Assembly (NCBI GenBank): GCA_028282585.1
Contig: JANQHR010000172.1
Coordinates: forward strand, 1 to 64,000
Reading direction: 5' to 3'
Source of the DNA: Bacteroidales bacterium
GTDB lineage: Bacteria; Bacteroidota; Bacteroidia; Bacteroidales; UBA12077
Length of the DNA stretch: 64,000 nucleotides
Below, piece by piece: positions 1 to 64,000 of the stretch. The stretch's first letter is position 1. Each line of letters starts with the position of its first letter. Made by a program: the position numbers and the translations under genes. A model generated the notes under the pieces. It ran no database searches, had not been told where the DNA came from, and saw nothing but the letters and a program-made list of their open reading frames with translations.

Positions 1-2
1 TC

Positions 3-77
3 TTTGGCATCCATACAGCTAATGCTCTTGAAATTGGGCGAAGAATGGCTCTGGAAAAATTAGAGCAAGCAGCTTAA
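3..77 (+). CDS. 3' end of a CDS truncated by the window edge (FGIHTANALEIGRRMALEKLEQAA*), product unknown
   Basis: Open frame from the window start to TAA at 75-77, followed by an intergenic hairpin. Confidence 0.55.
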   Translation, partial: FGIHTANALEIGRRMALEKLEQAA

Positions 78-174
78 ATAATTATGTATCAAACTATAAT
101 TGCGTTGATATTGGGATAGGTATCTCTAAAAATCAGGAAAATATATCCATAAATTAAAATTCAACAAAAAACTA

Positions 175-212
175 TAAAAAAAGTAGCTGTAAAACTTAAT
201 CTACAGCTTCTC
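175..212 (-). terminator. Intrinsic terminator-like hairpin between convergent genes
   Basis: AGCTGTA-N10-TACAGCT stem with an A-run on the left (U-tract on the minus strand). Confidence 0.55.
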
Positions 213-348
213 AATTTTTATAGTTTACTTACTTCTGAAATTGCCTGAATAACTCTAATGTATTTTCGTGGAAATTAACGTGCCTATTATTCCAAGATTT
301 ATTTCCGGGCAGCCGGATTAATGTTAATAAAAGTTACTAGTGGAACGA

Positions 349-1692
349 TTAAAACGTTAAAGTAAAAGTAGTTCCTTTTTCGATTTCGGATACAGCAGTA
401 ATTGATCCGCCATGAAGTCTCATGATTTGTTTTGAAAGACTTAGTCCAATTCCGGAACCTTTTGGTTTGGTAGTGAAAAATGGAATAAAAATCTTATCAA
501 GAACTTCCTTTAAAATGCCCTGTCCATTATCAATCACCTGAATAGTAACTCTACCACGTTTATTATAGTAGGCCTTTACATGAATCATTGGCATTTCTTT
601 ACCTTCAAGAGCATGTATAGCATTTTTAATTAGGTTTATCAGAACCTGTTCAATGAGTTTCGTGTCTGCATGAATTTCTATCGATTCAGGATCTACAGTT
701 AAAATATAATCTATGTTATTGGCTTTAACCTCTTCTTGAACAAGCATCTTAATGTCATCCAAAATATCTTTAACTTTTGCAATCTTGAAATTAGGATTTG
801 GAATCTTAGTAAGATTTCTATACGTATTTACAAAGTGTAATAATCCGTTACTTCGTTTATTAATTGTTTTAATTGCATTATGTGCTTCATTAATTGACTC
901 CTGGTCAGGAGGAGATTCATTCCTTTTTGCCTCTTTGAACATCAAATCTAATGTTGACGTAATTGACGAAATAGGGGTTATAGAGTTCATAATCTCGTGT
1001 GTAAGAACTCGGATTAATTTTTGCCAACTTTCTGTTTCTTGATCTTCTAAAACACTCTGAATATTTTTTATAGTTACAAGAATGATACTTTTATCATTAA
1101 TTTTAAATTCTGAGCCTGAGATTGCAAGCTGTAAAATGTCATCTTCCTCTTGTATTTTAACCAAGCTACTTTTTCCAGGTTCAAAGTTTATTAGCGTATT
1201 AACCAAATCGGAGCTAATAACTTCTAAATCATGGATATTTTTGACTGAGTTTATTTGAAAAAGCTTTTTAAAAGCATTGTTTACCATATCAACTTTTCCG
1301 TTACGTTGATACGTAATTATGCTTACATCAATATTCCGCACTAGGTTTTGAAAGTATTGATGCTGTTCTTCCTTTTCCGATCTTACTTTTTGAAAGTCCT
1401 GAATAACATCGTTAAACGCTTGATTTAATTCATCAAAGGAAGAGCCCATACCTTCAATTTTAAATGATCGAGTAAATTCTGAAAATCGAATTGATTCCAG
1501 AAAACTGGCCAAATCGCGATTTGTTTTATCCAGGTATTTAAAAATTAAATAAATTTGGAATATAATGATTAGCCCTATTAAAAATGGCGTAATAAAATAC
1601 TCTAGCGTAAGAGTATAGAAAAAAAGAAATATTGTTGCCGTTAACAACAATATTCTAAAAATAGCAACTAATCTGAAATTTCTAAAGACCAT
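349..1692 (-). CDS. Membrane sensor histidine kinase (NtrY/NtrB-like, PAS-like + HisKA + HATPase)
   Basis: Two N-terminal TM segments; HEIMNS H-box; NLIKNA N-box; DNGQG, FIPFFTTK and GSGIGL boxes; overlaps the regulator gene by 11 bp. Confidence 0.92.
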   Translation of the reverse strand: MVFRNFRLVAIFRILLLTATIFLFFYTLTLEYFITPFLIGLIIIFQIYLIFKYLDKTNRDLASFLESIRFSEFTRSFKIEGMGSSFDELNQAFNDVIQDFQKVRSEKEEQHQYFQNLVRNIDVSIITYQRNGKVDMVNNAFKKLFQINSVKNIHDLEVISSDLVNTLINFEPGKSSLVKIQEEDDILQLAISGSEFKINDKSIILVTIKNIQSVLEDQETESWQKLIRVLTHEIMNSITPISSITSTLDLMFKEAKRNESPPDQESINEAHNAIKTINKRSNGLLHFVNTYRNLTKIPNPNFKIAKVKDILDDIKMLVQEEVKANNIDYILTVDPESIEIHADTKLIEQVLINLIKNAIHALEGKEMPMIHVKAYYNKRGRVTIQVIDNGQGILKEVLDKIFIPFFTTKPKGSGIGLSLSKQIMRLHGGSITAVSEIEKGTTFTLTF

Positions 1693-3058
1693 ATTTTTCC
1701 ATTCTTCGATACAGCGAAGTTCTTGTTAAACCAAGAATTGTAGCTGCTTGAGTTACATTTCCCTGATTTTGTTTTAATACTTTAACAATAATATTTTTTT
1801 CAACTTCCTCCAGATTATATGTGTTCAATTCAATCTCGGCAACCTTTTCACTTCTTGCAGAAAGTAGAAAATCAGTGTCTTGCAATGAATCAGAATCACT
1901 CATTATAACAGCTCTTTCGAGAGCATGTTGTAACTCCCGTACATTTCCAGGCCATTGATATTGATTTAATTTTTTCATTGCATCTGCGCTGATCCCTTTA
2001 ATATTTTTACGATACTTTTTAGCATATACACCAAGAAAATGTTCAGCCAGTAAAGGAATATCACTAATACGCTCTCTAAGCGGTGGTAAATGAATCTCAA
2101 CCGTATTGATTCTATAAAGCAGATCTTGTCTAAAAGATTCATCTTGAACCATTTCGTGAATATTATTATTTGTTGCACAGATCAAACGAACATCAATTGG
2201 ATTAGGCTTGTTTGCACCAACTCGGGTTATTTCCCTTCTTTCAAGTACTGTTAGCAACTTAGCTTGCATTGGTAGAGATAAATTACCTATTTCATCCAAA
2301 AATAATGTTCCACCCGATGCAATCTCAAATCTACCAGGTTTATCCTTTTTCGCATCAGTAAAAGAACCCTTCATATGGCCAAAAAGTTCACTTTCAAATA
2401 AAGTTTCTGCAATTGCTCCTAAGTCAACACTTATAAAAATTTCATCTTTCTTTAATGAGTTTCTGTGTAATGCTCTGGCAACTAGCTCTTTGCCAGTGCC
2501 ATTCTCTCCTAAAATCAATACATTTGCGTCCGTTTTAGCTACTTTTTGAATTGTTGCAAAAACTTGTTGCATCTCGGGAGAATTACCAATAAACTCATGA
2601 AATGGTTGATCCTGAATAGCACTTATTTCCTTTTGTTTTTTTCTTAAATTGGTTGCTTCGCTTTTAGATCTTCGAAGTTTTATTGCAGAAGATATTGTTG
2701 CCAATAACTTTTCATTTTGCCACGGTTTAAGAACAAAGTCGGTAGCACCCAGTTTAATTGCTTTAACAGCCTTTTCTGCATCACCATATGCTGTAATAAA
2801 AACTACAACCGCATCAGGATCAATCTCCACAATTTTTGCCAACCAATCAAAACCTTCTTGTCCACTTATTGCATCCTTCGTGAAGTTCATATCTAATAAT
2901 ATAACATCAAAACTTTCATTATTTAGATGTTCTGGTATTCTTTCGGGATTTGTTTCGGTTTGAATAAGTTCAACATGGTTTTTAAGAAGTAGCTTTAATG
3001 CAAATAAAATATCTTCATTATCGTCTATAGCTAGGATTCTTCCAATTTTTTCGCTCAT
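1682..3058 (-). CDS. Sigma54-dependent response regulator (REC-AAA+-Fis HTH, NtrC family)
   Basis: REC motifs DD/LLDMNF/KPW; Walker A GENGTGKE; GSFTDA (GAFTGA loop); FLDEI; WPGNVREL; C-terminal HTH. Confidence 0.95.
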   Translation of the reverse strand: MSEKIGRILAIDDNEDILFALKLLLKNHVELIQTETNPERIPEHLNNESFDVILLDMNFTKDAISGQEGFDWLAKIVEIDPDAVVVFITAYGDAEKAVKAIKLGATDFVLKPWQNEKLLATISSAIKLRRSKSEATNLRKKQKEISAIQDQPFHEFIGNSPEMQQVFATIQKVAKTDANVLILGENGTGKELVARALHRNSLKKDEIFISVDLGAIAETLFESELFGHMKGSFTDAKKDKPGRFEIASGGTLFLDEIGNLSLPMQAKLLTVLERREITRVGANKPNPIDVRLICATNNNIHEMVQDESFRQDLLYRINTVEIHLPPLRERISDIPLLAEHFLGVYAKKYRKNIKGISADAMKKLNQYQWPGNVRELQHALERAVIMSDSDSLQDTDFLLSARSEKVAEIELNTYNLEEVEKNIIVKVLKQNQGNVTQAATILGLTRTSLYRRMEKYGL

Positions 3059-3124
3059 AATATTCTACTAATAAATTCTATGATTAATTAAATGTAAATA
3101 TACAACATAATTTTTGGAAGTTGA

Positions 3125-3162
3125 TGTACGAAATCGTACTCTACATGTTTCGTAATCGAACA
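3125..3162 (+). promoter_or_regulatory. Tandem upstream activator sites (TGTACG-AAAT-CGTACT; GTTTCG-TAAT-CGAACA)
   Basis: Two imperfect 16-bp palindromes 22 bp apart; the same motif recurs at 5393/5414 and 24456/24478. Confidence 0.7.
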
Positions 3163-3227
3163 GTTTACGATATATATGAATTTGGCTTTTTAATATAAAT
3201 GTCAACCATTCAGTGTTATATGGCTTT

Positions 3228-3242
3228 TGGCATAGTAAATGT
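3228..3242 (+). promoter_or_regulatory. Sigma54 -24/-12 promoter of the efflux adaptor operon
   Basis: TGGCATAGTAAATGT (GG-N10-G), 103 bp downstream of the first UAS and 45 bp before the ATG. Confidence 0.65.
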
Positions 3243-3286
3243 TTGTAAAGGGAGGAATCTAAATAAATCTTACTAAATTTTAAATA

Positions 3287-4540
3287 ATGGATAGAGTAAT
3301 AGAAAAAAAGCATAAATGGCTTAATAAAAAAACGATCTGGCTAACAATAGGAGGCGTTTTTATTCTTCTCATAGCTTACAATATTTTTTTCGGTGATAAA
3401 AGTTCAAAATTAAATGTTGAAAGAGAAAAAATTACAATCGAGTCAATTATTGAAGATGAATTTAAAGATTATATTGCTCAAATAGGGACAGTTGAGCCAA
3501 TAAAAACAATTTATCTTGATGCAATTGAAGGTGGTCGTGTTGAGGAAATTCTGATTGATGAAGGAAATATGGTAAGAAAGGGAGAGGTAATCCTCCGCTT
3601 AAGTAATGTTAACTTAATTCTAGAGATTTCAAATAACGAAGCGGCCGTCTCAAGATCTATTAATGAATTTGAGAATACTAAAATAAATCTCGAATTAAAT
3701 ACAATTAACAGGAAACAAACACTAATTGAAACGGAACGCCTGCTAAAGCAGCAAGAAAGACAGTATGATTATAACAAGCAGATGTTAAAAGACCAACACA
3801 TTTCTAAAGAAGAGTTTGATCAATCATATGAGCAATATAATGCTACTAAACAACAATATGCATTATTAAAAGAAGCGCTTAAGAATGATTCGATTTATAG
3901 AAATGTTCAATTGGCGGCCATGGATAATCAAATTAAAAATATGCAAGAAAACTTGACGGTAATTCAGGGAAGGCTGGAAAATCTTAGAGTAAAAGCGCCG
4001 GTCGATGGTGAATTGGCTAACTTAAATCCGGAGGTAGGCGAAGTAATTACATATGGAAATAGAATAGGTACTGTCAATATCTTGGATGACTACAAATTAA
4101 GAGTAGAAATTGATGAACATTATATAGCAAGAGTTCGAAAAGGATTGCCGGGTAGCTTTGATTTTGCAGGGTCAAGTTATACACTTGTAATTGATAAGGT
4201 TTATCCTGAAGTAACTAATGGACGTTTTGCTGTTGATATGGTATTTACATCAGAGAAACCAAGTCAAATTAGAATAGGTCAGACATTCAGATTAAAGTTA
4301 GAATTAGGTGAATCTAAACAAGCAATTTTGATCCCAAGAGGAGGGTTTTATCAAAGTACTGGTGGACAGTGGGTCTATGTTGTTGATGAAAGTAATAATA
4401 TAGCTGTTAAAAGAAGTATTTCCATTGGGCGACAGAATCCAAGATTTTATGAGGTACTTGAAGGATTAGAACCAGGCGAACAGGTAATTGTTTCTAGCTA
4501 TGATAATTTTAACGAAGTAGACCAATTAATTTTAAAATAA
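3287..4540 (+). CDS. Efflux periplasmic adaptor subunit (HlyD/MacA-like)
   Basis: N-terminal TM; lipoyl halves (GGRVEEILIDEG, VKAPVDG); long coiled coil; C-terminal EVLEGLEPGEQV. Confidence 0.9.
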   Translation: MDRVIEKKHKWLNKKTIWLTIGGVFILLIAYNIFFGDKSSKLNVEREKITIESIIEDEFKDYIAQIGTVEPIKTIYLDAIEGGRVEEILIDEGNMVRKGEVILRLSNVNLILEISNNEAAVSRSINEFENTKINLELNTINRKQTLIETERLLKQQERQYDYNKQMLKDQHISKEEFDQSYEQYNATKQQYALLKEALKNDSIYRNVQLAAMDNQIKNMQENLTVIQGRLENLRVKAPVDGELANLNPEVGEVITYGNRIGTVNILDDYKLRVEIDEHYIARVRKGLPGSFDFAGSSYTLVIDKVYPEVTNGRFAVDMVFTSEKPSQIRIGQTFRLKLELGESKQAILIPRGGFYQSTGGQWVYVVDESNNIAVKRSISIGRQNPRFYEVLEGLEPGEQVIVSSYDNFNEVDQLILK

Positions 4541-4575
4541 TTAGATAATATATTAGTAATTTAAATCTTACAGTT

Positions 4576-5259
4576 ATGATTAAAACTAATGAATTAGTAA
4601 AGGTTTTCAGAACAGATGAAGTTGAAACAACTGCTCTGAATAAAGTAAACTTGAATATTGAAAAAGGAGAATTTGTAGCAATTATGGGACCATCTGGTTG
4701 TGGTAAATCTACATTGCTAAACATTCTGGGATTATTAGATAATCCAACTTCCGGAGAACTTCATTTTGTTGATCAGGAAGTATCTAAATATTCGGAAAGA
4801 CAAAGAACTAACTTAAGAAAAGCGAACATTGGATTTGTTTTCCAAAGTTTTAATTTAATTGATGAACTAACGGTATATGAAAATGTTGAACTTCCGTTAT
4901 TGTATTTAAATATGCCTTCATCTGAGAGAAAAAAGAAAGTTGAAGAAGTGCTTGACAGAATGAAAATGTCACATCGTAAAAAGCATTTTCCACAACAATT
5001 GTCGGGTGGACAGCAACAAAGGGTTGCTATTTCAAGAGCTGTGGTGACAAATCCAAAATTAATTCTTGCCGATGAGCCTACGGGTAACTTAGATTCTGCT
5101 AACGGTGAGGAAGTAATGAGTTTGTTAACGCAATTAAATAATGATGGTACTACAATTATAATGGTTACTCACTCACCATCTGATGCCGAAAAAGCTCATA
5201 GAATTGTTCAGTTATTTGATGGACATATTGTTACGGAAAATATTAAAAAAGTTCTATAG
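4576..5259 (+). CDS. ABC transporter ATP-binding protein (MacB/LolD type)
   Basis: GPSGCGKS, LSGGQQQRV, ILADEPTGNLD and VTH motifs. Confidence 0.95.
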   Translation: MIKTNELVKVFRTDEVETTALNKVNLNIEKGEFVAIMGPSGCGKSTLLNILGLLDNPTSGELHFVDQEVSKYSERQRTNLRKANIGFVFQSFNLIDELTVYENVELPLLYLNMPSSERKKKVEEVLDRMKMSHRKKHFPQQLSGGQQQRVAISRAVVTNPKLILADEPTGNLDSANGEEVMSLLTQLNNDGTTIIMVTHSPSDAEKAHRIVQLFDGHIVTENIKKVL

Positions 5260-5367
5260 ATATGTAAAATTCTAAGGGAGGCAGAAGTGATTTTCCCCTA
5301 TACTTTCCCGATTTTTGAGTATATAAGATCCCCAATTTAACGTCACTTCTGCTCTTTCTTATTAAGA

Positions 5368-5393
5368 AAGAAGTTTTGATAAACTTCTTTTTT
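5368..5393 (+). terminator. Intrinsic terminator
   Basis: AAGAAGTTT-TGAT-AAACTTCTT followed by a T-run. Confidence 0.65.
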
Positions 5394-5429
5394 GTTCGAA
5401 ATCGAACAGGTTTTGACCGTTGACGCACA
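5393..5429 (+). promoter_or_regulatory. Tandem upstream activator sites (TGTTCG-AAAT-CGAACA; TGACCG-TTGA-CGCACA)
   Basis: A site with perfectly palindromic arms, plus a second site 21 bp later. Confidence 0.72.
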
Positions 5430-5495
5430 TAATTATACTTGCTAAACACTCATCAAAATGATATAAAACACTCATAGACAGAACTTTGTGTCCAT

Positions 5496-5510
5496 TGGCA
5501 TATAAGTTGA
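5496..5510 (+). promoter_or_regulatory. Sigma54 -24/-12 promoter
   Basis: TGGCATATAAGTTGA, 103 bp downstream of the first UAS. Confidence 0.72.
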
Positions 5511-5592
5511 AACTAATTTACAGTAAATCCTAAAAACCCACTACAAGCCAAAGTGATAGAATAATAACAACTAAAACGAAAGGACAATTATT

Positions 5593-5889
5593 ATGTTAAA
5601 AGACCTATGCATACCGATTCCCGGTTTTGGCGAAAACGAAGTAGCCGAATTACATTTGAAAGTTGGTGATCGAAAAATTAGTTATGATTTTAGAGTAGAA
5701 TCTTTTCCTTGGGACGTAGAAGATGAGCTCAATGATGATTCTGATGATATAAGCAGGTCATTAGCCAGAATTAGCAGGTTAAGAAAATCTATTGCAGAAT
5801 ATGATAAAAGTTGGGAGTTAATTCAGATTTTTACACCGGCAGAATCTTCAAAATATATACAAGTTCTATATCGAAAAAAAACTAACTAA
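5593..5889 (+). CDS. Hypothetical cytoplasmic protein (98 aa)
   Basis: A-rich leader; protein-like composition; lies directly downstream of the sigma54 promoter. Confidence 0.8.
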   Translation: MLKDLCIPIPGFGENEVAELHLKVGDRKISYDFRVESFPWDVEDELNDDSDDISRSLARISRLRKSIAEYDKSWELIQIFTPAESSKYIQVLYRKKTN

Positions 5890-5905
5890 TTTAAAAAACT
5901 AATTT

Positions 5906-6349
5906 ATGAAAAAAGTAATTACTGTATTAGCAATTGTAATATTTGCTGCTTCTACTGCATTTGGACAAGATGCGGAAAAGGAAGACATTAAAAATGTGAT
6001 TCAAACAGCTTATGTGGATGGTTTGCAAAACAAAGGTAATGTTGAAGACATTATAAATGGATTTCACCCCGGTTTTAACTTACTTGGAGTTAGGGAAGAT
6101 AAGTTAACCAAATACCCTATTTATAGCTGGATACAATCTTTTGAGGAACGAAAAGCAAAAGATCCTTCACCTGTAACCGATGAGAAAAAAATCACTTGCA
6201 ATTATTTATTGATTGATGTAACAGGCAATTCAGCAATGGCAAAAATCCAATTAGTTAGAAATAAAGAGCTTCTGTTTACCGATTACCTGCAGTTATATAA
6301 ATTTGAAGATGGTTGGAAGCTCGTTAGTAAAATATATTATCGCCATTAA
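5906..6349 (+). CDS. Secreted NTF2-fold protein (putative lumazine-binding family)
   Basis: Signal peptide; YVDG, FHP, IDVTGNSAMAKI and FTDYLQLYKFEDGWKLVSKIY patterns. Confidence 0.8.
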   Translation: MKKVITVLAIVIFAASTAFGQDAEKEDIKNVIQTAYVDGLQNKGNVEDIINGFHPGFNLLGVREDKLTKYPIYSWIQSFEERKAKDPSPVTDEKKITCNYLLIDVTGNSAMAKIQLVRNKELLFTDYLQLYKFEDGWKLVSKIYYRH

Positions 6350-6365
6350 GAATGAACTTAAATTA

Positions 6366-6400
6366 AATGGGTATCTGATTAAAAACGGATACTCGTTTTT
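6366..6400 (+). terminator. Intrinsic terminator
   Basis: GGGTATCTG-N8-CGGATACTC (with G.U pairs) plus a T-run. Confidence 0.6.
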
Positions 6401-6443
6401 ATTTTAAAACGTTTTATATCTAATTTTACATAAAACATTAAAA

Positions 6444-6812
6444 ATGATGAAAGTAGATAAAAAGGCTTTAATTCGATGGAAAGTTTACCTTGACAGATCT
6501 AAAATGTACATTGGATATATTAACTTATTTATGATGGTAACCATATTTCTTGGTGCAATTAAAAATACGGAAATTGGTGCTTTTTTAATAGCAAATGTTT
6601 ATATAGCTATTCCGGTTCTAATAATTTTGTTTATATTTTTTGCATTGCTTCTTGGATATTGGGATTCTAAATTAGGTATAAGAAGCGAGGAAATGAGAAA
6701 TCTTGCATCTCAAAATCCAGTGCAAATGGAAATGTTGGAAACGATTAGAAAACTGAAACATGATCAGGGCAAACTAATCGAAAAAATTAATAAATTGGAA
6801 AGATCGAATTAA
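6444..6812 (+). CDS. Hypothetical 2-TM membrane protein with a C-terminal coiled coil
   Basis: Two hydrophobic segments and a charged helical tail. Confidence 0.7.
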   Translation: MMKVDKKALIRWKVYLDRSKMYIGYINLFMMVTIFLGAIKNTEIGAFLIANVYIAIPVLIILFIFFALLLGYWDSKLGIRSEEMRNLASQNPVQMEMLETIRKLKHDQGKLIEKINKLERSN

Positions 6813-6824
6813 TTTTAAAGATCT

Positions 6825-6850
6825 TGCATCTATTTTTATTTATTATCGTC
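6825..6850 (+). promoter_or_regulatory. Putative ECF sigma promoter
   Basis: TGCATC-N16-CGTC just upstream of the 6884 ATG; same spacing as the site at 14617-14641. Confidence 0.4.
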
Positions 6851-6883
6851 TTTATATCAAATCTAATCTAAAATGTAACTAAA

Positions 6884-7786
6884 ATGAAAAACTTACTTTT
6901 AACAATTATGTTATTACTTTCTCCATTGTTTGCATTTATGCAGGTTTCTGTTGATGCAAATGAAATTATTGAGAAACTTAATAAAGGAGAAGAGGCACAT
7001 TATGAAAATGTAACCATTAATGGTGATGTTGATTTCAGATTAATAAAGGATAGAGAAGAGGAAAATGATAATGATTTTGATGTTATTTTTAACGACAATG
7101 TAACATATAAATATCATGTAAATGCTCCTCTTAAATTTACTAACTGTATATTTAATGGGAAGTTTATTGCATATTATAATGATGACAAAAAAGATGAATT
7201 GCATATAGTAATGTTTCACGATGATGTGTTATTTACCAATTGTACTTTCAAAGATGATTTTTTAGTAAAGTATTCTGAATTTGACAAAGCTGCTAATTTT
7301 AGCGCTAGTTTATTTGAAGAAGATGCCTTGTTTAAATATTCCGAATTTAATTCAGAACTGGATTTTTCAAATTCGGTATTTGAAGAAGATGCGAACTTTA
7401 AATATGCAGAATTTCCAATGTACGTTAGCTTTAGTAATTCAAAGTTTAGTAGAGAGGCAAATTTTAAATATACTGAATTTGAAGATAAAATTGATTTTAA
7501 AGAATGCGAATTCCTGGGGGTAGGAAATTTTAAATATACTGATTTTGATGATTTTGTTGACTTTTCAGGATCTAAATATAAGTCTGATGCTATTTTTAAA
7601 TATACAGAGTTTCCTGATGGTGTAAGTTTCGAAAATGTAATTTTTGATGATTTTGCTGACTTTAAATACGCCAAATTTTATGATCCGGTAAAGTTGAACA
7701 ATGTTGCATTTGATGGTGAAACATCATTTAAATATACCAAGGTGGAAGGAAAAGATTTTGTAACGTATCTTTTTAAAAATAAATAA
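6884..7786 (+). CDS. Secreted pentapeptide-repeat-like protein (22-aa period)
   Basis: Signal peptide; eight (F/V)KY.EF units spaced 22 aa apart. Confidence 0.8.
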   Translation: MKNLLLTIMLLLSPLFAFMQVSVDANEIIEKLNKGEEAHYENVTINGDVDFRLIKDREEENDNDFDVIFNDNVTYKYHVNAPLKFTNCIFNGKFIAYYNDDKKDELHIVMFHDDVLFTNCTFKDDFLVKYSEFDKAANFSASLFEEDALFKYSEFNSELDFSNSVFEEDANFKYAEFPMYVSFSNSKFSREANFKYTEFEDKIDFKECEFLGVGNFKYTDFDDFVDFSGSKYKSDAIFKYTEFPDGVSFENVIFDDFADFKYAKFYDPVKLNNVAFDGETSFKYTKVEGKDFVTYLFKNK

Positions 7787-7843
7787 TATAGGGTTTGAAA
7801 AGATTGAATGGGTTGAGTCTTTTTATAAGATTATCTGATCTAT

Positions 7844-10800
7844 TCAATCTTTAACTTCAAACTGGATAGGCAAATAAACCTCAACCCTGGTCCCACAAGC
7901 CAGATTAAATTCATCGTAAAGGTCAATAATTTCTACTCCATACCCTTTACGCGATTGTGTTTGATTTAGTAGTGCTAGTCGTTCAAATGTTATGAACGTT
8001 CCTTTAGAAGTGTGATTTTTCCTGTTTTTATTTAATTCTCTTGACTTTTTTCTTCCAATACCATTATCTTCAACTATACATTTTAATATATTATTTTCTG
8101 TAATCTGAAATTCAAGTTTGATTTTAGCTTTTCCTTTCTTAAATACAAATGCGTGCTTTATACAATTTTCAATAAATGGTTGTAAAATCATTGAGGGAAT
8201 TAATATTTTCCCACTTTCCCAATCATGCGGTCTAATGATTTCAATTTCAAATTCTTTATCGAAACGCATTTGTTCGAGATTAATATAGTATTTGATATAA
8301 TTCAATTCTTCTTCAAGAGTAATTCTTTTTTTTGACACATTATCAAGTGTTAGCCTAATTAATTTAGCAAAATCAGAAAGATAATATAGTGCTGAATCTA
8401 CATCATTATCCAGCATAAAATTTTGAATTGAATTAATTGCATTAAAAATAAAATGAGGATTCATTTGGGCTCTTAGCGCTTTCATTTCAAATTCACCGAT
8501 ACGCTCTGTAATTTCTCTTCTTATTCTTTCCTTTTTCTTAATTGATTTCGTTCTGAAAATAATTAATAGCCAGATTATTAATACAAGCAAAATTAATGTA
8601 ATTCCAATGAACCACCAGGTAGTCCAAAATGGTTTTGCGATCATAAAATTTATGGATAGTTCTTGTTCAGATAAATCTGACTTTTCTGTATCTACCTTTA
8701 TTCTTAACCTGTATTTTCCAGGTTTTAGATTCTGGAAAATAGCTTTACGGTCTTTCGTATTTACTATCCAATTATTATGATAACCCTCTAGTTTATAGCT
8801 GAAACTTATATTCTCAGGATCAAGAAAGGTAATTGCATCGTAATTAAAAGTTAAAGAATTTTTATGATAAGGTAACTTAATAGCATTTTTAGGGATATTA
8901 GTCCAGGGGTCGATATCTTCATTATTACTTAAGCTATAGTTATTTTCATTTATTAATAGTGATTTAAGATAAAGATTTAAAGATTTAAAATTTATTTTTT
9001 CTAGTGATTTTAAATCAATTTGGATTAAATTATTATTTGAACCAACCCAGAATTTTTCATTGTTTTGAACTACACATGATTTACCGGAATAATCGGTAAA
9101 TCCTTTTGAATCATAAATGCAGTTTACTTTTACATGTCCGGTTTCATATAATTTATTAAGATCAATTATATTTAATCCGGCATTAGTTCCTGCTATTAAA
9201 AAGTTATCTTTAGTACAGCACAAATATCTTATACTGGTTCCTCTTAAACCATTCGACTTTCCAATTTCTTGTATAGTTTTAATTTCATTTTTAATAAATC
9301 GAATAATATATATTTTACCATTATTTCCTCCTGCAATTATATTTCCATTATTGTCGTTACAAATATCATTAAAAGACGTAGTTTCAAAGTTGGTTTGATT
9401 ATACGTTGAATAAAATTCTTCTCCATTGTACACGAACAAACCATGATCTGTACTTGAGAACCAAATAAGATCTTCTTGTTCAATTATTTTAGAAATATTA
9501 ATCGGACTTTTATTTTCGTAGTAATTGTATAGTTTGTATGAAAAGTTTTTATCAATATTTGGATAAATAAACAAATCGGCCCAGCTAATGCCATACATAG
9601 TATTTCTTGAATCAATAAAAAAATCACTAAACTGATTACCTTCCAAATCAAAGTAACTTATATCTTCATTTTCTTTGGTTATTTTAAATGCTCCAACATT
9701 ACTACCTATCCATATATTTCCATTTCGATCAATTGATAGGCTATTGAATCTTTTAAGTTGCTTATTTATTAAGATGTCATATTTAAGAGGTTTATAAAGG
9801 CTTTTAGGAGGAAGTACATTTCCATTTAACTTTTTATAAGGATTCGGATACTGATACCTATTACTTAAAATAAGATCTTGATACTTTTGAAAAGAGCCTT
9901 CCTTATCAATTAAATATGCGTATTTTTCTTTAAATTTTGCGTTAGCATAACTTTTATATTTACGTTCAAATAACTCAAACGGAAATATTTTATGATTGTG
10001 TTTATCCGCATTCTTAATAATATTGTTTTGAGTTGCTAACCAAAGGTTACCTAAACTATCTGTCTTAATATCAGTAATGTTTAATTCATCTAATTCGAAA
10101 TTACAAGCTTTATAGTAATAAAAATTGATTAAAGGATATAAATAAAGACCATTATCTTTTGTACCTATCCATAATAAATTTTCTTTAGAGTCAAATTGTA
10201 GAGACCAAACATCTTTAGCATTTATATTTAAAAAGTTTCCAAACCTGGTTATTTCGGTTTTATCAAATCTAAATATTCCGCCCGCATTCCTGTAGTTATT
10301 ATCCCATGAAGATATCCATATGTTTCCTTTTGAATCCTCAGCATAATCAGTTACCTGACCAACAAAATCGATGTTATTTTTGATACCGTTTGATAAAACT
10401 AATAAGCTTTTTCGTCTGTAATTAATTATAGTATCACCTTTTTCAGATATAAAAGCTGAGTTTACTTGAGGTTTATTTAATTGATGATCAGAAGGAATAC
10501 GTATTAAACTTTCCGCTTGAGGAATATATTTATATAATCCATTCCCATTTGTAAAAACATAAATAAAATCATCTTCTTCGATAAATTGTGTAATTTGTAA
10601 TCGACCTGAAACATTGTTATGCTTTTGATGAAAAGATATGAAACGGTCGTTTTGTAATACCGTTAACCCGTCTTCGGTTCCAACTAGAAGAATATTATAA
10701 TTTTTAGAAAAATGAATCTTTCTAACATAGTTTGAAACTAATCCGGATTTTTTATCGAATGAAATAATTTCGTTTCCAATTAATTTAGAAATACCTCCAT

Positions 10801-11089
10801 CATGACAACCTATCCAAATGTGGCCTTCTTCTGTTTCGGTAATACTCCAAATCTTATCTCCTGCTAGCCCGTTTTCTGTAGTATAGGTTTGAAAACTTTT
10901 CCCATCAAATTGTGATAATCCTGCATCTGTCCCCAACCAAATAAAACCTCTGCTATCTTTAAAAATATCGCGTATAGTATTACTGGGTAGTCCGTCATTT
11001 ATAGTATAATTTCGAGTATAAAACTTTTGGCTAAAAGATATTTGGGTCCATAGTAAGGTAAAAATTATTATAAAAAAAAATTTTTTCAT
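7844..11089 (-). CDS. LytS-type sensor kinase with a periplasmic beta-propeller (Reg_prop) and Y_Y_Y domain
   Basis: DSRGFIWLGT-type repeats; FSYKLEG..NLKPGKY; TM; AQMNPHFIFNAINSI; LQPFIENCIKH; DNGIG. Confidence 0.9.
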   Translation of the reverse strand: MKKFFFIIIFTLLWTQISFSQKFYTRNYTINDGLPSNTIRDIFKDSRGFIWLGTDAGLSQFDGKSFQTYTTENGLAGDKIWSITETEEGHIWIGCHDGGISKLIGNEIISFDKKSGLVSNYVRKIHFSKNYNILLVGTEDGLTVLQNDRFISFHQKHNNVSGRLQITQFIEEDDFIYVFTNGNGLYKYIPQAESLIRIPSDHQLNKPQVNSAFISEKGDTIINYRRKSLLVLSNGIKNNIDFVGQVTDYAEDSKGNIWISSWDNNYRNAGGIFRFDKTEITRFGNFLNINAKDVWSLQFDSKENLLWIGTKDNGLYLYPLINFYYYKACNFELDELNITDIKTDSLGNLWLATQNNIIKNADKHNHKIFPFELFERKYKSYANAKFKEKYAYLIDKEGSFQKYQDLILSNRYQYPNPYKKLNGNVLPPKSLYKPLKYDILINKQLKRFNSLSIDRNGNIWIGSNVGAFKITKENEDISYFDLEGNQFSDFFIDSRNTMYGISWADLFIYPNIDKNFSYKLYNYYENKSPINISKIIEQEDLIWFSSTDHGLFVYNGEEFYSTYNQTNFETTSFNDICNDNNGNIIAGGNNGKIYIIRFIKNEIKTIQEIGKSNGLRGTSIRYLCCTKDNFLIAGTNAGLNIIDLNKLYETGHVKVNCIYDSKGFTDYSGKSCVVQNNEKFWVGSNNNLIQIDLKSLEKINFKSLNLYLKSLLINENNYSLSNNEDIDPWTNIPKNAIKLPYHKNSLTFNYDAITFLDPENISFSYKLEGYHNNWIVNTKDRKAIFQNLKPGKYRLRIKVDTEKSDLSEQELSINFMIAKPFWTTWWFIGITLILLVLIIWLLIIFRTKSIKKKERIRREITERIGEFEMKALRAQMNPHFIFNAINSIQNFMLDNDVDSALYYLSDFAKLIRLTLDNVSKKRITLEEELNYIKYYINLEQMRFDKEFEIEIIRPHDWESGKILIPSMILQPFIENCIKHAFVFKKGKAKIKLEFQITENNILKCIVEDNGIGRKKSRELNKNRKNHTSKGTFITFERLALLNQTQSRKGYGVEIIDLYDEFNLACGTRVEVYLPIQFEVKD

Positions 11090-11102
11090 TCTTCCGATCG
11101 AA

Positions 11103-11858
11103 TTAACGTTTTGTAAGAGCCTTAAGGAACTCTTCGTTTCTTCGCGTTGCTACATCCAATTCAGTGCCATTTTCAAGAATGATTTTATATCCATCCGTTT
11201 TACTATACGATTTTATATAATTCATATTAACCAAATAGGATTTATGAATTCTGAAAAATAGTTCTTCAGGAAGCAATTCTTCAATATTTTTTAAAGTTCT
11301 TGCAACTAAAATGGCTTCATTTCTGTTTGTAAATATCTTACAATAAGTTTCTTCAGCCTGACAGTATACAATATTGTTAACCTTTTCCAATTGAAATCCA
11401 TCAAGTGTAGGTAAAGCTATTTTAGTAAAGTTGCCTGAATCATTATTTAAATTACTTAAGAAAGCTTCTATTTGATCGGTATTTGAAGACTTACTTTGTT
11501 TTTTCTCCAATCGTGTTAAAACATCTCTTAAATCGATATAATTTATAGGTTTTAACAGATAGTCAAGCGCAGCAAATTTAATTGCATCAATTGCGTATTG
11601 TTTGTAAGCCGTTGTAAATATTACCTCAAAATCATAAATATCAAAATAATCGAATAGTTTGAAACCGTTTTCTTCTGGCATTTCAATATCAAGAAATACA
11701 ATATCCGGTCTGTGTTTATTGATTGCAAACACTCCTTCTTTTACTGAATCAGCTAATTGCTGTATTTTAATCTTATTATTAAAATATCGCTCAATTATTT
11801 TCGCGAGAGCCTCACGAGCATTTTTTTCATCATCGATAATAATGCAGGTTTTCATCAA
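11103..11858 (-). CDS. LytTR-family response regulator
   Basis: REC (FLDIEMP, TAY, LLKP) plus LytTR FFRIHKSYLVN. Confidence 0.93.
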   Translation of the reverse strand: MMKTCIIIDDEKNAREALAKIIERYFNNKIKIQQLADSVKEGVFAINKHRPDIVFLDIEMPEENGFKLFDYFDIYDFEVIFTTAYKQYAIDAIKFAALDYLLKPINYIDLRDVLTRLEKKQSKSSNTDQIEAFLSNLNNDSGNFTKIALPTLDGFQLEKVNNIVYCQAEETYCKIFTNRNEAILVARTLKNIEELLPEELFFRIHKSYLVNMNYIKSYSKTDGYKIILENGTELDVATRRNEEFLKALTKR

Positions 11859-11952
11859 ATCTTTATTGTTATTAATATAATTGCTAATTTAAAGATACTT
11901 GATTAATAAATGATATCAAAACAATTAAAATAAAATGCAATAAACCTTATCT

Positions 11953-12792
11953 TTAATCAAGGTGGTAATTAGCAAGTTCTTGAATTGGGTTTTTAACTAT
12001 TAAATCTATATTGGTATTATATCTTATAGCAACTTCATTAAGAAAATCTTTGAAATAATAAGCAATGGAACCGATAGCTCTGATTTTATAGTTAGTAAAA
12101 TTCTTATACTTTATAATATGTTTTTCAAACAAATCCGTAAAAGATCTATAAACCAAAGCTATTAAATGTTCTTCAGTTATGTTTGCATTTATAAATTCGC
12201 AAATCGATGCCAAAAACTTATTAGGATTTTCTTCCTTGTAGATTTTTTGCATGATTTGACTCTTAGTCAGTTGATACTTTGCCAAAAATACATTAGAAAT
12301 TTTTTCCGGAATGTTTCCATAAAGCAATTCTGTTACAAAAAGTTTTCCCAGATAATCACCACCACCTTCGTCGCCTAAAATGTATCCCAAGGATGGAATG
12401 TTTTTAGTTATATTTTTGCCATCATATAAACAGGTATTTGCACCTGTTCCAAGAATTAACGCAATGCCGGGATTGTTTTTAAATAACGCTCTTGCAGCAC
12501 CTAATAAATCATGATTAACTTCAATTATAGTCTGGTTAAAAAGTGGTTGTAATCCATTGAAAATTAAATTTTTCATTTCAGGCGTAGAACAGCCGGAGCC
12601 ATAGAAAAATATGTGTTTTATTATTTTAGTATCAAGAGTTTTTGGTAACTGACTTTTAAGATCATTATGTATTTTATTACTTGTTGTAAAGTATGGGTTA
12701 AATCCAACCGTAGTAAATGAAGATTTAATGTGATTATTATCAATTATAATCCAATCAGTATTTGTTGATCCACTATCAGCAATTAATATCAT
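11953..12792 (-). CDS. BadF/BadG-type ATPase, N-acetylglucosamine kinase-like
   Basis: IADSGST, ILGTGAN and GYILGDEGGG sugar-kinase motifs. Confidence 0.8.
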   Translation of the reverse strand: MILIADSGSTNTDWIIIDNNHIKSSFTTVGFNPYFTTSNKIHNDLKSQLPKTLDTKIIKHIFFYGSGCSTPEMKNLIFNGLQPLFNQTIIEVNHDLLGAARALFKNNPGIALILGTGANTCLYDGKNITKNIPSLGYILGDEGGGDYLGKLFVTELLYGNIPEKISNVFLAKYQLTKSQIMQKIYKEENPNKFLASICEFINANITEEHLIALVYRSFTDLFEKHIIKYKNFTNYKIRAIGSIAYYFKDFLNEVAIRYNTNIDLIVKNPIQELANYHLD

Positions 12793-14417
12793 TATTTATT
12801 TTCTTTTTTAACGTATTTTAAGTTAAGTAAATTCATTGGATTGCCTTCAAACCCTGAAATATTATTTTTTACAAAACGAACTACTTCATCATAATATAAA
12901 GGAACAATAACAGCATCATTTATAATAATCTCATTCATTTTATTATATAACAAAATTCTTAAACTATCATTTCTTTCCAGCATGGCTTGTTCATATAATT
13001 TGTCGTAATTTGTATTAAAGTATTGTGTATAATTCGGCCCTCCAGGGCTATGATTTTTACTGTAAAAAAGAGCCAGGTAATTTTCAGAGTCAGGATAATC
13101 TGCAATCCATGAACCTCTGAAAAATTCAAGCTTAGAATTAGCCACCATATCTCTAAAAGTGGCGCCGGTATTTACATTAATGTTAATTTCAATTCCAAAT
13201 TGTGAAAGTTGTTGCTGAATATATTCACATAAATCGAGATAATCGGCGGTTGTAGTTAAAGTAATCGGTACCAAACCTTCACCATTTGGATAGCCGGCTT
13301 CGGTTAACAAATCTCTTGTTTTATGAGGATTATATTCAAACCCCTGAAACTCATCGATGAATCCCGGTAATCCTTTGGGAATGAATCCCTGTAAGGCTGG
13401 TTCTCCAATGCTATTTCGGAGATATTTCATCATTTTAACACGGTCGAATCCGTAGTTGATTGCTTGTCTTATTTTCTTATTTAAAACTGGAGATAATTCA
13501 TTTTTAATTTTTGATGTGTCTAATAAAAACCCCAGGTATTCTGTGTTCAAATAAGGCTGATTAATCATTTTAAATTGATTTTTATACTTAGGATTCAAAT
13601 AACCATTTTTGGTTAATAATTCATCCTTATTCGCAGGATTGAGGCCAGAAATAAAGTCAAGGTTACCTTTAAGAAATTCAAGAAATTCTGATTGCTTATC
13701 ATTAATAAAAGTAATTGAAATTGCGTCTAGGTAGGGAAGAGGATTTCCTAAACTATCTTGTTCGAAATAATTGAGGTTTTTTACCAAAACTAGTTTTTCA
13801 CCTTCCTTCCACATTTTAAACTGAAATGGGCCAGTTCCAACCGGGTTATTCCTAAAGTCACTACCATAATATTCGACTATTTCTTGTGGAATAACCGAGC
13901 AATATTGCATGCTCAATAAACCCAAAAAGGCTGGGAAAGGATTTTTAAGCTTAATTTCTAGAGTACTATCATTTAATGCCTTAATGCCATTTTCTTTAAC
14001 ATTATTAAAGATCCATGCACCTGGCGATGCAGTTCTAGAATCAATGATGCGATTTAAACTGTATTCGAAATCGAATGCAGTTACTTTTCGCCCTTTTCCA
14101 TTAAGAAAAATTTGATGATCATGAAAATAAACATCATTTCGTAGAGTAAACTCATATTTTTTCCCAAAATCTAATATTTTCCAACTTTTAGCAATACATG
14201 GTTTAACGTTTAGGAAGTTATCCATTTGTACAAGTCCATTATACAACTGATTTGCTGGCCATATTAAAACCTGACTTTTGGCAAATGCAGGATCCAGTGT
14301 TGCAATACCTTTAGATTCATTATAACGAAAAACAGTTTTATTGGTTTGAACTTTATTTTCATTGCATGAAAAAAGAAGAAGCAAGATTGGAATGATCAAA
14401 AAAAAATAAATGCGCAT
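12792..14417 (-). CDS. ABC transporter substrate-binding lipoprotein (family 5, Opp/Dpp-like)
   Basis: Lipobox LFSC; TLDPAFA, PVGTGPF, KIRQAINY and WIADYPD motifs. Confidence 0.88.
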   Translation of the reverse strand: MRIYFFLIIPILLLLFSCNENKVQTNKTVFRYNESKGIATLDPAFAKSQVLIWPANQLYNGLVQMDNFLNVKPCIAKSWKILDFGKKYEFTLRNDVYFHDHQIFLNGKGRKVTAFDFEYSLNRIIDSRTASPGAWIFNNVKENGIKALNDSTLEIKLKNPFPAFLGLLSMQYCSVIPQEIVEYYGSDFRNNPVGTGPFQFKMWKEGEKLVLVKNLNYFEQDSLGNPLPYLDAISITFINDKQSEFLEFLKGNLDFISGLNPANKDELLTKNGYLNPKYKNQFKMINQPYLNTEYLGFLLDTSKIKNELSPVLNKKIRQAINYGFDRVKMMKYLRNSIGEPALQGFIPKGLPGFIDEFQGFEYNPHKTRDLLTEAGYPNGEGLVPITLTTTADYLDLCEYIQQQLSQFGIEININVNTGATFRDMVANSKLEFFRGSWIADYPDSENYLALFYSKNHSPGGPNYTQYFNTNYDKLYEQAMLERNDSLRILLYNKMNEIIINDAVIVPLYYDEVVRFVKNNISGFEGNPMNLLNLKYVKKENK

Positions 14418-14475
14418 GTTTTAGCTTTTTCACAAAAATAGTTAAAATATGAACTAGAAGAGAATGGTGTAAATT

Positions 14476-14510
14476 AAAAAAGCCAGAAAACTGCTGTTTC
14501 TGACTTTCTT
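14476..14510 (-). terminator. Intrinsic terminator of a candidate sRNA
   Basis: Minus strand AAAGUCAGAAA...UUUCUGGCUUUUUU; the G.U pair works only on the minus strand. Confidence 0.65.
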
Positions 14511-14610
14511 AATACCCTAAAAATTAAACCTAAAATTTAAATGAAAAAACTGTTTTACACAAACTTTACTTGCAGGTGCTTAGTAAATTAAGCATAATTT
14601 GTTTTCTATA
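14476..14610 (-). ncRNA. Candidate ECF-dependent small RNA (about 135 nt)
   Basis: Bounded by a GAAAC-N16-CGTTA promoter (14641-14616) and its own terminator; contains only a 9-codon ORF. Confidence 0.45.
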
Positions 14611-14615
14611 AATTA

Positions 14616-14641
14616 TAACGATTTAGACAAAAAAAAGTTTC
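14616..14641 (-). promoter_or_regulatory. ECF sigma-type promoter
   Basis: Minus strand GAAAC-N16-CGTTA. Confidence 0.5.
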
Positions 14642-14716
14642 GTAAAAAGTTGGTTTTTCCAAAAAAAATATTATGTAATTTCCCGGAACATTTATGCGTA
14701 CTGAATTTCAGAAGAT

Positions 14717-14748
14717 AAAAAATGCAAGAAATTTTCCTGCATTTTTCT
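14717..14748 (-). terminator. Terminator of the TonB receptor gene
   Basis: AAAAATGCA..TGCATTTTT inverted repeat next to the stop codon. Confidence 0.6.
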
Positions 14749-14751
14749 TTC

Positions 14752-17238
14752 CTAAAACTTTAAAGTTATACCGCCTAAAAAATTAATTCCCGCTTGCGGA
14801 TAATAATAAGCCCAACTACGTTCTTGCCCTTCAGTTAAATAGTTATCAGGGTTTCGCACACCTTCATACCAATTACCTCCATAAGCATTGCTTTCATATT
14901 CAACATCTAATAAATTGTTTACGCGAATAAAGAACGCTAGATTCTTAGCAAATTTAACTTTTGGTGTGTAAAATAATTTAAGATTATTGATAAAATAGGC
15001 ATCCAGTTTTCTGTTTTCGTCTGATGTATTATCAAAGTATTGTTCTCCGACGTATTTGCTTATTAAACTAAGTTCAATTTGTTTAATTGGCTTAAAAGTA
15101 AAAATATTTGATCCAACAAACTCTGGAGAATATGAAATATTTGTGGTTCCTAATTCTCTTGGAAGGTTCCCAAGAGAATTCCAAAATTCATTCGAATAAT
15201 TTGAATATTCAATAAAGTTTTTAATTTTATTTCTACTAAATGTTAAATTAAGTTGCCAATCAAAGAATTTGTTTAATTTAAACCTACTTATGATTTCGAC
15301 ACCTGCTCTGTAGCTCTCATCTACATTTGTTTGAATAGCATAACCAACATTACTTAACTGTCCAGTATTAACCAACTGGTCTTTATAATCCATGTAGTAG
15401 AAATTAAGCGATAATAAATAATTACTTGCTCTAAAATGTCCTCCTAATTCGTAATTATAAAGCGTTTCGTGTTTGGGCATGGCAGTTTCATCTCCGATTG
15501 CATTTTTTAAATCACTTCGTGTAGGTTCTCTATTAGCTACAGCAAAAGAGAAATAACTACTCAATTGTTCATTGATATCGTAGAACAAACCAAATTTCGG
15601 ATTAATAAAATTATAATCTTCAGAATTAGCTAAATCTTTAAAATCGTCATCCAGACCAGTTATTTCATAGGTTACATTTCTATACTGTATGTCACCATAT
15701 AAGTGTAGCTTTGAAAATAGGGTATAAGTTATTTTGCTAAAAACGTTAAAATCTGTTTTGGTCCCATTGTTGTTGTACCATTCGTAATCTTTTACGAAAT
15801 TATTGCCAAATTCAGACCAAAGAACAGTACCATAATGATCACCATCGTATTTATTCCAGGCACCACCTAATGTTAAATCAACTTTATACTTATTATAGTT
15901 TAATGAATAAGTAAACCCATAAAAATGATTATCCAACCACTTTCTTCTAATTATGTCCGAGTTCGTGATTGTACTATCCGGGAAAACCAATCTGCGAGTA
16001 CCAATGAACATTATACTGTCTCCTAGTTTAATATTCGGTAGACCATAATTAGCAAATGCATCACTTTCTTTATATTGTTCGTAATAACCTTTACCCCTTG
16101 TATAATGCAAAGCAAAATTTAAATTTAAATTTTTATTTAACTCATTTGAAAGTAATAGTTGATAATGTGTTTGAGTGTAGTTATCTGTTTGATCCTCGTA
16201 GTATTGAGTATTACCATCTAAATCAGTATATTCTCCTGCAGGATTATATGTTCTATCTTCATCTAAGATATAATCCGGTACTCCCCACCAACTTATTCCC
16301 GTTCTTTCTTTACCTCTAAAGATGTTTGCTTTAATTAAGGTTTTATTGGTATAGTAAGTTCCTGACACAAAAAATGATTCATGATCCGATGAAGAATAAT
16401 CAATAAATCCATCTGTTTGCACTTTCGATAACCTTGCATCGAAACTAAAATGATCGTTTATTAAACCAGACCCAATTAGAAAGTTATTTTTGAACGTATT
16501 GAAAGATCCAAAGCTACTATTTATTTCAGCATAAGCATCTTTAATTATACTTTTGGTTCTAAGATTTATTGTAGCTCCAAAAGCTCCAGCACCATTTGTT
16601 GATGTTCCAACTCCTCGCTGAATCTGAATATCCTGAACTGATGAAGCAATGTCGGGTAAATTTACCCAGAATACTCCTTGCGATTCAGCATCGTTATATG
16701 GAATACCATTAATAGTAACATTTATTCTGGTTGGATCAATCCCACGAATTCGCATTCCGGTGTAACCGATTCCAATTCCTGACTCAGAAGTTTCAACTAG
16801 TGATGGAACAGTACTTAGTAAAAATGGAACATCGCCGCTTGTTTTGTTTTTTTCTATAATTTCTTTATCCAGATTCGTAACCGCCATCGGCGCTTTATCT
16901 CCGGCTCGAGTAGCAGTTACAATAACTTCTTCTGATAGAATATTTGATAACTTCAGAATAAACTCAATGTTCTGAAGATCTTCTTTTTTAACCTGTTTTT
17001 CTATGGTATTATAACCTAAAAAAGATACTTGAAAAGTATAATCACTAGCTTTGATCCTAGAGAAACTAAACTCTCCGTTTACATTGGTTGCAGTGCCATT
17101 AAATGTTTCTTTGATTATTATGTTAGCACCTATTAATGGTTCTCCACTTTCGTTTTTTACAGTTCCTGTAATGTTTTCTTGTGCAAATAAAAAATGTGTT
17201 AATACACTCAAAAAAAATAATACTCCTATCCGTTTCAT
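14752..17238 (-). CDS. TonB-dependent outer-membrane receptor, probably a thiamine-family importer (likely start 17238, MKRIG)
   Basis: Signal peptide; CarboxypepD_reg-like N-domain; plug (RIRG..RINVTINGIP, QRGVGTS); C-terminal F; upstream TPP riboswitch. Confidence 0.88.
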   Translation of the reverse strand: MKRIGVLFFLSVLTHFLFAQENITGTVKNESGEPLIGANIIIKETFNGTATNVNGEFSFSRIKASDYTFQVSFLGYNTIEKQVKKEDLQNIEFILKLSNILSEEVIVTATRAGDKAPMAVTNLDKEIIEKNKTSGDVPFLLSTVPSLVETSESGIGIGYTGMRIRGIDPTRINVTINGIPYNDAESQGVFWVNLPDIASSVQDIQIQRGVGTSTNGAGAFGATINLRTKSIIKDAYAEINSSFGSFNTFKNNFLIGSGLINDHFSFDARLSKVQTDGFIDYSSSDHESFFVSGTYYTNKTLIKANIFRGKERTGISWWGVPDYILDEDRTYNPAGEYTDLDGNTQYYEDQTDNYTQTHYQLLLSNELNKNLNLNFALHYTRGKGYYEQYKESDAFANYGLPNIKLGDSIMFIGTRRLVFPDSTITNSDIIRRKWLDNHFYGFTYSLNYNKYKVDLTLGGAWNKYDGDHYGTVLWSEFGNNFVKDYEWYNNNGTKTDFNVFSKITYTLFSKLHLYGDIQYRNVTYEITGLDDDFKDLANSEDYNFINPKFGLFYDINEQLSSYFSFAVANREPTRSDLKNAIGDETAMPKHETLYNYELGGHFRASNYLLSLNFYYMDYKDQLVNTGQLSNVGYAIQTNVDESYRAGVEIISRFKLNKFFDWQLNLTFSRNKIKNFIEYSNYSNEFWNSLGNLPRELGTTNISYSPEFVGSNIFTFKPIKQIELSLISKYVGEQYFDNTSDENRKLDAYFINNLKLFYTPKVKFAKNLAFFIRVNNLLDVEYESNAYGGNWYEGVRNPDNYLTEGQERSWAYYYPQAGINFLGGITLKF

Positions 17239-17415
17239 TTTTAATAATTTATTGTTTAACATTTTGGATAGTTGACAGCTAATTTTGTGAATACAAACTA
17301 ACTTTGAGGCCTCATAAAATCATTGTTTTTATTAAATAATGATTTCAGTTTACTTGTATAAAGCAAACTTAACTATCAACTTTAATGAAAAACAATGGGA
17401 AATTCTTGATTTACT

Positions 17416-17492
17416 CTTTATCCCTACCCGGCATTACCCGGACCAGGTTCGAAGGGTATGATCTCAGCCTGTATATTCGGCACCCCATTGAC
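17416..17492 (-). ncRNA. TPP (THI-box) riboswitch, variant in the pyrophosphate-binding helix
   Basis: Minus strand GGGGUGCC-GAAUAUACA-GGCUGAGAUCAUACCCUUCGAACCUGGUCCGGGUAAUGCCGGGUAGGGA. Confidence 0.92.
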
Positions 17493-17496
17493 GGGA

Positions 17497-17504
17497 CAAA
17501 TGTA
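17497..17504 (-). promoter_or_regulatory. Bacteroidota housekeeping -7 element for the riboswitch/TonB transcript
   Basis: TACATTTG (TAnnTTTG) immediately 5' of the aptamer. Confidence 0.65.
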
Positions 17505-17525
17505 TGATAAAAATATTTTAAAACA

Positions 17526-17552
17526 AAAAAAGCCGGAGTTAATCCGACTTTT
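17526..17552 (-). terminator. trxA terminator
   Basis: AAAAGUCGGA-UUAAC-UCCGGCUUUUUUU on the minus strand. Confidence 0.7.
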
Positions 17553-17572
17553 AATCATCTTGAGATTTAAAA

Positions 17573-17938
17573 TTAGTTTTCCAAGTCTACTTTTAACACG
17601 TCTTTAATTGCTTTTTGGAATGAATCTTTTGGTAAAGCACCTTGAGCCATTTGTGGTTGCCCATCCATAGGAACAAATAAAAGTGACGGTATACTTCTGA
17701 TTCCAAACATTCCAGCTAATTCTTGTTGGTCTTCGGTATCAACTTTGTATATATCAACTTTACCCTCGTATTCTTTTGATAATTCTTCTAAAATTGGGGC
17801 CACTGTTTTACATGGTCCACACCAATCAGCGTAAAAATCTATTAAACAAGGTTTGTCCCCTTCGAATTTCCAGTCTTTATTCTCCTCCCAGTTAAAAACC
17901 TTTTCCTTGAATGTCTCTTTTGTTAAATGTTCTAGCAT
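17573..17938 (-). CDS. trxA: Thioredoxin
   Basis: DFYADWCGPC active site; IRSIPSL cis-Pro loop. Confidence 0.93.
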   Translation of the reverse strand: MLEHLTKETFKEKVFNWEENKDWKFEGDKPCLIDFYADWCGPCKTVAPILEELSKEYEGKVDIYKVDTEDQQELAGMFGIRSIPSLLFVPMDGQPQMAQGALPKDSFQKAIKDVLKVDLEN

Positions 17939-18012
17939 TTTATTTTTGTTTATTTGTGATTATTTATAATTAACTTTCCAAAATATCAATATATGAATTT
18001 ATTTATATATTA

Positions 18013-18027
18013 TCAAACAATATTCCA
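18013..18027 (-). promoter_or_regulatory. Possible sigma54 -24/-12 promoter of trxA
   Basis: Minus strand TGGAATATTGTTTGA (GG-N10-GA). Confidence 0.4.
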
Positions 18028-18112
18028 AACACTAAAAAGCTCTTATTAGTTCAGATTAAAATCAAATAATTGTAATTTTGTCATGAATTTCAATAAATTG
18101 TCATATCTATAT

Positions 18113-19525
18113 ATGAAGAAGTGTCTTAATGATAGAGTTTTTGATATTATATCGCAGGTAGGCGAATCGGAAAATACACCTGTTTATGTGATTGGAGGGT
18201 TTGTGCGTGATGTTTTATTAAATCGCCCATCAAAAGACATTGATATTGTTGCAGTTGGGAGCGGAATTGAAATTGCTGAAAAAGTAGCACGAAAGCTAGG
18301 TTCTAATGTAAAGGTAAGTGTATTCAGAAATTTTGGAACAGCAATGATTCGGTATGGAGATTATGAAATTGAGTTTGTTGGAGCAAGGAAAGAATCATAT
18401 AGAGAGGATTCCAGAAAACCAATCGTAGAGGACGGTACTTTGGAAGATGATCAGAAAAGGAGAGATTTTACGATAAATGCTCTGGCATTTTCATTAAATA
18501 AAAAAGATTTTGGAGCATTACTAGATCCATTTAATGGAGAAAATGATTTAAAAGATAAGATTATTAGAACTCCACTTGAGCCAGACCAAACTTTTTCAGA
18601 TGATCCATTAAGGATGTTCCGTGCTATAAGGTTTTCATCGCAACTAAACTTTAAAATTGAAGATAAAACGTATCAATCTATTTCTGAGAGTAAGAATCGA
18701 ACTAAAATTCTCTCTAAAGAACGAATTGTTGATGAGTTCAATAAAATTCTCTTGTCTACAAAACCTTCAGTTGGGATAAAAGCTTTAGAAAATACAGGTT
18801 TGTTAAAAGAGTTTTTTCCTGAGTTGCAGAACTTAAAAGGAGTGGAAGCAAAAGATGGTAAAATGCATAAAGATAATTTTTACCATACTGTAGAAGTGGT
18901 TGATAATGTTCGAAAAAAATCAGATGATCTATGGTTGATATGGGCTGCATTGTTACATGATATCGCAAAGCCAAAAACAAAAAAATATATTAAGGATACA
19001 GGATGGACATTTCATGGACATGAATTTCTTGGAAGTAAAATGATTCCTTCAATCTTCAAAAGGTTAAAGCTTCCTTTAAATGAAAAAATGAAATATGTAC
19101 AGAAGCTAGTTCAGTTGCATTTACGTCCAATAGTTTTATCTCAAGATATTGTGACAGATTCGGCTGTTCGCAGGTTATTATTTGATGCAGGAGATGATAT
19201 TGACGATTTAATGATTCTTTGCGAAGCAGATATTACTTCTAAAAACGAATATACGATACAAAAACATCTGAATAATTTTAGAATTGTTCGTGAAAAACTT
19301 GTTGAAATAGAAGAAAAAGATGCTTTAAGAAATTTCCAGCCTCCAATATCCGGAGAGTTAATAATAAAAACGTTTGGTTTGGATCCATGTAAAACTGTTG
19401 GAGACATAAAGAATGCTATTAAAGAAGCCATCCTGGAAGGAGAAATCAGAAACAATTACCAGGAAGCTTATGAATTTATGATCAAGAAAGGAGAAGAGAT
19501 GGGATTAAGCCCAAGGAAATTGTGA
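18113..19525 (+). CDS. CCA tRNA nucleotidyltransferase / poly(A) polymerase family with an HD domain (likely start 18113)
   Basis: GGFVRD..DIDI, RRDFTINA, DDPLRMFRA and LLHDIAK motifs; TAATTTTG promoter at 18073-18080 favours the second ATG. Confidence 0.92.
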   Translation: MKKCLNDRVFDIISQVGESENTPVYVIGGFVRDVLLNRPSKDIDIVAVGSGIEIAEKVARKLGSNVKVSVFRNFGTAMIRYGDYEIEFVGARKESYREDSRKPIVEDGTLEDDQKRRDFTINALAFSLNKKDFGALLDPFNGENDLKDKIIRTPLEPDQTFSDDPLRMFRAIRFSSQLNFKIEDKTYQSISESKNRTKILSKERIVDEFNKILLSTKPSVGIKALENTGLLKEFFPELQNLKGVEAKDGKMHKDNFYHTVEVVDNVRKKSDDLWLIWAALLHDIAKPKTKKYIKDTGWTFHGHEFLGSKMIPSIFKRLKLPLNEKMKYVQKLVQLHLRPIVLSQDIVTDSAVRRLLFDAGDDIDDLMILCEADITSKNEYTIQKHLNNFRIVREKLVEIEEKDALRNFQPPISGELIIKTFGLDPCKTVGDIKNAIKEAILEGEIRNNYQEAYEFMIKKGEEMGLSPRKL

Positions 19526-19601
19526 AATTGCGAATTCTAATTTGAATAGAGATCTTTGATTTGAAATTATTTACCTTATACTATGATACTTAATTGTAGT
19601 T

Positions 19602-20630
19602 CTATTCATTAAAATTAAGAATTAAGTAAGTTGGCAAATGATCGCTAAATCCTCCGTTATATCTATATCCAATGAATGTTCGAAAAGGTTTATAGCCAAA
19701 ATGCCCTTCATCAGGTTCGAGTAAAAAATCGGCATTAAAAATATAAGTATCATTTACAGAGGTCTGGATTTTATTTTCACGTTTTAGAAGGTTTCCTGAA
19801 ACAATAAACTGATCCAAAACACCCCATTCACCTTGGTACTTGTATGTTCCAATATTTTTAGTTTTGGATAATTGTGCCGATAAATTATATAATTGATTTT
19901 CTATGATGTTGTCATTTTCCAGGGATGCATTTAATATTTTTTTCATGCTTTTGTTATCTGGAAAATCATTAAAATCGCCCGTAATAATAATATTTGATGC
20001 CTGATTTGATTTAAATATGGAATCTACTTTAGATCTTAGAACAGAAGCAACAAATATGCGACTTCCTTCAGATTCAAGTTGACCTCCCGAACGCGATGGC
20101 CAGTGATTTACAAATATGTGTAACGTATCAATTTTATTGGCAATTCCTTTTACATATAAAATATCACGTGTTTTACGTTCAGAGTCATTAGGAAAGTTTA
20201 TTGGAATGAATTCTGAATTTGAAGGTTTGAAAAATTCTTTTCTGTAAAGTAAGCCTACATCAATTCCTCTTTTGTCTGGCGAATCTTGGTGTATAATTTG
20301 ATATTCGAATTTAACCAATGGAGTATTATTAACTAAATCTTGTAAAACTTTTCTATTTTCAATTTCGCATAGGCCAATAATTACTGGTGGATTCCATTCG
20401 CCAACTGCCATGATAACTTTGTAAGTTTTATTTAATTTATTATAGTACTTGCTTTTATTCCAAAAACGGTCACCTTCAGGTAAGAATTCTTCATCATTTT
20501 TAAGGGTGTCATTATAAAAATCAAATAGATTCTCTACATTATAAAAAAGCACCTTGTAATTATCATTTGATTGTGAGAAAATAGGATTTGAGGTTAGGCT
20601 AATTACCAAAAAGAGTAATAGTCTTTTCAT
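19602..20630 (-). CDS. Secreted endonuclease/exonuclease/phosphatase family protein (likely start 20630)
   Basis: FYNVENLFD, GLCEIEN, NHWPSR, GDFND and SDHLP motifs; signal peptide. Confidence 0.9.
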   Translation of the reverse strand: MKRLLLFLVISLTSNPIFSQSNDNYKVLFYNVENLFDFYNDTLKNDEEFLPEGDRFWNKSKYYNKLNKTYKVIMAVGEWNPPVIIGLCEIENRKVLQDLVNNTPLVKFEYQIIHQDSPDKRGIDVGLLYRKEFFKPSNSEFIPINFPNDSERKTRDILYVKGIANKIDTLHIFVNHWPSRSGGQLESEGSRIFVASVLRSKVDSIFKSNQASNIIITGDFNDFPDNKSMKKILNASLENDNIIENQLYNLSAQLSKTKNIGTYKYQGEWGVLDQFIVSGNLLKRENKIQTSVNDTYIFNADFLLEPDEGHFGYKPFRTFIGYRYNGGFSDHLPTYLILNFNE

Positions 20631-20634
20631 AAAT

Positions 20635-22044
20635 CTACTTGTTTTCAATTCGTTCAAATGCGCCTAAATCCGGAGCACCGTCTAAAGTTCTGTTCTGCAA
20701 ATTTAAATCAAAAGGGAACTGGATACCATATTCAATTTTGCCTTTATCTTTTGCAATTGAAAGAGTATCTAATTCAAAATTATTATTGAAGGGGTCAATA
20801 AAATTAGGACTCTCATGAGAGATTATGTTTACAAAATTTAAAGGATTAGATGTTGAAAATTCTTCATTTACTTTAATTAAAGTATGATCAAATTTAAAAT
20901 CTAATGTTCCATTTTCATGTCTGTCTATATATACCTCTGATTCCTTATTTCCATAAACAATACAATTTCCAAATATGGCCTTGTTAATATCTCTAATTTG
21001 AGTATCTCCATTTATGTCAATATAATAATTGGTTAGTAAAAGCGAAGGAGTTGTTCTGGTTGAATAACTCCAGTAATTCCCTATGGTACAGTGATAAAAC
21101 TCATATGATCCTCCAATAGTTAATGCAACTGCATACTGCCCGCAATTTGCAATTAAGTTGTTATATGCTTCAATAGTTGTTCCCTGAGCATAAATTCCTG
21201 CTGAAGTCATATTTTCAATCTTACTATTTGATAGTAATAGCGTAGGTTTGGAAGTATTAGCTAATGTATCAACCTGTATACCAATAATTGCATTTTTAAT
21301 CTCAGTAAAATCAAATATATTATCCTTACTACCGGCCATTAACCATATTCCATCCCATTGTCCGGGAATGTTTTCATAATCATTCTCTAATCTATCTCCT
21401 TGAAAAGTTATAGGAGATTCAAAAGTTCCATTAGCTATAATTGTTCCGGCAACATAAAGTCTTGATCCATTGTGAAAGTAAAGTTTAGTTCCAGCTTCAA
21501 TTGTAAGAGTATGTAACGAATCAACCAACATAGAGTTGTAAATGAGGTAGGGTCTTGAACTATTCCATGTTTCCGTTTCTACTATTTCTCCATTTATTAA
21601 ATTTACGTCTTGCCCATATGATATTAGTTTTATGTCCTGCTGTTTATTATTAAGTTGAAATACAATCGAATCTTTTACAACCATCGGAAGGTCTTTGTTT
21701 AATGGATCTATGGTGACTTCAACGAAAATGTACAAGCTGTCCTTTTTTCGTAAATCTATATCATTTAATCTGGTTCCGGAAAAACCATCAATGTTTAATC
21801 GGTAAGGAGAATCTTTACTCCCTGCAAGAAAAATTGATGAAATTTTAAGATTTTTATTGTAAGGGTTTTTAACAGTAAATCGTTGAGTGGATGACCCAAT
21901 TGTTGTAAAAACTGTGTCAAATAATACCGTATCACGTGAGAAAACTAAATTAGCATCAATAGAAGTGTTAAATTCTTCTTTTTCGCAGGATATTATAAAT
22001 GTAACTAGTACGCTAAAGATTAGATAAAATAAGTGTTTTGGCAT
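20635..22044 (-). CDS. Lipoprotein with an Ig-like N-domain and a right-handed beta-helix
   Basis: Lipobox IISC; DTVLFDTVFTT; GQWDGIWL; beta-helix repeats; PDLGAFE tail. Confidence 0.75.
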   Translation of the reverse strand: MPKHLFYLIFSVLVTFIISCEKEEFNTSIDANLVFSRDTVLFDTVFTTIGSSTQRFTVKNPYNKNLKISSIFLAGSKDSPYRLNIDGFSGTRLNDIDLRKKDSLYIFVEVTIDPLNKDLPMVVKDSIVFQLNNKQQDIKLISYGQDVNLINGEIVETETWNSSRPYLIYNSMLVDSLHTLTIEAGTKLYFHNGSRLYVAGTIIANGTFESPITFQGDRLENDYENIPGQWDGIWLMAGSKDNIFDFTEIKNAIIGIQVDTLANTSKPTLLLSNSKIENMTSAGIYAQGTTIEAYNNLIANCGQYAVALTIGGSYEFYHCTIGNYWSYSTRTTPSLLLTNYYIDINGDTQIRDINKAIFGNCIVYGNKESEVYIDRHENGTLDFKFDHTLIKVNEEFSTSNPLNFVNIISHESPNFIDPFNNNFELDTLSIAKDKGKIEYGIQFPFDLNLQNRTLDGAPDLGAFERIENK

Positions 22045-22224
22045 TATATAAAAGTGTGTTTTAAAGTGCTAATTAACATAAAATAAACGATATAATCTAT
22101 GTTAAATTTTAATTAAACTGTTTTTTTTATTAAAATTGAAGGAGTTTTATATTTAATTTTGAAGGTAAGATTTAAATAATTGATTACATTTGTTATTAAC
22201 TAGATTTAATATTCCCTTTTTAGC

Positions 22225-22725
22225 ATGCAAGTAGAAAAAGCAAATGTTGGCAATGTTTTAGAAGTAATGTATCTATTACAGCATTGTATCGAAGATTTCA
22301 ATAAAAATAGTGTTTATCAGTGGAATCAATCGTATCCTGATTATTTTAGATTGCTTAAAGAGGTAGAAAATGAAACGTTATATATAATAAAAACTAAGGG
22401 AGTATGCATTGGAACAATATCTTTTGATGAACAGCAAGAGTCTGTATTTGATAATGTAGAATGGAAGAATACGACAGATAAATTTATTATGATTCATCGA
22501 ATTGCAGTATTTCCTTCATGGCAAAAAAAAGGGATTGGTAGAATGTTAATTGAATTCGCCGAAGAGTTTGCAAAAGAAAATGGTTATAAGTCAATTAGAA
22601 TAGATGTGGCGAGCTCAAGCGAACATGTAATTAATTTATATAAGAGTAAAGGTTATGATCTGACAGGAGAAATATTATATCCAAAACAAAAAGAAACTTT
22701 TAAATGTCTTGAGAAAGTAATCTAA
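22225..22725 (+). CDS. GNAT N-acetyltransferase
   Basis: IHRIAV..WQKKGIG acetyl-CoA motif; LYKSKGY. Confidence 0.9.
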   Translation: MQVEKANVGNVLEVMYLLQHCIEDFNKNSVYQWNQSYPDYFRLLKEVENETLYIIKTKGVCIGTISFDEQQESVFDNVEWKNTTDKFIMIHRIAVFPSWQKKGIGRMLIEFAEEFAKENGYKSIRIDVASSSEHVINLYKSKGYDLTGEILYPKQKETFKCLEKVI

Positions 22726-22745
22726 TAAGATAATTGCGGTTAGAT

Positions 22746-22770
22746 AAGGGACTTTTTAAGTCCCTTTTTT
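22746..22770 (+). terminator. GNAT terminator
   Basis: AAGGGACTT-TTT-AAGTCCCTT plus a T-run. Confidence 0.75.
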
Positions 22771-22775
22771 GTAAA

Positions 22776-22800
22776 TAAAAAGTCCGGGTTAACCCGGACC
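22776..22800 (-). terminator. tolC terminator, about 100 nt after the stop codon
   Basis: GTCCGGG-TTAA-CCCGGAC with an A-run on the left. Confidence 0.75.
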
Positions 22801-22902
22801 TAAAGGTAAAGCAAATAAAAACCAACTATTAATCCTAAACTATAATAAATCAATGAATACTTTAATAACCTCTAAAATATTTACCATGAAAAATGATTTT
22901 GC

Positions 22903-24330
22903 TTATAGTATAATTTGCTCTCCTTTATAAAAATCTAATATTTTAGTTCTAAATATATATTCATATTTAGCTTGAGATAAATCTGATTTAGTCCTATTTA
23001 AATTATTTTTTGCTGTTTTATATTCTAATATATCAACCAATCCTACCTGATATTTTTGTTCGGTATATCTAAATGCTTCTTCCATAGATTCAACTGCTTC
23101 CAGATTAGCCTTATAATTATCTAAAGCTGCAATAGCTTGCGTTCTTGCTTGTTGAATATTTTTATATAAATTCTGCTTTTGTAAATCCAAATTCAATTTT
23201 GAATCTAATACATTAATTTTTGACTGGCTTATTGCATTTCCTGTTTGCCAATTATTAAATATAGGAATTCGAACTCCGACATACACGTAATGACTAGCAT
23301 TATCATTGATCTGATCCATGTAAGGATAAGAATCAGAGTAAATATTAAAAAAATTGTAGTTATAAATATTTTCACCACTTTCTGTAACTCCCGAAGGTTC
23401 AGTTGAAAGCGTACTTTCCAACCCAACAGCCCTGTTTGAAAGTTCATTATATCTTGAACTATATTGATATCCTAATGCAATAGAAGGACTAATTGCTCCT
23501 TTTGCAATTAATAAACCTTTTTCGCTGCTTTTAACATTATATTCAGCACTTTTAATTTCAGGAAGAAACCCCAAAGCTTCATTGTATACGTCTAATGCAG
23601 TTGAAATATCATCGGCAAGAGTTATATCAGGTATTTCGGGGATAAGAATATTAAAACCTTCAACTTTTTCTATATTAAGTAATTGAGCAAGGTCCAAATA
23701 AGCAATTTTTAAATTATTTTCTGCACTTGTTAGTAATGCTTTTTCCGATGCAGCCTGAGATTCAATTTGAAGTAAATCTCCTTTTGCCGAATTTCCAATC
23801 TCAACAAGCTTTTTAGTTTTCTCTATTTGTTCAAGTGTTACCTCCAATTGTTCTTTTGCATTGTCCCTAAGTTCTTTATTTAATAAAATTTGTAAATAGG
23901 CGGTTGCGACATTTAGTGTAATGTCATTTTTGACCTTTTCAACATCTTCAAGTTGCGATTGTAAATCGAACTTATTCCTCTTAATTGTATTATAGTTTTG
24001 CAATCCATTAAATAGCGTTACTTCAGATGTAAGATTAAGGCTTCCACCTTGAAATGCATCTTCAACATAAGTATATGTTTCCTGGTTTAATGTTTTACCG
24101 GAATTGTAGTAGTGCTGTCCTGATGAATTCAATGTAGGAAGTAATTCCATTTTAGATTGAAAATATCTTCGTTCCGCAGATTCTGCAGATAATTCCTGTC
24201 TTTTAACGGTTATATTATTTTCAATAGCATGATTAATACAATCTTCAAGTGTCCAAGGTTCTTGGGCAAAAGATGACATTGCAAAGGTTAATGTAAGAGT
24301 TGTTAGTACCAGTAATCTAAAAAATTTCAT
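22903..24330 (-). CDS. TolC-family outer-membrane efflux protein (likely start 24330, MKFFR)
   Basis: Signal peptide; WTLEDCINHAIENN; two OEP repeats; the longer ORF start lies inside the sigma54 promoter. Confidence 0.9.
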   Translation of the reverse strand: MKFFRLLVLTTLTLTFAMSSFAQEPWTLEDCINHAIENNITVKRQELSAESAERRYFQSKMELLPTLNSSGQHYYNSGKTLNQETYTYVEDAFQGGSLNLTSEVTLFNGLQNYNTIKRNKFDLQSQLEDVEKVKNDITLNVATAYLQILLNKELRDNAKEQLEVTLEQIEKTKKLVEIGNSAKGDLLQIESQAASEKALLTSAENNLKIAYLDLAQLLNIEKVEGFNILIPEIPDITLADDISTALDVYNEALGFLPEIKSAEYNVKSSEKGLLIAKGAISPSIALGYQYSSRYNELSNRAVGLESTLSTEPSGVTESGENIYNYNFFNIYSDSYPYMDQINDNASHYVYVGVRIPIFNNWQTGNAISQSKINVLDSKLNLDLQKQNLYKNIQQARTQAIAALDNYKANLEAVESMEEAFRYTEQKYQVGLVDILEYKTAKNNLNRTKSDLSQAKYEYIFRTKILDFYKGEQIIL

Positions 24331-24374
24331 TTTATCAACTTTGTTAATATTCAACATAAATTCGTTTTGTGTTT

Positions 24375-24389
24375 TCATATATTGTGCCA
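24375..24389 (-). promoter_or_regulatory. Sigma54 -24/-12 promoter of tolC
   Basis: Minus strand TGGCACAATATATGA, 104 bp from the distal UAS. Confidence 0.7.
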
Positions 24390-24455
24390 TATGTTTTAAG
24401 GTATATAATATCAGGCTTTTATATTTAGTTTGAATAACGGTAAAATTTATAAAGG

Positions 24456-24493
24456 TGAACGATTATGAAACACCTTGTGTTCGAATATGAACA
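24456..24493 (-). promoter_or_regulatory. Tandem upstream activator sites (minus strand: TGTTCA-TATT-CGAACA; GTTTCA-TAAT-CGTTCA)
   Basis: Same motif and 22-bp spacing as 3125/3147. Confidence 0.7.
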
Positions 24494-24813
24494 TCCTGTT
24501 TTTTCTACTTTAAAGATTCATATTTGCGTTAATTTCAAATAAAGCTACGATAATTTATTAAATCCATACGTTAAAAAAGTCATTATATTATAAAGCAAGA
24601 ATAGATATATTTTAGCATTGTGATTAATAAGCGTATTTATGAAAAAAATATTTTATACAATTAAAGATAAGTTGGTATCAGTTCAAAGCCTTGATTTCGG
24701 TGTTTTATTACTATTTTCGATTGTAACAATCATTTTCATTATATCCTTTATTAACATTTATTTTTAACAATAGCCGATTAATATTGTTATAAGATTCAAT
24801 TTAATTGATAAAA

Positions 24814-25128
24814 ATGAATACTGTTGATTTAAGTTTAAATATAAGAAGTAGTTTAGAACCTATCACATTGGTAATATATGAAAAGATATATTCTACACCT
24901 AATGGCATAGTTCACTATTGGTCAACAAACAATAATTCAGAATATAGATTAGAAATTATAATAGATGAAGATGATTTGTCAGTTAATCCTATGAAAATTA
25001 CTAAATCGATGCAAATTGTTACCGAGGAATGGGTTATTGCAGATCAGATGATGTTGAAGTTATACGAAAAAGAAAGTTTTCAATTACACAACCAAACTAG
25101 TCATATTAACAACAACAAAACTTACTAA
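24814..25128 (+). CDS. Hypothetical protein (about 104 aa), translationally linked to the downstream trypsin-like gene
   Basis: ORF ends 2 bp before the next ATG. Confidence 0.55.
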   Translation: MNTVDLSLNIRSSLEPITLVIYEKIYSTPNGIVHYWSTNNNSEYRLEIIIDEDDLSVNPMKITKSMQIVTEEWVIADQMMLKLYEKESFQLHNQTSHINNNKTY

Positions 25129-25130
25129 TC

Positions 25131-25964
25131 ATGTACAAAACCATTTGGAAAAATTGCTTTACCTCAGTTTGCCAACTTAGTTTTTATAGTTCAGCGGGAA
25201 TCAAACTGCTCTCTATGACCGGATTTAAAGCAAATGGAAATTTTCTGATTACCGATGATTATTTATTTAAAATCTTCAAAGCTGAAAGAGTAAAGATTTC
25301 TTTTGTTAAGTCTGATGGATATACCGAGAATATTAGTATAGAAATATCTATGGACGAATTGAAGCGCAGAATTATTAAAGGTATTGATAATGAAAAGACA
25401 CCGTTTGCTGCTATAAATATTGATTTTAAAGAATTTAAAGATATTCCATCGCTTAAATTAAGTAAAAATCAAAATATAGAAATTGGTGAGAATATAGCTG
25501 TACTAGGGTATCAACTTGACAAGGAAAATTTGGCTATTAAGACGGGTATTGTTTCTTCTTCATTTATTGATAAGAATTTAAAATATCTTCAGGTTGATTC
25601 AAGTTTTAAGCAAGGAAATTCTGGTAGTCCGCTTATTTATGCAAAAACAGGAGAGGTAATTGGAATTATTGGTCATAAACTTGCTACAATAACACAATCG
25701 CATAAGCGAATGAAGCAAATTATTAATAATAATTTGACGATTCTTAAAAAGTCACAAGGTAAATTTAATGTGGAAGAAATTGATCCAATTCAAGTATTAA
25801 TTGCAAATCAGAATCAAATAAAGTATATATCAAATGAAATATATAAAACTGCAACCATGAGTAATGGTTATGCACTTGATATTTCGTATGTTCATGATCT
25901 TTTCGAAGAGTTCATCGATGCCGAAGTTTCGCAATCTTCACTGGAATTTCGAATCGATGCATAG
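25131..25964 (+). CDS. Trypsin-like (S1) serine protease homologue, catalytic His apparently replaced
   Basis: GNSGSPL Ser motif and GEVIGI; LITDDYL where LxTNxHV is expected. Confidence 0.78.
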   Translation: MYKTIWKNCFTSVCQLSFYSSAGIKLLSMTGFKANGNFLITDDYLFKIFKAERVKISFVKSDGYTENISIEISMDELKRRIIKGIDNEKTPFAAINIDFKEFKDIPSLKLSKNQNIEIGENIAVLGYQLDKENLAIKTGIVSSSFIDKNLKYLQVDSSFKQGNSGSPLIYAKTGEVIGIIGHKLATITQSHKRMKQIINNNLTILKKSQGKFNVEEIDPIQVLIANQNQIKYISNEIYKTATMSNGYALDISYVHDLFEEFIDAEVSQSSLEFRIDA

Positions 25965-25990
25965 TTCCTTAATGTAAGATGGTTTAGGTT

Positions 25991-26023
25991 AAAAGGGCCG
26001 CTCGTTCCTGAGTGGCTCTTTTT
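25991..26023. terminator. Bidirectional terminator
   Basis: AAAAGGGCCGCTC-GTTCCT-GAGTGGCTCTTTTTT. Confidence 0.7.
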
Positions 26024-26226
26024 TATTCAGTATCTATTTCGTTAAGTATTTTTTGAACCTCAGTTTCAGTTTGGTGAAGCTTCTTTTTACATATTTTAAT
26101 AAGCGAAGAAACTCGTTTTACTTTTTCAGATAAAACATCAATATCGAGTTCTTCATTTTCTATCTGATATAATATTTCTTCTATCTCATTGATTGCTTCG
26201 CTATACTTAATTTCCTTTTTTGCCAT
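26023..26226 (-). CDS. xseB: Exodeoxyribonuclease VII small subunit
   Basis: YSEAINEIEEIL..LDID.L..KVKR...LIKICKKKL pattern. Confidence 0.9.
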   Translation of the reverse strand: MAKKEIKYSEAINEIEEILYQIENEELDIDVLSEKVKRVSSLIKICKKKLHQTETEVQKILNEIDTE

Positions 26227-26228
26227 TT

Positions 26229-29159
26229 TTAAATTAAAATATTTTTTGAGATTGTAAATTTAAAAGTACTTCCTTTTTTTGGTTCACTTTCAGCCCATAT
26301 TTTACCATTGTGTTTTTCAACAAACTCCTGGCAAAGAATCAGACCAAGACCACTTCCTTGTTCTTTGGATGTTCCTTCAGTAGAATGATGCATATCAACC
26401 TTAAAAAGTTTATTTATGTTTTCCTCGCTGATACCTACTCCGTTATCCATAACGGAGATTTCAATATGTTCTTTAAAAGTCTCCGAGCTAATTCGAATAA
26501 AACTATCACTATATGAGAATTTTATTGCATTTGAGATCAGATTTCTCATTATTGTGGTTAACATATCATAATCAGCAACAATTCTTGTATCAGAGCGAAT
26601 TTCATTCACAAGATTTATACTCTTCTTTTTAGCATTCATGCTCAAAAGGTTGAATGTTTTATTAATTAAATCAGAAAGATTTATTTCCTGAGGTCTGAAT
26701 TCCATCTTACCTCGTTGAGATCTTGACCAGTGTAATAAATTCTCAAGTAATTCTAATAAATCATCCGCAGATTTATAAATAATTTCAATTGATTGCTTAA
26801 TTTCTGCCGAGTCGAATTCTTCGTAATTACTGATTAAATGATGTGTTAAGCCATGTAATGCATTAAAAGGGTTTCTTAAATCATGTGCAATAATTGAAAA
26901 GAATTTATCTTTAGTGGCATTTAGTACTTTAAGATTGTCTTTCGACTCTTTAAGTAATCTATTTGAATGATCAGCTTCAGCAATTTTTTCTTGTAAAAGA
27001 ATATTTGTTTTTCTTTTTGATAAAAATTGAACAAATATTAAAGAGCTGGAGGTTAGGGTAATAAGAAATATTATAATCAAAAGGTTTCTTACATTTTTTT
27101 GTTTCTTTAATTCCAGTTCACGAATTTTACTTTCCGCAGTAAGCTGGTTTACCTCATTCTCAATTCGATCAATTTCACTATAACTTTTTTCTAATTCAAA
27201 ATTCATTTGGATCTCAACCAATTTCTGCGAATTCATTTTAGCATTTAGCGTATCTTTAATAACAGTATAATTTATATAGCTATCTAATGCTTTATCTTTG
27301 TTTCCAATTGAATTGTAGTAATTGAAAAGCTCTAGATAAGCCAATTTTATAAGTTCTAAATTATCAATATTTTGTCCTATTTTTAATGATTGTTCAATAT
27401 TCTGAACTCCATCATCAATGAATCCTTTCTCAATTTGAATTACTCCAATTTTTCTTAAACAAAGAGCCATTAAATATTGATCATTAGTTTTTTGACAAAT
27501 ACCTACCGTTCTTGTAAAATAATCTAACGCGGAGTTTAAGTTATTTTGTTTTAAATAATAATTTCCCAGATCTTTAAGTACTTCGCTAACTCCTTTTATA
27601 TCTCCAATTTCATCTCTTAATTTAAATGCTTCGTTAAGATTATTATATGCTTTAAGATAATCTCCAAGTTCAAGGTAAGTATTTCCAATACTTTTATATG
27701 AATTTGCAGTGCTTACTTTATCACCAACTTCTAACCTTAATGATAAAGATTCATTATAATATTCAAGAGCTTTTGAAAAGTTTTTTAACTTGAGATAAGT
27801 ATTTCCAATAATATGCAATGAGTAAGCAATTTCTTTATTATTTCCAATTTTTCTTTTTATTTCCAGTGCTTTAGAATAAGATTCCAATGCTTTGGAATAG
27901 TTATTAATATTATCATAAATAATTCCAATATTATTTAGTATAGACGCAATTTTATCCTGATTATTTAATTCTTGCTGCAATTTTAGGGCCTTTAGATAGT
28001 TTTCTAAAGCAAGGTCGTACCTGTTCAATTTTTTGTATAAACTGCCCAATTGGTTTATAGTGCTAGCAATAAGAGATTTATTTCCAATCTTTGAATAATT
28101 ATTAAGAGACATGCTTAGATAATCTAATGCTTCTTCATGTTTTTCAAGCTGTTTATAAACCAAGGCAATATTTTTTTGAGTTTGAGCGGCGCCTAAAACA
28201 TCATTGATTGCTTCTCTTATTTTAAGAGATGTGAAATAAAACTCTAATGCATTTTCCAAATCTTTATTAGCCAGATAAATACTTCCAATAACATTATATG
28301 AATTTGAAATTTCTTTCCGGCTTCCATTTTCAGTTCTAAGCTCAAGTGCCTTTATGTTGTAGTCCAGGGCCTTTTTAAATTCACCAATGTCTTTATAGAT
28401 TATTCCAATATTGGAAAGTATATTAGCTTCACCTATCGTGTCGGTTAATTCTCGATACATATCGAGAGCTTTTTCATAATAATACAGAGAACTATCATAT
28501 TTACTTTTATACCAATACAAACTCCCAAAACTCTTTAAAGTATTTGCAATTTCATTTTGATCTAAAGAAGTATTGGCAGCATTTAATGCTTTTTGATGAA
28601 AATTTGCAGCATGATTATATTGACCCTGAAATTTATAAATAATCCCAATATTATTATAAGCCTCAGAGATTTTAAGGTTATTTTCAGCTAAATATAAATT
28701 TAGTGGTTTTTGATAATAAAAAAGAGCATTATTATAATTTCCGAGCATCCTTTCTGTATGCCCCAATTTATTATATATATAAATTTTAGTGTCAGTTTCC
28801 CGTTGTTCATAAAAATAATCGAGGGCTTTTTCATAAAATTCAATGGCAGGCCGAAATCTACTCATTTCAAAATATACATCGGCTATATAAATATTCGATT
28901 TCGCTATTAATTCGGCATTATTGAGTTTTTCAGAAATTTCAAGCGATTTGCCCGCAAAATTTAAACTCTTTCTCAAATCGATAGTAAAATATACATAGGT
29001 AAGTTCGCCCAGAATAGAAACAGATTCCTCATTGGTTGATTTCTTTAATTGTGTTTCAAGGCTATCAATTCTTGACCTACTATTTGAAAAACAATTTTTG
29101 CTTTCGCCCAAAACTATTAACAAACATAAAACTAAAATATAATCAAATCTCATGCACAA
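26229..29159 (-). CDS. TPR-repeat sensor histidine kinase
   Basis: Signal peptide; many TPRs (NNIGIIY..AL..Y.KAL); TM; KDKFFSIIAHDLRNPF; NLISNAIKF; GSGLGL. Confidence 0.92.
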   Translation of the reverse strand: MCMRFDYILVLCLLIVLGESKNCFSNSRSRIDSLETQLKKSTNEESVSILGELTYVYFTIDLRKSLNFAGKSLEISEKLNNAELIAKSNIYIADVYFEMSRFRPAIEFYEKALDYFYEQRETDTKIYIYNKLGHTERMLGNYNNALFYYQKPLNLYLAENNLKISEAYNNIGIIYKFQGQYNHAANFHQKALNAANTSLDQNEIANTLKSFGSLYWYKSKYDSSLYYYEKALDMYRELTDTIGEANILSNIGIIYKDIGEFKKALDYNIKALELRTENGSRKEISNSYNVIGSIYLANKDLENALEFYFTSLKIREAINDVLGAAQTQKNIALVYKQLEKHEEALDYLSMSLNNYSKIGNKSLIASTINQLGSLYKKLNRYDLALENYLKALKLQQELNNQDKIASILNNIGIIYDNINNYSKALESYSKALEIKRKIGNNKEIAYSLHIIGNTYLKLKNFSKALEYYNESLSLRLEVGDKVSTANSYKSIGNTYLELGDYLKAYNNLNEAFKLRDEIGDIKGVSEVLKDLGNYYLKQNNLNSALDYFTRTVGICQKTNDQYLMALCLRKIGVIQIEKGFIDDGVQNIEQSLKIGQNIDNLELIKLAYLELFNYYNSIGNKDKALDSYINYTVIKDTLNAKMNSQKLVEIQMNFELEKSYSEIDRIENEVNQLTAESKIRELELKKQKNVRNLLIIIFLITLTSSSLIFVQFLSKRKTNILLQEKIAEADHSNRLLKESKDNLKVLNATKDKFFSIIAHDLRNPFNALHGLTHHLISNYEEFDSAEIKQSIEIIYKSADDLLELLENLLHWSRSQRGKMEFRPQEINLSDLINKTFNLLSMNAKKKSINLVNEIRSDTRIVADYDMLTTIMRNLISNAIKFSYSDSFIRISSETFKEHIEISVMDNGVGISEENINKLFKVDMHHSTEGTSKEQGSGLGLILCQEFVEKHNGKIWAESEPKKGSTFKFTISKNILI

Positions 29160-29209
29160 AATTTTCCGTTAACAACTAATCTTGATTTTTTAGTCTTAAT
29201 ATACTGATT

Positions 29210-31513
29210 TTATACTTCTATTAACTTATCCATTGTAAACTCAAATTTACTACCTTTTCCAAGGGTACTATCCACAGTTATATCTCCTCCGCTTTGTGTA
29301 ATAAGTTCTTTGCATAAAATAAGTCCTAATCCGGTACCAGATTCATTTTCAGTACCTCTTGTAGAATAAGTTTGGTCAATTTTAAATAGTTTTACAATAT
29401 TTTCTTGACTTATTCCTTTTCCATTGTCTTGTACGGAAATTTTTATCTTATTGTTTTCATCATAGGATGAAATTAAAATATTTCCGCCTTTGTTTGTAAA
29501 CTTTATAGCGTTACTAATCAAATTTCTCAACACGGTTGATATTACATGTTTATCAGCAATGATAAAAATTTTATTATCTACGTGATTTTCAATTTGGATG
29601 TTTTTCTTTTCTGCAGATGTGTCAAAAAGTGATAGAACATCATCAACGGAATCTGATAAATTTAATTTGATAGGTATAAGATTAACACTTCCCAGTTGTG
29701 ATTTGGACCACTGAAGAAGATTTCCTAAAAGGTTAAATAAATTCTGCGATGATTCATACATCAATTTTGTGTATTCGTTTATTTGCTCTTCGCTTAATTC
29801 ATCTCGATCATTGTATATTGTTTCGGAGAAACCTAATAGCGATTGAAATGGATTCTTCAAATCATGTGCTATAATAGAAAAAAACTTGTCCTTAGTTGCG
29901 TTAAGCTCTTTTAAATTATATTGAGATATAGTTAATTTCTTATTTGTATCTTTTAATTGTTGATTCTTAGATCTTAGTAATCTATTCGTCTTTTTCTTAA
30001 GTCTAAACTGACTGAAACTTAAAACTGCTAAGGCTAGTATTAATAAGGAAAAAGCTATCCAATAGTTTTTTAGATTTTTTTGACGGTTTAATTCTAATAA
30101 TTGTATTTGATTATCTTTTTTTAACAGCTCATTTTCAGTTTCAAGATTTTCGGTTTCATATTTAATTTTCATTTCGGTAATTCTGTCAGAACTTTCAGTA
30201 GTGTAAATACTATTATTTATTTCAGAATATAATTTATAATATTCTAGTGCCTTTTTATAATTACTAAGTTCTGAATACAACTGATGATAAAGATCGTAGG
30301 ATTCCAGAAGCCATTCTTTTACATTGATTTGTTTTGCTAATTCTATCGCTGTATTAAGGTTATTTTGCGCCTGTATATATTGTTTTTGTTTTAGGTATAA
30401 CTTTGCGAGATTATTATGTGTATTTGATAGACTGTAGATATCATTACGTTCTCTTGATAAATTGGCAGATTCTTTTAAATTCGCATAAGCTTTATCATAA
30501 TCACCGGAATCCAAATATATAAGTCCGATGTTATTTAAACATGTTGCTATTCCTTCAGTGTTATTAATCTCTTGATCAATCTGTAACGATTTATTATAGT
30601 ACTCTAAAGCTTTTTGCTTATCACCTTTTTCGTCATAAATTGTACCTAAGTTATTATAGGCCATGGCTTGTCCGGATTGGTCGCCTAATTCAATAAATAT
30701 TTCAATTGTTTTTTGGTAATATTCTAGTGCTTTATCGTGTTCTTTTATCGACTGGAATAAAATTCCAAGCAAATTAAACGATGATGCTAAACCCCTTTTG
30801 TTTTCAGTTTTTTTATATAATTCTAAGGCATTTAAAAAGTATTTTAAGGCTTCATCGTAGCTTGAAATCTCGATATAAATATTTCCCATCCCATTATATA
30901 TATCGGCTAGATCTTCTTCATAATTTAACTCACTTGCTAAATTTTCGGCTTTAAGAAAATATTCTAATCCTTCTCTATATTTACTCTTTTCTGAGTACAT
31001 GTCAGCAATAATCGTGTAGTAGGTGATAATATCTTCATTATCTTTTCTATTTGCACTTTCGTCAAGAGCGTTCTGAAAATGATTAATTGCTTCTAAATAA
31101 TCATTTCTATTAACATATTCAAAGGCAATGTTATGGTATATATTCGTTATACCTTGAGAATCTTCAATTTCGAGTCTTAAGTTTAAACATTTATTATAAA
31201 ATTCTAAAGCTAGATTACTTTCTCCCTTAAAAGAATAAACATTTCCAATTCGGTTATATGCATCTGATATTCCTTTTTTATCACGAACAATGTGGGCTAA
31301 ATTCAGAGCTTCATTTGCATAATATAAGCTACTGTCTAATGAAATGCTCCAATAATTCTGAGAAATGCTATTTAAAATTTCAATTTTACCTTTCTCATTA
31401 GTTTTATCCAATTCTATAAATAGGCTATCTAAAGTTTGTCGTTCACTCTGTGCATAAATTATGAACGACGTTAAAATTAATACCGTTAGGGCATAGATTC
31501 CTTTTTTTAGCAT
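29210..31513 (-). CDS. TPR-repeat sensor histidine kinase (paralog)
   Basis: Same architecture with fewer TPRs; KDKFFSIIAHDLKNPF; GTGLGL. Confidence 0.92.
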   Translation of the reverse strand: MLKKGIYALTVLILTSFIIYAQSERQTLDSLFIELDKTNEKGKIEILNSISQNYWSISLDSSLYYANEALNLAHIVRDKKGISDAYNRIGNVYSFKGESNLALEFYNKCLNLRLEIEDSQGITNIYHNIAFEYVNRNDYLEAINHFQNALDESANRKDNEDIITYYTIIADMYSEKSKYREGLEYFLKAENLASELNYEEDLADIYNGMGNIYIEISSYDEALKYFLNALELYKKTENKRGLASSFNLLGILFQSIKEHDKALEYYQKTIEIFIELGDQSGQAMAYNNLGTIYDEKGDKQKALEYYNKSLQIDQEINNTEGIATCLNNIGLIYLDSGDYDKAYANLKESANLSRERNDIYSLSNTHNNLAKLYLKQKQYIQAQNNLNTAIELAKQINVKEWLLESYDLYHQLYSELSNYKKALEYYKLYSEINNSIYTTESSDRITEMKIKYETENLETENELLKKDNQIQLLELNRQKNLKNYWIAFSLLILALAVLSFSQFRLKKKTNRLLRSKNQQLKDTNKKLTISQYNLKELNATKDKFFSIIAHDLKNPFQSLLGFSETIYNDRDELSEEQINEYTKLMYESSQNLFNLLGNLLQWSKSQLGSVNLIPIKLNLSDSVDDVLSLFDTSAEKKNIQIENHVDNKIFIIADKHVISTVLRNLISNAIKFTNKGGNILISSYDENNKIKISVQDNGKGISQENIVKLFKIDQTYSTRGTENESGTGLGLILCKELITQSGGDITVDSTLGKGSKFEFTMDKLIEV

Positions 31514-31592
31514 GTGGTTTAGAATATTTATTTGGCGATCAAGTTATGAAAATATTGTCAATATTAAAAACTGGTTTACATTACCTATGGCT

Positions 31593-32987
31593 CTATTTAG
31601 TTTGATTTTTAAGCTTTTCACCTACCTTACTGCGAATTCTTCCTCTAAAAAGTTTAGTAGTAATCTCGTCCTCCAGATTTAATTCATCCACATTTTTTAT
31701 TATCTTATCATTGTGGTAAGTAATAGAGTATCCTCTTTTTAAAATATTTTTAGGATCTAATAAATCCATACGTTTAATACTATTCTTTAATAATAAGGCT
31801 TCATTTCTTAATTTAAACAAACTGCTACGCTTTAACTCTTTTTTATAAGACTTTACTCTTTCAATATTTCTTAATATTAAATAATTTGATTGTTGCCTTA
31901 TTTTTTTACCAGAAATATTGAAAAAGTTATTTTGATCTTTTAAATAAATATTGATATTATTTCTAAGTTTTTCGTTTATTAATTTTAACTTATGATTCTG
32001 ATTATCAACATTATTTTTTACAGAAGGAATTATAATGTTTGATAAACTGGCAAGCTTTGTTTTTAAATTTTGTGTCTTATCCTGGACAAACTCAATAAGT
32101 TGATTTCTTAAATTGACAAGGTTTTTTTCAAAATTGTTAGCTCTTTCAATTATATATTCAGCAACAGCAGTAGGCGTTTTAAGTTTTTTATAAGCGACAA
32201 GATCAGCAATTGATTCATCTTTGTCATGACCAATTCCGGTTAAAACTGGCAAAGGGAATTGTGCTATATTAGCAGCAAGCAAGTAACTATTAAAATAACT
32301 TAAATCAGCTTGTGATCCACCACCTCTTATTATAACTACTACATCAAACAATTCTTCATGTTCAAAAATTTTTTCTAATGAATTAATAATTGTTTCTTCT
32401 GTATGGGTTCCCTGCATTAAGGAAGAAAATAATTTTGTATAGAATTTATAGTTATAACTATTATTTTCGAGCTGATTTATGAAATCTTGATATCCAGCAG
32501 CATTTTCTGATGAAATAATAGCAATTCTTTGTGGAACTAAGGGGAAATTTAACTCTTTATTTAAATTTATCACTCCATCTTCTTCAAGACGCTTTATTAT
32601 TTCAGCCTTTTTCTGGGCAAGGTCTCCAAGAGTATAATTTGGATCAATATCGGAGATATTTAAGCTTAGCCCGTAAAGTTCGTGAAATTCTACTTTTGCT
32701 TTAACTAAAAGTTTAATTCCAGGAATTAATTCGTGTCCGGTTACACTTTCGAAGTAAGGTCTTAACATTCGGTAGGTAAATGCCCATATTGTTGCTCTGG
32801 TTTTAGCAATTATGTTGTCGGTTATAGCGTCTTTTTCGATTAACTCTAAATAACAATGTCCATTTCTGTTAACCTTTAATTCGCTTATCTCACCAATAAT
32901 CCATATATTATTAGGAAAACCTGAATAAATTTGTTCCTGTATAGCTTTATTTAATTCGAGTAGGGTGAATTGTTTATCCATACTCAT
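31593..32987 (-). CDS. xseA: Exodeoxyribonuclease VII large subunit
   Basis: OB-fold WIIGEISE..GHCYLEL; IIRGGGS; TGIGHDKD; TPTAVAE; LKRGYS. Confidence 0.95.
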   Translation of the reverse strand: MSMDKQFTLLELNKAIQEQIYSGFPNNIWIIGEISELKVNRNGHCYLELIEKDAITDNIIAKTRATIWAFTYRMLRPYFESVTGHELIPGIKLLVKAKVEFHELYGLSLNISDIDPNYTLGDLAQKKAEIIKRLEEDGVINLNKELNFPLVPQRIAIISSENAAGYQDFINQLENNSYNYKFYTKLFSSLMQGTHTEETIINSLEKIFEHEELFDVVVIIRGGGSQADLSYFNSYLLAANIAQFPLPVLTGIGHDKDESIADLVAYKKLKTPTAVAEYIIERANNFEKNLVNLRNQLIEFVQDKTQNLKTKLASLSNIIIPSVKNNVDNQNHKLKLINEKLRNNINIYLKDQNNFFNISGKKIRQQSNYLILRNIERVKSYKKELKRSSLFKLRNEALLLKNSIKRMDLLDPKNILKRGYSITYHNDKIIKNVDELNLEDEITTKLFRGRIRSKVGEKLKNQTK

Positions 32988-34627
32988 TAAATTTTGGAAA
33001 CTCTCTTTTGTATAACTTGATTGCCAATTGTAATTTTAAGTAAATAAATTCCGGGGGAAAGATTACTTAAATTGCTAATGTAAATTACTTTAGATTTAAC
33101 CTTAGAATATTCATATTCAGAAATTTTACTACCGGTTATGTTAAATAATTCAACAGAAATATCTTGAGCTAATTTCTGAGTTATTTCAATCTGAATATAT
33201 TCTGCAAAAGGATTAGGATAAATTTTAATGATAGCCTGCTCTATAAATTTGCTTATTGTAGTTTTTGTTAATTCGGCAGCTTTCCCAAAATCCGGAATAC
33301 CATATCCAAGTTTATTATCTGGATTAGAATACTGATGACCACTTTCTTCTATCTTCTTTAAAATTTTCATATTATTTAAATCTGGATAGTATTGCCATAA
33401 ACAAGCAGCCATTCCGGCAATTATTGGAGTTGAAAATGAAGTTCCATTAGCAACAGTTATTGCTCCGTTACTTCCTTGAACGGAAGTTTGATAACCCATA
33501 GCTGCAATATTTGGTTTTATTCTACCATCGTACGTTGGTCCAAGTCCACTAAAATATGCATAATCAGCAAAAGCGTCCACTGCACCAACTGTAAGTACGC
33601 TATCTCCATCGGCTGGCGCAGAAATATATGTCCAAGGGTCATCTGCTAAATTTCCAGCACTGCTTAATACCAATATTCCCTTTGATGCAGCAATGTCAGC
33701 AGCTCTTGTAATAAATGTAGTATTTCCGTCCATATCTGCATAAGAATAGTTTTGAGATGCATCATCAAACTCTGAATAGCCTAATGATGATGTAATGATA
33801 TCGCAACCAACACTGTCGGCAAATTCTGCTGCTGCAACCCAATTATCTTCTTCAATGGAAAATTCGGTAGAAACATTTTCACTTCTTAACAACCAATAGC
33901 TTGCTTTAGGTGCAGTTCCAATTAACTGACCAGGAATATTAGCTCCCATGGTTGATAACACTTTCATACCATGTTCGGAAGCATCATATACTTGTTGATC
34001 TCCTTCAACAAAATCTCTTGTTCCTAGTATTTGGTTGTTAGATCTTAAGCTATCAAATGCAGGTAAAATGTCCACATTATAAAATCCTGCATCAATAACT
34101 CCAATAGTTATACCCTGACCTTTATAACCATTTATATGTAAAGCATGACCATTAATCATGCTTATTTGGGTTGTTCCATATCCATAATCTAAATGATCAC
34201 CTTGTTCTAATACTTCAGTAAGATGACTCTTTGCAAATATCATTCTTTTAGCTGAAGGTGTTAAGTTATTATTTACCTTTTCTTTGGATTTTATGAATCC
34301 TAACTGAGTTATAGTGTCTATTAGTTCATGGTCGGTAGAATAAACAACAACGGAATTTAACCATTTAGATTTATTAAGAACACGAAGGCCGAGGGAATTG
34401 AGACTGTCTAAATAATTCTGTGAGATTGGCAGATCTCTTAAATTAATTTCAATATTATATTTTGCTCTTCGATCTAATGCTTTTTGCGAAAGAAAATCTT
34501 CGGGAATATTTAATATGTAAGTATTATTGTTTTTATCTGTTAGAAATAATCGATAACTGTTTTCAGCAACTTGTGAAAATGAAGTTAATGTAGAAAATAA
34601 AATATAGAATATAAAAGTCTTTTTCAT
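32987..34627 (-). CDS. Subtilisin-like S8 serine peptidase with a T9SS C-terminal sorting domain (likely start 34627)
   Basis: Triad motifs IDAGF / HGMKV / GTSFS; IYPNPF..LSPGIYLLKI CTD. Confidence 0.92.
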   Translation of the reverse strand: MKKTFIFYILFSTLTSFSQVAENSYRLFLTDKNNNTYILNIPEDFLSQKALDRRAKYNIEINLRDLPISQNYLDSLNSLGLRVLNKSKWLNSVVVYSTDHELIDTITQLGFIKSKEKVNNNLTPSAKRMIFAKSHLTEVLEQGDHLDYGYGTTQISMINGHALHINGYKGQGITIGVIDAGFYNVDILPAFDSLRSNNQILGTRDFVEGDQQVYDASEHGMKVLSTMGANIPGQLIGTAPKASYWLLRSENVSTEFSIEEDNWVAAAEFADSVGCDIITSSLGYSEFDDASQNYSYADMDGNTTFITRAADIAASKGILVLSSAGNLADDPWTYISAPADGDSVLTVGAVDAFADYAYFSGLGPTYDGRIKPNIAAMGYQTSVQGSNGAITVANGTSFSTPIIAGMAACLWQYYPDLNNMKILKKIEESGHQYSNPDNKLGYGIPDFGKAAELTKTTISKFIEQAIIKIYPNPFAEYIQIEITQKLAQDISVELFNITGSKISEYEYSKVKSKVIYISNLSNLSPGIYLLKITIGNQVIQKRVSKI

Positions 34628-34699
34628 AAATAGGTTTACAAATAATTTGCTAAAAGGTTGCAAATATTTGAAAATGAAACCGTATAAGATTGGTTATTT

Positions 34700-35500
34700 T
34701 TAATTACCAGGAGGAATTCCATTATACATTGATTCTGACGGATCTAAAATTTTCCCTTTTTGATTTTCTAACATCTTTATTTGTTCATCTTCTAATCTCT
34801 CCAGTTCTTCCTGGTTTTCAGCTATCCCATTAATGTAGTTCAGTTCATCCCTCACGTGTCCGTTTTCTTTATAATAAATCCATTTACCTTCACGCTTATT
34901 ATTCACATATTGACCTTGAATTAAAATATTTTCTTCCGTACCGTAAATATTATATTCACCATCAAGTTTATTGTTTTTGTACATGATTCTCATCAGCACT
35001 TTTCCATCTTGATAATACCTCTTGGTTAAACCATCTTGAATTCCGTTCTTCCATTCTGATTTTTCTGAAACAGCACCATTTTTGTAGAATTTCTTTTCAG
35101 TACCATTCTTTATATCATTTGTATAAGCTACTGTATTAATTTTATCACCTTTTTCAGTATAATAAATCCAGATACTATCTTTTTTTCTGCTTACGAAATA
35201 ACCTTCTGCTTGCAAAACTTTATCAGGATAATAAAATTTAGTATATACTTTATTTGAATTTTCAGCATGGTTCATTATAGCAACTAACGCACCATCCTTA
35301 TTAAACCTTATAAACTCACCTATGGGTTTATTATCTTTGAAGTTACCTTTATATTGCATTTTTCCATTTGGATAAAATTTTTCCCAGTAACCTTGCTTTA
35401 AACCATTTTGATCGGTTTGATTTTTTTGTTGATCCTGGGCAATACCCGATAGTGTAATGCTTACAAAAATTAAAGTAATAGTGAAAATATGTGCTTTCAT
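34700..35500 (-). CDS. Secreted MORN-variant repeat protein (YwqK-like)
   Basis: Signal peptide; repeated G.W..YY.NG units. Confidence 0.8.
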   Translation of the reverse strand: MKAHIFTITLIFVSITLSGIAQDQQKNQTDQNGLKQGYWEKFYPNGKMQYKGNFKDNKPIGEFIRFNKDGALVAIMNHAENSNKVYTKFYYPDKVLQAEGYFVSRKKDSIWIYYTEKGDKINTVAYTNDIKNGTEKKFYKNGAVSEKSEWKNGIQDGLTKRYYQDGKVLMRIMYKNNKLDGEYNIYGTEENILIQGQYVNNKREGKWIYYKENGHVRDELNYINGIAENQEELERLEDEQIKMLENQKGKILDPSESMYNGIPPGN

Positions 35501-35561
35501 GTTATTAAGTTTTTTACAAAAGTAAAAGAATATTTTAGTTTTTTTGTTTATAAAAATGCAT

Positions 35562-35589
35562 AAAAAAAGCTCTCAAAACGAGAGCTTTT
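35562..35589 (-). terminator. dnaK terminator
   Basis: AAAAGCTCTC-AAAAC-GAGAGCTTTT. Confidence 0.75.
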
Positions 35590-35614
35590 ATTTTATAGTT
35601 ATGCTGTAATATTA

Positions 35615-37528
35615 TTATTTTACTTCTTCGAAATCTACATCTGTAACTTCCCCATCATTTTTCGCGCCCTGATCTTGTGCTCCTGCATTTGGATCAGCCT
35701 GAGGATCAGCTTGAGCTCCGGCTTCTTGTGAAGCTTTATACATTTCTTCAGATGCTTCTTTCCAGGCATTATTTAAAGCTTCAGTTTTAGCATCAATCTC
35801 TTCAAGATTTTCAGCTTTATGTACTTCTTTTAAGTCAGCTAATGCTTTTTCAATGTTTGCTTTTTTATCTGCAGATAATTTATCTCCAAATTCTTTAAGC
35901 TGCTTTTCCGTAGAAAATATTAAACTATCGGCAGCATTTAACTTATCAACTTTTTCACGAACTTGTTTATCTGCTTCTTCGTTTGCTTTTGCTTCATCGC
36001 GCATTCTTTTAATTTCATCGTCTGTTAAACCTGATGAAGATTCAATACGAATACTTTGTTCTTTATTTGTTGCTTTATCTTTTGCAGTAACATTAATAAT
36101 TCCGTTTGCATCAATATCAAAAGCTACTTCAACTTGAGGTACTCCTCGAGGTGCAGGTGGAATTCCATCTAAGTGGAAACGACCAATGGTTTTATTATCT
36201 TTTGCCATAGGTCTTTCACCTTGCAATACGTGAATCTCAACAGAAGGTTGATTATCAGCTGCAGTTGTAAAAGTTTCCGACTTTTTAGTTGGTATAGTAG
36301 TATTCGCTTCAATTAATTTAGTGAATACACCGCCCATTGTTTCAATACCTAGAGAAAGTGGAGTAACATCTAATAAAAGAACATCTTTTACATCACCGGT
36401 TAAAACACCACCTTGGATAGCTGCACCAACAGCTACAACCTCATCCGGATTTACACCTTTTGAAGGTTTTTTACCAAAGAATTTTTCAACTACTTCCTGG
36501 ATAGCAGGAATACGGGTAGAACCACCAACAAGAATAACTTCATCAATGTCAGATGGTTTCATGCTAGCATCGTTTAATGCTTTTTTGCAAGGTTCTAAAG
36601 TAGCCTGGATTAATTTATCAGCTAACTGTTCGAATTTAGCTCTTGATAAACTTTTAACCAAGTGTTTTGGAACACCATCAACAGGCATGATGTAAGGTAG
36701 ATTGATCTCTGTATTAGTTGAGCTAGATAGTTCAATTTTTGCCTTCTCAGCAGCTTCTTTCAATCTTTGAAGTGCCATAGGGTCTTTTCTTAGATCAATT
36801 CCCTCGTCATTTTTAAACTCTTCTGCTAACCAATCAATGATAACTTCATCAAAATCATCACCACCCAGGTGAGTATTACCATTTGTTGATTTTACTTCAA
36901 ATACTCCATCACCTAATTCAAGAACTGAAATATCGAAAGTACCGCCACCCAGGTCGAAGACAGCAACTGTAATTTCTCTATCTTTTTTATCTAAACCATA
37001 AGCTAAAGATGCAGCAGTAGGCTCATTAATAATACGTTTTACAGTTAGACCTGCAATTTCACCGGCTTCTTTTGTTGCCTGACGTTGAGAATCGCTAAAA
37101 TATGCAGGTACAGTAATAACAGCGTCATTAACTTCTTGTCCAAGGTAATCTTCGGCGGTTTTCTTCATTTTTTGAAGAACTATTGCCGAAATTTCCTGTG
37201 GTGAATATTGCCTGTCATCAATTTGTACCCTGGGAGTGTTATTGTCACCCTTAATAACTTTATATGATACCCGGTTAATTTCTTTTTGAACTTTATCGTA
37301 TGTTTCTCCCATAAATCTTTTAATAGAAGAAATGGTTTTAGTTGAATTTGTAATAGCCTGGCGTTTTGCAGGGTCACCAACTTTACGTTCTCCATTTTCG
37401 ATAAAAGCTACAATCGAAGGAGTAGTTCTTTTTCCTTCACTATTAGGAATAACAACAGGCTCATTTCCCTCCATTACTGAAACACATGAATTTGTTGTTC
37501 CTAAGTCTATACCAATTATTTTACTCAT
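35615..37528 (-). CDS. dnaK: Chaperone DnaK (Hsp70)
   Basis: [26 protein letters not shown] and NPDEVVA motifs; DVDFEEVK tail. Confidence 0.99.
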
Positions 37529-37590
37529 CTTGTTATTTATTTTATGTTATTATATTATTGATTTCAAGAAATAATTTCGGATTCAATTAA

Positions 37591-37605
37591 TCAATCATTA
37601 TGCCA
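37591..37605 (-). promoter_or_regulatory. Sigma54 -24/-12 promoter of dnaK
   Basis: Minus strand TGGCATAATGATTGA; TGACA/TGTCA repeats upstream at 37628-37700. Confidence 0.65.
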
Positions 37606-37796
37606 ATAGTAATTTACCTGAAATAAATGAAAATCTGGCACCGATTAGAAAAATATAAAGAAACAGGTGTCATTTAATGTGACAAAAAGACATATTGTCA
37701 TATTGTTGATCTAATATAAAATGCGTTTCTAATAAAATATTGAACAATTAATTGGTATTATTTGTAGCTTTGTCCTCTGAATTAATTCATAAAGTC

Positions 37797-38612
37797 ATGT
37801 CGGTTCATCAAAAAATAAAGCGCGTTACTACTCATGTTTTGCATGAGATGAAACTTAGAAATGAAAAAATTGCTATGCTTACTGCATATGATTATTCCAT
37901 GGCAAGAATCCTTGATAAGGCAGAAGTTGATGTGATTCTGGTAGGAGATTCAGCATCAAACGTAATGGCTGGTAACGAAACTACTCTTCCTATTACTATG
38001 GAAGAAATGATTTATCATGCGAAATCGGTTGTGCGTGCTGTATCAAGGGCACTTGTTGTAGTTGATTTGCCATTTGGTTCGTACCAGGGAAATTCGAAGG
38101 AGGCTTTAACCAGTGCAATTAGAATGATGAAAGAAACAGGCGGCCATGCTGTAAAAATTGAGGGAGGACAGGAAATTTTGGAATCGGTTGAACGAATTTT
38201 ATCGGCAGGGATTCCGGTTATGGGGCATTTAGGACTTACTCCACAATCAATACATAAATTTGGTACTTATGTTGTGCGTGCCCGAGAAGAGGAGGAGGCC
38301 AACAAGTTAGTTGAGGATGCCCATAAATTACAGGAGGCAGGTTGTTTTGGAATTGTGCTCGAGAAAATTCCGGCAAAGCTTGCTGAAAAAGTAGCAAAAA
38401 AGCTGACTATTCCAATTATCGGAATCGGAGCAGGTAATGGAGTTGATGGTCAGGTTCTGGTATTGCATGACATGTTAGGAATAACACAAGAGTTTTCTCC
38501 ACGTTTCTTACGTAGATATCATAACTTATTTGAAGAAATTAAAGGCTCGGTTAAAACTTACATAAATGATGTAAAGACTTTGGACTTCCCGAATGAGAAG
38601 GAACAATATTAA
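37797..38612 (+). CDS. panB: 3-methyl-2-oxobutanoate hydroxymethyltransferase (likely start 37797)
   Basis: [26 protein letters not shown] and IGIGAG motifs; TAGCTTTG promoter at 37765-37772. Confidence 0.96.
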
Positions 38613-38715
38613 TGAAGGTAAAAGATAAAAGAATCAAGGAAAATATAAAAGACAAAAATACCTTCCATTAAAAATAAATTAGTATCAAATAGCATAAAGG
38701 CAAAAAGCTGATTAA

Positions 38716-39393
38716 ATGGAAATTCTCTACGAAGATAACCACATCATTGCTGTAAATAAGCAAGTTTCTGATATTGTACAAGGCGATAAAACAGGTGATG
38801 AACCTTTGTCGGAGAAAGTAAAAGCTTATATCCAGAAAAAATATAACAAACCTGGAGCGGTTTTTTTGGGTGTTACTCACAGATTAGACAGGCCTGTAAG
38901 TGGTACTCTATTATTTGCCAGAACAAGCAAAGCACTTACGCGACTAAATAAAATGTTTCTTGAAAAGGAAATAGAAAAAACTTATTGGGCAATTGTAAAA
39001 GAGAAACCAAAGAAGGAATCGGATACTTTAACCCATTATATTATTCGTAACCAACAAAAAAATAAATCTTTTGCTTACGATAAAGAAGTTAAAAACTCCA
39101 AAAAGGCGAGCTTAACCTATAAATTAATTGCTTCCTCTGATAATTATTATTTACTGGAAGTTGATTTACAAACAGGCAGGCACCACCAGATACGCTGCCA
39201 GTTGTCTAAAATTGGTTGTCCGATAAAAGGTGACTTAAAATATGGTTTCTCACGTTCAAACCCTGATGGAGGAATAAGTTTGCATGCAAGAAAGGTTTCA
39301 TTTATTCATCCGGTTAAAAAAGAACAAGTTCAAATTATAGCTAATACGCCAAAAGATCCACTTTGGGATTATTTTTATAATACCATTTCCTGA
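38716..39393 (+). CDS. RluA-family RNA pseudouridine synthase
   Basis: HRLDRPVSG, TGRHHQIR, GDLKYG and LHA motifs. Confidence 0.93.
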   Translation: MEILYEDNHIIAVNKQVSDIVQGDKTGDEPLSEKVKAYIQKKYNKPGAVFLGVTHRLDRPVSGTLLFARTSKALTRLNKMFLEKEIEKTYWAIVKEKPKKESDTLTHYIIRNQQKNKSFAYDKEVKNSKKASLTYKLIASSDNYYLLEVDLQTGRHHQIRCQLSKIGCPIKGDLKYGFSRSNPDGGISLHARKVSFIHPVKKEQVQIIANTPKDPLWDYFYNTIS

Positions 39394-39448
39394 CTTCTTT
39401 CGTTTCCAAGTTAAAATAGTTTAATTTAGCCCCATTAAAAATGATAAT

Positions 39449-40285
39449 ATGTTCAAGTTTCTAAATAAACCATATCCTTTTAATGATGATTTAAAATATA
39501 ATAGCAAACTAATTTTTTTTATTAGTATAGGAGTTTTGGCTTTTTTATATTTGTTTCAACCTCTCGACGTTAGCTTAATGGAAAGAAAGGAGAAGTTTTA
39601 TGTTGTAATTGGATTAGCTGCAATTACTTTTCTTTCCTTAAGTTTAAATTTATTAATTCTCCCAAGCTTGTTCCCAAATATTTTCATAAAAACAATATGG
39701 AACATTAAGAAGGAAATTTTCTGGAATTTATGGATATTAACCACAATTTCTGTTGGATATTATCTTTATTACGAGTTATTAGGAATTTTCCACGTGGATT
39801 TCAAAGTAATTTTGGGTTTAATTGTAATAGCTATTATTCCTATTACTGGTCTTATAGTAGTAAATCGGAATAGAATGCTTAGAGCTAATTTAAAATTTAC
39901 CGAAGGAATAAATAAAAAACTGAAAGATAATAAATCAATTGAAGAGAAGCTGGTTCATTTTGTTTCTGATTACGCAAAAGATAACCTTTCGATAAAGGTA
40001 AGTTTAATAATACTAATTCGAGCCGCAAACAACTATATAGAGGTGTTTTGGAGAGAGGGTAAAGACATTAAAAATCAAATGATAAGAACCAGTTTACGAA
40101 AGGCTGAAGAGCTACTGAAAGAACATAAATTTATCTTTAAGTGCCATCGATCTTATATGGTAAACATTAATTTTATTGATAAAATTGAAGGTAGTATTCG
40201 AGGCTATAATTTATCTTTTGAAAATTTAAATTTTTCCATTCCTGTTTCGAAGAACTTCGCATATAAACTTAAAGAATTAATCTAA
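39449..40285 (+). CDS. Membrane-anchored LytTR transcriptional regulator (4 TM, no receiver domain)
   Basis: Four hydrophobic helices followed by AANNYIEV..FKCHRSYMVN. Confidence 0.88.
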   Translation: MFKFLNKPYPFNDDLKYNSKLIFFISIGVLAFLYLFQPLDVSLMERKEKFYVVIGLAAITFLSLSLNLLILPSLFPNIFIKTIWNIKKEIFWNLWILTTISVGYYLYYELLGIFHVDFKVILGLIVIAIIPITGLIVVNRNRMLRANLKFTEGINKKLKDNKSIEEKLVHFVSDYAKDNLSIKVSLIILIRAANNYIEVFWREGKDIKNQMIRTSLRKAEELLKEHKFIFKCHRSYMVNINFIDKIEGSIRGYNLSFENLNFSIPVSKNFAYKLKELI

Positions 40286-40286
40286 A

Positions 40287-40357
40287 TTCACTTCATATTT
40301 TTAAAAATTCGCCCCTGTAGAAGTATTTTTTACCCCTAAAAAGTGTTTTTCGTAACT
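40287..40357 (+). promoter_or_regulatory. LytTR-type direct repeats
   Basis: TTCACTTCA, TTCGCCCCT, TTTACCCCT and TTCGTAACT at 40287, 40308, 40329 and 40349; TAGATTTG -7 element at 40407. Confidence 0.55.
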
Positions 40358-40438
40358 AGTTTATTTTCTCTAATACCTATTCTTTTTTAGAAGCTTTTAT
40401 TCCGCCTAGATTTGTAATGTTTTATAAAAAGATAAAAT

Positions 40439-41614
40439 ATGAATCCGTTACAAATAGGAAACTTAAAAGTTAATTTGCCAATTATACAAGGAGGTATGGG
40501 TGTGGCAATATCATTATCAGGACTTGCTTCAGCTGTTGCAAATGCAGGAGGAATTGGGATTATTTCAGCAGTGGCAATTGGAATGACTGAGCCGGATTAT
40601 ATGAGAAATTACAGAGAAGCAAATAAAAGGGCTTTGCGAAGTGAGATAAGAAAAGCCAGAAAATTAACCAGTGGGGCTATAGGTGTTAATTTAATGGTTG
40701 CAGTTACAGATTACGAAGATTTATTTACGGTAGCTCTTGAAGAAAAAATTGATGTAATTATTTTAGGAGCAGGCTTGCCTTTAAAATTACCACCATATGT
40801 TTTTGAAAAGGGAATAGAAAATATACATACAAAATTTATTGCTAAAGTATCATCAGCAAAAGCTGCAAAAGTGGTTTTTTCCTATTGGGCAAAAAACTTT
40901 AATTATGTTCCGGATGCTGTTGTTGTAGAAGGTCCGATGGCTGGTGGACACCTTGGATTTAAAAAAGAAGATTTGGAAGGGGAGGTGGTTCCTTTAGTTG
41001 ACTTGGTTAAAGAAACAGTTAAGGAAATAAATTATTTCGAGAATGAATTCGATAAGGAAATACCGGTAATAGCCGGAGGCGGAATTTATTCTGGCAAAGA
41101 TATATACGAGATAATGCAAAAAGGCGCTAAGGGCGTTAAAATGGGAACCAGGTTTGTTCCAACAAATGAGTGCGATGCTTCCGATAAGTTTAAAGAAACT
41201 TATATAAATTGTAAAAAGGATGATATTACCATTATAAAAAGCCCGGTTGGGCTTCCGGGAAGAGCGATCAGCAACGGTTTTGTTGACAAAATAAGTTCTG
41301 GCAAAACGGAACCATTTAAATGCTTTTGGAAATGCTTAAAATCATGCGATTCTAAGAATGTACCTTATTGTATTGCGCAAGCTCTTTATAATGCTGCAAA
41401 CGGTGATATGGAGAACGGATTTGCTTTTGCTGGATCCAAAGCTTATCTAACAAAAAGTATCCAGCCTGTCAAGCAAATTATGTTAGAGTTAAAAGTTGAA
41501 TATTATAAGGCTAAGTTTAGAGAATATATAAAAAATATCCTTGATGAAAGAATTATACCTGAAAGGATACAAATTCCTAAGGTTATACCTTCCATAAAGT
41601 TAAAAACTACATAA
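40439..41614 (+). CDS. Nitronate monooxygenase / FabK-FabX-like flavoenzyme with a Cys cluster
   Basis: PIIQGGMGV, EGPMAGGH, MGTRF, SPVGLPGRA and CFWKCLKSC..YCI motifs. Confidence 0.88.
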   Translation: MNPLQIGNLKVNLPIIQGGMGVAISLSGLASAVANAGGIGIISAVAIGMTEPDYMRNYREANKRALRSEIRKARKLTSGAIGVNLMVAVTDYEDLFTVALEEKIDVIILGAGLPLKLPPYVFEKGIENIHTKFIAKVSSAKAAKVVFSYWAKNFNYVPDAVVVEGPMAGGHLGFKKEDLEGEVVPLVDLVKETVKEINYFENEFDKEIPVIAGGGIYSGKDIYEIMQKGAKGVKMGTRFVPTNECDASDKFKETYINCKKDDITIIKSPVGLPGRAISNGFVDKISSGKTEPFKCFWKCLKSCDSKNVPYCIAQALYNAANGDMENGFAFAGSKAYLTKSIQPVKQIMLELKVEYYKAKFREYIKNILDERIIPERIQIPKVIPSIKLKTT

Positions 41615-41808
41615 ATTACAATAATTGAGTAATTACAAGATTTTTGAACTCTTTGTCTTAATTGAAAACGTATAGAGTTAGCAAGAGATAGTCAACTGTT
41701 AAGAAACTTATAGGTATAGGTTGGCAAACTTATAAGCATAGAATTTTAGAAAATATAGTTGTGTTTTTGGGGAAATTATTTTCGTTAAATAATACCTGTG
41801 TTGAGTGT

Positions 41809-42231
41809 TTAATTATCAGCATATCCTTGATCCCAAGTTCTTTGAGGATTGTGATTTCTTAAATCAATTTGAAAGTCTGCAACAGCCTTAAGGTTCATCA
41901 ATACCGAAACCCATCCCGCATTTACTTCGGTATAGTCTTTTTCAGGTACATTTTCATTAATTAAAGTTAGGTCTGTTCCACCTTGATCTGATGCTACCAA
42001 GTATAATTTAACTAAACTGTTAAAATACTTCAGGTGGAACTCATTATAAGGAACGATCTTTATTATCTCGCCATCATAAGTTTCTCCATTAGGAAATGCA
42101 AAATGAATTATATTGTTATCTTGTATTGCTGATTCACTCCAGAACTTAACTATTCCTTCAGGCCTAGTGAGTAAACGAAAAACATGAGCTGGATCAGAAT
42201 TTAGATGTATTTTCCAGGAGATTGTTTTCAT
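41809..42231 (-). CDS. SRPBCC/AHSA1-like ligand-binding protein
   Basis: VF..LT....KFW, GTDLTL and GWVSVLMNLK patterns. Confidence 0.8.
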   Translation of the reverse strand: MKTISWKIHLNSDPAHVFRLLTRPEGIVKFWSESAIQDNNIIHFAFPNGETYDGEIIKIVPYNEFHLKYFNSLVKLYLVASDQGGTDLTLINENVPEKDYTEVNAGWVSVLMNLKAVADFQIDLRNHNPQRTWDQGYADN

Positions 42232-42299
42232 AATATTTAAGAAGTATAATTTAAGTTTTTAAATTCATCTGGTTCATAATTTAATACGCATAGCAACAT

Positions 42300-42938
42300 T
42301 TATTTTTTCATAACTTTATATTTATCATTCAAACCCTCACCATTAAGAATCTTCGGTATACATTTTTCAATCCTTGTTATTCGGGTTTTAGATTGTTTAG
42401 GTTGAGAAAAATAAATAATATAACCCCGCTTTCGCCCAGGTGTTAATTCCTCAAATGCTGTTTTGAAAAGTATATCTTCATTTAATTTTTTTTGTAATTC
42501 ATCGGGAATAGGTTCAGGACTCTTTTTAAAGTCTACTTTTAATCCGGCTTTTTCTAACTCAATGGCTTCAAAAACATACCTTTTCAAAACAGCTTCCATT
42601 TTAACAATTTCCTGAAGGTTAGTGAATTTAGCATAGCGAGCAGCCTGAGAATTATCGCCAGGTTTAGTTAGTATATTATTTGTGTCGCTTAGTAAGGAAC
42701 CTTTAAAAAAACTTATTGCGCAAAAATCTTTAAATGCACTTACGATTAAAATGTTTTTATTTTGAAATGTGTAGCATGGTACACCCCACTTCAATTCTTC
42801 TGTTAACCCACATTCAAGAACAATTGATCTTAGTTTTTTTAATTCTTCGGTCCAATTATGTACTTTACAGTTTGAAGTTCCTCCTAATGGACAACGCATA
42901 CAACCTTTGCTTAAATATTGATCAATTTTTGGATTCAT
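42300..42938 (-). CDS. YdeI/OmdA-like protein (DUF1801 + OmdA)
   Basis: EELKWGVPCY, FFKGSLL and LTPGRKRGY..KQSKTR motifs. Confidence 0.85.
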   Translation of the reverse strand: MNPKIDQYLSKGCMRCPLGGTSNCKVHNWTEELKKLRSIVLECGLTEELKWGVPCYTFQNKNILIVSAFKDFCAISFFKGSLLSDTNNILTKPGDNSQAARYAKFTNLQEIVKMEAVLKRYVFEAIELEKAGLKVDFKKSPEPIPDELQKKLNEDILFKTAFEELTPGRKRGYIIYFSQPKQSKTRITRIEKCIPKILNGEGLNDKYKVMKK

Positions 42939-42965
42939 CTTTTAACAGTTTTAATATAAACTTCA

Positions 42966-43577
42966 TTACTCTTTACCTCCTTTAATCAGAAGCCAAATCG
43001 AAAATGACATTTCCCCAATAATACTAGGAATGGCAACAAGTACTAAAAATATAGAGCTGTAGGTTTCATAATTAGGTAGCACGAAATGAGCAGTAGTATC
43101 TATCATGTACATAATGCCAGCGATAATGAGAAAAAAACCAATCAGTTTTGGTTTAACAATTATTTTGCCTAAAAGAATAAGATGAATCCCAAAAAAGAAT
43201 AGTCCAATAAGCCAAATGATATTGAAAATATTCGCTTGCCTTAAGATTTCTTCATTTGTTGTTGATACCAAAGCTAAAGGAAGAGCAAATATAGCAACTC
43301 CCATTATGGCAGCATGCATTAATCTAAAGTAGGTACTTAAATTGGATAAAATGTGACTTTTATATAATTCATAAAGAGCCCATGCAACAACTATATCAAA
43401 TACAACAGTTATTATAAATGCCAATATTCCAAACCGCACAAGCATATGGTTTTGTTGGATGGTTTCTAGCGGATTATTGAAAATAGATTCAAGTACAAAA
43501 AAATTAGCAAATATTGCAGCAAAAAAAATTATAAGGTAACTAATACCTGCAATTAACGATAAAGTTCTAGACTTCAT
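42966..43577 (-). CDS. DUF4386-like membrane protein
   Basis: Six TM segments; AG..YL, DIVVAWALY, FFGIHLILLG and GE..F.IWLLIKG patterns. Confidence 0.75.
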   Translation of the reverse strand: MKSRTLSLIAGISYLIIFFAAIFANFFVLESIFNNPLETIQQNHMLVRFGILAFIITVVFDIVVAWALYELYKSHILSNLSTYFRLMHAAIMGVAIFALPLALVSTTNEEILRQANIFNIIWLIGLFFFGIHLILLGKIIVKPKLIGFFLIIAGIMYMIDTTAHFVLPNYETYSSIFLVLVAIPSIIGEMSFSIWLLIKGGKE

Positions 43578-44059
43578 AGGTTTGGATTCTTAGTTTGTTT
43601 AATCTTTTTCAGTTTTTAGAGTAAAACAGTCCTCACTAGATTATGTTCAATAATTTTTGGTCGAACAAAAGGCATTGATTTAAAGCTGCTTTAAAATAAT
43701 CTAATGATTTAACGGTATAATGATTTCCAGGTATGAATTCAATGCAGCCAGTTAATCATGCTGGCAATTTTACAAACTAAAGGAGTAAAAAAGTGAATAA
43801 AACTCCGTTATTACAAGTTGTGCGCCTAAATCATTCTTGTCAATGTAGTTAGTAAAATATTTATAAAATTCTAGTATAAATTTACTCACCTCACTTATAA
43901 AAAAATGTTTTGAAAGGGCAACTGGTCCGGATAGCTTTTGGCAGCTATAGATAAAGAAAGGATTACAAACTTTTTTTAAACTTTTGGGTTTGACAATGTG
44001 TTTGTATTAAGTTAGCGTATAAAAGAAACATTAAGTAATTTTGTTAAAAAGCAAAAGAT

Positions 44060-44974
44060 TTGCAACACTTTAAGACCATATCAGAGTATTGTAAAGCAAT
44101 TGGTATTTCACCACCTAAGCACTCTAACTTTGATATTAGAAGTTTTGAAGAAAATATGGGGCAGGTTACTGAAAAAATGCCACCTTTCAGGCATGAATTT
44201 TATTCAATCGCAATAAAAAAAGATGGAGGTGGAAAAGCAATAAGCGGACACTACACTGATTTTCCTGATGGTGTTACAATCTTTTTTAATTCTCCATTTC
44301 AGATACTTTCATGGGATATTGTTCCCGACTGGTCAGGGTATTATATAATGATCTCGCAAGATTTTTTAGCATCCTCTCATCTTTTTGATAGGCTGCTTGA
44401 TGACTATCCATTCCTTAAAATTGATGAGTCTATTCCTTTTGAAATTAGTAAAAATGATTTACCCGGAATACTAAATATTTTTGCCCTCATAAAAAATGAA
44501 TATTTAAGTGATCATGACGATAAATTTAATTTTATACAGTTGTACATTTTATTATTACTAAATCAGGTAAAAAGATTATTCTCTAAACAGGTTGATTCAA
44601 GACAGGCTGTTGACCAAATTAGAAAAGCTGATTTAAAGTTATTATCACGTTTTCAAAAGCTAATAAAAACAAGTTTTTATCCGGATGTAATTTTGGAAAC
44701 TTTTGCTAATCCACATTCTCCATCTTATTATGCCCGGGTTTTAAGCATTCATCCAAACCACTTAAATGCAGTTGTAAAAAGCATAACAGGTAAAACAGCT
44801 CTTAAGCATATCCATAATCATATTTTAAAATTGGCAAAAGCCGAGCTCGTACAAACTGATTTAAGTGTAAAAGAAATTGCCTATAATTTACATTTTGAAT
44901 CTCCTAATAACTTTAGTTCGTTTTTTAAGAAAAACACTGGGCATACTCCACTAACTTACAGAAAAAACCAATAA
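44060..44974 (+). CDS. AraC-family transcriptional regulator (TTG start)
   Basis: YYA..L.IHPNHLN..VK..TG and SVKEIAY.L.F..PNNFS.FFKK HTH pair. Confidence 0.92.
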   Translation: MQHFKTISEYCKAIGISPPKHSNFDIRSFEENMGQVTEKMPPFRHEFYSIAIKKDGGGKAISGHYTDFPDGVTIFFNSPFQILSWDIVPDWSGYYIMISQDFLASSHLFDRLLDDYPFLKIDESIPFEISKNDLPGILNIFALIKNEYLSDHDDKFNFIQLYILLLLNQVKRLFSKQVDSRQAVDQIRKADLKLLSRFQKLIKTSFYPDVILETFANPHSPSYYARVLSIHPNHLNAVVKSITGKTALKHIHNHILKLAKAELVQTDLSVKEIAYNLHFESPNNFSSFFKKNTGHTPLTYRKNQ

Positions 44975-45066
44975 GCTTTGAAATTTATACTTATTGCTTT
45001 GTTTTCATAAATCTATTCTGGTTTACTGTACCGATATTTGTTTCATAATCAAAATGAATGATGATA

Positions 45067-45572
45067 TGAAATCGATAACAATTTTATTACTAAGTATGCT
45101 TTCATTTTCAGTAAATGCGCATGATATGGAAAAAACTAAAGTAAATGAAACAGTATCTGAACTTTTTGTTGCTACTGACAATAAAAACTGGAGCAAAGTA
45201 GAAAATATATTTGCGGAAATCGTTGAGCTTGATTACTCAAGTATGAATGGAAATCCGGCAGTAAAACTTACACCTGAACAAATAACCGATAACTGGAAAG
45301 GTATTTTACCCGGATTTACACATACTCATCATCAGCTTGGGAACTTTTTAACAAATGTAAATGAAAACCAAGCAGTTGTGTTTTTCTATGGAACAGCAAC
45401 GCACTATTTACCAGATGATAAAGGAAATGTATGGACCGTTGTTGGTTCCTACAACTTAGAATTAGAGAAAATAAAAGGTAGATGGAGGATTGTAAAAATG
45501 AAATTCAATTTCAAATACCAGGATGGAAATACTGATTTACCGCAAAAAGCTATTAACAAACTAAAAAAATAG
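45067..45572 (+). CDS. Secreted SnoaL-like NTF2-fold protein (start uncertain, 45054-45067 region)
   Basis: Signal peptide; LDYSSM, THHQLGN and WTVVGSY..W.I patterns. Confidence 0.8.
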
Positions 45573-45576
45573 GATT

Positions 45577-46107
45577 ATGAAAACAATTGTATATGCGTTG
45601 ACACTTCTGATAGGGTTATCATCTTGCCAATTAGAGAATAGAAAAGAATTAGAAAAATTAAAAGAAGAAATTAAAATGAAGAAAGAAATAGCACATAGAA
45701 ATAAAGCTAATTCAATAGCATTTTTAAAAGCTTTAGAAAATAAAAATGTTGGAGCGGTATTGGATTTGTTTGCAAAAAATGGAGAACATATTAATCCTTA
45801 TGCTTCAGGGTTATTTCCAGATGGTGCGAAAGGTCACAGTGAAATTAGAACCTATTGGGAACCCGTATTTCCAAATTTTGAGAGAATGGAATTTCCTATT
45901 GATGAAATTTATGCTATGGAAGATGTAAGTAAGGTATACATTAAGTTTAAAGGAAAAATAGAACTTAAAAACAATGCCGGATGGTACGAAAATGATTACT
46001 ACGCTATTTTCAAGTTTAATGAAGAAGGTAAGATTACAGAGTACGTTGAAATTTTTAATCCTATTGTTGCTGCAAGAGGATTTGGATTAATTGATAAAAT
46101 AAAATAG
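45577..46107 (+). CDS. NTF2-fold (SnoaL/PhzA-B-like) lipoprotein
   Basis: Lipobox LSSC; YENDY..F.F..GKI..Y.E.FNP. Confidence 0.8.
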   Translation: MKTIVYALTLLIGLSSCQLENRKELEKLKEEIKMKKEIAHRNKANSIAFLKALENKNVGAVLDLFAKNGEHINPYASGLFPDGAKGHSEIRTYWEPVFPNFERMEFPIDEIYAMEDVSKVYIKFKGKIELKNNAGWYENDYYAIFKFNEEGKITEYVEIFNPIVAARGFGLIDKIK

Positions 46108-46132
46108 ATATGAAATTAAAAATTTTAAGCAG

Positions 46133-47143
46133 ATGAAAAAAATAGTAATATTATTAATAAGTGCGATGATGTTGGGAGTAACAGTATTTGCGCAAAAAGT
46201 AAAACCAGAAGTATTAAAACAAAAAGGTAAAGAAATGGAAAAGGTTAATTTCAAAAGTGAAGGACTAAATTTGGTTGGAAACTTATATTATCCTGAAAAT
46301 TATTCAAAAGGAAATTCGTATCCAACGATTATTGTTGTAGGAAGCTGGACAACTGTAAAAGAACAAATGGCAGGGTTATATGCTGAAAAATTAGCAAAGG
46401 AAGGGTTCATAACTTTAGCATTTGATTTCAGAAATTATGGTGAAAGTGAAGGGGAACCTCGTTTTTGGGAAAATCCAACAATGAAAGTACAAGATATCAA
46501 AAATGCGGTTACCTACTTACAAGCTTTACCGGAAGTAGATAATGAAAAAATAGGGACATTTGCAGTCTGCGCCGGGGCAATGTATACGCTTATGGCAGCA
46601 ACAAATGATTCAAGAATCAAGGCGGTTGTTACAGCGGCTTCTTGGCTTCAAGATTCCGAAGCAGTAAAATTATTTTATGGGGGAGAAGAAGGTGTAAATG
46701 AAAAAATTGATGCAGCTCGTAATGCAAAGAAAAACTTTGCCAAAAATGGAGTTGTTGAATATATTGAAACTATTTCAACTACAAACACCAACGCCGCAAT
46801 GTATGGACCATACGATTATTATTTAAATCCTGAACGAGGAGCTATTCAAGAATGGAGTAACGATAAATTTGCAGTTATGAGCTGGGAAGATTGGTTAACA
46901 CTTAACCCTATGCCATACGCAACAAACCTAAGAGCTGCAACGTTAATGATTCATTCAGATGGTTGTGTGTTACCACAATATACCAAAAACTTTTTTGAGA
47001 AAATTGCAACAGAAAATAAAAAGCTTGAATGGTTAGAAACCGAACTTGATTCTCCAATGCAACAGTTTAATTTCTATGACCAGGATTACGAAGTTAATTT
47101 AGCAGTTAATAAAGCTACGGAATGGTTTAAAAACATGATGTAG
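46133..47143 (+). CDS. Secreted alpha/beta hydrolase (YcjY-like) with Cys at the nucleophile elbow
   Basis: GSWTTVKEQ, AFDFRNYGESEG and FAVCAGA motifs. Confidence 0.85.
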   Translation: MKKIVILLISAMMLGVTVFAQKVKPEVLKQKGKEMEKVNFKSEGLNLVGNLYYPENYSKGNSYPTIIVVGSWTTVKEQMAGLYAEKLAKEGFITLAFDFRNYGESEGEPRFWENPTMKVQDIKNAVTYLQALPEVDNEKIGTFAVCAGAMYTLMAATNDSRIKAVVTAASWLQDSEAVKLFYGGEEGVNEKIDAARNAKKNFAKNGVVEYIETISTTNTNAAMYGPYDYYLNPERGAIQEWSNDKFAVMSWEDWLTLNPMPYATNLRAATLMIHSDGCVLPQYTKNFFEKIATENKKLEWLETELDSPMQQFNFYDQDYEVNLAVNKATEWFKNMM

Positions 47144-47160
47144 TAAAATGTTTAAAAGAG

Positions 47161-47325
47161 ATGGGGGTGTCCAAAAAATACAATAGTTAAATTTTGTTCG
47201 TACTTTTTACTTTGAGTAACTTTGTGTCTTCTTTGTGATTCTCTGTTTAACAGCCTTTTATAATTATACCACAAAGTTTCACAAAGCAGGCACAAAGAAC
47301 ACTAAGACTTTTTGGACACCCCCAT
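47161..47325. mobile_element. MITE-like element (165 bp) with 17-bp terminal inverted repeats and internal CTTTGTG/CACAAAG repeats
   Basis: ATGGGGGTGTCCAAAAA (47161-47177) / TTTTTGGACACCCCCAT (47309-47325); no ORF. Confidence 0.7.
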
Positions 47326-47517
47326 TTTCCTTTTTAAAATCAATACAAAGCAAATGGGTTTTAGAATAGGATATACTGCTTTCATCCTATTCAACAGGTG
47401 GGAAAACAAATTTGTTTCTGTCAAAACGATGAACCAATCTCAGAAAATACGTTTGTACAAAGATTAAATTTACCTTTATTCTCCCGGATCACCCATAATG
47501 CTTGCATCGTGCCGCTT

Positions 47518-47871
47518 TTATTCGTTCCGTAAATCTTCCCGTACTTTCTTTGGAAGCCCTGAAACTACCAAATCATAAGAGTTTTTAATCCACTTTTTGA
47601 TTTGTGCATCCGTGATTTTTCCGTTTGTCAAAATGCTATTCCAATACTTTTTGTTCATATAATAACCTGCAATAACTTCCCGGTGCTTTTCTCGAAGCGT
47701 AATGGCCTCTTTGGGGTTGCATTTTACGTTTATCAATTCAAATGTTTCGATAAGGGTTGAAGAAAACATTTTACCTTTAACTGAAAACACTAGGGTTGTC
47801 TTATCGAACGGCATTTTTTCCTCTGCTCCCTTTAATGACAGACAATAATTACGATAGGTTTCAATGTTCAT
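47518..47871 (-). CDS. MmcQ/YjbR-family DNA-binding protein
   Basis: PF...LVF.V.GKMF, NVKC.P and GYYMNKKYWNS patterns. Confidence 0.9.
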   Translation of the reverse strand: MNIETYRNYCLSLKGAEEKMPFDKTTLVFSVKGKMFSSTLIETFELINVKCNPKEAITLREKHREVIAGYYMNKKYWNSILTNGKITDAQIKKWIKNSYDLVVSGLPKKVREDLRNE

Positions 47872-47873
47872 AA

Positions 47874-48305
47874 TCAGTCTTCTTTTTCTGCAAATCCCAA
47901 AATATAACCGTTGTTGTCAGTGATGTAAAATTCCCGCATACCATACCAAGCCGTTTTTAGTTCGGTCGGTTTCATGTTTTTACTCTTGATTTGCTCATAA
48001 AAATCAGCTATTTCATCAATTTCCATATAGAACGAAACGCTTGCGCCTATTGAGAAACCTTTTGCAAGACTTATGTCTTGTTTGAAACTGTCGGTTCGTT
48101 GAAACATCATTTCCACTTTACCTTTGCTTACCAGAGCGTATACATATTCTTTTCCGTCTGTCAAGGTCTGTTCAATTTCGTCTTGGGTTTCAGGAACTGC
48201 CATTGCAAGTGAAAAACCTAAAACGGATTGATAAAATTCTACGGTTTCCCGAATATTCTTTACCTCCAAATTTGGTGTCAGTTTGTTTGCTTTCATTGTG
48301 TTCAA
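47874..48305 (-). CDS. VOC/glyoxalase-bleomycin resistance family protein
   Basis: FY..VLGF and WYGMREF.I.D.NGY.L.F patterns. Confidence 0.88.
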   Translation of the reverse strand: MNTMKANKLTPNLEVKNIRETVEFYQSVLGFSLAMAVPETQDEIEQTLTDGKEYVYALVSKGKVEMMFQRTDSFKQDISLAKGFSIGASVSFYMEIDEIADFYEQIKSKNMKPTELKTAWYGMREFYITDNNGYILGFAEKED

Positions 48306-48328
48306 ATTTTAAATTAATAAACACAAAA

Positions 48329-49075
48329 TTAGACTTTACGAAGTGTTGATAATTGTAAAAATCGGTCGTTTTTGTTACGGTATAATTCTTTTGGTGTAGT
48401 ACCTGTGTACTGCTTTATGCTTTTAATGAAATGAGCCTGGTCGTAATAATCCTTTTCGGGAAACAATTGTCCGTTTGCTATTTGAGGGAAAGAAGAATTA
48501 CATTTCAGGATGTTGCAAAATTTTTTGAGAGAAAATCCAAAATTGTTGTTAAAATATCTGTTGAGTTGCCTACTGCTCCAAAAAGTCCTTTCGGAAAGTT
48601 CCTTGACAGTTATCTCGCCCTTTTGTTCATAAATGATTTTGAAAAGTTCAAATTTTCGGTTGTCAATACTTTTTAGGTTTTTTAAACTGTACATTATTTT
48701 CCGGGATAGAGAAGATGTAAATTTTTCAAAGTTTTGGAAAGGAAGATTTTCAGCACCCAAGAATGTTAACGGAAGTTCTGTTCTGGTGTTTTTTAACTCT
48801 TTGATGGACTGTTTAAATATATATTCAGATGCGATTAGCTTAAAACGTACTCCAATCATTTTGGTGTTTTGGGGAATTGATATTTTGATTTGTTTTGTCC
48901 AGACTCCCGTTAATGATATTCCCGAAATCAGCCCGTTTCGGAATTCAAAAATCAGATCGAAAAATCCATCCGGAAGAATTTCATAAGTGCATTTCTTTTT
49001 GGTGTTCTCAAACTCCCAAAAACTTTTTATGAAATTGGAAATAAATCCTTTGGTATGTTTTTCCTGATAGTTCAA
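48329..49075 (-). CDS. AraC-type regulator with an N-terminal DUF6597-like domain
   Basis: ILPDG.FDLIF, SSRQLNRYF and YYDQAHFIK..K.YTG.TP patterns. Confidence 0.85.
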   Translation of the reverse strand: MNYQEKHTKGFISNFIKSFWEFENTKKKCTYEILPDGFFDLIFEFRNGLISGISLTGVWTKQIKISIPQNTKMIGVRFKLIASEYIFKQSIKELKNTRTELPLTFLGAENLPFQNFEKFTSSLSRKIMYSLKNLKSIDNRKFELFKIIYEQKGEITVKELSERTFWSSRQLNRYFNNNFGFSLKKFCNILKCNSSFPQIANGQLFPEKDYYDQAHFIKSIKQYTGTTPKELYRNKNDRFLQLSTLRKV

Positions 49076-49087
49076 GGTAGTCTTTTA

Positions 49088-49280
49088 AATGGTACGTAAC
49101 GCTTAACCTGATGTTCAAGTCCCAACAGTTATCGGGCAAGACAGGGTCGTTCGTTGACCTGTCTGTTGGCATGCAGGCAGTGGAACAAATGTAATAAAAA
49201 CCCAACTGGCTAGCAAGGCAGGTTGTCAAACCATTATAAATACCTGCATACTTTATAAGTCAATATGTTATAAATTGTTT
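49088..49280 (-). repeat. Degenerate attC-like cassette boundary
   Basis: Minus strand: TTATAAC shortly after the stop of the upstream gene and GTTACGT just before the next gene. Confidence 0.4.
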
Positions 49281-49285
49281 TTAGT

Positions 49286-49834
49286 TTATTTTTTTCTCAA
49301 ACGTTTGAGAAAATGAAGATTGACCGAAAACACAATTATCAATGAAATTACACTCATTATAAATAAAAGCTTTAAATATCTATCAGTCTTGAAAGTAAAT
49401 GATTCAAGATTTACTATTGATATAACTTCTATTTCATTTTCAGGGTCGGAAGAATAGCAAAACAAATACTTCGAATTTTCATTTTCAATAATTTCATGTC
49501 CGATCCAGCCTAATTTTTCTTCAAGAACAACATTTACTTTATCCATTATAAAACCAAACTGACCACGATTAATAACAGTTTTTAGAGTGTCAAGTTTTTT
49601 AAAACCTTTAATAAAATACATTTCGCTTTGATAATATCCCAAGTCAAGAATATCTATTGACTTATTGCATTGATTAAATACTTCAACTGTATGATTTGTC
49701 TTGTCACTAACAAAATTAATTGCTGTTTCAATACTTTCTCTTGTTGATGCTTTAACAAAATAATAAGCCGGAATTGAGAAAAAGAATAAATTAATCAAAG
49801 TTAATGTCAAAGTAGTTAAAACTGGTTTTTTCAT
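49286..49834 (-). CDS. Hypothetical 2-TM membrane protein (likely start 49834)
   Basis: N- and C-terminal TM segments flanking a soluble domain. Confidence 0.65.
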   Translation of the reverse strand: MKKPVLTTLTLTLINLFFFSIPAYYFVKASTRESIETAINFVSDKTNHTVEVFNQCNKSIDILDLGYYQSEMYFIKGFKKLDTLKTVINRGQFGFIMDKVNVVLEEKLGWIGHEIIENENSKYLFCYSSDPENEIEVISIVNLESFTFKTDRYLKLLFIMSVISLIIVFSVNLHFLKRLRKK

Positions 49835-50207
49835 AGTTAAAATCAAACATCATGTATAATGGACTGCAAGTATTAAGTCAGAGGAATTCGCCATGTTTTA
49901 GCGCCGCCCGACACTGAAATATAAAATTAGTAAATAAATGTCAGACTTTAAAATTACCTGTTTGCATCTGTTGTTACGATTTATGCACTTAAGGTACTTA
50001 CATTTCAGGTTAGTAATACAAAGATAAAGTATTATAATAAATATCTATAAAAGGCAAATAAAATAGAAGGTGTTTACTATAAATAATCATTTCTATATTG
50101 GCAATATAATTGTAAATTGCCGAATATTGATTTTAGAATTTTTTGTATAACTTTTTATACTTGTTCGTTGAATATAGATACCTCTGTTAAATATTTAAAT
50201 TTTGCTT

Positions 50208-51917
50208 ATGAAAAATTGGAAGAATTATATTAGAATATCAGCAATAGCACTAATTCTAATGAATGCAATCGTTATGCAGGCTCAAAGTGATTACTTAAGC
50301 GATAACGAGTTAGAGCAGCAAATTGATAGTATTTTTAGTGAATATGATGATATTAATAAACCGGGAATTGCTATTGCCGTTGTAAAAAATGATAAAATCG
50401 CCTTTAAAAAAGGATATGGTAGTGCGAACCTTGAGTATGATATTCCGGTTACTACTAATACGATATTTCATATAGCCTCAGTGTCAAAGCAATTCACAGT
50501 TTTTTCAATTTTACTGCTAGAAAATCAAGGGAAGTTGACGCTTGATGATGATATAAGAAAATATATACCTGAATTACCGAATTTTGGGAAAGTAATCACC
50601 CTAAAACATTTAGCGACTCATACAAGTGGTTTAAGAGATCAATGGAATTTATTAACAATGGCTGGTTGGAGAATGGATGATGTAATTACAACGGAGCAAG
50701 TGTTTAAATTGATTCTTAATCAAAAAGAATTAAATTTTGAACCTGGAGAGAAATATTACTATAGTAATACGGGCTTTACTCTATTAGCAGAAGTAGTAGA
50801 AAGGATTTCTGGACAATCATTTACTTCATTTACTGAGGATAATATATTTAAACCTTTAAAAATGAATAGCACTTTTTTTTATGATGATCATGAAAAAATC
50901 GTTAAGAACAGAGCTTATTCATATTATAAAGATAGTACGGGTTACAAAAAAAGAGTACTAAGTTACGCAACTGTAGGACCAACAAGTCTATTTACCACAA
51001 TTGAAGATATAAGCCTATGGATTATGAATTTTTCAAATCCAATAATAGGAAATGTTGATATTATTAATCAAATGAACACTTTAGCCATATTAAATAATGG
51101 AAAGACTTTCGGTGGAGCTTATGGACAATTTGTTGGTAAATATAAAGGTTTGAATAGAATTAGTCATGGGGGAGCTGATGCTGGTTATCGAACATATCTA
51201 GGGCGTTTTCCCGATCAAGATTATTCTATTGTACTATTTAGTAATTATGCACATACAAATTCCGGAAGATTGGCTATGAAAGTAACTGATTTATTCTTAA
51301 AAGAACATTTTGAGTCTGATGATGCAACAGACAGAAATTCAGTAGCTGAATTTAAACATGTAAAACCTCCAGAGGCTAAGGATTTTATTGGGAGCTACTG
51401 GAATGAGGAAAGTATGTATTCGAGGAAAATTTATATCAAGAAAGACACCTTAATGTATTCGAGAGGTAAAGGAAATGAAAGTATCCTTACGCCAATAGGT
51501 GATTATTCTTATCAAATGTTAAATGTTGATGTCAATTTAATAGTAAAATTTAAAGCAACAGATTCAACCAAGTTAATGATTGTAACGATAGACGATGGCG
51601 ATCCCATCTTATATGAATATTACAATCCTGCTAATTATTTGGAAGATGATCTGGAAGAGTTTACCGGTACTTTCCGGAGTGATGAGCTAAGTACTTCATA
51701 TGACATTGTTATAGAAAATGGAAAACTTGTACTAAAGCATAGCAGAAAAAGTGTCATTTCATTAGATCCGTTAAAAAAAGATATCTTTAAAACTAATAAA
51801 TGGTTCTTTGGTATTGTCAAATTTGAACGCAATTCAAAAAATGAAATTACTGGAATGCGCTCTTCAAGTGGTCGCGTTCAAAATTTATATTTTGAAAAAG
51901 TTGCTCAAAATAATTAA
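50208..51917 (+). CDS. Secreted serine hydrolase, beta-lactamase/AmpC-like family with a C-terminal extension
   Basis: SxxK (ASVSKQF), YSN and HGG motifs; signal peptide. Confidence 0.9.
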   Translation: MKNWKNYIRISAIALILMNAIVMQAQSDYLSDNELEQQIDSIFSEYDDINKPGIAIAVVKNDKIAFKKGYGSANLEYDIPVTTNTIFHIASVSKQFTVFSILLLENQGKLTLDDDIRKYIPELPNFGKVITLKHLATHTSGLRDQWNLLTMAGWRMDDVITTEQVFKLILNQKELNFEPGEKYYYSNTGFTLLAEVVERISGQSFTSFTEDNIFKPLKMNSTFFYDDHEKIVKNRAYSYYKDSTGYKKRVLSYATVGPTSLFTTIEDISLWIMNFSNPIIGNVDIINQMNTLAILNNGKTFGGAYGQFVGKYKGLNRISHGGADAGYRTYLGRFPDQDYSIVLFSNYAHTNSGRLAMKVTDLFLKEHFESDDATDRNSVAEFKHVKPPEAKDFIGSYWNEESMYSRKIYIKKDTLMYSRGKGNESILTPIGDYSYQMLNVDVNLIVKFKATDSTKLMIVTIDDGDPILYEYYNPANYLEDDLEEFTGTFRSDELSTSYDIVIENGKLVLKHSRKSVISLDPLKKDIFKTNKWFFGIVKFERNSKNEITGMRSSSGRVQNLYFEKVAQNN

Positions 51918-52016
51918 AACTGAAAGAAACTTACTAAATTTAAACTACTTAAAGATTTATCTACTAATAGGCAATGCCTATGCCTTTACATAGCAATAAT
52001 TGTTAGAAGCAGGCAT

Positions 52017-52463
52017 TTACAATTTTTTCTTCAGATAAACCATATCAATAAGTTGTATTCCGTCTTCAAACATTGGGTGGTCATAATTATCGGTAAAAAA
52101 ATTCTTTATAAAATGAGATTTTTTAAATCCGCAACTTTCATAAAATGACAATATTGTCGGAGTTTCACCTGTTCCGACAAGCATTGTTTTATAGTTGTTT
52201 TTGTAATAATCTGAAACAAAATTTATTAGAGCTTTAGCATATCCTTTACCTTGGTATTTTTTATATGTTGCTATATTTTTCAATTCGCAGGTTTCTTTGT
52301 CTATTGCTACAACAACACAAACAGTCTTCAAATCATCATCGTATAGCGCAAACATATCGCCACTTTCCAAATATCTGTCAATCATATCCTCTTGTTCGTC
52401 TGCTAATAGCAATAAATCAAGGTATTGCTTCTTGTTATTGGTAATTTTTTCTATTTTCACCAT
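52017..52463 (-). CDS. GNAT N-acetyltransferase
   Basis: [20 protein letters not shown] and FYE.CGF patterns. Confidence 0.9.
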
Positions 52464-52606
52464 ATCTTGTTTTATTTCCTAATTTGTCAAGTTTTATTTT
52501 CCTTCATATCATCCCGCTTTACCCTCTCCCAATGTTTTATAAGCTGCTATGAGAAAAGTATAGGCCTATGCGTGTTAGCGGCTGGTATTCATATTTTTGG
52601 TCAAAA

Positions 52607-53098
52607 TTATACAGTCTTGGCAAAAAGAATCATATAATTATTCCCAAATTTCTTAGCACATTTTGGACAATAAGCATAATGGATGTAATAATCCTTTACT
52701 TTTTTACCCTGTTCTTTTAGTTTTTTATCCATTGCCTTGATGTGTTTGGGAACGGAATTGTACGGACCATCAAATACTCCAGCCTCAAAGGTACCTGTCA
52801 GTGTCGTGTTTTCTGCTCCTTCAATAGGTTTAGTTACAGAATAAAATATTTCTGATTTAAATACTGAAGGGTCATGAAACATCACGAGAGCATCTGATAT
52901 ATCAGGAATATTAGCCTCAGCTTTTTCCGCTAAATTACATAGTATATTCATTCTTTTTCCAATCATTGATGGAAGCGGAATATGAAAAAATGTAGGAACA
53001 GATGCTTTGATAAAAGGCTTTTCATTCCAATCAAATGTTTTGTTATCCCATTTATTTACTTCAAATTTTGGACAACAGATGTCTTGTTTTTCAGTCAT
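52607..53098 (-). CDS. Conserved hypothetical protein ('hydrolase'/GyrI-like) with CCP and CPKC motifs
   Basis: CCPKF, VFDGPY and YAYCPKCAKKFG.NY patterns. Confidence 0.75.
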   Translation of the reverse strand: MTEKQDICCPKFEVNKWDNKTFDWNEKPFIKASVPTFFHIPLPSMIGKRMNILCNLAEKAEANIPDISDALVMFHDPSVFKSEIFYSVTKPIEGAENTTLTGTFEAGVFDGPYNSVPKHIKAMDKKLKEQGKKVKDYYIHYAYCPKCAKKFGNNYMILFAKTV

Positions 53099-53109
53099 AA
53101 AAAATGTAG

Positions 53110-53341
53110 TTAATTAATAATACTTTTAATATGCAATAGTTTGATTTTCTTTTTGATATAATCCTTATCTAATAATTCTAATCTATTTTATTATTTCTTT
53201 TGGGAAGCCAATAGGGTCTTGTTCTATATAACTCTTGATCGTACTTTCGTTAAACAATCTACATTTTTCACAAATTATATAACCAAAAAAATCGCACCCT
53301 TCATTATCACAGTTAAAGCAGTTTTTGTCGGTTTTGCTCAT
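53110..53341 (-). pseudogene. Frameshifted small Zn-finger-like gene
   Basis: MSKTDKNCFNC..ICEKC..PKEIIK* stops at 53183; a shifted frame continues NRLELLDKDYIKKKIKLLHIKSIIN* to 53110. Confidence 0.55.
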
Positions 53342-53601
53342 AATAATATTAATTTAAGACCGTGTCATACTTGCCGCTAATTTGTTTTATCAGAACATTT
53401 TATACTGATAACTTCCCAGATAAGAAGTATAAAAGGACAAATAATGTCATTAATTATTTATATGAAATTATAAATAAAATCAAACATGAACAATTCCTTA
53501 TTTGCATTGTTTTTTTTATAATTAACATAATTATTAACATTTTTTTGTTTAAGTGTAAATTATATGCGTATCTTCGCATTAAATTATTTTAATACCAAAT
53601 T

Positions 53602-53793
53602 ATGAATAAAGGAAAAGTAAAATTTTTTAATGAATCTAAAGGTTACGGATTTATTAAAGACATCGAATCAGAAAAAGAATATTTTGTTCATGTTTCTGGT
53701 CTAATCGACGAAATTAATGAAAACGACGAAGTTACTTTCGAATTACAAGAAGGTAAAAAAGGTTTGAATGCAGTAAATGTGAAATTAGCTTAG
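53602..53793 (+). CDS. Cold-shock protein (CspA family)
   Basis: GKVKFFNESKGYGFI and YFVHVS RNP motifs. Confidence 0.96.
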   Translation: MNKGKVKFFNESKGYGFIKDIESEKEYFVHVSGLIDEINENDEVTFELQEGKKGLNAVNVKLA

Positions 53794-53824
53794 ACTAAAG
53801 ATATTTAATGCTCATTAATGAAGT

Positions 53825-53856
53825 AAAGCCCTGTACAAAGCAACAGGGCTTTTTTT
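53825..53856 (+). terminator. csp terminator
   Basis: AAAGCCCTGT..ACAGGGCTTT plus a T-run. Confidence 0.78.
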
Positions 53857-53945
53857 ATATTCTTTTTTTTAAACTTTATTCGTGTAAAAGCATCAAATTG
53901 TTAACTTTATGCCTTTAAAAGTTAGTAACCTTAAATATTTATAAA

Positions 53946-56039
53946 ATGAAAAAACTATTATTAATTCTTATTGCTTTTGCTATGATAGCAGTATCATGTA
54001 ATATGGAAGTAAAAGAAACCAATCCATTATTGGCAGAATGGGATACTCCATTTAAAGTTCCTCCGTTCGAAGAAGTAGAAATTGAGCATTTTGCTCCTGC
54101 TTTTGAAGAAGCTATGAAACAGCATAAAGCTGAAATGGAAGCGATTTTATCAAATCCTGAAGAACCAACTTACGAAAACACCATCGAAGCATCTTACTAT
54201 TCAGGTAAGTTATTAGGTAATGTAAGTACTGTATTCTGGACATTTAACTCTGTTAATATCACTGATGAAATCCAGGCGCTGGCTCAGGAACTTCTACCTA
54301 AATTATCAGCTCATAGCGACGAAATCAGACTTGATCCCAGATACTTTGAAAAAGTAAAAGTTGTTTACGAAAACAGAGATCAGTATGAATTAACAGAAGA
54401 GCAGTTATTTTTATTAGAAAACGATTACAAAAGTTTTATCCGCAGCGGTGCTGCATTACCAGAAGATAAAAAAGAAGAACTTAAGAAAATTAACCAGGAA
54501 CTATCAAGTTTAACTTTGAAGTTTAGCCAAAATGTTCTTGGTGAGGTTAATAAATTTAAATTGGTTGTTACCGACGAAGCCGACCTTGCCGGATTACCGG
54601 AAACTTCAATTCAGGCTGCAAAAGAAGCTGCTAAAAAGGATAGTATTGAAGGCTGGGTATTTACCATCAATAAACCAAGTATGATTCCTTTCATACAGTA
54701 TGCAGATAACAGAGAATTAAGAAAAGAAATCTATGATGCATATATAAATCAGGGAAATAATAATGATGAGTATGATAACAAAGAGATCTTGAAAAAAATT
54801 ATCAACTTAAGAGTTCAGAGATCTCAACTTTTAGGATATGAAAATCATGCCTCATTGAGAACTGAAAACAGAATGGCCCAAAATCCTGAAAGAGTATTTA
54901 ACTTGTTAAATCAATTATGGGATGGAATTCTTCCGAAGGTTAAAGAAGAAAGAGCTGCTTTACAAGCTATGATTGATAAAGAAGGTGGTAATTTCAAGTT
55001 AGAACCTCACGACTGGTTTTATTACACTGAAAAACTTCGTAAAGAAAAATATGATTTAGATGAAAGCGAAGTCCGTCCTTATTTTGAGTTAGAAAATGTA
55101 CGTCAGGGTATTTTTGATGTTGCGGAAAAATTATTTGGAATTACATTTACTCAATTAGAAGGAATTCCGGTTCCACATCCGGAAACTACAGTTTATGAGG
55201 TAAAAGAAGCTGACGGATCTCATTTAGCGGTATTTTTTATGGATATGCATCCAAGAGCCAGTAAAAGAGGTGGCGCATGGTGCAGTGGATTCAGGGATCG
55301 TTACATTAAAGATGGTAAAGAAATTACTCCTTTAGTAACTAATGTATGTAATTTTACTCGTCCGACTGGCGATACTCCTGCTCTATTAAGTGCTGATGAA
55401 GTTAGTACCATGTTCCACGAGTTTGGACATGCTTTAGATGGAATGTTTGCCGAATCATCTTATCCTAACGGATACATAGCATGGGATTTTGTTGAGTTAC
55501 CATCACAAATTATGGAGCATTGGGCATTCGAACCTGAAGTTCTTAAAATGTATGCTATGCATTACGAAACTGGTGAAGTAATTCCTGATGAGTTAATTAA
55601 AAAATTAGAGGCGAGTGCAAACTTTAACCAGGGTTTTGCTTTAACTGAAGTTTTAGCTGCTTCGCTATTGGATATGAAATTCCATATGAAGACGGAAGTT
55701 GATCCTAATTTGGAAGTAATGGATTTTGAAAAAGAATATATGGCTGAAATAGGATTAATTCCTGAAATTTATTCAAGATATCGTTCAACTTATTTCCGCC
55801 ATATTATGGGTGGATATGATGCTGGCTACTATTCTTATACATGGGCAAGTGTACTTGATAATGATGCATTTGAAGCTTTCAAAGAAACTGATATTTTCGA
55901 TCAGGCTACTGCAAAAGCATTTAGAGATAATGTTCTTGCAATGAATGGTATTAAAGATGCAATGGAAATGTACGTTGGATTCCGTGGTCGTGAACCAAAA
56001 ACAGAAGCTCTTCTAAAGAGTTTAGGAATTGAGAATTAA
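53946..56039 (+). CDS. dcp: M3 metallopeptidase lipoprotein (peptidyl-dipeptidase Dcp)
   Basis: Lipobox AVSC; KRGGAW; FHEFGH; DFVELPSQ; GYYSY. Confidence 0.92.
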   Translation: MKKLLLILIAFAMIAVSCNMEVKETNPLLAEWDTPFKVPPFEEVEIEHFAPAFEEAMKQHKAEMEAILSNPEEPTYENTIEASYYSGKLLGNVSTVFWTFNSVNITDEIQALAQELLPKLSAHSDEIRLDPRYFEKVKVVYENRDQYELTEEQLFLLENDYKSFIRSGAALPEDKKEELKKINQELSSLTLKFSQNVLGEVNKFKLVVTDEADLAGLPETSIQAAKEAAKKDSIEGWVFTINKPSMIPFIQYADNRELRKEIYDAYINQGNNNDEYDNKEILKKIINLRVQRSQLLGYENHASLRTENRMAQNPERVFNLLNQLWDGILPKVKEERAALQAMIDKEGGNFKLEPHDWFYYTEKLRKEKYDLDESEVRPYFELENVRQGIFDVAEKLFGITFTQLEGIPVPHPETTVYEVKEADGSHLAVFFMDMHPRASKRGGAWCSGFRDRYIKDGKEITPLVTNVCNFTRPTGDTPALLSADEVSTMFHEFGHALDGMFAESSYPNGYIAWDFVELPSQIMEHWAFEPEVLKMYAMHYETGEVIPDELIKKLEASANFNQGFALTEVLAASLLDMKFHMKTEVDPNLEVMDFEKEYMAEIGLIPEIYSRYRSTYFRHIMGGYDAGYYSYTWASVLDNDAFEAFKETDIFDQATAKAFRDNVLAMNGIKDAMEMYVGFRGREPKTEALLKSLGIEN

Positions 56040-56061
56040 TAATTCTTTGATATATAGATTG

Positions 56062-56090
56062 AAAACCGCTCTGGCAAGAGCGGTTTTTTT
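56062..56090 (+). terminator. dcp terminator
   Basis: AAAACCGCTCT-GGCA-AGAGCGGTTTT plus a T-run. Confidence 0.8.
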
Positions 56091-56179
56091 CATGTGCTAA
56101 AAAACGCATTTCACGAACCGTTTTTTTCAGTTTAGGTTATTTTAGTAAAAGAAGAAACTATTACTCTTTATATTTGACA

Positions 56180-56276
56180 AAGAATAATCCATATATAAAG
56201 TTAGCAGGGAACGAATATAGTTTTTATCATAGTAGTGAGTTTTTAGTGAAGCCTTCCATACCGGGAGGCTTTTTTG
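56180..56276 (+). ncRNA. Candidate LytTR-controlled small RNA (about 95 nt)
   Basis: TATATTTG -7 element at 56169; no ORF; own terminator AAGCCTTCC-ATACC-GGGAGGCTTTTTT at 56249-56275. Confidence 0.5.
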
Positions 56277-56294
56277 TTTAGGAAAAAACATTTT

Positions 56295-56364
56295 CATTTC
56301 ATGCACATATTATATCACTTCACGAACATATTTAAAAATAAGCACTTCGAGCTTAATACATTTG
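56295..56364 (+). promoter_or_regulatory. LytTR direct repeats and -7 element of the RND operon
   Basis: CATTTCATGCACATAT (56295) and CACTTCACGAACATAT (56316), 21 bp apart; TACATTTG at 56357. Confidence 0.65.
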
Positions 56365-56391
56365 TTTCAAAACAATTTAAAATCTTATCAA

Positions 56392-57462
56392 ATGAAAAAG
56401 AATAGAATTTTGTACAGTATAGTTATGTTCAGTTTGGTTTTTGCATTTGGTTGTAAAGATGTAATTACTGATCAGGTTGAAGTTGCAAAACTTGTTAAAG
56501 TGGAGCAAGTATCTAATTATCAAAACGCCGATTATTTAACATTTAATGGCAAAGTTAAAGAAAAGAGTTTGACTATGTTGTCGTTCCGGGTAGGTGGACC
56601 ATTGGTTAAAACAAATGTAAACGCAGGTGACTATGTAAATGCAGGTGAAATTATTGCCCAAATCGATAAACGTGATTACAAGGTTCAATTGGATAACGCC
56701 GAAGCTCAATTTGAACAATTAAAGGGTGAATATGAAAGATATAAAGAACTCTTTGAAAAAGAAAAAATACCTGCTAATACTTATGAAAAAGTTGAATCAG
56801 GTTATAAAATGGCTAAGGCCGGATATAAAAATGCACTGAATCAGTTAAACGACACTGAATTAAAGGCACCTATTTCAGGATATATTCACGAAAAAATGGT
56901 TGAGAATTTTAATACAGTTGGACCAGGCCAGCCAATTGTTTCTATAATTGATATGTCTCAACTGGAGATTATCATTCATGTTCCTGAAACGCAAGTTTTA
57001 GATATCAAACAACATCAAAAAAGTTACTTGTCAGTAAAGAATGCAAATGTTTATGATATTCCTGTTAAATTAAAAAGTGTAAACGAAAAAACCGGGAGCG
57101 ATGGACTTTACGAAGTAAGGTTTGTTTTGGAAAACAAAGATAATTATAACATTTATCCGGGGATGACAGCCGAAGTAAAAGTAACTTCTGATGATGAAAC
57201 TGATGTAATAAAAATATCTTCAAATGCTGTATTTATGAAAGATAATGCAACATATGTTTGGGTTTATAATTCCGGTAAACAGCAAATTCAGAAGAGAAAA
57301 GTTACCATTGCCAGTATAAAACCTGAAGGTCGCTTAAAAGTAATTAAAGGTTTACAAAAAGGTGATTTTGTTGTTACAGCGGGAGTTCACTCATTAATTG
57401 ATGGCCAAAAAGTTAAACCAATCAGTCATGCATCATCAACAAATATAGGAGGTTTATTATAA
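56392..57462 (+). CDS. RND efflux membrane-fusion lipoprotein (likely start 56392)
   Basis: Lipobox AFGC; LSFRVGG, LKAPISG, PGMTA and GL.KGD.VVTAG motifs. Confidence 0.9.
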   Translation: MKKNRILYSIVMFSLVFAFGCKDVITDQVEVAKLVKVEQVSNYQNADYLTFNGKVKEKSLTMLSFRVGGPLVKTNVNAGDYVNAGEIIAQIDKRDYKVQLDNAEAQFEQLKGEYERYKELFEKEKIPANTYEKVESGYKMAKAGYKNALNQLNDTELKAPISGYIHEKMVENFNTVGPGQPIVSIIDMSQLEIIIHVPETQVLDIKQHQKSYLSVKNANVYDIPVKLKSVNEKTGSDGLYEVRFVLENKDNYNIYPGMTAEVKVTSDDETDVIKISSNAVFMKDNATYVWVYNSGKQQIQKRKVTIASIKPEGRLKVIKGLQKGDFVVTAGVHSLIDGQKVKPISHASSTNIGGLL

Positions 57463-60400
57463 TGTTGGGAAGATTGTTGAATCAAAAAGCATTATTGAAC
57501 ACTTTACTTGTAGGTGTATTAATTGGAGGAATATTTGCTTATTTTAATATTGGGAAACTGGAAGATGCAGAAATTCCGATCAAGTCTGCGGTAATTGTTA
57601 CATTGTATCCTGGTGCTAATGCACACGAAGTTGAGCTGGAGGTAACAGAGGTGTTAGAAAAAGCCGTTCAAAAGCTTGAAAATATTGATAATATTACTTC
57701 ACGTTCTTTACCAGGATATTCGGAGATTACGGTAAATATTGAAACAAGTGTTACAACATCTGAAATGCCTCAGTTATGGGATCATTTAAGGAGAAAAGTA
57801 GCAGCAGCAAAGTTAAGTTTACCGCAAGGAGTTAATGGTCCAATAGTAAACGATGATTTTGGCGATGTTTATGGAATTTTTGTTGCGGTTACAGGCGAAG
57901 GTTATGATTATGATGAGTTCTATGATTATGTTGATTTGTTAAGAAGAGAGTTTCTGGAAGTTGAAGGAATTAAGAGAATTGAATTGTTTGGTATACAAAC
58001 CGAAGCAGTTGATATTGAATTTTCATCTGAAAAATTAGCAAGCTTAAGTATAAATCCTATGATGATTGTTCAGGCAATGAATGATCAGGGAAGTGTTGTT
58101 GACCCGGGAAGTATTACCTCTGGTTCGGAAAGAATAAGGTTAAGCGTAGGAAATAAGTTTTCTACTATTGAAGAAATTAAAGATGTTTTAGTTCAGGTAC
58201 CTGGCGGAGGAAGTTTCAGGTTAGGGGATATTGCTGAAGTTAATCGTTCATTCTATGAGCCAAAAAGGGAAGCTTTAACTTTTAATGGTGAAAGAGCGAT
58301 TAGCATGGCAATGTCAACAGAAAGTGGAGTGAATGTTATAAGGGTTGGAGGATTAATTGATGAGAAAGTTAAAGAGCTTGATACTAAAGTACCTGTAGGT
58401 ATTGAAATGCACAATGTATATTCACAACCTGAAAGAGTTCAAAAATCAATTAATGGTTTTATCTCAAACCTTATCCAATCAGTTGTTATTGTTATAGTGA
58501 TCCTGCTAATTGCAATGGGTGTAAGATCAGGCTTTTTAATTGCCAGTGGATTGGTCTTTACTATTTTGGGAACTTTCATTGTAATGTTGGTCATTGGTCT
58601 TGATCTGCAAAGAGTATCTTTGTCTGCTATTATTGTTGCCATGGGGATGTTGGTTGATAACTCCATTGTAGTTGCCGATGGTATTTTAATAGACCTTAAA
58701 AGAGGAGTAGACCGAAAAAAAGCCTTTACGGCGTCTGCAAAGAAAACAGCGGTGCCTTTACTAGGTGCCACCATAATCGCAATTCTTGCTTTCTTTCCTT
58801 TATATATGTCGCCCGATGCATCTGGTGAATACATGAGCTCATTATTTACCGTATTAGCAATATCATTATTCTTAAGTTGGATTTTTGCAATGGTTCAAAC
58901 TCCGTTTATGGCTTCCAGATTTTATAGAAAAGAAGCAAATGGAACAAAAGCAGAAAAGAAAGATCCTTTTAATAATAAATTTTACCGAAAATTTAAAAAC
59001 CTGATACATTATTCATTATCGCATAAGTTCGTTTTTTCAATTGTAAGTATAATTATTCTGGTTATTTCTCTTTACAGCTTCAAGTTTGTAAAATTCGAAT
59101 TTATGCCATTACTCGATTATAATCAGTTTATAATTGAGTACAAACTACCAAAAGGGTCTGACTTAAGTGCTGTTGAAAAGGATATTACTGATATTAGCAA
59201 AGAGATACTAAATTGGGATGAAGTTGATCAGGTTGCCGCTGCTGCAGGCAGAACTCCTGCGCGTTATACTTTAATTCGTCCAATGGCAACATCGGATAAT
59301 TCATATGGTGAACTTATCGTAGATACTAAAGATTACGAAACAACTATTGTAGCTGGTGAGAAAATCCTCAGATATATTGAAGAAAACTATCCTCAGGCAG
59401 AAGCACGAAAAAGAATTTATGGCCCGATATTTACCGATTATGAAATTGAAATACAGTTCATGGGCCCGGATCCTGCCGTACTCAGAAAATTAGCAGATCA
59501 GGCAAAAACGATTATGTACAATGAACCAACAGCAACTTCAGTAACCGATAATTGGAAAAACCAGGTCAAAGTTCTAAATCCTGAATATTCTGTTGAACAG
59601 GCGCGAAGAGTCGGAATTTCCAGAAGCGATGTGGCTAATGCATTAGCCATTGGTACGGAAGGCTTAACCGTTGGTGTAATGATGGAAGGCAATTCTACTT
59701 TACCAATTAAATTAAGATTAGATGAACCATTGGGTAATAATGTAGAAAAATTAACCAGTATTCCGGTATGGGGTGCATATAGCCAAGCGAGCGTACCACT
59801 TGGGCAAGTAATTGAAGATGTTGAATTGGAATGGGAAAACAGCGAAATTTATCGGTATAATGGGCAAAGAGCTATAAAAGCGCAGTGTGAGCCAATCCAA
59901 GGTTATTTAACAATGGAAGTAGAGGAAAAACTTAGGCCCGTAATTAATGAAATTGAATTACCGGATGGTTATACTATGGAATGGAAAGGTAGTCGAGAAT
60001 CAAGCGCTGAATCTCAAGCTAACTTATTTAAATTTTTACCATTGGCGTTGGGATTAATGCTGGTTATTGTTATCGCATTATTTAATAATTTAAAACAATC
60101 ATTGGTAATTTTCATGATTTTCCCTTTCGCATTTATCGGTATTGTGGTAGGTTTTGTCTCAACTGGTGCTACTTTAAACTTCATAGGAATTATTGGAGCA
60201 CTCGGTTTAATCGGCATGATGATTAAAAACTCAATAGTTTTACTTGATGAGATTAATATTAATTTGAAACTGGGGAAAACACAACTCAAGTCAATTACAA
60301 TGGCTGCTATATCAAGATTAAAACCTGTTGTAATGGCATCAGCAACAACAATTTTAGGTATGGTTCCATTACTTTTTGATGTAATGTTTCAATCGATGGC

Positions 60401-60530
60401 AATTACAATCATATTTGGATTGTTATTCGGAACAATTATAACATTATTAGTTGTGCCGGTATTGTATGCAACTATTATCAAAGTTGATATATCTCCGATT
60501 TTAAAAACTAAAGAATTAAAAAGAAAATAA
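57462..60530 (+). CDS. RND efflux permease (AcrB/CzcA family)
   Basis: 1022 aa; GMLVDNSIVV, GMMIKNSIVL and RLKPV.M..TTILG motifs. Confidence 0.95.
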   Translation: MLGRLLNQKALLNTLLVGVLIGGIFAYFNIGKLEDAEIPIKSAVIVTLYPGANAHEVELEVTEVLEKAVQKLENIDNITSRSLPGYSEITVNIETSVTTSEMPQLWDHLRRKVAAAKLSLPQGVNGPIVNDDFGDVYGIFVAVTGEGYDYDEFYDYVDLLRREFLEVEGIKRIELFGIQTEAVDIEFSSEKLASLSINPMMIVQAMNDQGSVVDPGSITSGSERIRLSVGNKFSTIEEIKDVLVQVPGGGSFRLGDIAEVNRSFYEPKREALTFNGERAISMAMSTESGVNVIRVGGLIDEKVKELDTKVPVGIEMHNVYSQPERVQKSINGFISNLIQSVVIVIVILLIAMGVRSGFLIASGLVFTILGTFIVMLVIGLDLQRVSLSAIIVAMGMLVDNSIVVADGILIDLKRGVDRKKAFTASAKKTAVPLLGATIIAILAFFPLYMSPDASGEYMSSLFTVLAISLFLSWIFAMVQTPFMASRFYRKEANGTKAEKKDPFNNKFYRKFKNLIHYSLSHKFVFSIVSIIILVISLYSFKFVKFEFMPLLDYNQFIIEYKLPKGSDLSAVEKDITDISKEILNWDEVDQVAAAAGRTPARYTLIRPMATSDNSYGELIVDTKDYETTIVAGEKILRYIEENYPQAEARKRIYGPIFTDYEIEIQFMGPDPAVLRKLADQAKTIMYNEPTATSVTDNWKNQVKVLNPEYSVEQARRVGISRSDVANALAIGTEGLTVGVMMEGNSTLPIKLRLDEPLGNNVEKLTSIPVWGAYSQASVPLGQVIEDVELEWENSEIYRYNGQRAIKAQCEPIQGYLTMEVEEKLRPVINEIELPDGYTMEWKGSRESSAESQANLFKFLPLALGLMLVIVIALFNNLKQSLVIFMIFPFAFIGIVVGFVSTGATLNFIGIIGALGLIGMMIKNSIVLLDEININLKLGKTQLKSITMAAISRLKPVVMASATTILGMVPLLFDVMFQSMAITIIFGLLFGTIITLLVVPVLYATIIKVDISPILKTKELKRK

Positions 60531-60585
60531 GGGAAAGATAATTGTTCAGGCTGGTTTTTCCGGTCTGAACTTAAAGTATAGAATC

Positions 60586-61956
60586 ATGAAGAAATTACTT
60601 ACAATCATTTATATATTCGTTTTTAGCATTCAACTTTCGGCACAACAGGTTATGACATTGGAGGATTGCAGGAAACAGGCTGTTGAATATAATAAAGAGC
60701 TTAAAAGGGCTGAATATCAAAAACAAGAAGCTGTTGTGAATCAAAAAATCGCACGTACTGCATATTTGCCAAGTTTAAGCGCCAGTGCAAACGGAATGTT
60801 TCTGCCAGATGTTAATGATTTTTCTGTTCCAGGTGGATTTTTACCTACCGCAACAAGCGAAGAGGCTGCTTTAAACGGCGATTATTCCGGAATTAGTGAT
60901 GTTTGGAATCCTGGTTTAAACATGGAGATTGACAATCTTTCTATATTATATGGATCAGTTACTTTAGCACAACCGGTATATACAGGTGGAAAAATCAGAT
61001 ATGCAAATAAGCAAGCTGATGCCGGAGTAGAAATATATAAACACAATTATGATCTGAAATACTCTGAAATTATTGAACAAACGGATAGAATATATTGGAA
61101 CATGGCATCTATATCTGCAAGTGTTAAACTAGCTGAAAAGTATATAGAAATGCTTATTGAACTTGAAGATCAAATGACAGAAATGTATAATCTTGGTTTA
61201 ATGCCGGCAAGCGAAAAATTAAAGGTAACAGTCCAAAAAAACGAGGCTGAGTTAAATCTTATGAAAGCGAAAAATGCACTTCGTATATCTAGAATGTTCT
61301 TAAATCAGCTTTTGGGTCAGGATTTAAATACAGATATTCAGATAGCTGATTCATTAAGTTATGATATGCAGTTAATGGATATGACCAATGGTGTTGATAT
61401 GGCATTATCAAATCGTGATGAACTGGCAATTTTAGAAAAGCAATTAGAGATTACAAAATTGGATAGGAAAATTACACTAGCTGATTTTTTGCCTCAGGTT
61501 GGAGTTAGCGCAGGTTATACTTCTTATTACGTAAGTGATTTAGTTGAAGATCCAACATTTTCGCCATCAATTGCAGGTCAAATTACCATTCCTTTATTTC
61601 ATTGGGGTGAAGGAAAACATAAGCAGGATGCCGCTAAATTGAAAATTATGCAGGTCCAAACGGATTTGGATAACACAAATGAATTGATAAGTCTGGAGGT
61701 ACAACAGGTGAAGATACAAATTGAAGAAGCTTATGAGTCTATTCAATTAGCGAAAAAAAATATTAGGGAATCAGAAAAAAGTTTAGAAGAAACTCAAGCA
61801 AGCTTCGAGGTTGGGCTAAATACGACAACTGATTTATTAAATGCACAAGCGGAGTGGCAGGCTGCAAACTCACAATTGATTGAAGCTTTAGCCCAGTTTG
61901 AAGTTCTTCAGACAAGTTGGCAAAAAGTTACCGGAAGCTTAAAATCCATGGATTAA
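60586..61956 (+). CDS. TolC-family outer-membrane factor
   Basis: Signal peptide; TLEDC...A..YN; OEP repeats; third gene of the RND operon. Confidence 0.92.
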   Translation: MKKLLTIIYIFVFSIQLSAQQVMTLEDCRKQAVEYNKELKRAEYQKQEAVVNQKIARTAYLPSLSASANGMFLPDVNDFSVPGGFLPTATSEEAALNGDYSGISDVWNPGLNMEIDNLSILYGSVTLAQPVYTGGKIRYANKQADAGVEIYKHNYDLKYSEIIEQTDRIYWNMASISASVKLAEKYIEMLIELEDQMTEMYNLGLMPASEKLKVTVQKNEAELNLMKAKNALRISRMFLNQLLGQDLNTDIQIADSLSYDMQLMDMTNGVDMALSNRDELAILEKQLEITKLDRKITLADFLPQVGVSAGYTSYYVSDLVEDPTFSPSIAGQITIPLFHWGEGKHKQDAAKLKIMQVQTDLDNTNELISLEVQQVKIQIEEAYESIQLAKKNIRESEKSLEETQASFEVGLNTTTDLLNAQAEWQAANSQLIEALAQFEVLQTSWQKVTGSLKSMD

Positions 61957-61997
61957 GAATTTAATTTTATAACTTGGTACAAGATAAAGATACATTT

Positions 61998-63068
61998 ATG
62001 AAGGTAGATTTAAAAAAACATAAAGTTTTAGGGAATCAGTTTATTGCAAAAATACCAAGATATAGCCCTTATTCAGTTATTTTTCGTTTTGCCGTAGTTA
62101 GTATTATTGGAATTTTGGCAATGCAGTTCTTGGTTTTTTTAATGGAACCAATGACCGAGATGATACATGACAAGCCTAGAATCAAAGACTATATTATAAT
62201 TATCTTTACATTTAATCTTTTGGCGGAATCAAATATAATTATTGATTACATTCTTGAAAGGTTTTTCCCGATACCGGAAAAAATAAGATTAAGGTTAATA
62301 ATACAAACTATAGTTGGTATTTTATTAATTGTTGCTGTTTTTACGTTGGTTCAACTTCTTACTCCTGAATACAGGCACGTGGCACGTGAATCTTTTACTC
62401 CAGCTGTTGCAATGGGATTGGTTTTTGTAAATACAATTTCCACAGGATTAGTGTTACTTCGTTTTATGGATAAATGGGTTTATGCGCAGAAAAGAATGGA
62501 TGAGTTGAAACAGGAAAAATTAAAAATGGATTACACTATGTTACAGGACCAAATCAATCCTCATTTCTTGTTTAATAATTTAAGTGCATTAAAATCATTA
62601 ATAATGTTTGATAAGGATACAGCAATAAGTTTTACTCAGAACTTTACTGATGTATATCGTTATGTACTTAAAAGCAAAGATTCTATGCTTGTTACTTTAA
62701 AAGATGAGTTACAATTTATCGATAAATATGTCTCTCTTCATAAAGAAAGACTTGGTGATGGATTGGATGTTCAGTATATGATAGATAAGGAATATACAGA
62801 AAAGGATATTGCTCCATTAACATTACAATTACTGGTGGAGAATGCAATTAAACATAATGTTGTTAGCAAAGAAGATCCCTTATTGATTGAAATAGTAACT
62901 GAAAATAATTATGTAATCATCAAGAATAAAGTTAATCCAAAGGAATCATCGTATTCCACAAAAACAGGTTTAATTAATTTATTGAAAAGATATGAACTAT
63001 TAGATAATAAGAAAGTATTAGTTGAAAATGATGAAAATAATTTTGTTGTAAAAGTTCCATTGTTGTAA
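61998..63068 (+). CDS. LytS-type membrane histidine kinase (start uncertain)
   Basis: Four TM segments; QINPHFLFNNL; LQLLVENAIKHN. Confidence 0.9.
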   Translation: MKVDLKKHKVLGNQFIAKIPRYSPYSVIFRFAVVSIIGILAMQFLVFLMEPMTEMIHDKPRIKDYIIIIFTFNLLAESNIIIDYILERFFPIPEKIRLRLIIQTIVGILLIVAVFTLVQLLTPEYRHVARESFTPAVAMGLVFVNTISTGLVLLRFMDKWVYAQKRMDELKQEKLKMDYTMLQDQINPHFLFNNLSALKSLIMFDKDTAISFTQNFTDVYRYVLKSKDSMLVTLKDELQFIDKYVSLHKERLGDGLDVQYMIDKEYTEKDIAPLTLQLLVENAIKHNVVSKEDPLLIEIVTENNYVIIKNKVNPKESSYSTKTGLINLLKRYELLDNKKVLVENDENNFVVKVPLL

Positions 63069-63085
63069 ATATTAAATCAAGCATT

Positions 63086-63853
63086 ATGAAAGTGGTAATA
63101 ATTGAAGATGAGTTGCATAATAGCAGGATGTTGGCCGGGATGATTAAATCGTTGCGTCCGGATTGGGAGATTCTTGCAAGTTTAGAAAGTGTAAAGCAAT
63201 CTATTAAATGGTTTAGTAATAACGACCATCCTGATTTAATTTTTATGGATATTCAACTTACGGATGGAATCTGCTTTTCGATATTTGACAGTGTGAAAAT
63301 TGAAAGTATGATAATTTTTACAACAGCTTATGATGAATATGCAATCCAGGCATTTAAAGTTAATAGTATAGATTATCTTTTAAAACCGATAAAAGAGGAA
63401 AAATTAGAACTATCCATAACTAAATTTGAAAGATTATTTAATAACTCTTCAGAAGATAATAATCGAAAAAGCTATGATGCTATTTTAAAAGCAATAAAAA
63501 AAGGAGAAAAAACTTACCGGAAAAGATTTCTAATTTCCGGCTCTACATCCTTTTTTAAGATAGAAACTAAAGACATTGCGTATTTCTATACTGTAAATAG
63601 GATAACATTTGCGGTAATGTACGATAAAAAAGAACATATTGTTGATTTTACCATGGAAAAACTGGAAGAGGAACTAGACCCGGATATGTTCTTTAGGGCA
63701 AACCGGAGTCAGATTATAAATATTGATTCTATTAAAAAATTCGAATCTTATTTCGGAGGAAAATTGATTGTTCGTTTAGCCGATCCTTTTAATGAACCCG
63801 TTACCATTAGTCGTTTAAAAGCTTCAGAATTTAAAAATTGGCTTGATAGGTAG
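63086..63853 (+). CDS. LytTR-family response regulator
   Basis: REC (FMDIQL, TAYD, LLKP) plus FFRANRS LytTR. Confidence 0.93.
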   Translation: MKVVIIEDELHNSRMLAGMIKSLRPDWEILASLESVKQSIKWFSNNDHPDLIFMDIQLTDGICFSIFDSVKIESMIIFTTAYDEYAIQAFKVNSIDYLLKPIKEEKLELSITKFERLFNNSSEDNNRKSYDAILKAIKKGEKTYRKRFLISGSTSFFKIETKDIAYFYTVNRITFAVMYDKKEHIVDFTMEKLEEELDPDMFFRANRSQIINIDSIKKFESYFGGKLIVRLADPFNEPVTISRLKASEFKNWLDR

Positions 63854-63872
63854 CAAAATCCAAGCAAAAGTT

Positions 63873-64000
63873 ATGAAAAATACACCAAAATATAACCCAA
63901 GAAATAGCGCATTAAAAATTAAGCTTCCAATTCTGAACCCGCAAGAGGATTATGAATGTTGGTACTTTGAAAGTATTTTGGATAATGGTGATCAAATCAG
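63873..64000 (+). CDS. 5' end of a CDS truncated by the window edge; possibly AttH/CrtC-like
   Basis: MKNTPKY...YECWYFESILDNG resembles the EWWYFD..L.DG motif. Confidence 0.5.
   Translation, partial: MKNTPKYNPRNSALKIKLPILNPQEDYECWYFESILDNGDQI

Follow-up and report, generated by a model that had tools for sequence, protein, structure and literature searches.

Judged by its sequence, the aptamer on the minus strand of the window (the whole 64,000-nucleotide stretch of Bacteroidales DNA that was analysed) is a member of a conserved sub-class of TPP riboswitch in which the pocket that reads the phosphates has been rebuilt. The class is visible in the sequence itself, in its conservation, in the genes that it precedes and in the gene content of its hosts. 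It is proposed here, at a probability of about 0.5, that the RNA still binds the thiamin moiety and no longer reads the beta-phosphate, which would amount to a loss of pyrophosphate discrimination. Such an altered-ligand interpretation is plausible and agrees with a published remark given without detail; the idea of a pocket variant is thus not new, being already in a 2017 review (PMC5473149), whose accessible text mentions it but does not describe it in detail.

Aptamer sequence and the pyrophosphate arm

A 501-base cmscan search (17200-17700) gave a match to RF00059 (TPP) at 17404-17497 on the minus strand, covering model positions 1-105 with 53.7 bits and E = 8.1e-10 (E = 1.9e-9 in an RF00059 search of the host's own genome). 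This Rfam family is that of the TPP riboswitch or THI element, exemplified by E. coli thiM (PDB 2GDI). The gathering score is 54.3 bits, which leaves the window aptamer 0.6 bit short although the match is strong in statistical terms; at Rfam gathering thresholds, scanning the whole window gave no hit, and an all-Rfam scan of 17200-17700 with E up to 10 placed no family except RF00059 on the aptamer. Across the riboswitch region the minus strand reads ...GAACCUGGUCCGGGUAAUGCCGGGUAGGGA..., and the aptamer and the gene behind it comprise the following features:

17404-17497, minus strand: TPP-type aptamer (Rfam RF00059 match)
17454-17486, minus strand: pyrimidine-sensor arm (cmscan alignment)
17485-17483 with 17456-17454, minus strand: P2, GGG with CCC (cmscan alignment)
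17481-17479 with 17469-17467, minus strand: P3 (short), GCC with GGC (cmscan alignment)
17467-17462, minus strand: J3/2, CUGAGA (cmscan alignment)
17423-17447, minus strand: remodelled pyrophosphate arm (sequence and cmscan alignment)
17447-17445 with 17425-17423, minus strand: P4, CCU with AGG (sequence and cmscan)
17444, 17443, 17442 and 17426, minus strand: equivalents of G60 (G17444), A61 (G17443), U62 (U17442) and U79 (U17426) (sequence and cmscan)
17441-17438 with 17431-17428, minus strand: P5 (sequence and cmscan)
17437-17432, minus strand: L5, GUAAUG, a UAAU-type loop as in RF00059
17427, minus strand: the single J5/4 base, G17427 (sequence and cmscan)
14752-17238, minus strand: TonB-dependent receptor (CarboxypepD_reg, Plug, beta-barrel; Pfam, ORF list and conserved start)

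As in RF00059, there are two arms, P2-P3 with the J3/2 CUGAGA pocket and P4-P5 with a UAAU-type L5, and the aptamer sits in a 5' leader with a thiamin-related control that its context suggests. The pyrimidine-sensor arm of the window aligns to the model with high posterior probability, and its P2, P3 and J3/2 columns show no variation in 38 aligned class members. The first-pass annotation, which was made from the window alone, had called everything outside the pocket canonical and intact. That description stands for CUGAGA, P2 and the UAAU loop, and across the class the rest of the aptamer is nearly invariant, as was supposed; it does not stand for P3, which has three standard pairs only (GCC/GGC), for the optional P3a, which is missing, or for the model P1, which is unpaired in the window (four of five model pairs non-standard by cmscan).

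Read directly, minus strand 17447-17421 of the window is CCU-G-G-U-CCGG-GUAAUG-CCGG-G-UAGGGA, exactly the arm that had been described. In the cmscan alignment the consensus CCUgAUccGG...CCggCGuAGGGA lies opposite CCUGGUCCGG...CCGG-GUAGGGA in the window, and both of the reported pocket changes are present when the Rfam consensus, not the E. coli thiM sequence, is taken as the reference: within the conserved pyrophosphate/Mg2+ pocket (G60, A61, C77, G78), G17443 stands in for A61, and the alignment leaves C77 empty, between G17428 and G17427. The earlier picture of the pocket needs amending in other respects, since the G60 equivalent varies, G17427 is a minority state where A is the rule, and P4 and P5 can, on their sequence, stack as one helix with a one-base bulge.

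The class arm follows the pattern CCU-N-G-U-P5-GUAAUK-P5'-A/G-UAGG, which within the host's family becomes ACCU-N-G-U-[4 bp]-(G/A)UAAU(G/U)-[4 bp]-A-UAGG. Unlike RF00059, in which the J4/5-J5/4 loop is G60 A61 U62 / C77 G78 U79, the class has N-G-U / A(G)-U. Across the 39 genome copies there is no constraint on the G60 equivalent (G26/C11/U1/A1), and J5/4, a single base, is A in 37 and G in two, the window and L097; the 29 metagenome copies have G20/C5/A4 and A27/G2 at the same two places. G61, U62 and U79 show zero variation in class copies, and cmscan puts the gap at C77 and the class A at the position of G78. According to the accessible parts of the literature, G60, C77 and G78, all strongly conserved, make contact with the metal, G78 also contacting the pyrophosphate (PMC3764141), the beta-phosphate is hydrogen-bonded by C77 and G78 (preprint 10.1101/2025.01.21.634073), and U62 and U79 are flipped out in the canonical fold (PMC2018614). 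Set against these published contact residues, the sequence counts leave G60 unconstrained, C77 absent and G78 replaced. The telling changes are the loss of C77, the G78 to A replacement in the class and the release of G60 from constraint. A61G, previously put forward as a telltale change, loses that role: engineered thiM A61G keeps or improves TPP switching (preprint 10.1101/2025.01.21.634073, as far as its accessible text goes), and a high-GC aptamer on a metagenome contig (L122, locus about 5911-5954, plus strand) has A61G but keeps the J5/4 CG and lies directly before thiC.

A one-helix model of the arm (CCU/AGG, bulged N, G61.U79, U62-A78 and P5; nine pairs) has 98.4% of 315 cells paired, and a control in which the 3' partner columns were slid by one to three positions gave only 25.6-54.6% pairing. 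Two of the four P5 pairs have both-side changes; G61.U79 is constant in all 35 distinct rows and U62-A78 changes in one partner alone (UA 33, UG 2), and because the new pairs are either invariant or altered on a single side, covariation neither proves nor refutes the collapsed helix. The 29-nt arm folds thermodynamically in a shifted register in which U62.G78 is paired but CCU pairs with GGG. In the proposed mechanism, the arm that reads the aminopyrimidine would be intact, and the Mg2+-pyrophosphate arm (G60, A61, C77, G78) would have collapsed into a nearly continuous P4-P5 helix containing a G61.U79 wobble, a U62-A78 pair (U.G in the window) and one unconstrained bulged base.

The same arm might also belong to a structural isoform that is still TPP-specific and holds the pyrophosphate-Mg2+ in another manner, for example in the G61.U79 major groove by the bulge, a possibility that we regard as real, if rather improbable. 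G61, U62 and U79 are invariant and J5/4 is always a purine, which indicates an arm under tight constraint and not a relaxed one, and the engineered A61G likewise speaks for retained TPP switching; such an isoform would nevertheless have to do without the contacts to metal and beta-phosphate, with G60 free, C77 absent and G78 replaced. A G.U wobble can hold hydrated Mg2+. For the preferred reading, loss of pyrophosphate discrimination, the G.U wobble is a caveat in that the pyrophosphate-Mg2+ contact could survive in another form, and A61G alone is compatible with TPP.

Distribution and conservation of the class

RF00059 was searched in the 56 genomes of the host's family, giving 73 hits with bimodal scores, all of which were read. 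This search for copies sharing both changes, a check that had been recommended, found the same arm in 33 of the 73: the window, 31 of the 36 other genomes of the genus and one of two sister-genus genomes. All 33 lie below the Rfam cut-off, at 42.9-53.7 bits, and each is followed by the gene of a TonB-dependent receptor with about 738-843 aa (lengths from mechanical ORFs, some cut by contig ends). When 185,579 species genomes were scanned exhaustively for the pattern, 37 stretches came up, namely 31 host-family loci already counted, five of a second lineage and one other (L084). The second lineage consists of five uncultured Bacteroidales/Marinilabiliales MAGs with a different leader, in which the aptamer precedes a CarboxypepD_reg-Plug-barrel receptor (812 aa in L105). 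In L084, from a 1.0-Mb genome, the class aptamer lies before an operon of Thiamine_BP, ABC permease and NMT1/ThiY genes, and a divergent TPK gene adjoins.

In metagenome contigs, a less strict scan picked out 42 stretches, which overlap in part with the genome set, as some contigs are the same records. These comprise 29 class members, nine chance matches and four TPP aptamers of other forms, with CG or UG retained at J5/4, among them the A61G-only L122; the 29 members divide into 20 of the family type, eight of the second-lineage type and one of a further lineage (L121), which has an ordinary adjacent P1 and precedes an 810-aa receptor. A TonB-dependent receptor is found downstream of every class copy but one (L084). 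The Rfam cut-off is missed by 38 of the 40 scored class copies (33/33 in the family, 4/5 in the second lineage, and L121), L084 scoring above it, so that standard annotation leaves these B1-uptake genes looking unregulated.

The suggestion that the pocket had been remodelled under selection finds support in this distribution, as 39 genome copies from at least three lineages and the metagenome copies share the arm, which points neither to decay nor to sequencing error. A decayed, non-binding aptamer, conserved only as a structured leader or promoter-proximal element, is highly improbable. It would fit the 38 of 40 copies under the gathering cut-off and the unpaired model P1, but J3/2 CUGAGA, P2 and the UAAU loop are invariant in 38 copies while the receptors behind class members are only 35-89% identical, P5 covaries, and a distal P1 is backed by both-side changes between two lineages. 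A comparison with raw reads had also been called for: one public DNA run carries the whole stretch with 0 differences, but the assembly may have been built from this very run, which therefore offers no independent check. Contigs of three other public runs are those of relatives and have A where the window has G17427.

In two sister-genus genomes, orthologous leaders before the orthologous receptor carry a canonical pocket (L052, CCUGAU...UGUAGG) and an intermediate pocket without A61 (L051), which suggests that the pocket was remodelled inside a working switch. These sister-genus aptamers, together with the canonical and remodelled aptamers that stand before paralogous receptors in one genome (below), make up a natural test set, and since the canonical, intermediate and remodelled forms differ at few positions, a change of specificity would be measurable. 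An effect that has so far been in print only as 'in preparation' could thereby be tested directly on this class.

Some other TPP-type aptamers were encountered in these searches. One has a different collapsed pocket (L042; G031:C220, locus 301-390, plus strand; 56.6 bits), reading CCUGA-GCAG-GUAAUG-CUGC-UAAGGA, in which U62 and one J5/4 base are missing and the CG is replaced; it is a single instance and lies 330 nt before a thiC-led operon. Two TPP-like aptamers with C77 changed to U (L053, G053:C77, 65.8 bits; L038, G052:C220, 31.7 bits) are followed after about 230 nt by a glycogen debranching enzyme gene (GDE_N/GDE_C), behind which L053 has a glycosyltransferase gene; this is an unusual place for a thiamin switch. 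In the sister genus g4, L040 and some 20 further loci have canonical TPP riboswitches on an operon led by a SAM-methyltransferase-like gene (240 aa) and continuing with thiM, thiE, a second thiL copy, thiD and tenA.

Thiamin genes of the hosts and candidate ligands

The receptor behind the window aptamer has 828 aa from the conserved MKRIG start (ATG 17238), and the mechanical ORF from 17262 has 836 aa; in relatives the upstream ATG (17262) is followed by a stop, and the start conserved among orthologues is ATG 17238. Pfam assigns no thiamin-specific signature to the receptor itself. The first-pass annotation had presented it as a lone importer with no adjacent pnuT or thiamin pyrophosphokinase gene, and it is so: neither gene adjoins the receptor, and the next genes, SBP_bac_5, a 279-aa protein and then a LytTR two-component pair, are unrelated to thiamin. 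The first two of these (window 11953-14417, minus strand; SBP_bac_5 of 541 aa and a MurNAc/GlcNAc-kinase-family protein of 279 aa) lie behind the receptor in most family loci. The 279-aa protein, missed by Pfam, resembles MurNAc/GlcNAc kinase structures (PDB 8oqw, 8ow9, 8oqk; E 1e-62 to 1e-59), and together with SBP_bac_5 it looks like a separately transcribed peptidoglycan-recycling pair. A thiamin-related role for the pair, for example as the missing thiamin kinase, was rejected on these kinase structure matches; the pair also lies 334 nt from the receptor and is absent behind the second-lineage receptor.

TPK (PF04263) was found in 0/56 family genomes and 0/5 second-lineage genomes, the control genomes being positive. 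ThiL is present in all 56 family genomes (51 over the cut-off) and in the five of the second lineage, and ThiE in 5/36 other genomes of the genus, in 16/16 of the prototrophic sister genus and in 0/5 of the second lineage. In the host's own genome (98% complete), tblastn with relatives' proteins detected no thiC, thiD, thiE, thiM, tenA or Thi4, and there was no match to the ThiK model. Its PnuC-family transporter adjoins an AAA_28 (NadR-kinase-like) gene and has no riboswitch, and is for these two reasons probably not a PnuT. The hosts thus pose a metabolic puzzle, having ThiL and no TPK, mostly lacking ThiE and, as regards the own genome only, giving no ThiK match; which B1 vitamer the uncultured Bacteroidales of sediment and reef import bears on vitamin cross-feeding.

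With loss of pyrophosphate discrimination, the RNA would no longer answer to TPP alone but to the combined thiamin, TMP and TPP, or to a form that lacks the pyrophosphate. With the pool full, it would lower the expression of a TonB-dependent receptor that takes a thiamin vitamer across the outer membrane of an organism unable to produce thiamin. We infer this ligand range, as well as the off-switch direction and the level of control discussed below, from sequence and context. The association with TPK absence is not universal, however, as L084 has an adjoining TPK gene, and an importer in an auxotroph would sensibly be regulated by TPP too. An aptamer that is still TPP-specific gains from TPP being the end product in these ThiL-containing cells, and from the TPP riboswitch before the TonB-dependent OMthi that is established in Bacteroides (bioRxiv 10.1101/867226, accessible text). 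On the other side, the own genome has a second aptamer with a canonical pocket (C39:8332-8431, 56.4 bits, CCUGAUCCGG..CCGGCGUAGGGA) in front of a receptor paralogue with 45% identity, and canonical pockets also stand before biosynthesis operons in family members; a canonical pocket kept at these other receptor and biosynthesis operons is hard to explain with one shared ligand. The published remark that core-mutated variants lose discrimination (PMC5473149, in the part of the text available) likewise counts against TPP specificity.

Another interpretation, which appears unlikely, is that the class is a dedicated TMP or thiamin sensor in ThiL-only Bacteroidales, where TMP would be the trafficked vitamer, imported via the receptor family. 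If this were true, the genome would run two receptors, one under a canonical TPP sensor and one under a remodelled TMP or thiamin sensor, as a natural two-channel read-out of the B1 pool.

It is quite doubtful that the ligand is some other pyrimidine, such as HMP, a formylamino- or aminomethyl-pyrimidine salvage substrate or an antivitamin, with the receptor importing that compound. The intact arm is the aminopyrimidine reader, and the sole non-receptor context (L084) has an NMT1/ThiY-type binding protein, an ABC permease and Thiamine_BP. ThiXYZ-type systems serve pyrimidine salvage. Against this, ThiD, ThiE and TenA are missing from the own genome and ThiE occurs in just the few genomes of the genus counted above and in none of the second lineage, so that a bare pyrimidine would be useless to receptor-linked hosts without ThiD, ThiE and TenA; moreover, L5 and the whole second arm are conserved, which suggests a ligand that still bridges both arms.

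Among described systems, the closest to the preferred reading, a switch that has lost pyrophosphate discrimination, are the unpublished TPP variants mentioned in the 2017 review, whose pyrophosphate-binding core is mutated and whose affinity for thiamin is close to that for TMP and TPP (Roth, McCown, Zhang, Lee and Breaker, 'in prep.' in McCown et al. 2017, RNA 23:995; PMC5473149, accessible text). The likeness consists in a mutated P4-P5 pyrophosphate core within an otherwise typical TPP aptamer and in an ordinary TPP aptamer in the same genome; it is a match by description, the available review text giving no sequences, taxa or gene contexts. The window class is probably one of these thiamin-tolerant variants, identity being assumed from the description. 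A search of the literature available to the analysis returned no paper later than the 2017 remark that describes this variant.

The Bacteroides OMthi case (BtTPP2) has the same arrangement, that of a Bacteroidota outer-membrane receptor of the TonB-dependent type with a riboswitch in its leader, and for the transport genes of B. thetaiotaomicron the preprint by Costliow, Degnan and Vanderpool reports translational control. But those organisms have pnuT and a thiamin pyrophosphokinase (tnr3), whereas the host family lacks TPK and the pocket is remodelled; the word 'variant' has 0 occurrences in the accessible text of the preprint (bioRxiv 10.1101/867226). The thiS motif or HMP-PP riboswitch, a compact ON switch of one hairpin that is found with thiS and thiE (Atilho et al. 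2019, eLife, PMC6478431, accessible part), is likewise a thiamin-pathway switch, and its terminator-embedded aptamer loosely resembles the P1 and U-run of the window. It differs in being a single hairpin with HMP-PP, a ligand other than TPP, while the window RNA retains both arms of the TPP fold and has a receptor gene behind it, not thiS or thiE.

Promoter, P1 and the leader

The region around the aptamer contains the following putative control elements:

17497-17526, minus strand: putative Bacteroidota-type promoter, TTTG at about 17526-17523 and TAcaTTTG at 17504-17497
17486-17490, minus strand: P1 5' strand, CAAUG, complementary to CAUUG 17397-17393
17400-17420, minus strand: conserved A-rich linker UAAAGAGUAAAUCAAGAAUUU between P4 and the P1 3' strand (family alignment)
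17388-17399, minus strand: P1 3' strand CAUUG 17397-17393, with CC before and UUUUU 17392-17388 after
17375-17380, minus strand: GUUGAU, 5' strand of a long-range helix with (A/G)UCAAC 17276-17271
17226-17276, minus strand: start-codon enclosure, GUCAAC 17276-17271 and CUAUCC 17271-17266 with GGAUAG 17231-17226

The family alignment has a conserved TAnnTTTG block directly upstream of the aptamer, which we take to be the Bacteroidota-type promoter consensus; from its position at 17504-17497 the RNA should start just before CAAUGGGG, a few bases ahead of the aptamer. A sigma-70 scan gave nothing above shuffles. About 25 nt ahead of the promoter, at 17528-17552 on the minus strand, there is a clean intrinsic terminator (10-pair stem and U-run) for the thioredoxin gene (17573-17938).

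Apart from its score just under the cut-off, the aptamer differs from RF00059 in the placement of the P1 3' strand, 21 nt beyond the aptamer: no P1 helix follows GGGA directly in the window, and CAAUG/CAUUG substitutes for it after a 21-nt linker. The sequence CCCAUUGUUUU is present in 32 of the 33 family copies and CCCAUUAUUUU in the remaining one, and the second lineage has AGAAG/CUUCU at both P1 places, with three of five pairs changed on both sides (by eye). The P1 3' strand and U-run form a possible P1-embedded terminator, and the CC ahead of the strand could invade P2 instead.

Further downstream, the GUUGAU/(A/G)UCAAC helix is changed on both sides in L013 and L016, to GCUGA/UCAGC (by eye); pairings of GUUGAU with the 5' AUCAAU or with AAUCAA of the linker were rejected, being uncompensated in these two loci. 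In an RNAalifold analysis of 32 family leaders, the predicted CUAUCC/GGAUAG helix spans the A-rich leader and the conserved ATG 17238-17236, and L026 and L031 have compensated changes on both of its sides (by eye); the structure overall was mixed.

Under the proposed reading of pooled vitamers, ligand binding would stabilise P1, whose 3' strand lies 21 nt past the aptamer with a U-run after it. The off switch could then act by termination at the U-run, by closure of the start-codon domain through the conserved long-range helices, or by both. The 108-nt leader folds thermodynamically into a CAAUGGGG/CCCAUUG helix and does not recover the aptamer (z = -0.8, no better than shuffles), and a simple terminator scan made no call in the platform, its sole find being the terminator of the upstream thioredoxin gene at 17552-17528. 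The folding energies of arm and leader and the mixed RNAalifold structure decide nothing, and together with the terminator scan they neither back nor rule out an off switch at P1 and the U-run or at the start codon.

A marine-sediment RNA library contains two 151-nt contigs of a relative that cover 17334-17491, across the U-run; as these contigs show neither transcript ends nor the RNA origin of the signal, they allow no conclusion on expression or termination. In three species (L004, L010 and L029), a short GC-rich palindromic insert (CCUGUCUG...GGCAGAC/GGCAGGC type) is located just upstream of the start codon, within the otherwise AT-rich conserved leader, and may be a small repeat element.

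Follow-up and report, generated by a model that had tools for sequence, protein, structure and literature searches.

A candidate structural subtype of the TPP riboswitch, with a collapsed pyrophosphate pocket, upstream of TonB-dependent receptor genes in Bacteroidia

Genes and features of the locus

The window is a stretch of 64,000 nucleotides from a Bacteroidales bacterium (GCA_028282585.1). The features described here lie on its minus strand and are listed in Table 1: a leader containing a TPP-type aptamer separates a thioredoxin gene, syntenic in relatives, from the gene of a TonB-dependent receptor. The start of the receptor is placed at 17238, where the conserved MKRI begins, while the longest open reading frame runs from 17262; GGGA and the start codon are separated by 182 nt of leader. 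The promoter consensus of Bacteroidetes is -33 TTTG / -7 TAnnTTTG, and we take the TTTG-N19-TACATTTG found upstream of the aptamer to resemble it; the transcript would start a few nucleotides before CAAUGGGG.

Just upstream of the real start, a conserved AUGUUAAACAAU (17262-17236) forms, in most relatives, a 6-codon uORF ending with UAA; in the window, this uORF and the receptor ORF are joined in one frame. A pairing across the start codon is possible between CUAUCC (17271-17266) and GGAUAG (17231-17226), of which relatives conserve UAUCC and GGAUA.

By tblastn, 23 of the 34 loci L028-L061 have the SBP_bac_5 gene behind that of the receptor; many of the loci are cut off before that point. In the window it starts 335 nt downstream of the receptor, past a hairpin and a T-run. 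This hairpin, located after the receptor stop, was read by eye and is not listed by the terminator scan of 14300-17650; SBP_bac_5 is probably on a separate transcript. An earlier note, made from the sequence alone, had described a lone TonB importer, with no adjacent PnuT or TPK gene, and this description holds. Directly after SBP_bac_5, with overlapping stop and start codons, lies a 279-aa ORF (11953-12792, minus strand), for which no Pfam family scored above threshold; past it, a LytTR response regulator and a Y_Y_Y/His_kinase sensor are encoded.

Table 1. Features of the riboswitch locus, in window coordinates
Feature	Position	Strand	Basis
Intrinsic terminator of the upstream thioredoxin gene (17938-17573)	17528..17552	-	Hairpin and T-run scan; thioredoxin Pfam match
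Promoter-like region: TTTG 17527-17524, 19-nt spacer, TACATTTG 17504-17497	17497..17527	-	Conserved in all aligned relatives
TPP-type aptamer	17404..17497	-	RF00059 match, 53.7 bits, E 1.1e-9, below 54.3
Pyrimidine-sensor arm: GGGGUGCC, short P3, CUGAGA 17467-17462, ACCC 17457-17454	17454..17486	-	RF00059 uppercase consensus
P4-P5 arm, with candidate collapsed pocket	17423..17447	-	Sequence; covariation over 42 distinct arms
P4 pairs	C17447-G17423, C17446-G17424, U17445-A17425	-	In P4-P5 arm
Pocket	Bulge G17444; then G17443.U17426, U17442.G17427	-	In P4-P5 arm
P5; L5 (GUAAUG)	17441-17438 with 17431-17428; 17437-17432	-	In P4-P5 arm
Segment A, CAAUGGG, 5' strand of P1/P2	17484..17490	-	Complementary to segment B; invariant in aligned leaders
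Segment B, CCCAUUG (17399-17393) and UUUUU	17388..17399	-	Predicted to pair with A (CAAUGGG) or C (AAAAACAAUG), from invariant complementarity
Segment C, AAAAACAAUG	17321..17330	-	Predicted 10-bp helix with CAUUGUUUUU, then U-rich AUUUUAU
TonB-dependent receptor, CarboxypepD_reg, Plug and beta-barrel, 828 aa	14752..17238	-	Pfam; start alignment
SBP_bac_5 solute-binding protein gene	12792..14417	-	Pfam; conserved neighbor

The aptamer and its Rfam match

No riboswitch class is more widespread than the TPP riboswitches, which are also an antibiotic target. To our knowledge, their pyrophosphate pocket has been treated as invariant. The aptamer of the window is a full-length match to RF00059 (model positions 1-105, by cmscan), and misses the gathering score by 0.6 bit; a Rfam scan of the window at the gathering threshold gave zero matches. 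The match is far above chance and formally sub-threshold, the shortfall being due to the pocket deletion, the short P3 and P1. When the region 17100-17800 was compared with all 4227 Rfam families (E <= 10), no match besides RF00059 had an E value below 0.1: the eight others are weak (E from 0.1 to 9.3) and unrelated to thiamine.

Read on the minus strand, the pyrimidine arm, GGGGUGCC...GGCUGAGAUCAUACCC, is followed by GAACCUG-GU-CCGG-GUAAUG-CCGG-G-UAGGGA. The pyrimidine arm features P2 (GGGG/ACCC), P3 and the CUGAGA of J3-2, and is invariant in the 33 leaders of the family described below. The P4-P5 arm, with a UAAU-type L5, is also present and shows covariation, and the gene downstream codes for a TonB receptor homologous to receptors found behind canonical TPP aptamers, as expected for an element located upstream of thiamine synthesis or transport genes. 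The conserved G60, C77 and G78 of the pocket are not all found: J5/4 consists of one nucleotide, G in the window and A or U in other members, and C77 and G78 are absent. The pocket bases are G17443 and U17442 and, between P5 (C17431-G17428) and UAGG (17426-17423), a lone G17427.

The element thus shares with RF00059 and with E. coli thiM the P2, the CUGAGA T-loop, the ACCC, the P4/P5 arm with its UAAU-type L5 and a thiamine-related gene downstream. It differs from them in the 2x2 loop formed by J4/5 and J5/4, here represented by one pair and a one-nucleotide bulge, and in a non-canonical P1, where non-standard pairs are flagged by cmscan; the available pairing is CAAU/AUUG, with a strand about 25 nt downstream. 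The earlier note had recognized the pyrimidine sensor and L5 as canonical and had read the arm as CCUG-GU-CCGG-GUAAUG-CCGG-G-UAGGGA, which is confirmed both in the sequence and in the RF00059 alignment; its description of a pyrophosphate pocket remodelled on both strands, with the rest of the aptamer intact, is borne out by the sequence as well.

One assembled contig of the likely source run (depth 15) is identical to the window over 17230-17560. Contigs of relatives, from other public runs, have T at 17427 of the plus strand, corresponding to A in the RNA, which is the genus consensus. Since the pocket is conserved in 33 genomes, an assembly artefact is irrelevant for the main pocket changes.

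Conservation within the family

All 56 genomes of the Bacteroidales family were searched with RF00059. Thirty-three leaders share the pocket of the window: they belong to 32 of the 37 genomes of the genus and to one genome (G002) of a sister genus. Their scores, ranging from 42.9 to 53.7 bits, are all under the cut-off. All 33 read N-GU-P5-L5-P5-(A/G)-UAGG, where the single J5/4 base is A in 32 leaders and G in the window alone. The aptamer core is near-invariant across the 33 species, while the flanks are divergent, and P5 covaries (CCGG/CCGG, CCAG/CUGG, UCGG/CCGA, ACAG/CUGU). Downstream of each of the 33 lies a homologue of the TonB receptor of the window, and the gene order trx-leader-receptor-SBP_bac_5 is shared. 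No RF00059 match was obtained from four genomes of the genus, which are 63-88% complete; a further genome, G031, carries two other TPP-type matches, without this leader.

A unique double mutation, or decay, is ruled out by conservation in 33 leaders. The search proposed by the earlier note, for aptamers sharing the pocket and for their downstream genes, gave within the family 33 leaders, all before TonB receptors; its view that the change is under selection is supported by these leaders, by the covariation of P5 and by the recurrence of the pocket in other lineages.

Architecture of the pocket

Among the most conserved positions of TPP aptamers are U59, G60, C77, G78 and A80, with G60, C77 and G78 at the metal-pyrophosphate site (PMC3764141); the beta-phosphate is described as hydrogen-bonded by C77 and G78 (bioRxiv 10.1101/2025.01.21.634073). 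The roles that the earlier note assigned to G60, A61, C77 and G78 agree with both sources. In the second one, TPP switching by an engineered thiM is not reduced by A61G, while A61U brings TPP affinity down to about 2200 nM. The engineered mutants concern the same positions, A61, C63, C77 and G78; in the text available from that preprint they are point mutants in a canonical loop, with no deleted or collapsed version described, whereas the window features a collapsed loop. The actual departure from the canon is the missing C77/G78, A61G being harmless on its own.

The cmscan alignment of the window aptamer has G in place of A61 and one J5/4 position deleted. The earlier note had likewise listed A61 changed to G and C77 deleted: the bases are as it stated, but a second alignment is equally valid. 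There, the equivalent of G60 is the invariant G, paired with U79, 17444 is an inserted bulge, and U17442.G17427 replaces A61-U62/C77-G78.

The two alignments were compared on 42 distinct arms, pooled from all sources; the search patterns were fixed at AACCU, UAAU and UAGGRA, so that those columns are invariant by construction. When N60 is paired with U79 and the G is bulged, 95.8% of the cells are paired. When the G pairs with U79 as a wobble and the N is bulged, 98.7% are paired, and the G.U is found in 41 of the 42 arms. For both readings, none of 500 shuffles reaches the covariation score, and slid controls drop to 31-59% paired. Changes on both sides are found for four of the nine arm pairs. 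The 62:78 pair is A-U in 25 arms, U-A in 14, U.G in two and different in one; the base N before the invariant G may be any of the four (G 19, A 11, C 7, U 5).

The more economical description is that the canonical G.U79 wobble is kept, preceded by a variable bulge, and that one pair replaces the A61-U62/C77-G78 loop; the pocket of the window then reads as a tandem G.U/U.G. The phosphate contacts C77 and G78 are gone, and only the G.U79 wobble is retained. With these contacts missing and N60 variable, TPP cannot be assumed to be recognized in the canonical way. The singular event of two mutations, seen by the earlier note, gives way to a broad subtype with a rule of its own, drawn from the 42 arms.

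Distribution and detection

In a scan of genome contigs, the GU...R form gave 67 matches, 38 of them inside TPP aptamers. These belong to the same Bacteroidales family, to a second group (Bacteroidia/Marinilabiliales), where they lie before TonB receptors, and to an unclassified bacterium, L092. A metagenome scan, with positions 60, 61, 62 and 78 left free and a single-nucleotide J5/4 required, gave at least 120 matches; among the 120 listed, the form is G-A...U in 114, G-U...A in four, G-C...A in one and C-U...G in one. The collapsed pocket is a conserved Bacteroidia subtype of wide distribution, frequent in Bacteroidia from marine and sediment sources.

Ten further loci were scored with RF00059. 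Nine have a single-nucleotide J5/4 and, of these, only L092 (55.6 bits) passes; the others score 50.9 or less: L304 50.9, L083 47.1, L302 41.8, L314 39.8, L305 39.0, L307 35.5, L311 35.2 and L224 25.6. The tenth, L271, where GU is combined with a normal CG, scores 56.2. As a whole, 41 of the 42 collapsed-pocket matches that were scored are below the RF00059 gathering threshold. Predictions of B1 auxotrophy and transport, using RF00059 at gathering, would consequently under-count regulated importers.

The exception, L092:1136-1248, has a GU...A collapsed pocket and an extended P3a. The genes that follow code for a Thiamine_BP (YkoF-like) protein and an ABC permease (ORFs 1237-1533 and 1536-2294).

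A second collapsed form, CCU-G-(5-bp P5)-A-AGG, where G is opposite A and no bulge is present, was observed in the class sample (L358, L369, L371). It is found before TonB receptors in three families; a related form lies before thiC in G031 (L072, G031b).

In a literature search covering open-access work, no description of a collapsed-pocket subtype was found, and an earlier description is possible.

Gene context

Within the family, collapsed pockets lie before transport genes in 33 cases out of 33. For the metagenome, 71 of 105 ORFs were scanned, the 34 left aside being short and belonging to loci with little flank: among the matches listed, 68 of the 71 code for TonB receptors, one for ThiC (the C-U...G outlier, L205) and two are without family. 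Transport genes follow collapsed pockets also in 15 of 16 loci of the phylum sample, in three of three of the class sample and in L092, with its Thiamine_BP/ABC operon.

As a control, a pattern with canonical spacing was run on the phylum sample, and matched in 50 of 401 genomes. Among 30 such loci listed, 29 are before TonB receptors and one before ThiD: since the canonical control, too, gave 29 receptors out of 30, the fixed UAAU loop selects receptor leaders. For the class sample, 60 other genomes of the class were searched with RF00059, using stricter filters through which weak matches were lost; this gave 57 matches: 38 before TonB receptors, 12 before ThiS, 4 before ThiC and 3 before other genes. 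The pocket is canonical in 35 of the 38 receptor leaders, the remaining three having the CCU-G-(5-bp P5)-A-AGG form, and CG is kept at J5/4 in all 16 ThiS and ThiC leaders. The gene association, taken as proof of a new ligand, is weakened by both results, the 29 of 30 of the canonical control and the 35 of 38 of the class sample.

In the family, canonical aptamers are found before thiC, thiE, thi4 and a methyltransferase gene. Two other remodelled pockets without C77/G78, G031b of the family and L205 of the metagenome scan, are found before thiC. Canonical and collapsed aptamers coexist in single genomes (G000, G025, G033, G077), which fits different set-points, and also fits different ligands.

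Receptor tree

A quick IQ-TREE tree was built from 58 receptor N-termini, 32 with canonical leaders and 26 with collapsed ones; the latter represent 8 of 33 from the family, 3 of 5 from the second group and 15 of 16 from the phylum sample, L270, L303, L116 and L121 being left out. One deep clade consists of 26 receptors with canonical leaders, all from other classes. A second clade contains all the collapsed-leader receptors, along with six whose leaders are canonical or near-canonical. Close relatives of the receptor of the window include G003 (AU/UG) and G001a (U/CG). The second receptor of its own genome, C39, is 45% identical, has a canonical AU/CG aptamer and adjoins collapsed-leader receptors in the tree. 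Five changes of pocket type are needed on the tree, at least three being forced by well-supported branches.

A new ligand is not needed to account for the gene context, since related receptors have canonical pockets and the type flips at least three to five times. Repeated interconversion of pockets on related genes, with the leader platform kept, would most simply indicate functional equivalence, without amounting to proof. The proposal of the earlier note, of selection for a different ligand, is upheld as far as selection is concerned, by conservation and covariation; its argument from gene context is weakened by the canonical pockets on related receptors.

Two forms of receptor, about 48% identical, occur in different species at the same trx-leader-receptor-SBP_bac_5 locus (in the window and in L036-L060): one is 828-836 aa long, like that of the window, the other about 814 aa, closer to the C39 paralogue. 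Their presence behind one conserved leader suggests allelic replacement or fast divergence.

Thiamine metabolism of the host

The genome to which the window belongs (98% complete) gave no match to ThiC, ThiM or TPK at E <= 0.001. ThiE (24.1 bits) and ThiD (20.1 bits) are below their cut-off, 27 for each, while ThiL scores 316 bits. The organism is without thiamine synthesis, and phosphorylation is by ThiL only. Across the genus, ThiL is above cut-off in 33 of 37 genomes and ThiE in five, the same five that also carry canonical aptamers; TPK was found in none of the 56 genomes of the family. Since synthesis genes and TPK are missing and ThiL is present, most members of the genus are B1 auxotrophs, in which the only recognized phosphorylation is that of TMP to TPP. 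In most members, no TPP-type regulated locus besides the riboswitch-receptor pair was detected. The only PnuC-family gene of the window's own genome (G000:C94) adjoins an AAA_28 (NadR-like) kinase gene, and was not counted as a thiamine transporter.

Expression platform

Three segments of the leader could act as a relay. Pairing of segments B and C is predicted by RNAalifold, where columns 108-117 pair with 179-188 in 24-25 of 25 leaders, and is also found in the single-sequence MFE structure. In these 25 leaders, the relay segments show no covariation, their complementarity being invariant; RNAalifold did not recover the aptamer fold on the same leaders, and found only 2 pairs with compensatory change. 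When MFE structures were calculated with and without the aptamer enforced, the B:C helix was present in both, so that the two states are not discriminated. The terminator scan of 14300-17650 reported no canonical terminator inside the leader. RNA-library contigs of a relative were set aside as transcription evidence, being single 151-nt records overlapping the leader.

The expression platform is accordingly presented as a model, whose relay we infer from invariant complementarity. With no ligand, CAAUGGG of segment A would pair with CCCAUUG of segment B, breaking P2. With ligand bound, the 5' strand would be held in the aptamer, leaving CAUUGUUUUU free: A:B and B:C pairings are mutually exclusive, and A:B excludes P2, so that the ligand should free CAUUGUUUUU. 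This could then form with AAAAACAAUG the 10-bp helix, followed by the U-rich tract AUUUUAU, and the long helix would either end transcription or close the leader, turning the importer off.

The OMthi leaders of Bacteroides offer a comparison for such a leader. They are reported to respond to thiamine, repressing translation at concentrations of 100 nM and above, and long riboswitch-to-gene distances accompany transcriptional control (Costliow et al., bioRxiv 10.1101/867226). In BtTPP2, the leader of Bacteroides OMthi (BT2390), a TPP-type riboswitch lies directly before a TonB-dependent outer-membrane receptor, as it does here, and reportedly represses translation on thiamine supply (bioRxiv 10.1101/867226; PMC5613172). 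Compared by description, the leader of the window differs from it in being long (182 nt) and in having no pnuT or tnr3 (TPK) partner. The receptor of the window has the composition of an OMthi-type transporter, a Plug and a TonB-dependent beta-barrel encoded behind a TPP-type riboswitch.

Proposed function

Sequence architecture, conservation, covariation, gene context and auxotrophy are observed; the identity of the ligand, the direction of regulation and the relay are deduced from them. Taken together, they indicate a genuine, selected riboswitch of the TPP family, belonging to a distinct structural subtype with a collapsed pocket. We favor, with some reserve, the reading that the element still responds to TPP as an OFF switch, whose set-point may be different. 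The riboswitch would control a monocistronic, OMthi-like TonB-dependent receptor, sensing the thiamine phosphate pool of the cell, with TPP most likely as the physiological signal. The pyrimidine pocket, along with a metal ion located at the G.U site, would hold TPP; binding on the phosphate side is probably weaker, or less selective, than in canonical aptamers, and the importer would be switched off when the cofactor is replete.

An altered or relaxed selectivity is a tentative alternative, to which we give clearly less weight: the terminal phosphate would not be read, and the element would respond to TMP, to thiamine, to the total of HMP-thiazole vitamers, or to TPP and TMP equally, tuning importer expression to what an auxotroph provided with ThiL only takes up. 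The lost beta-phosphate contacts and the variable N60 point in this direction, but the invariant G.U wobble, a plausible metal or phosphate site, argues that contact on the phosphate side is still needed. Also in its favor, collapsed pockets are associated with transport genes almost exclusively, in four data sets and for three gene architectures, namely receptors that have the CarboxypepD_reg domain, receptors that lack it, and the Thiamine_BP/ABC operon; yet this association is in part an artefact of the fixed UAAU loop, as the canonical control indicates, the observations are phylogenetically non-independent, and two remodelled pockets lie before thiC. Collapsed aptamers coexist with canonical ones on biosynthesis operons of the same genomes, and reliance of the genus on ThiL makes TMP an obligatory intermediate; against this stand the canonical pockets on related receptors and the flips of pocket type among close relatives. 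That collapsed pockets are a natural specificity or affinity variant, present only on B1 uptake genes and reading TMP or summed vitamers, seems to us possible but doubtful; such a reading would cover the Bacteroidia and one or more bacteria outside them. As a precedent, the HMP-PP riboswitch of the thiamine pathway (thiS motif; eLife 2019, PMC6478431) senses a compound different from TPP: it is a small, terminator-embedded aptamer before thiS, while the RNA of the window keeps the whole two-arm TPP architecture.

A decaying, non-functional aptamer, in a constitutive leader, might be suspected from the sub-threshold Rfam score and the poor P1, but is very improbable, given a core near-invariant in 33 species, compensatory changes both in P5 and at 62:78, and conserved switching segments. 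That the two pocket positions result from an error of assembly or sequencing can practically be dismissed, even though the bases of the window are supported by assembled contigs rather than raw reads, as the same pocket recurs in 32 other genomes and many metagenome contigs, the source contig is identical, and only the G (instead of A) at 17427 is specific to this genome.

A TPP-responsive switch of this kind would represent a minimal alternative solution for pyrophosphate recognition; should selectivity be relaxed instead, vitamin import and synthesis would follow different signals in the same cell. Under either reading, a rule-governed natural subtype without C77/G78, tied almost entirely to B1 uptake genes, may serve as a natural experiment on the extent of the pocket that phosphate discrimination requires.

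Other genes behind TPP-type aptamers

In two genomes of the genus, a glycogen-debranching-enzyme gene (GDE_N/GDE_C) lies about 230 nt past a TPP-type match: L012:317-411 (65.8 bits), with ORF 639-1910, and L061:2940-3040 on the minus strand (31.7 bits), with ORF 756-2705, also on the minus strand. Either a small gene lies in between, or the association is unexplained. A canonical TPP riboswitch is also found 63-98 nt upstream of a gene coding for a class I SAM-methyltransferase of 236-241 aa, in nearly every genome of a sister genus and in two of this genus (L063:613-1335, L008:703-1425, L013:1675-2397, L015:730-1437, L025:728-1435, and about 10 more of genus g4); a SAM-methyltransferase is an unusual member of a thiamine regulon.
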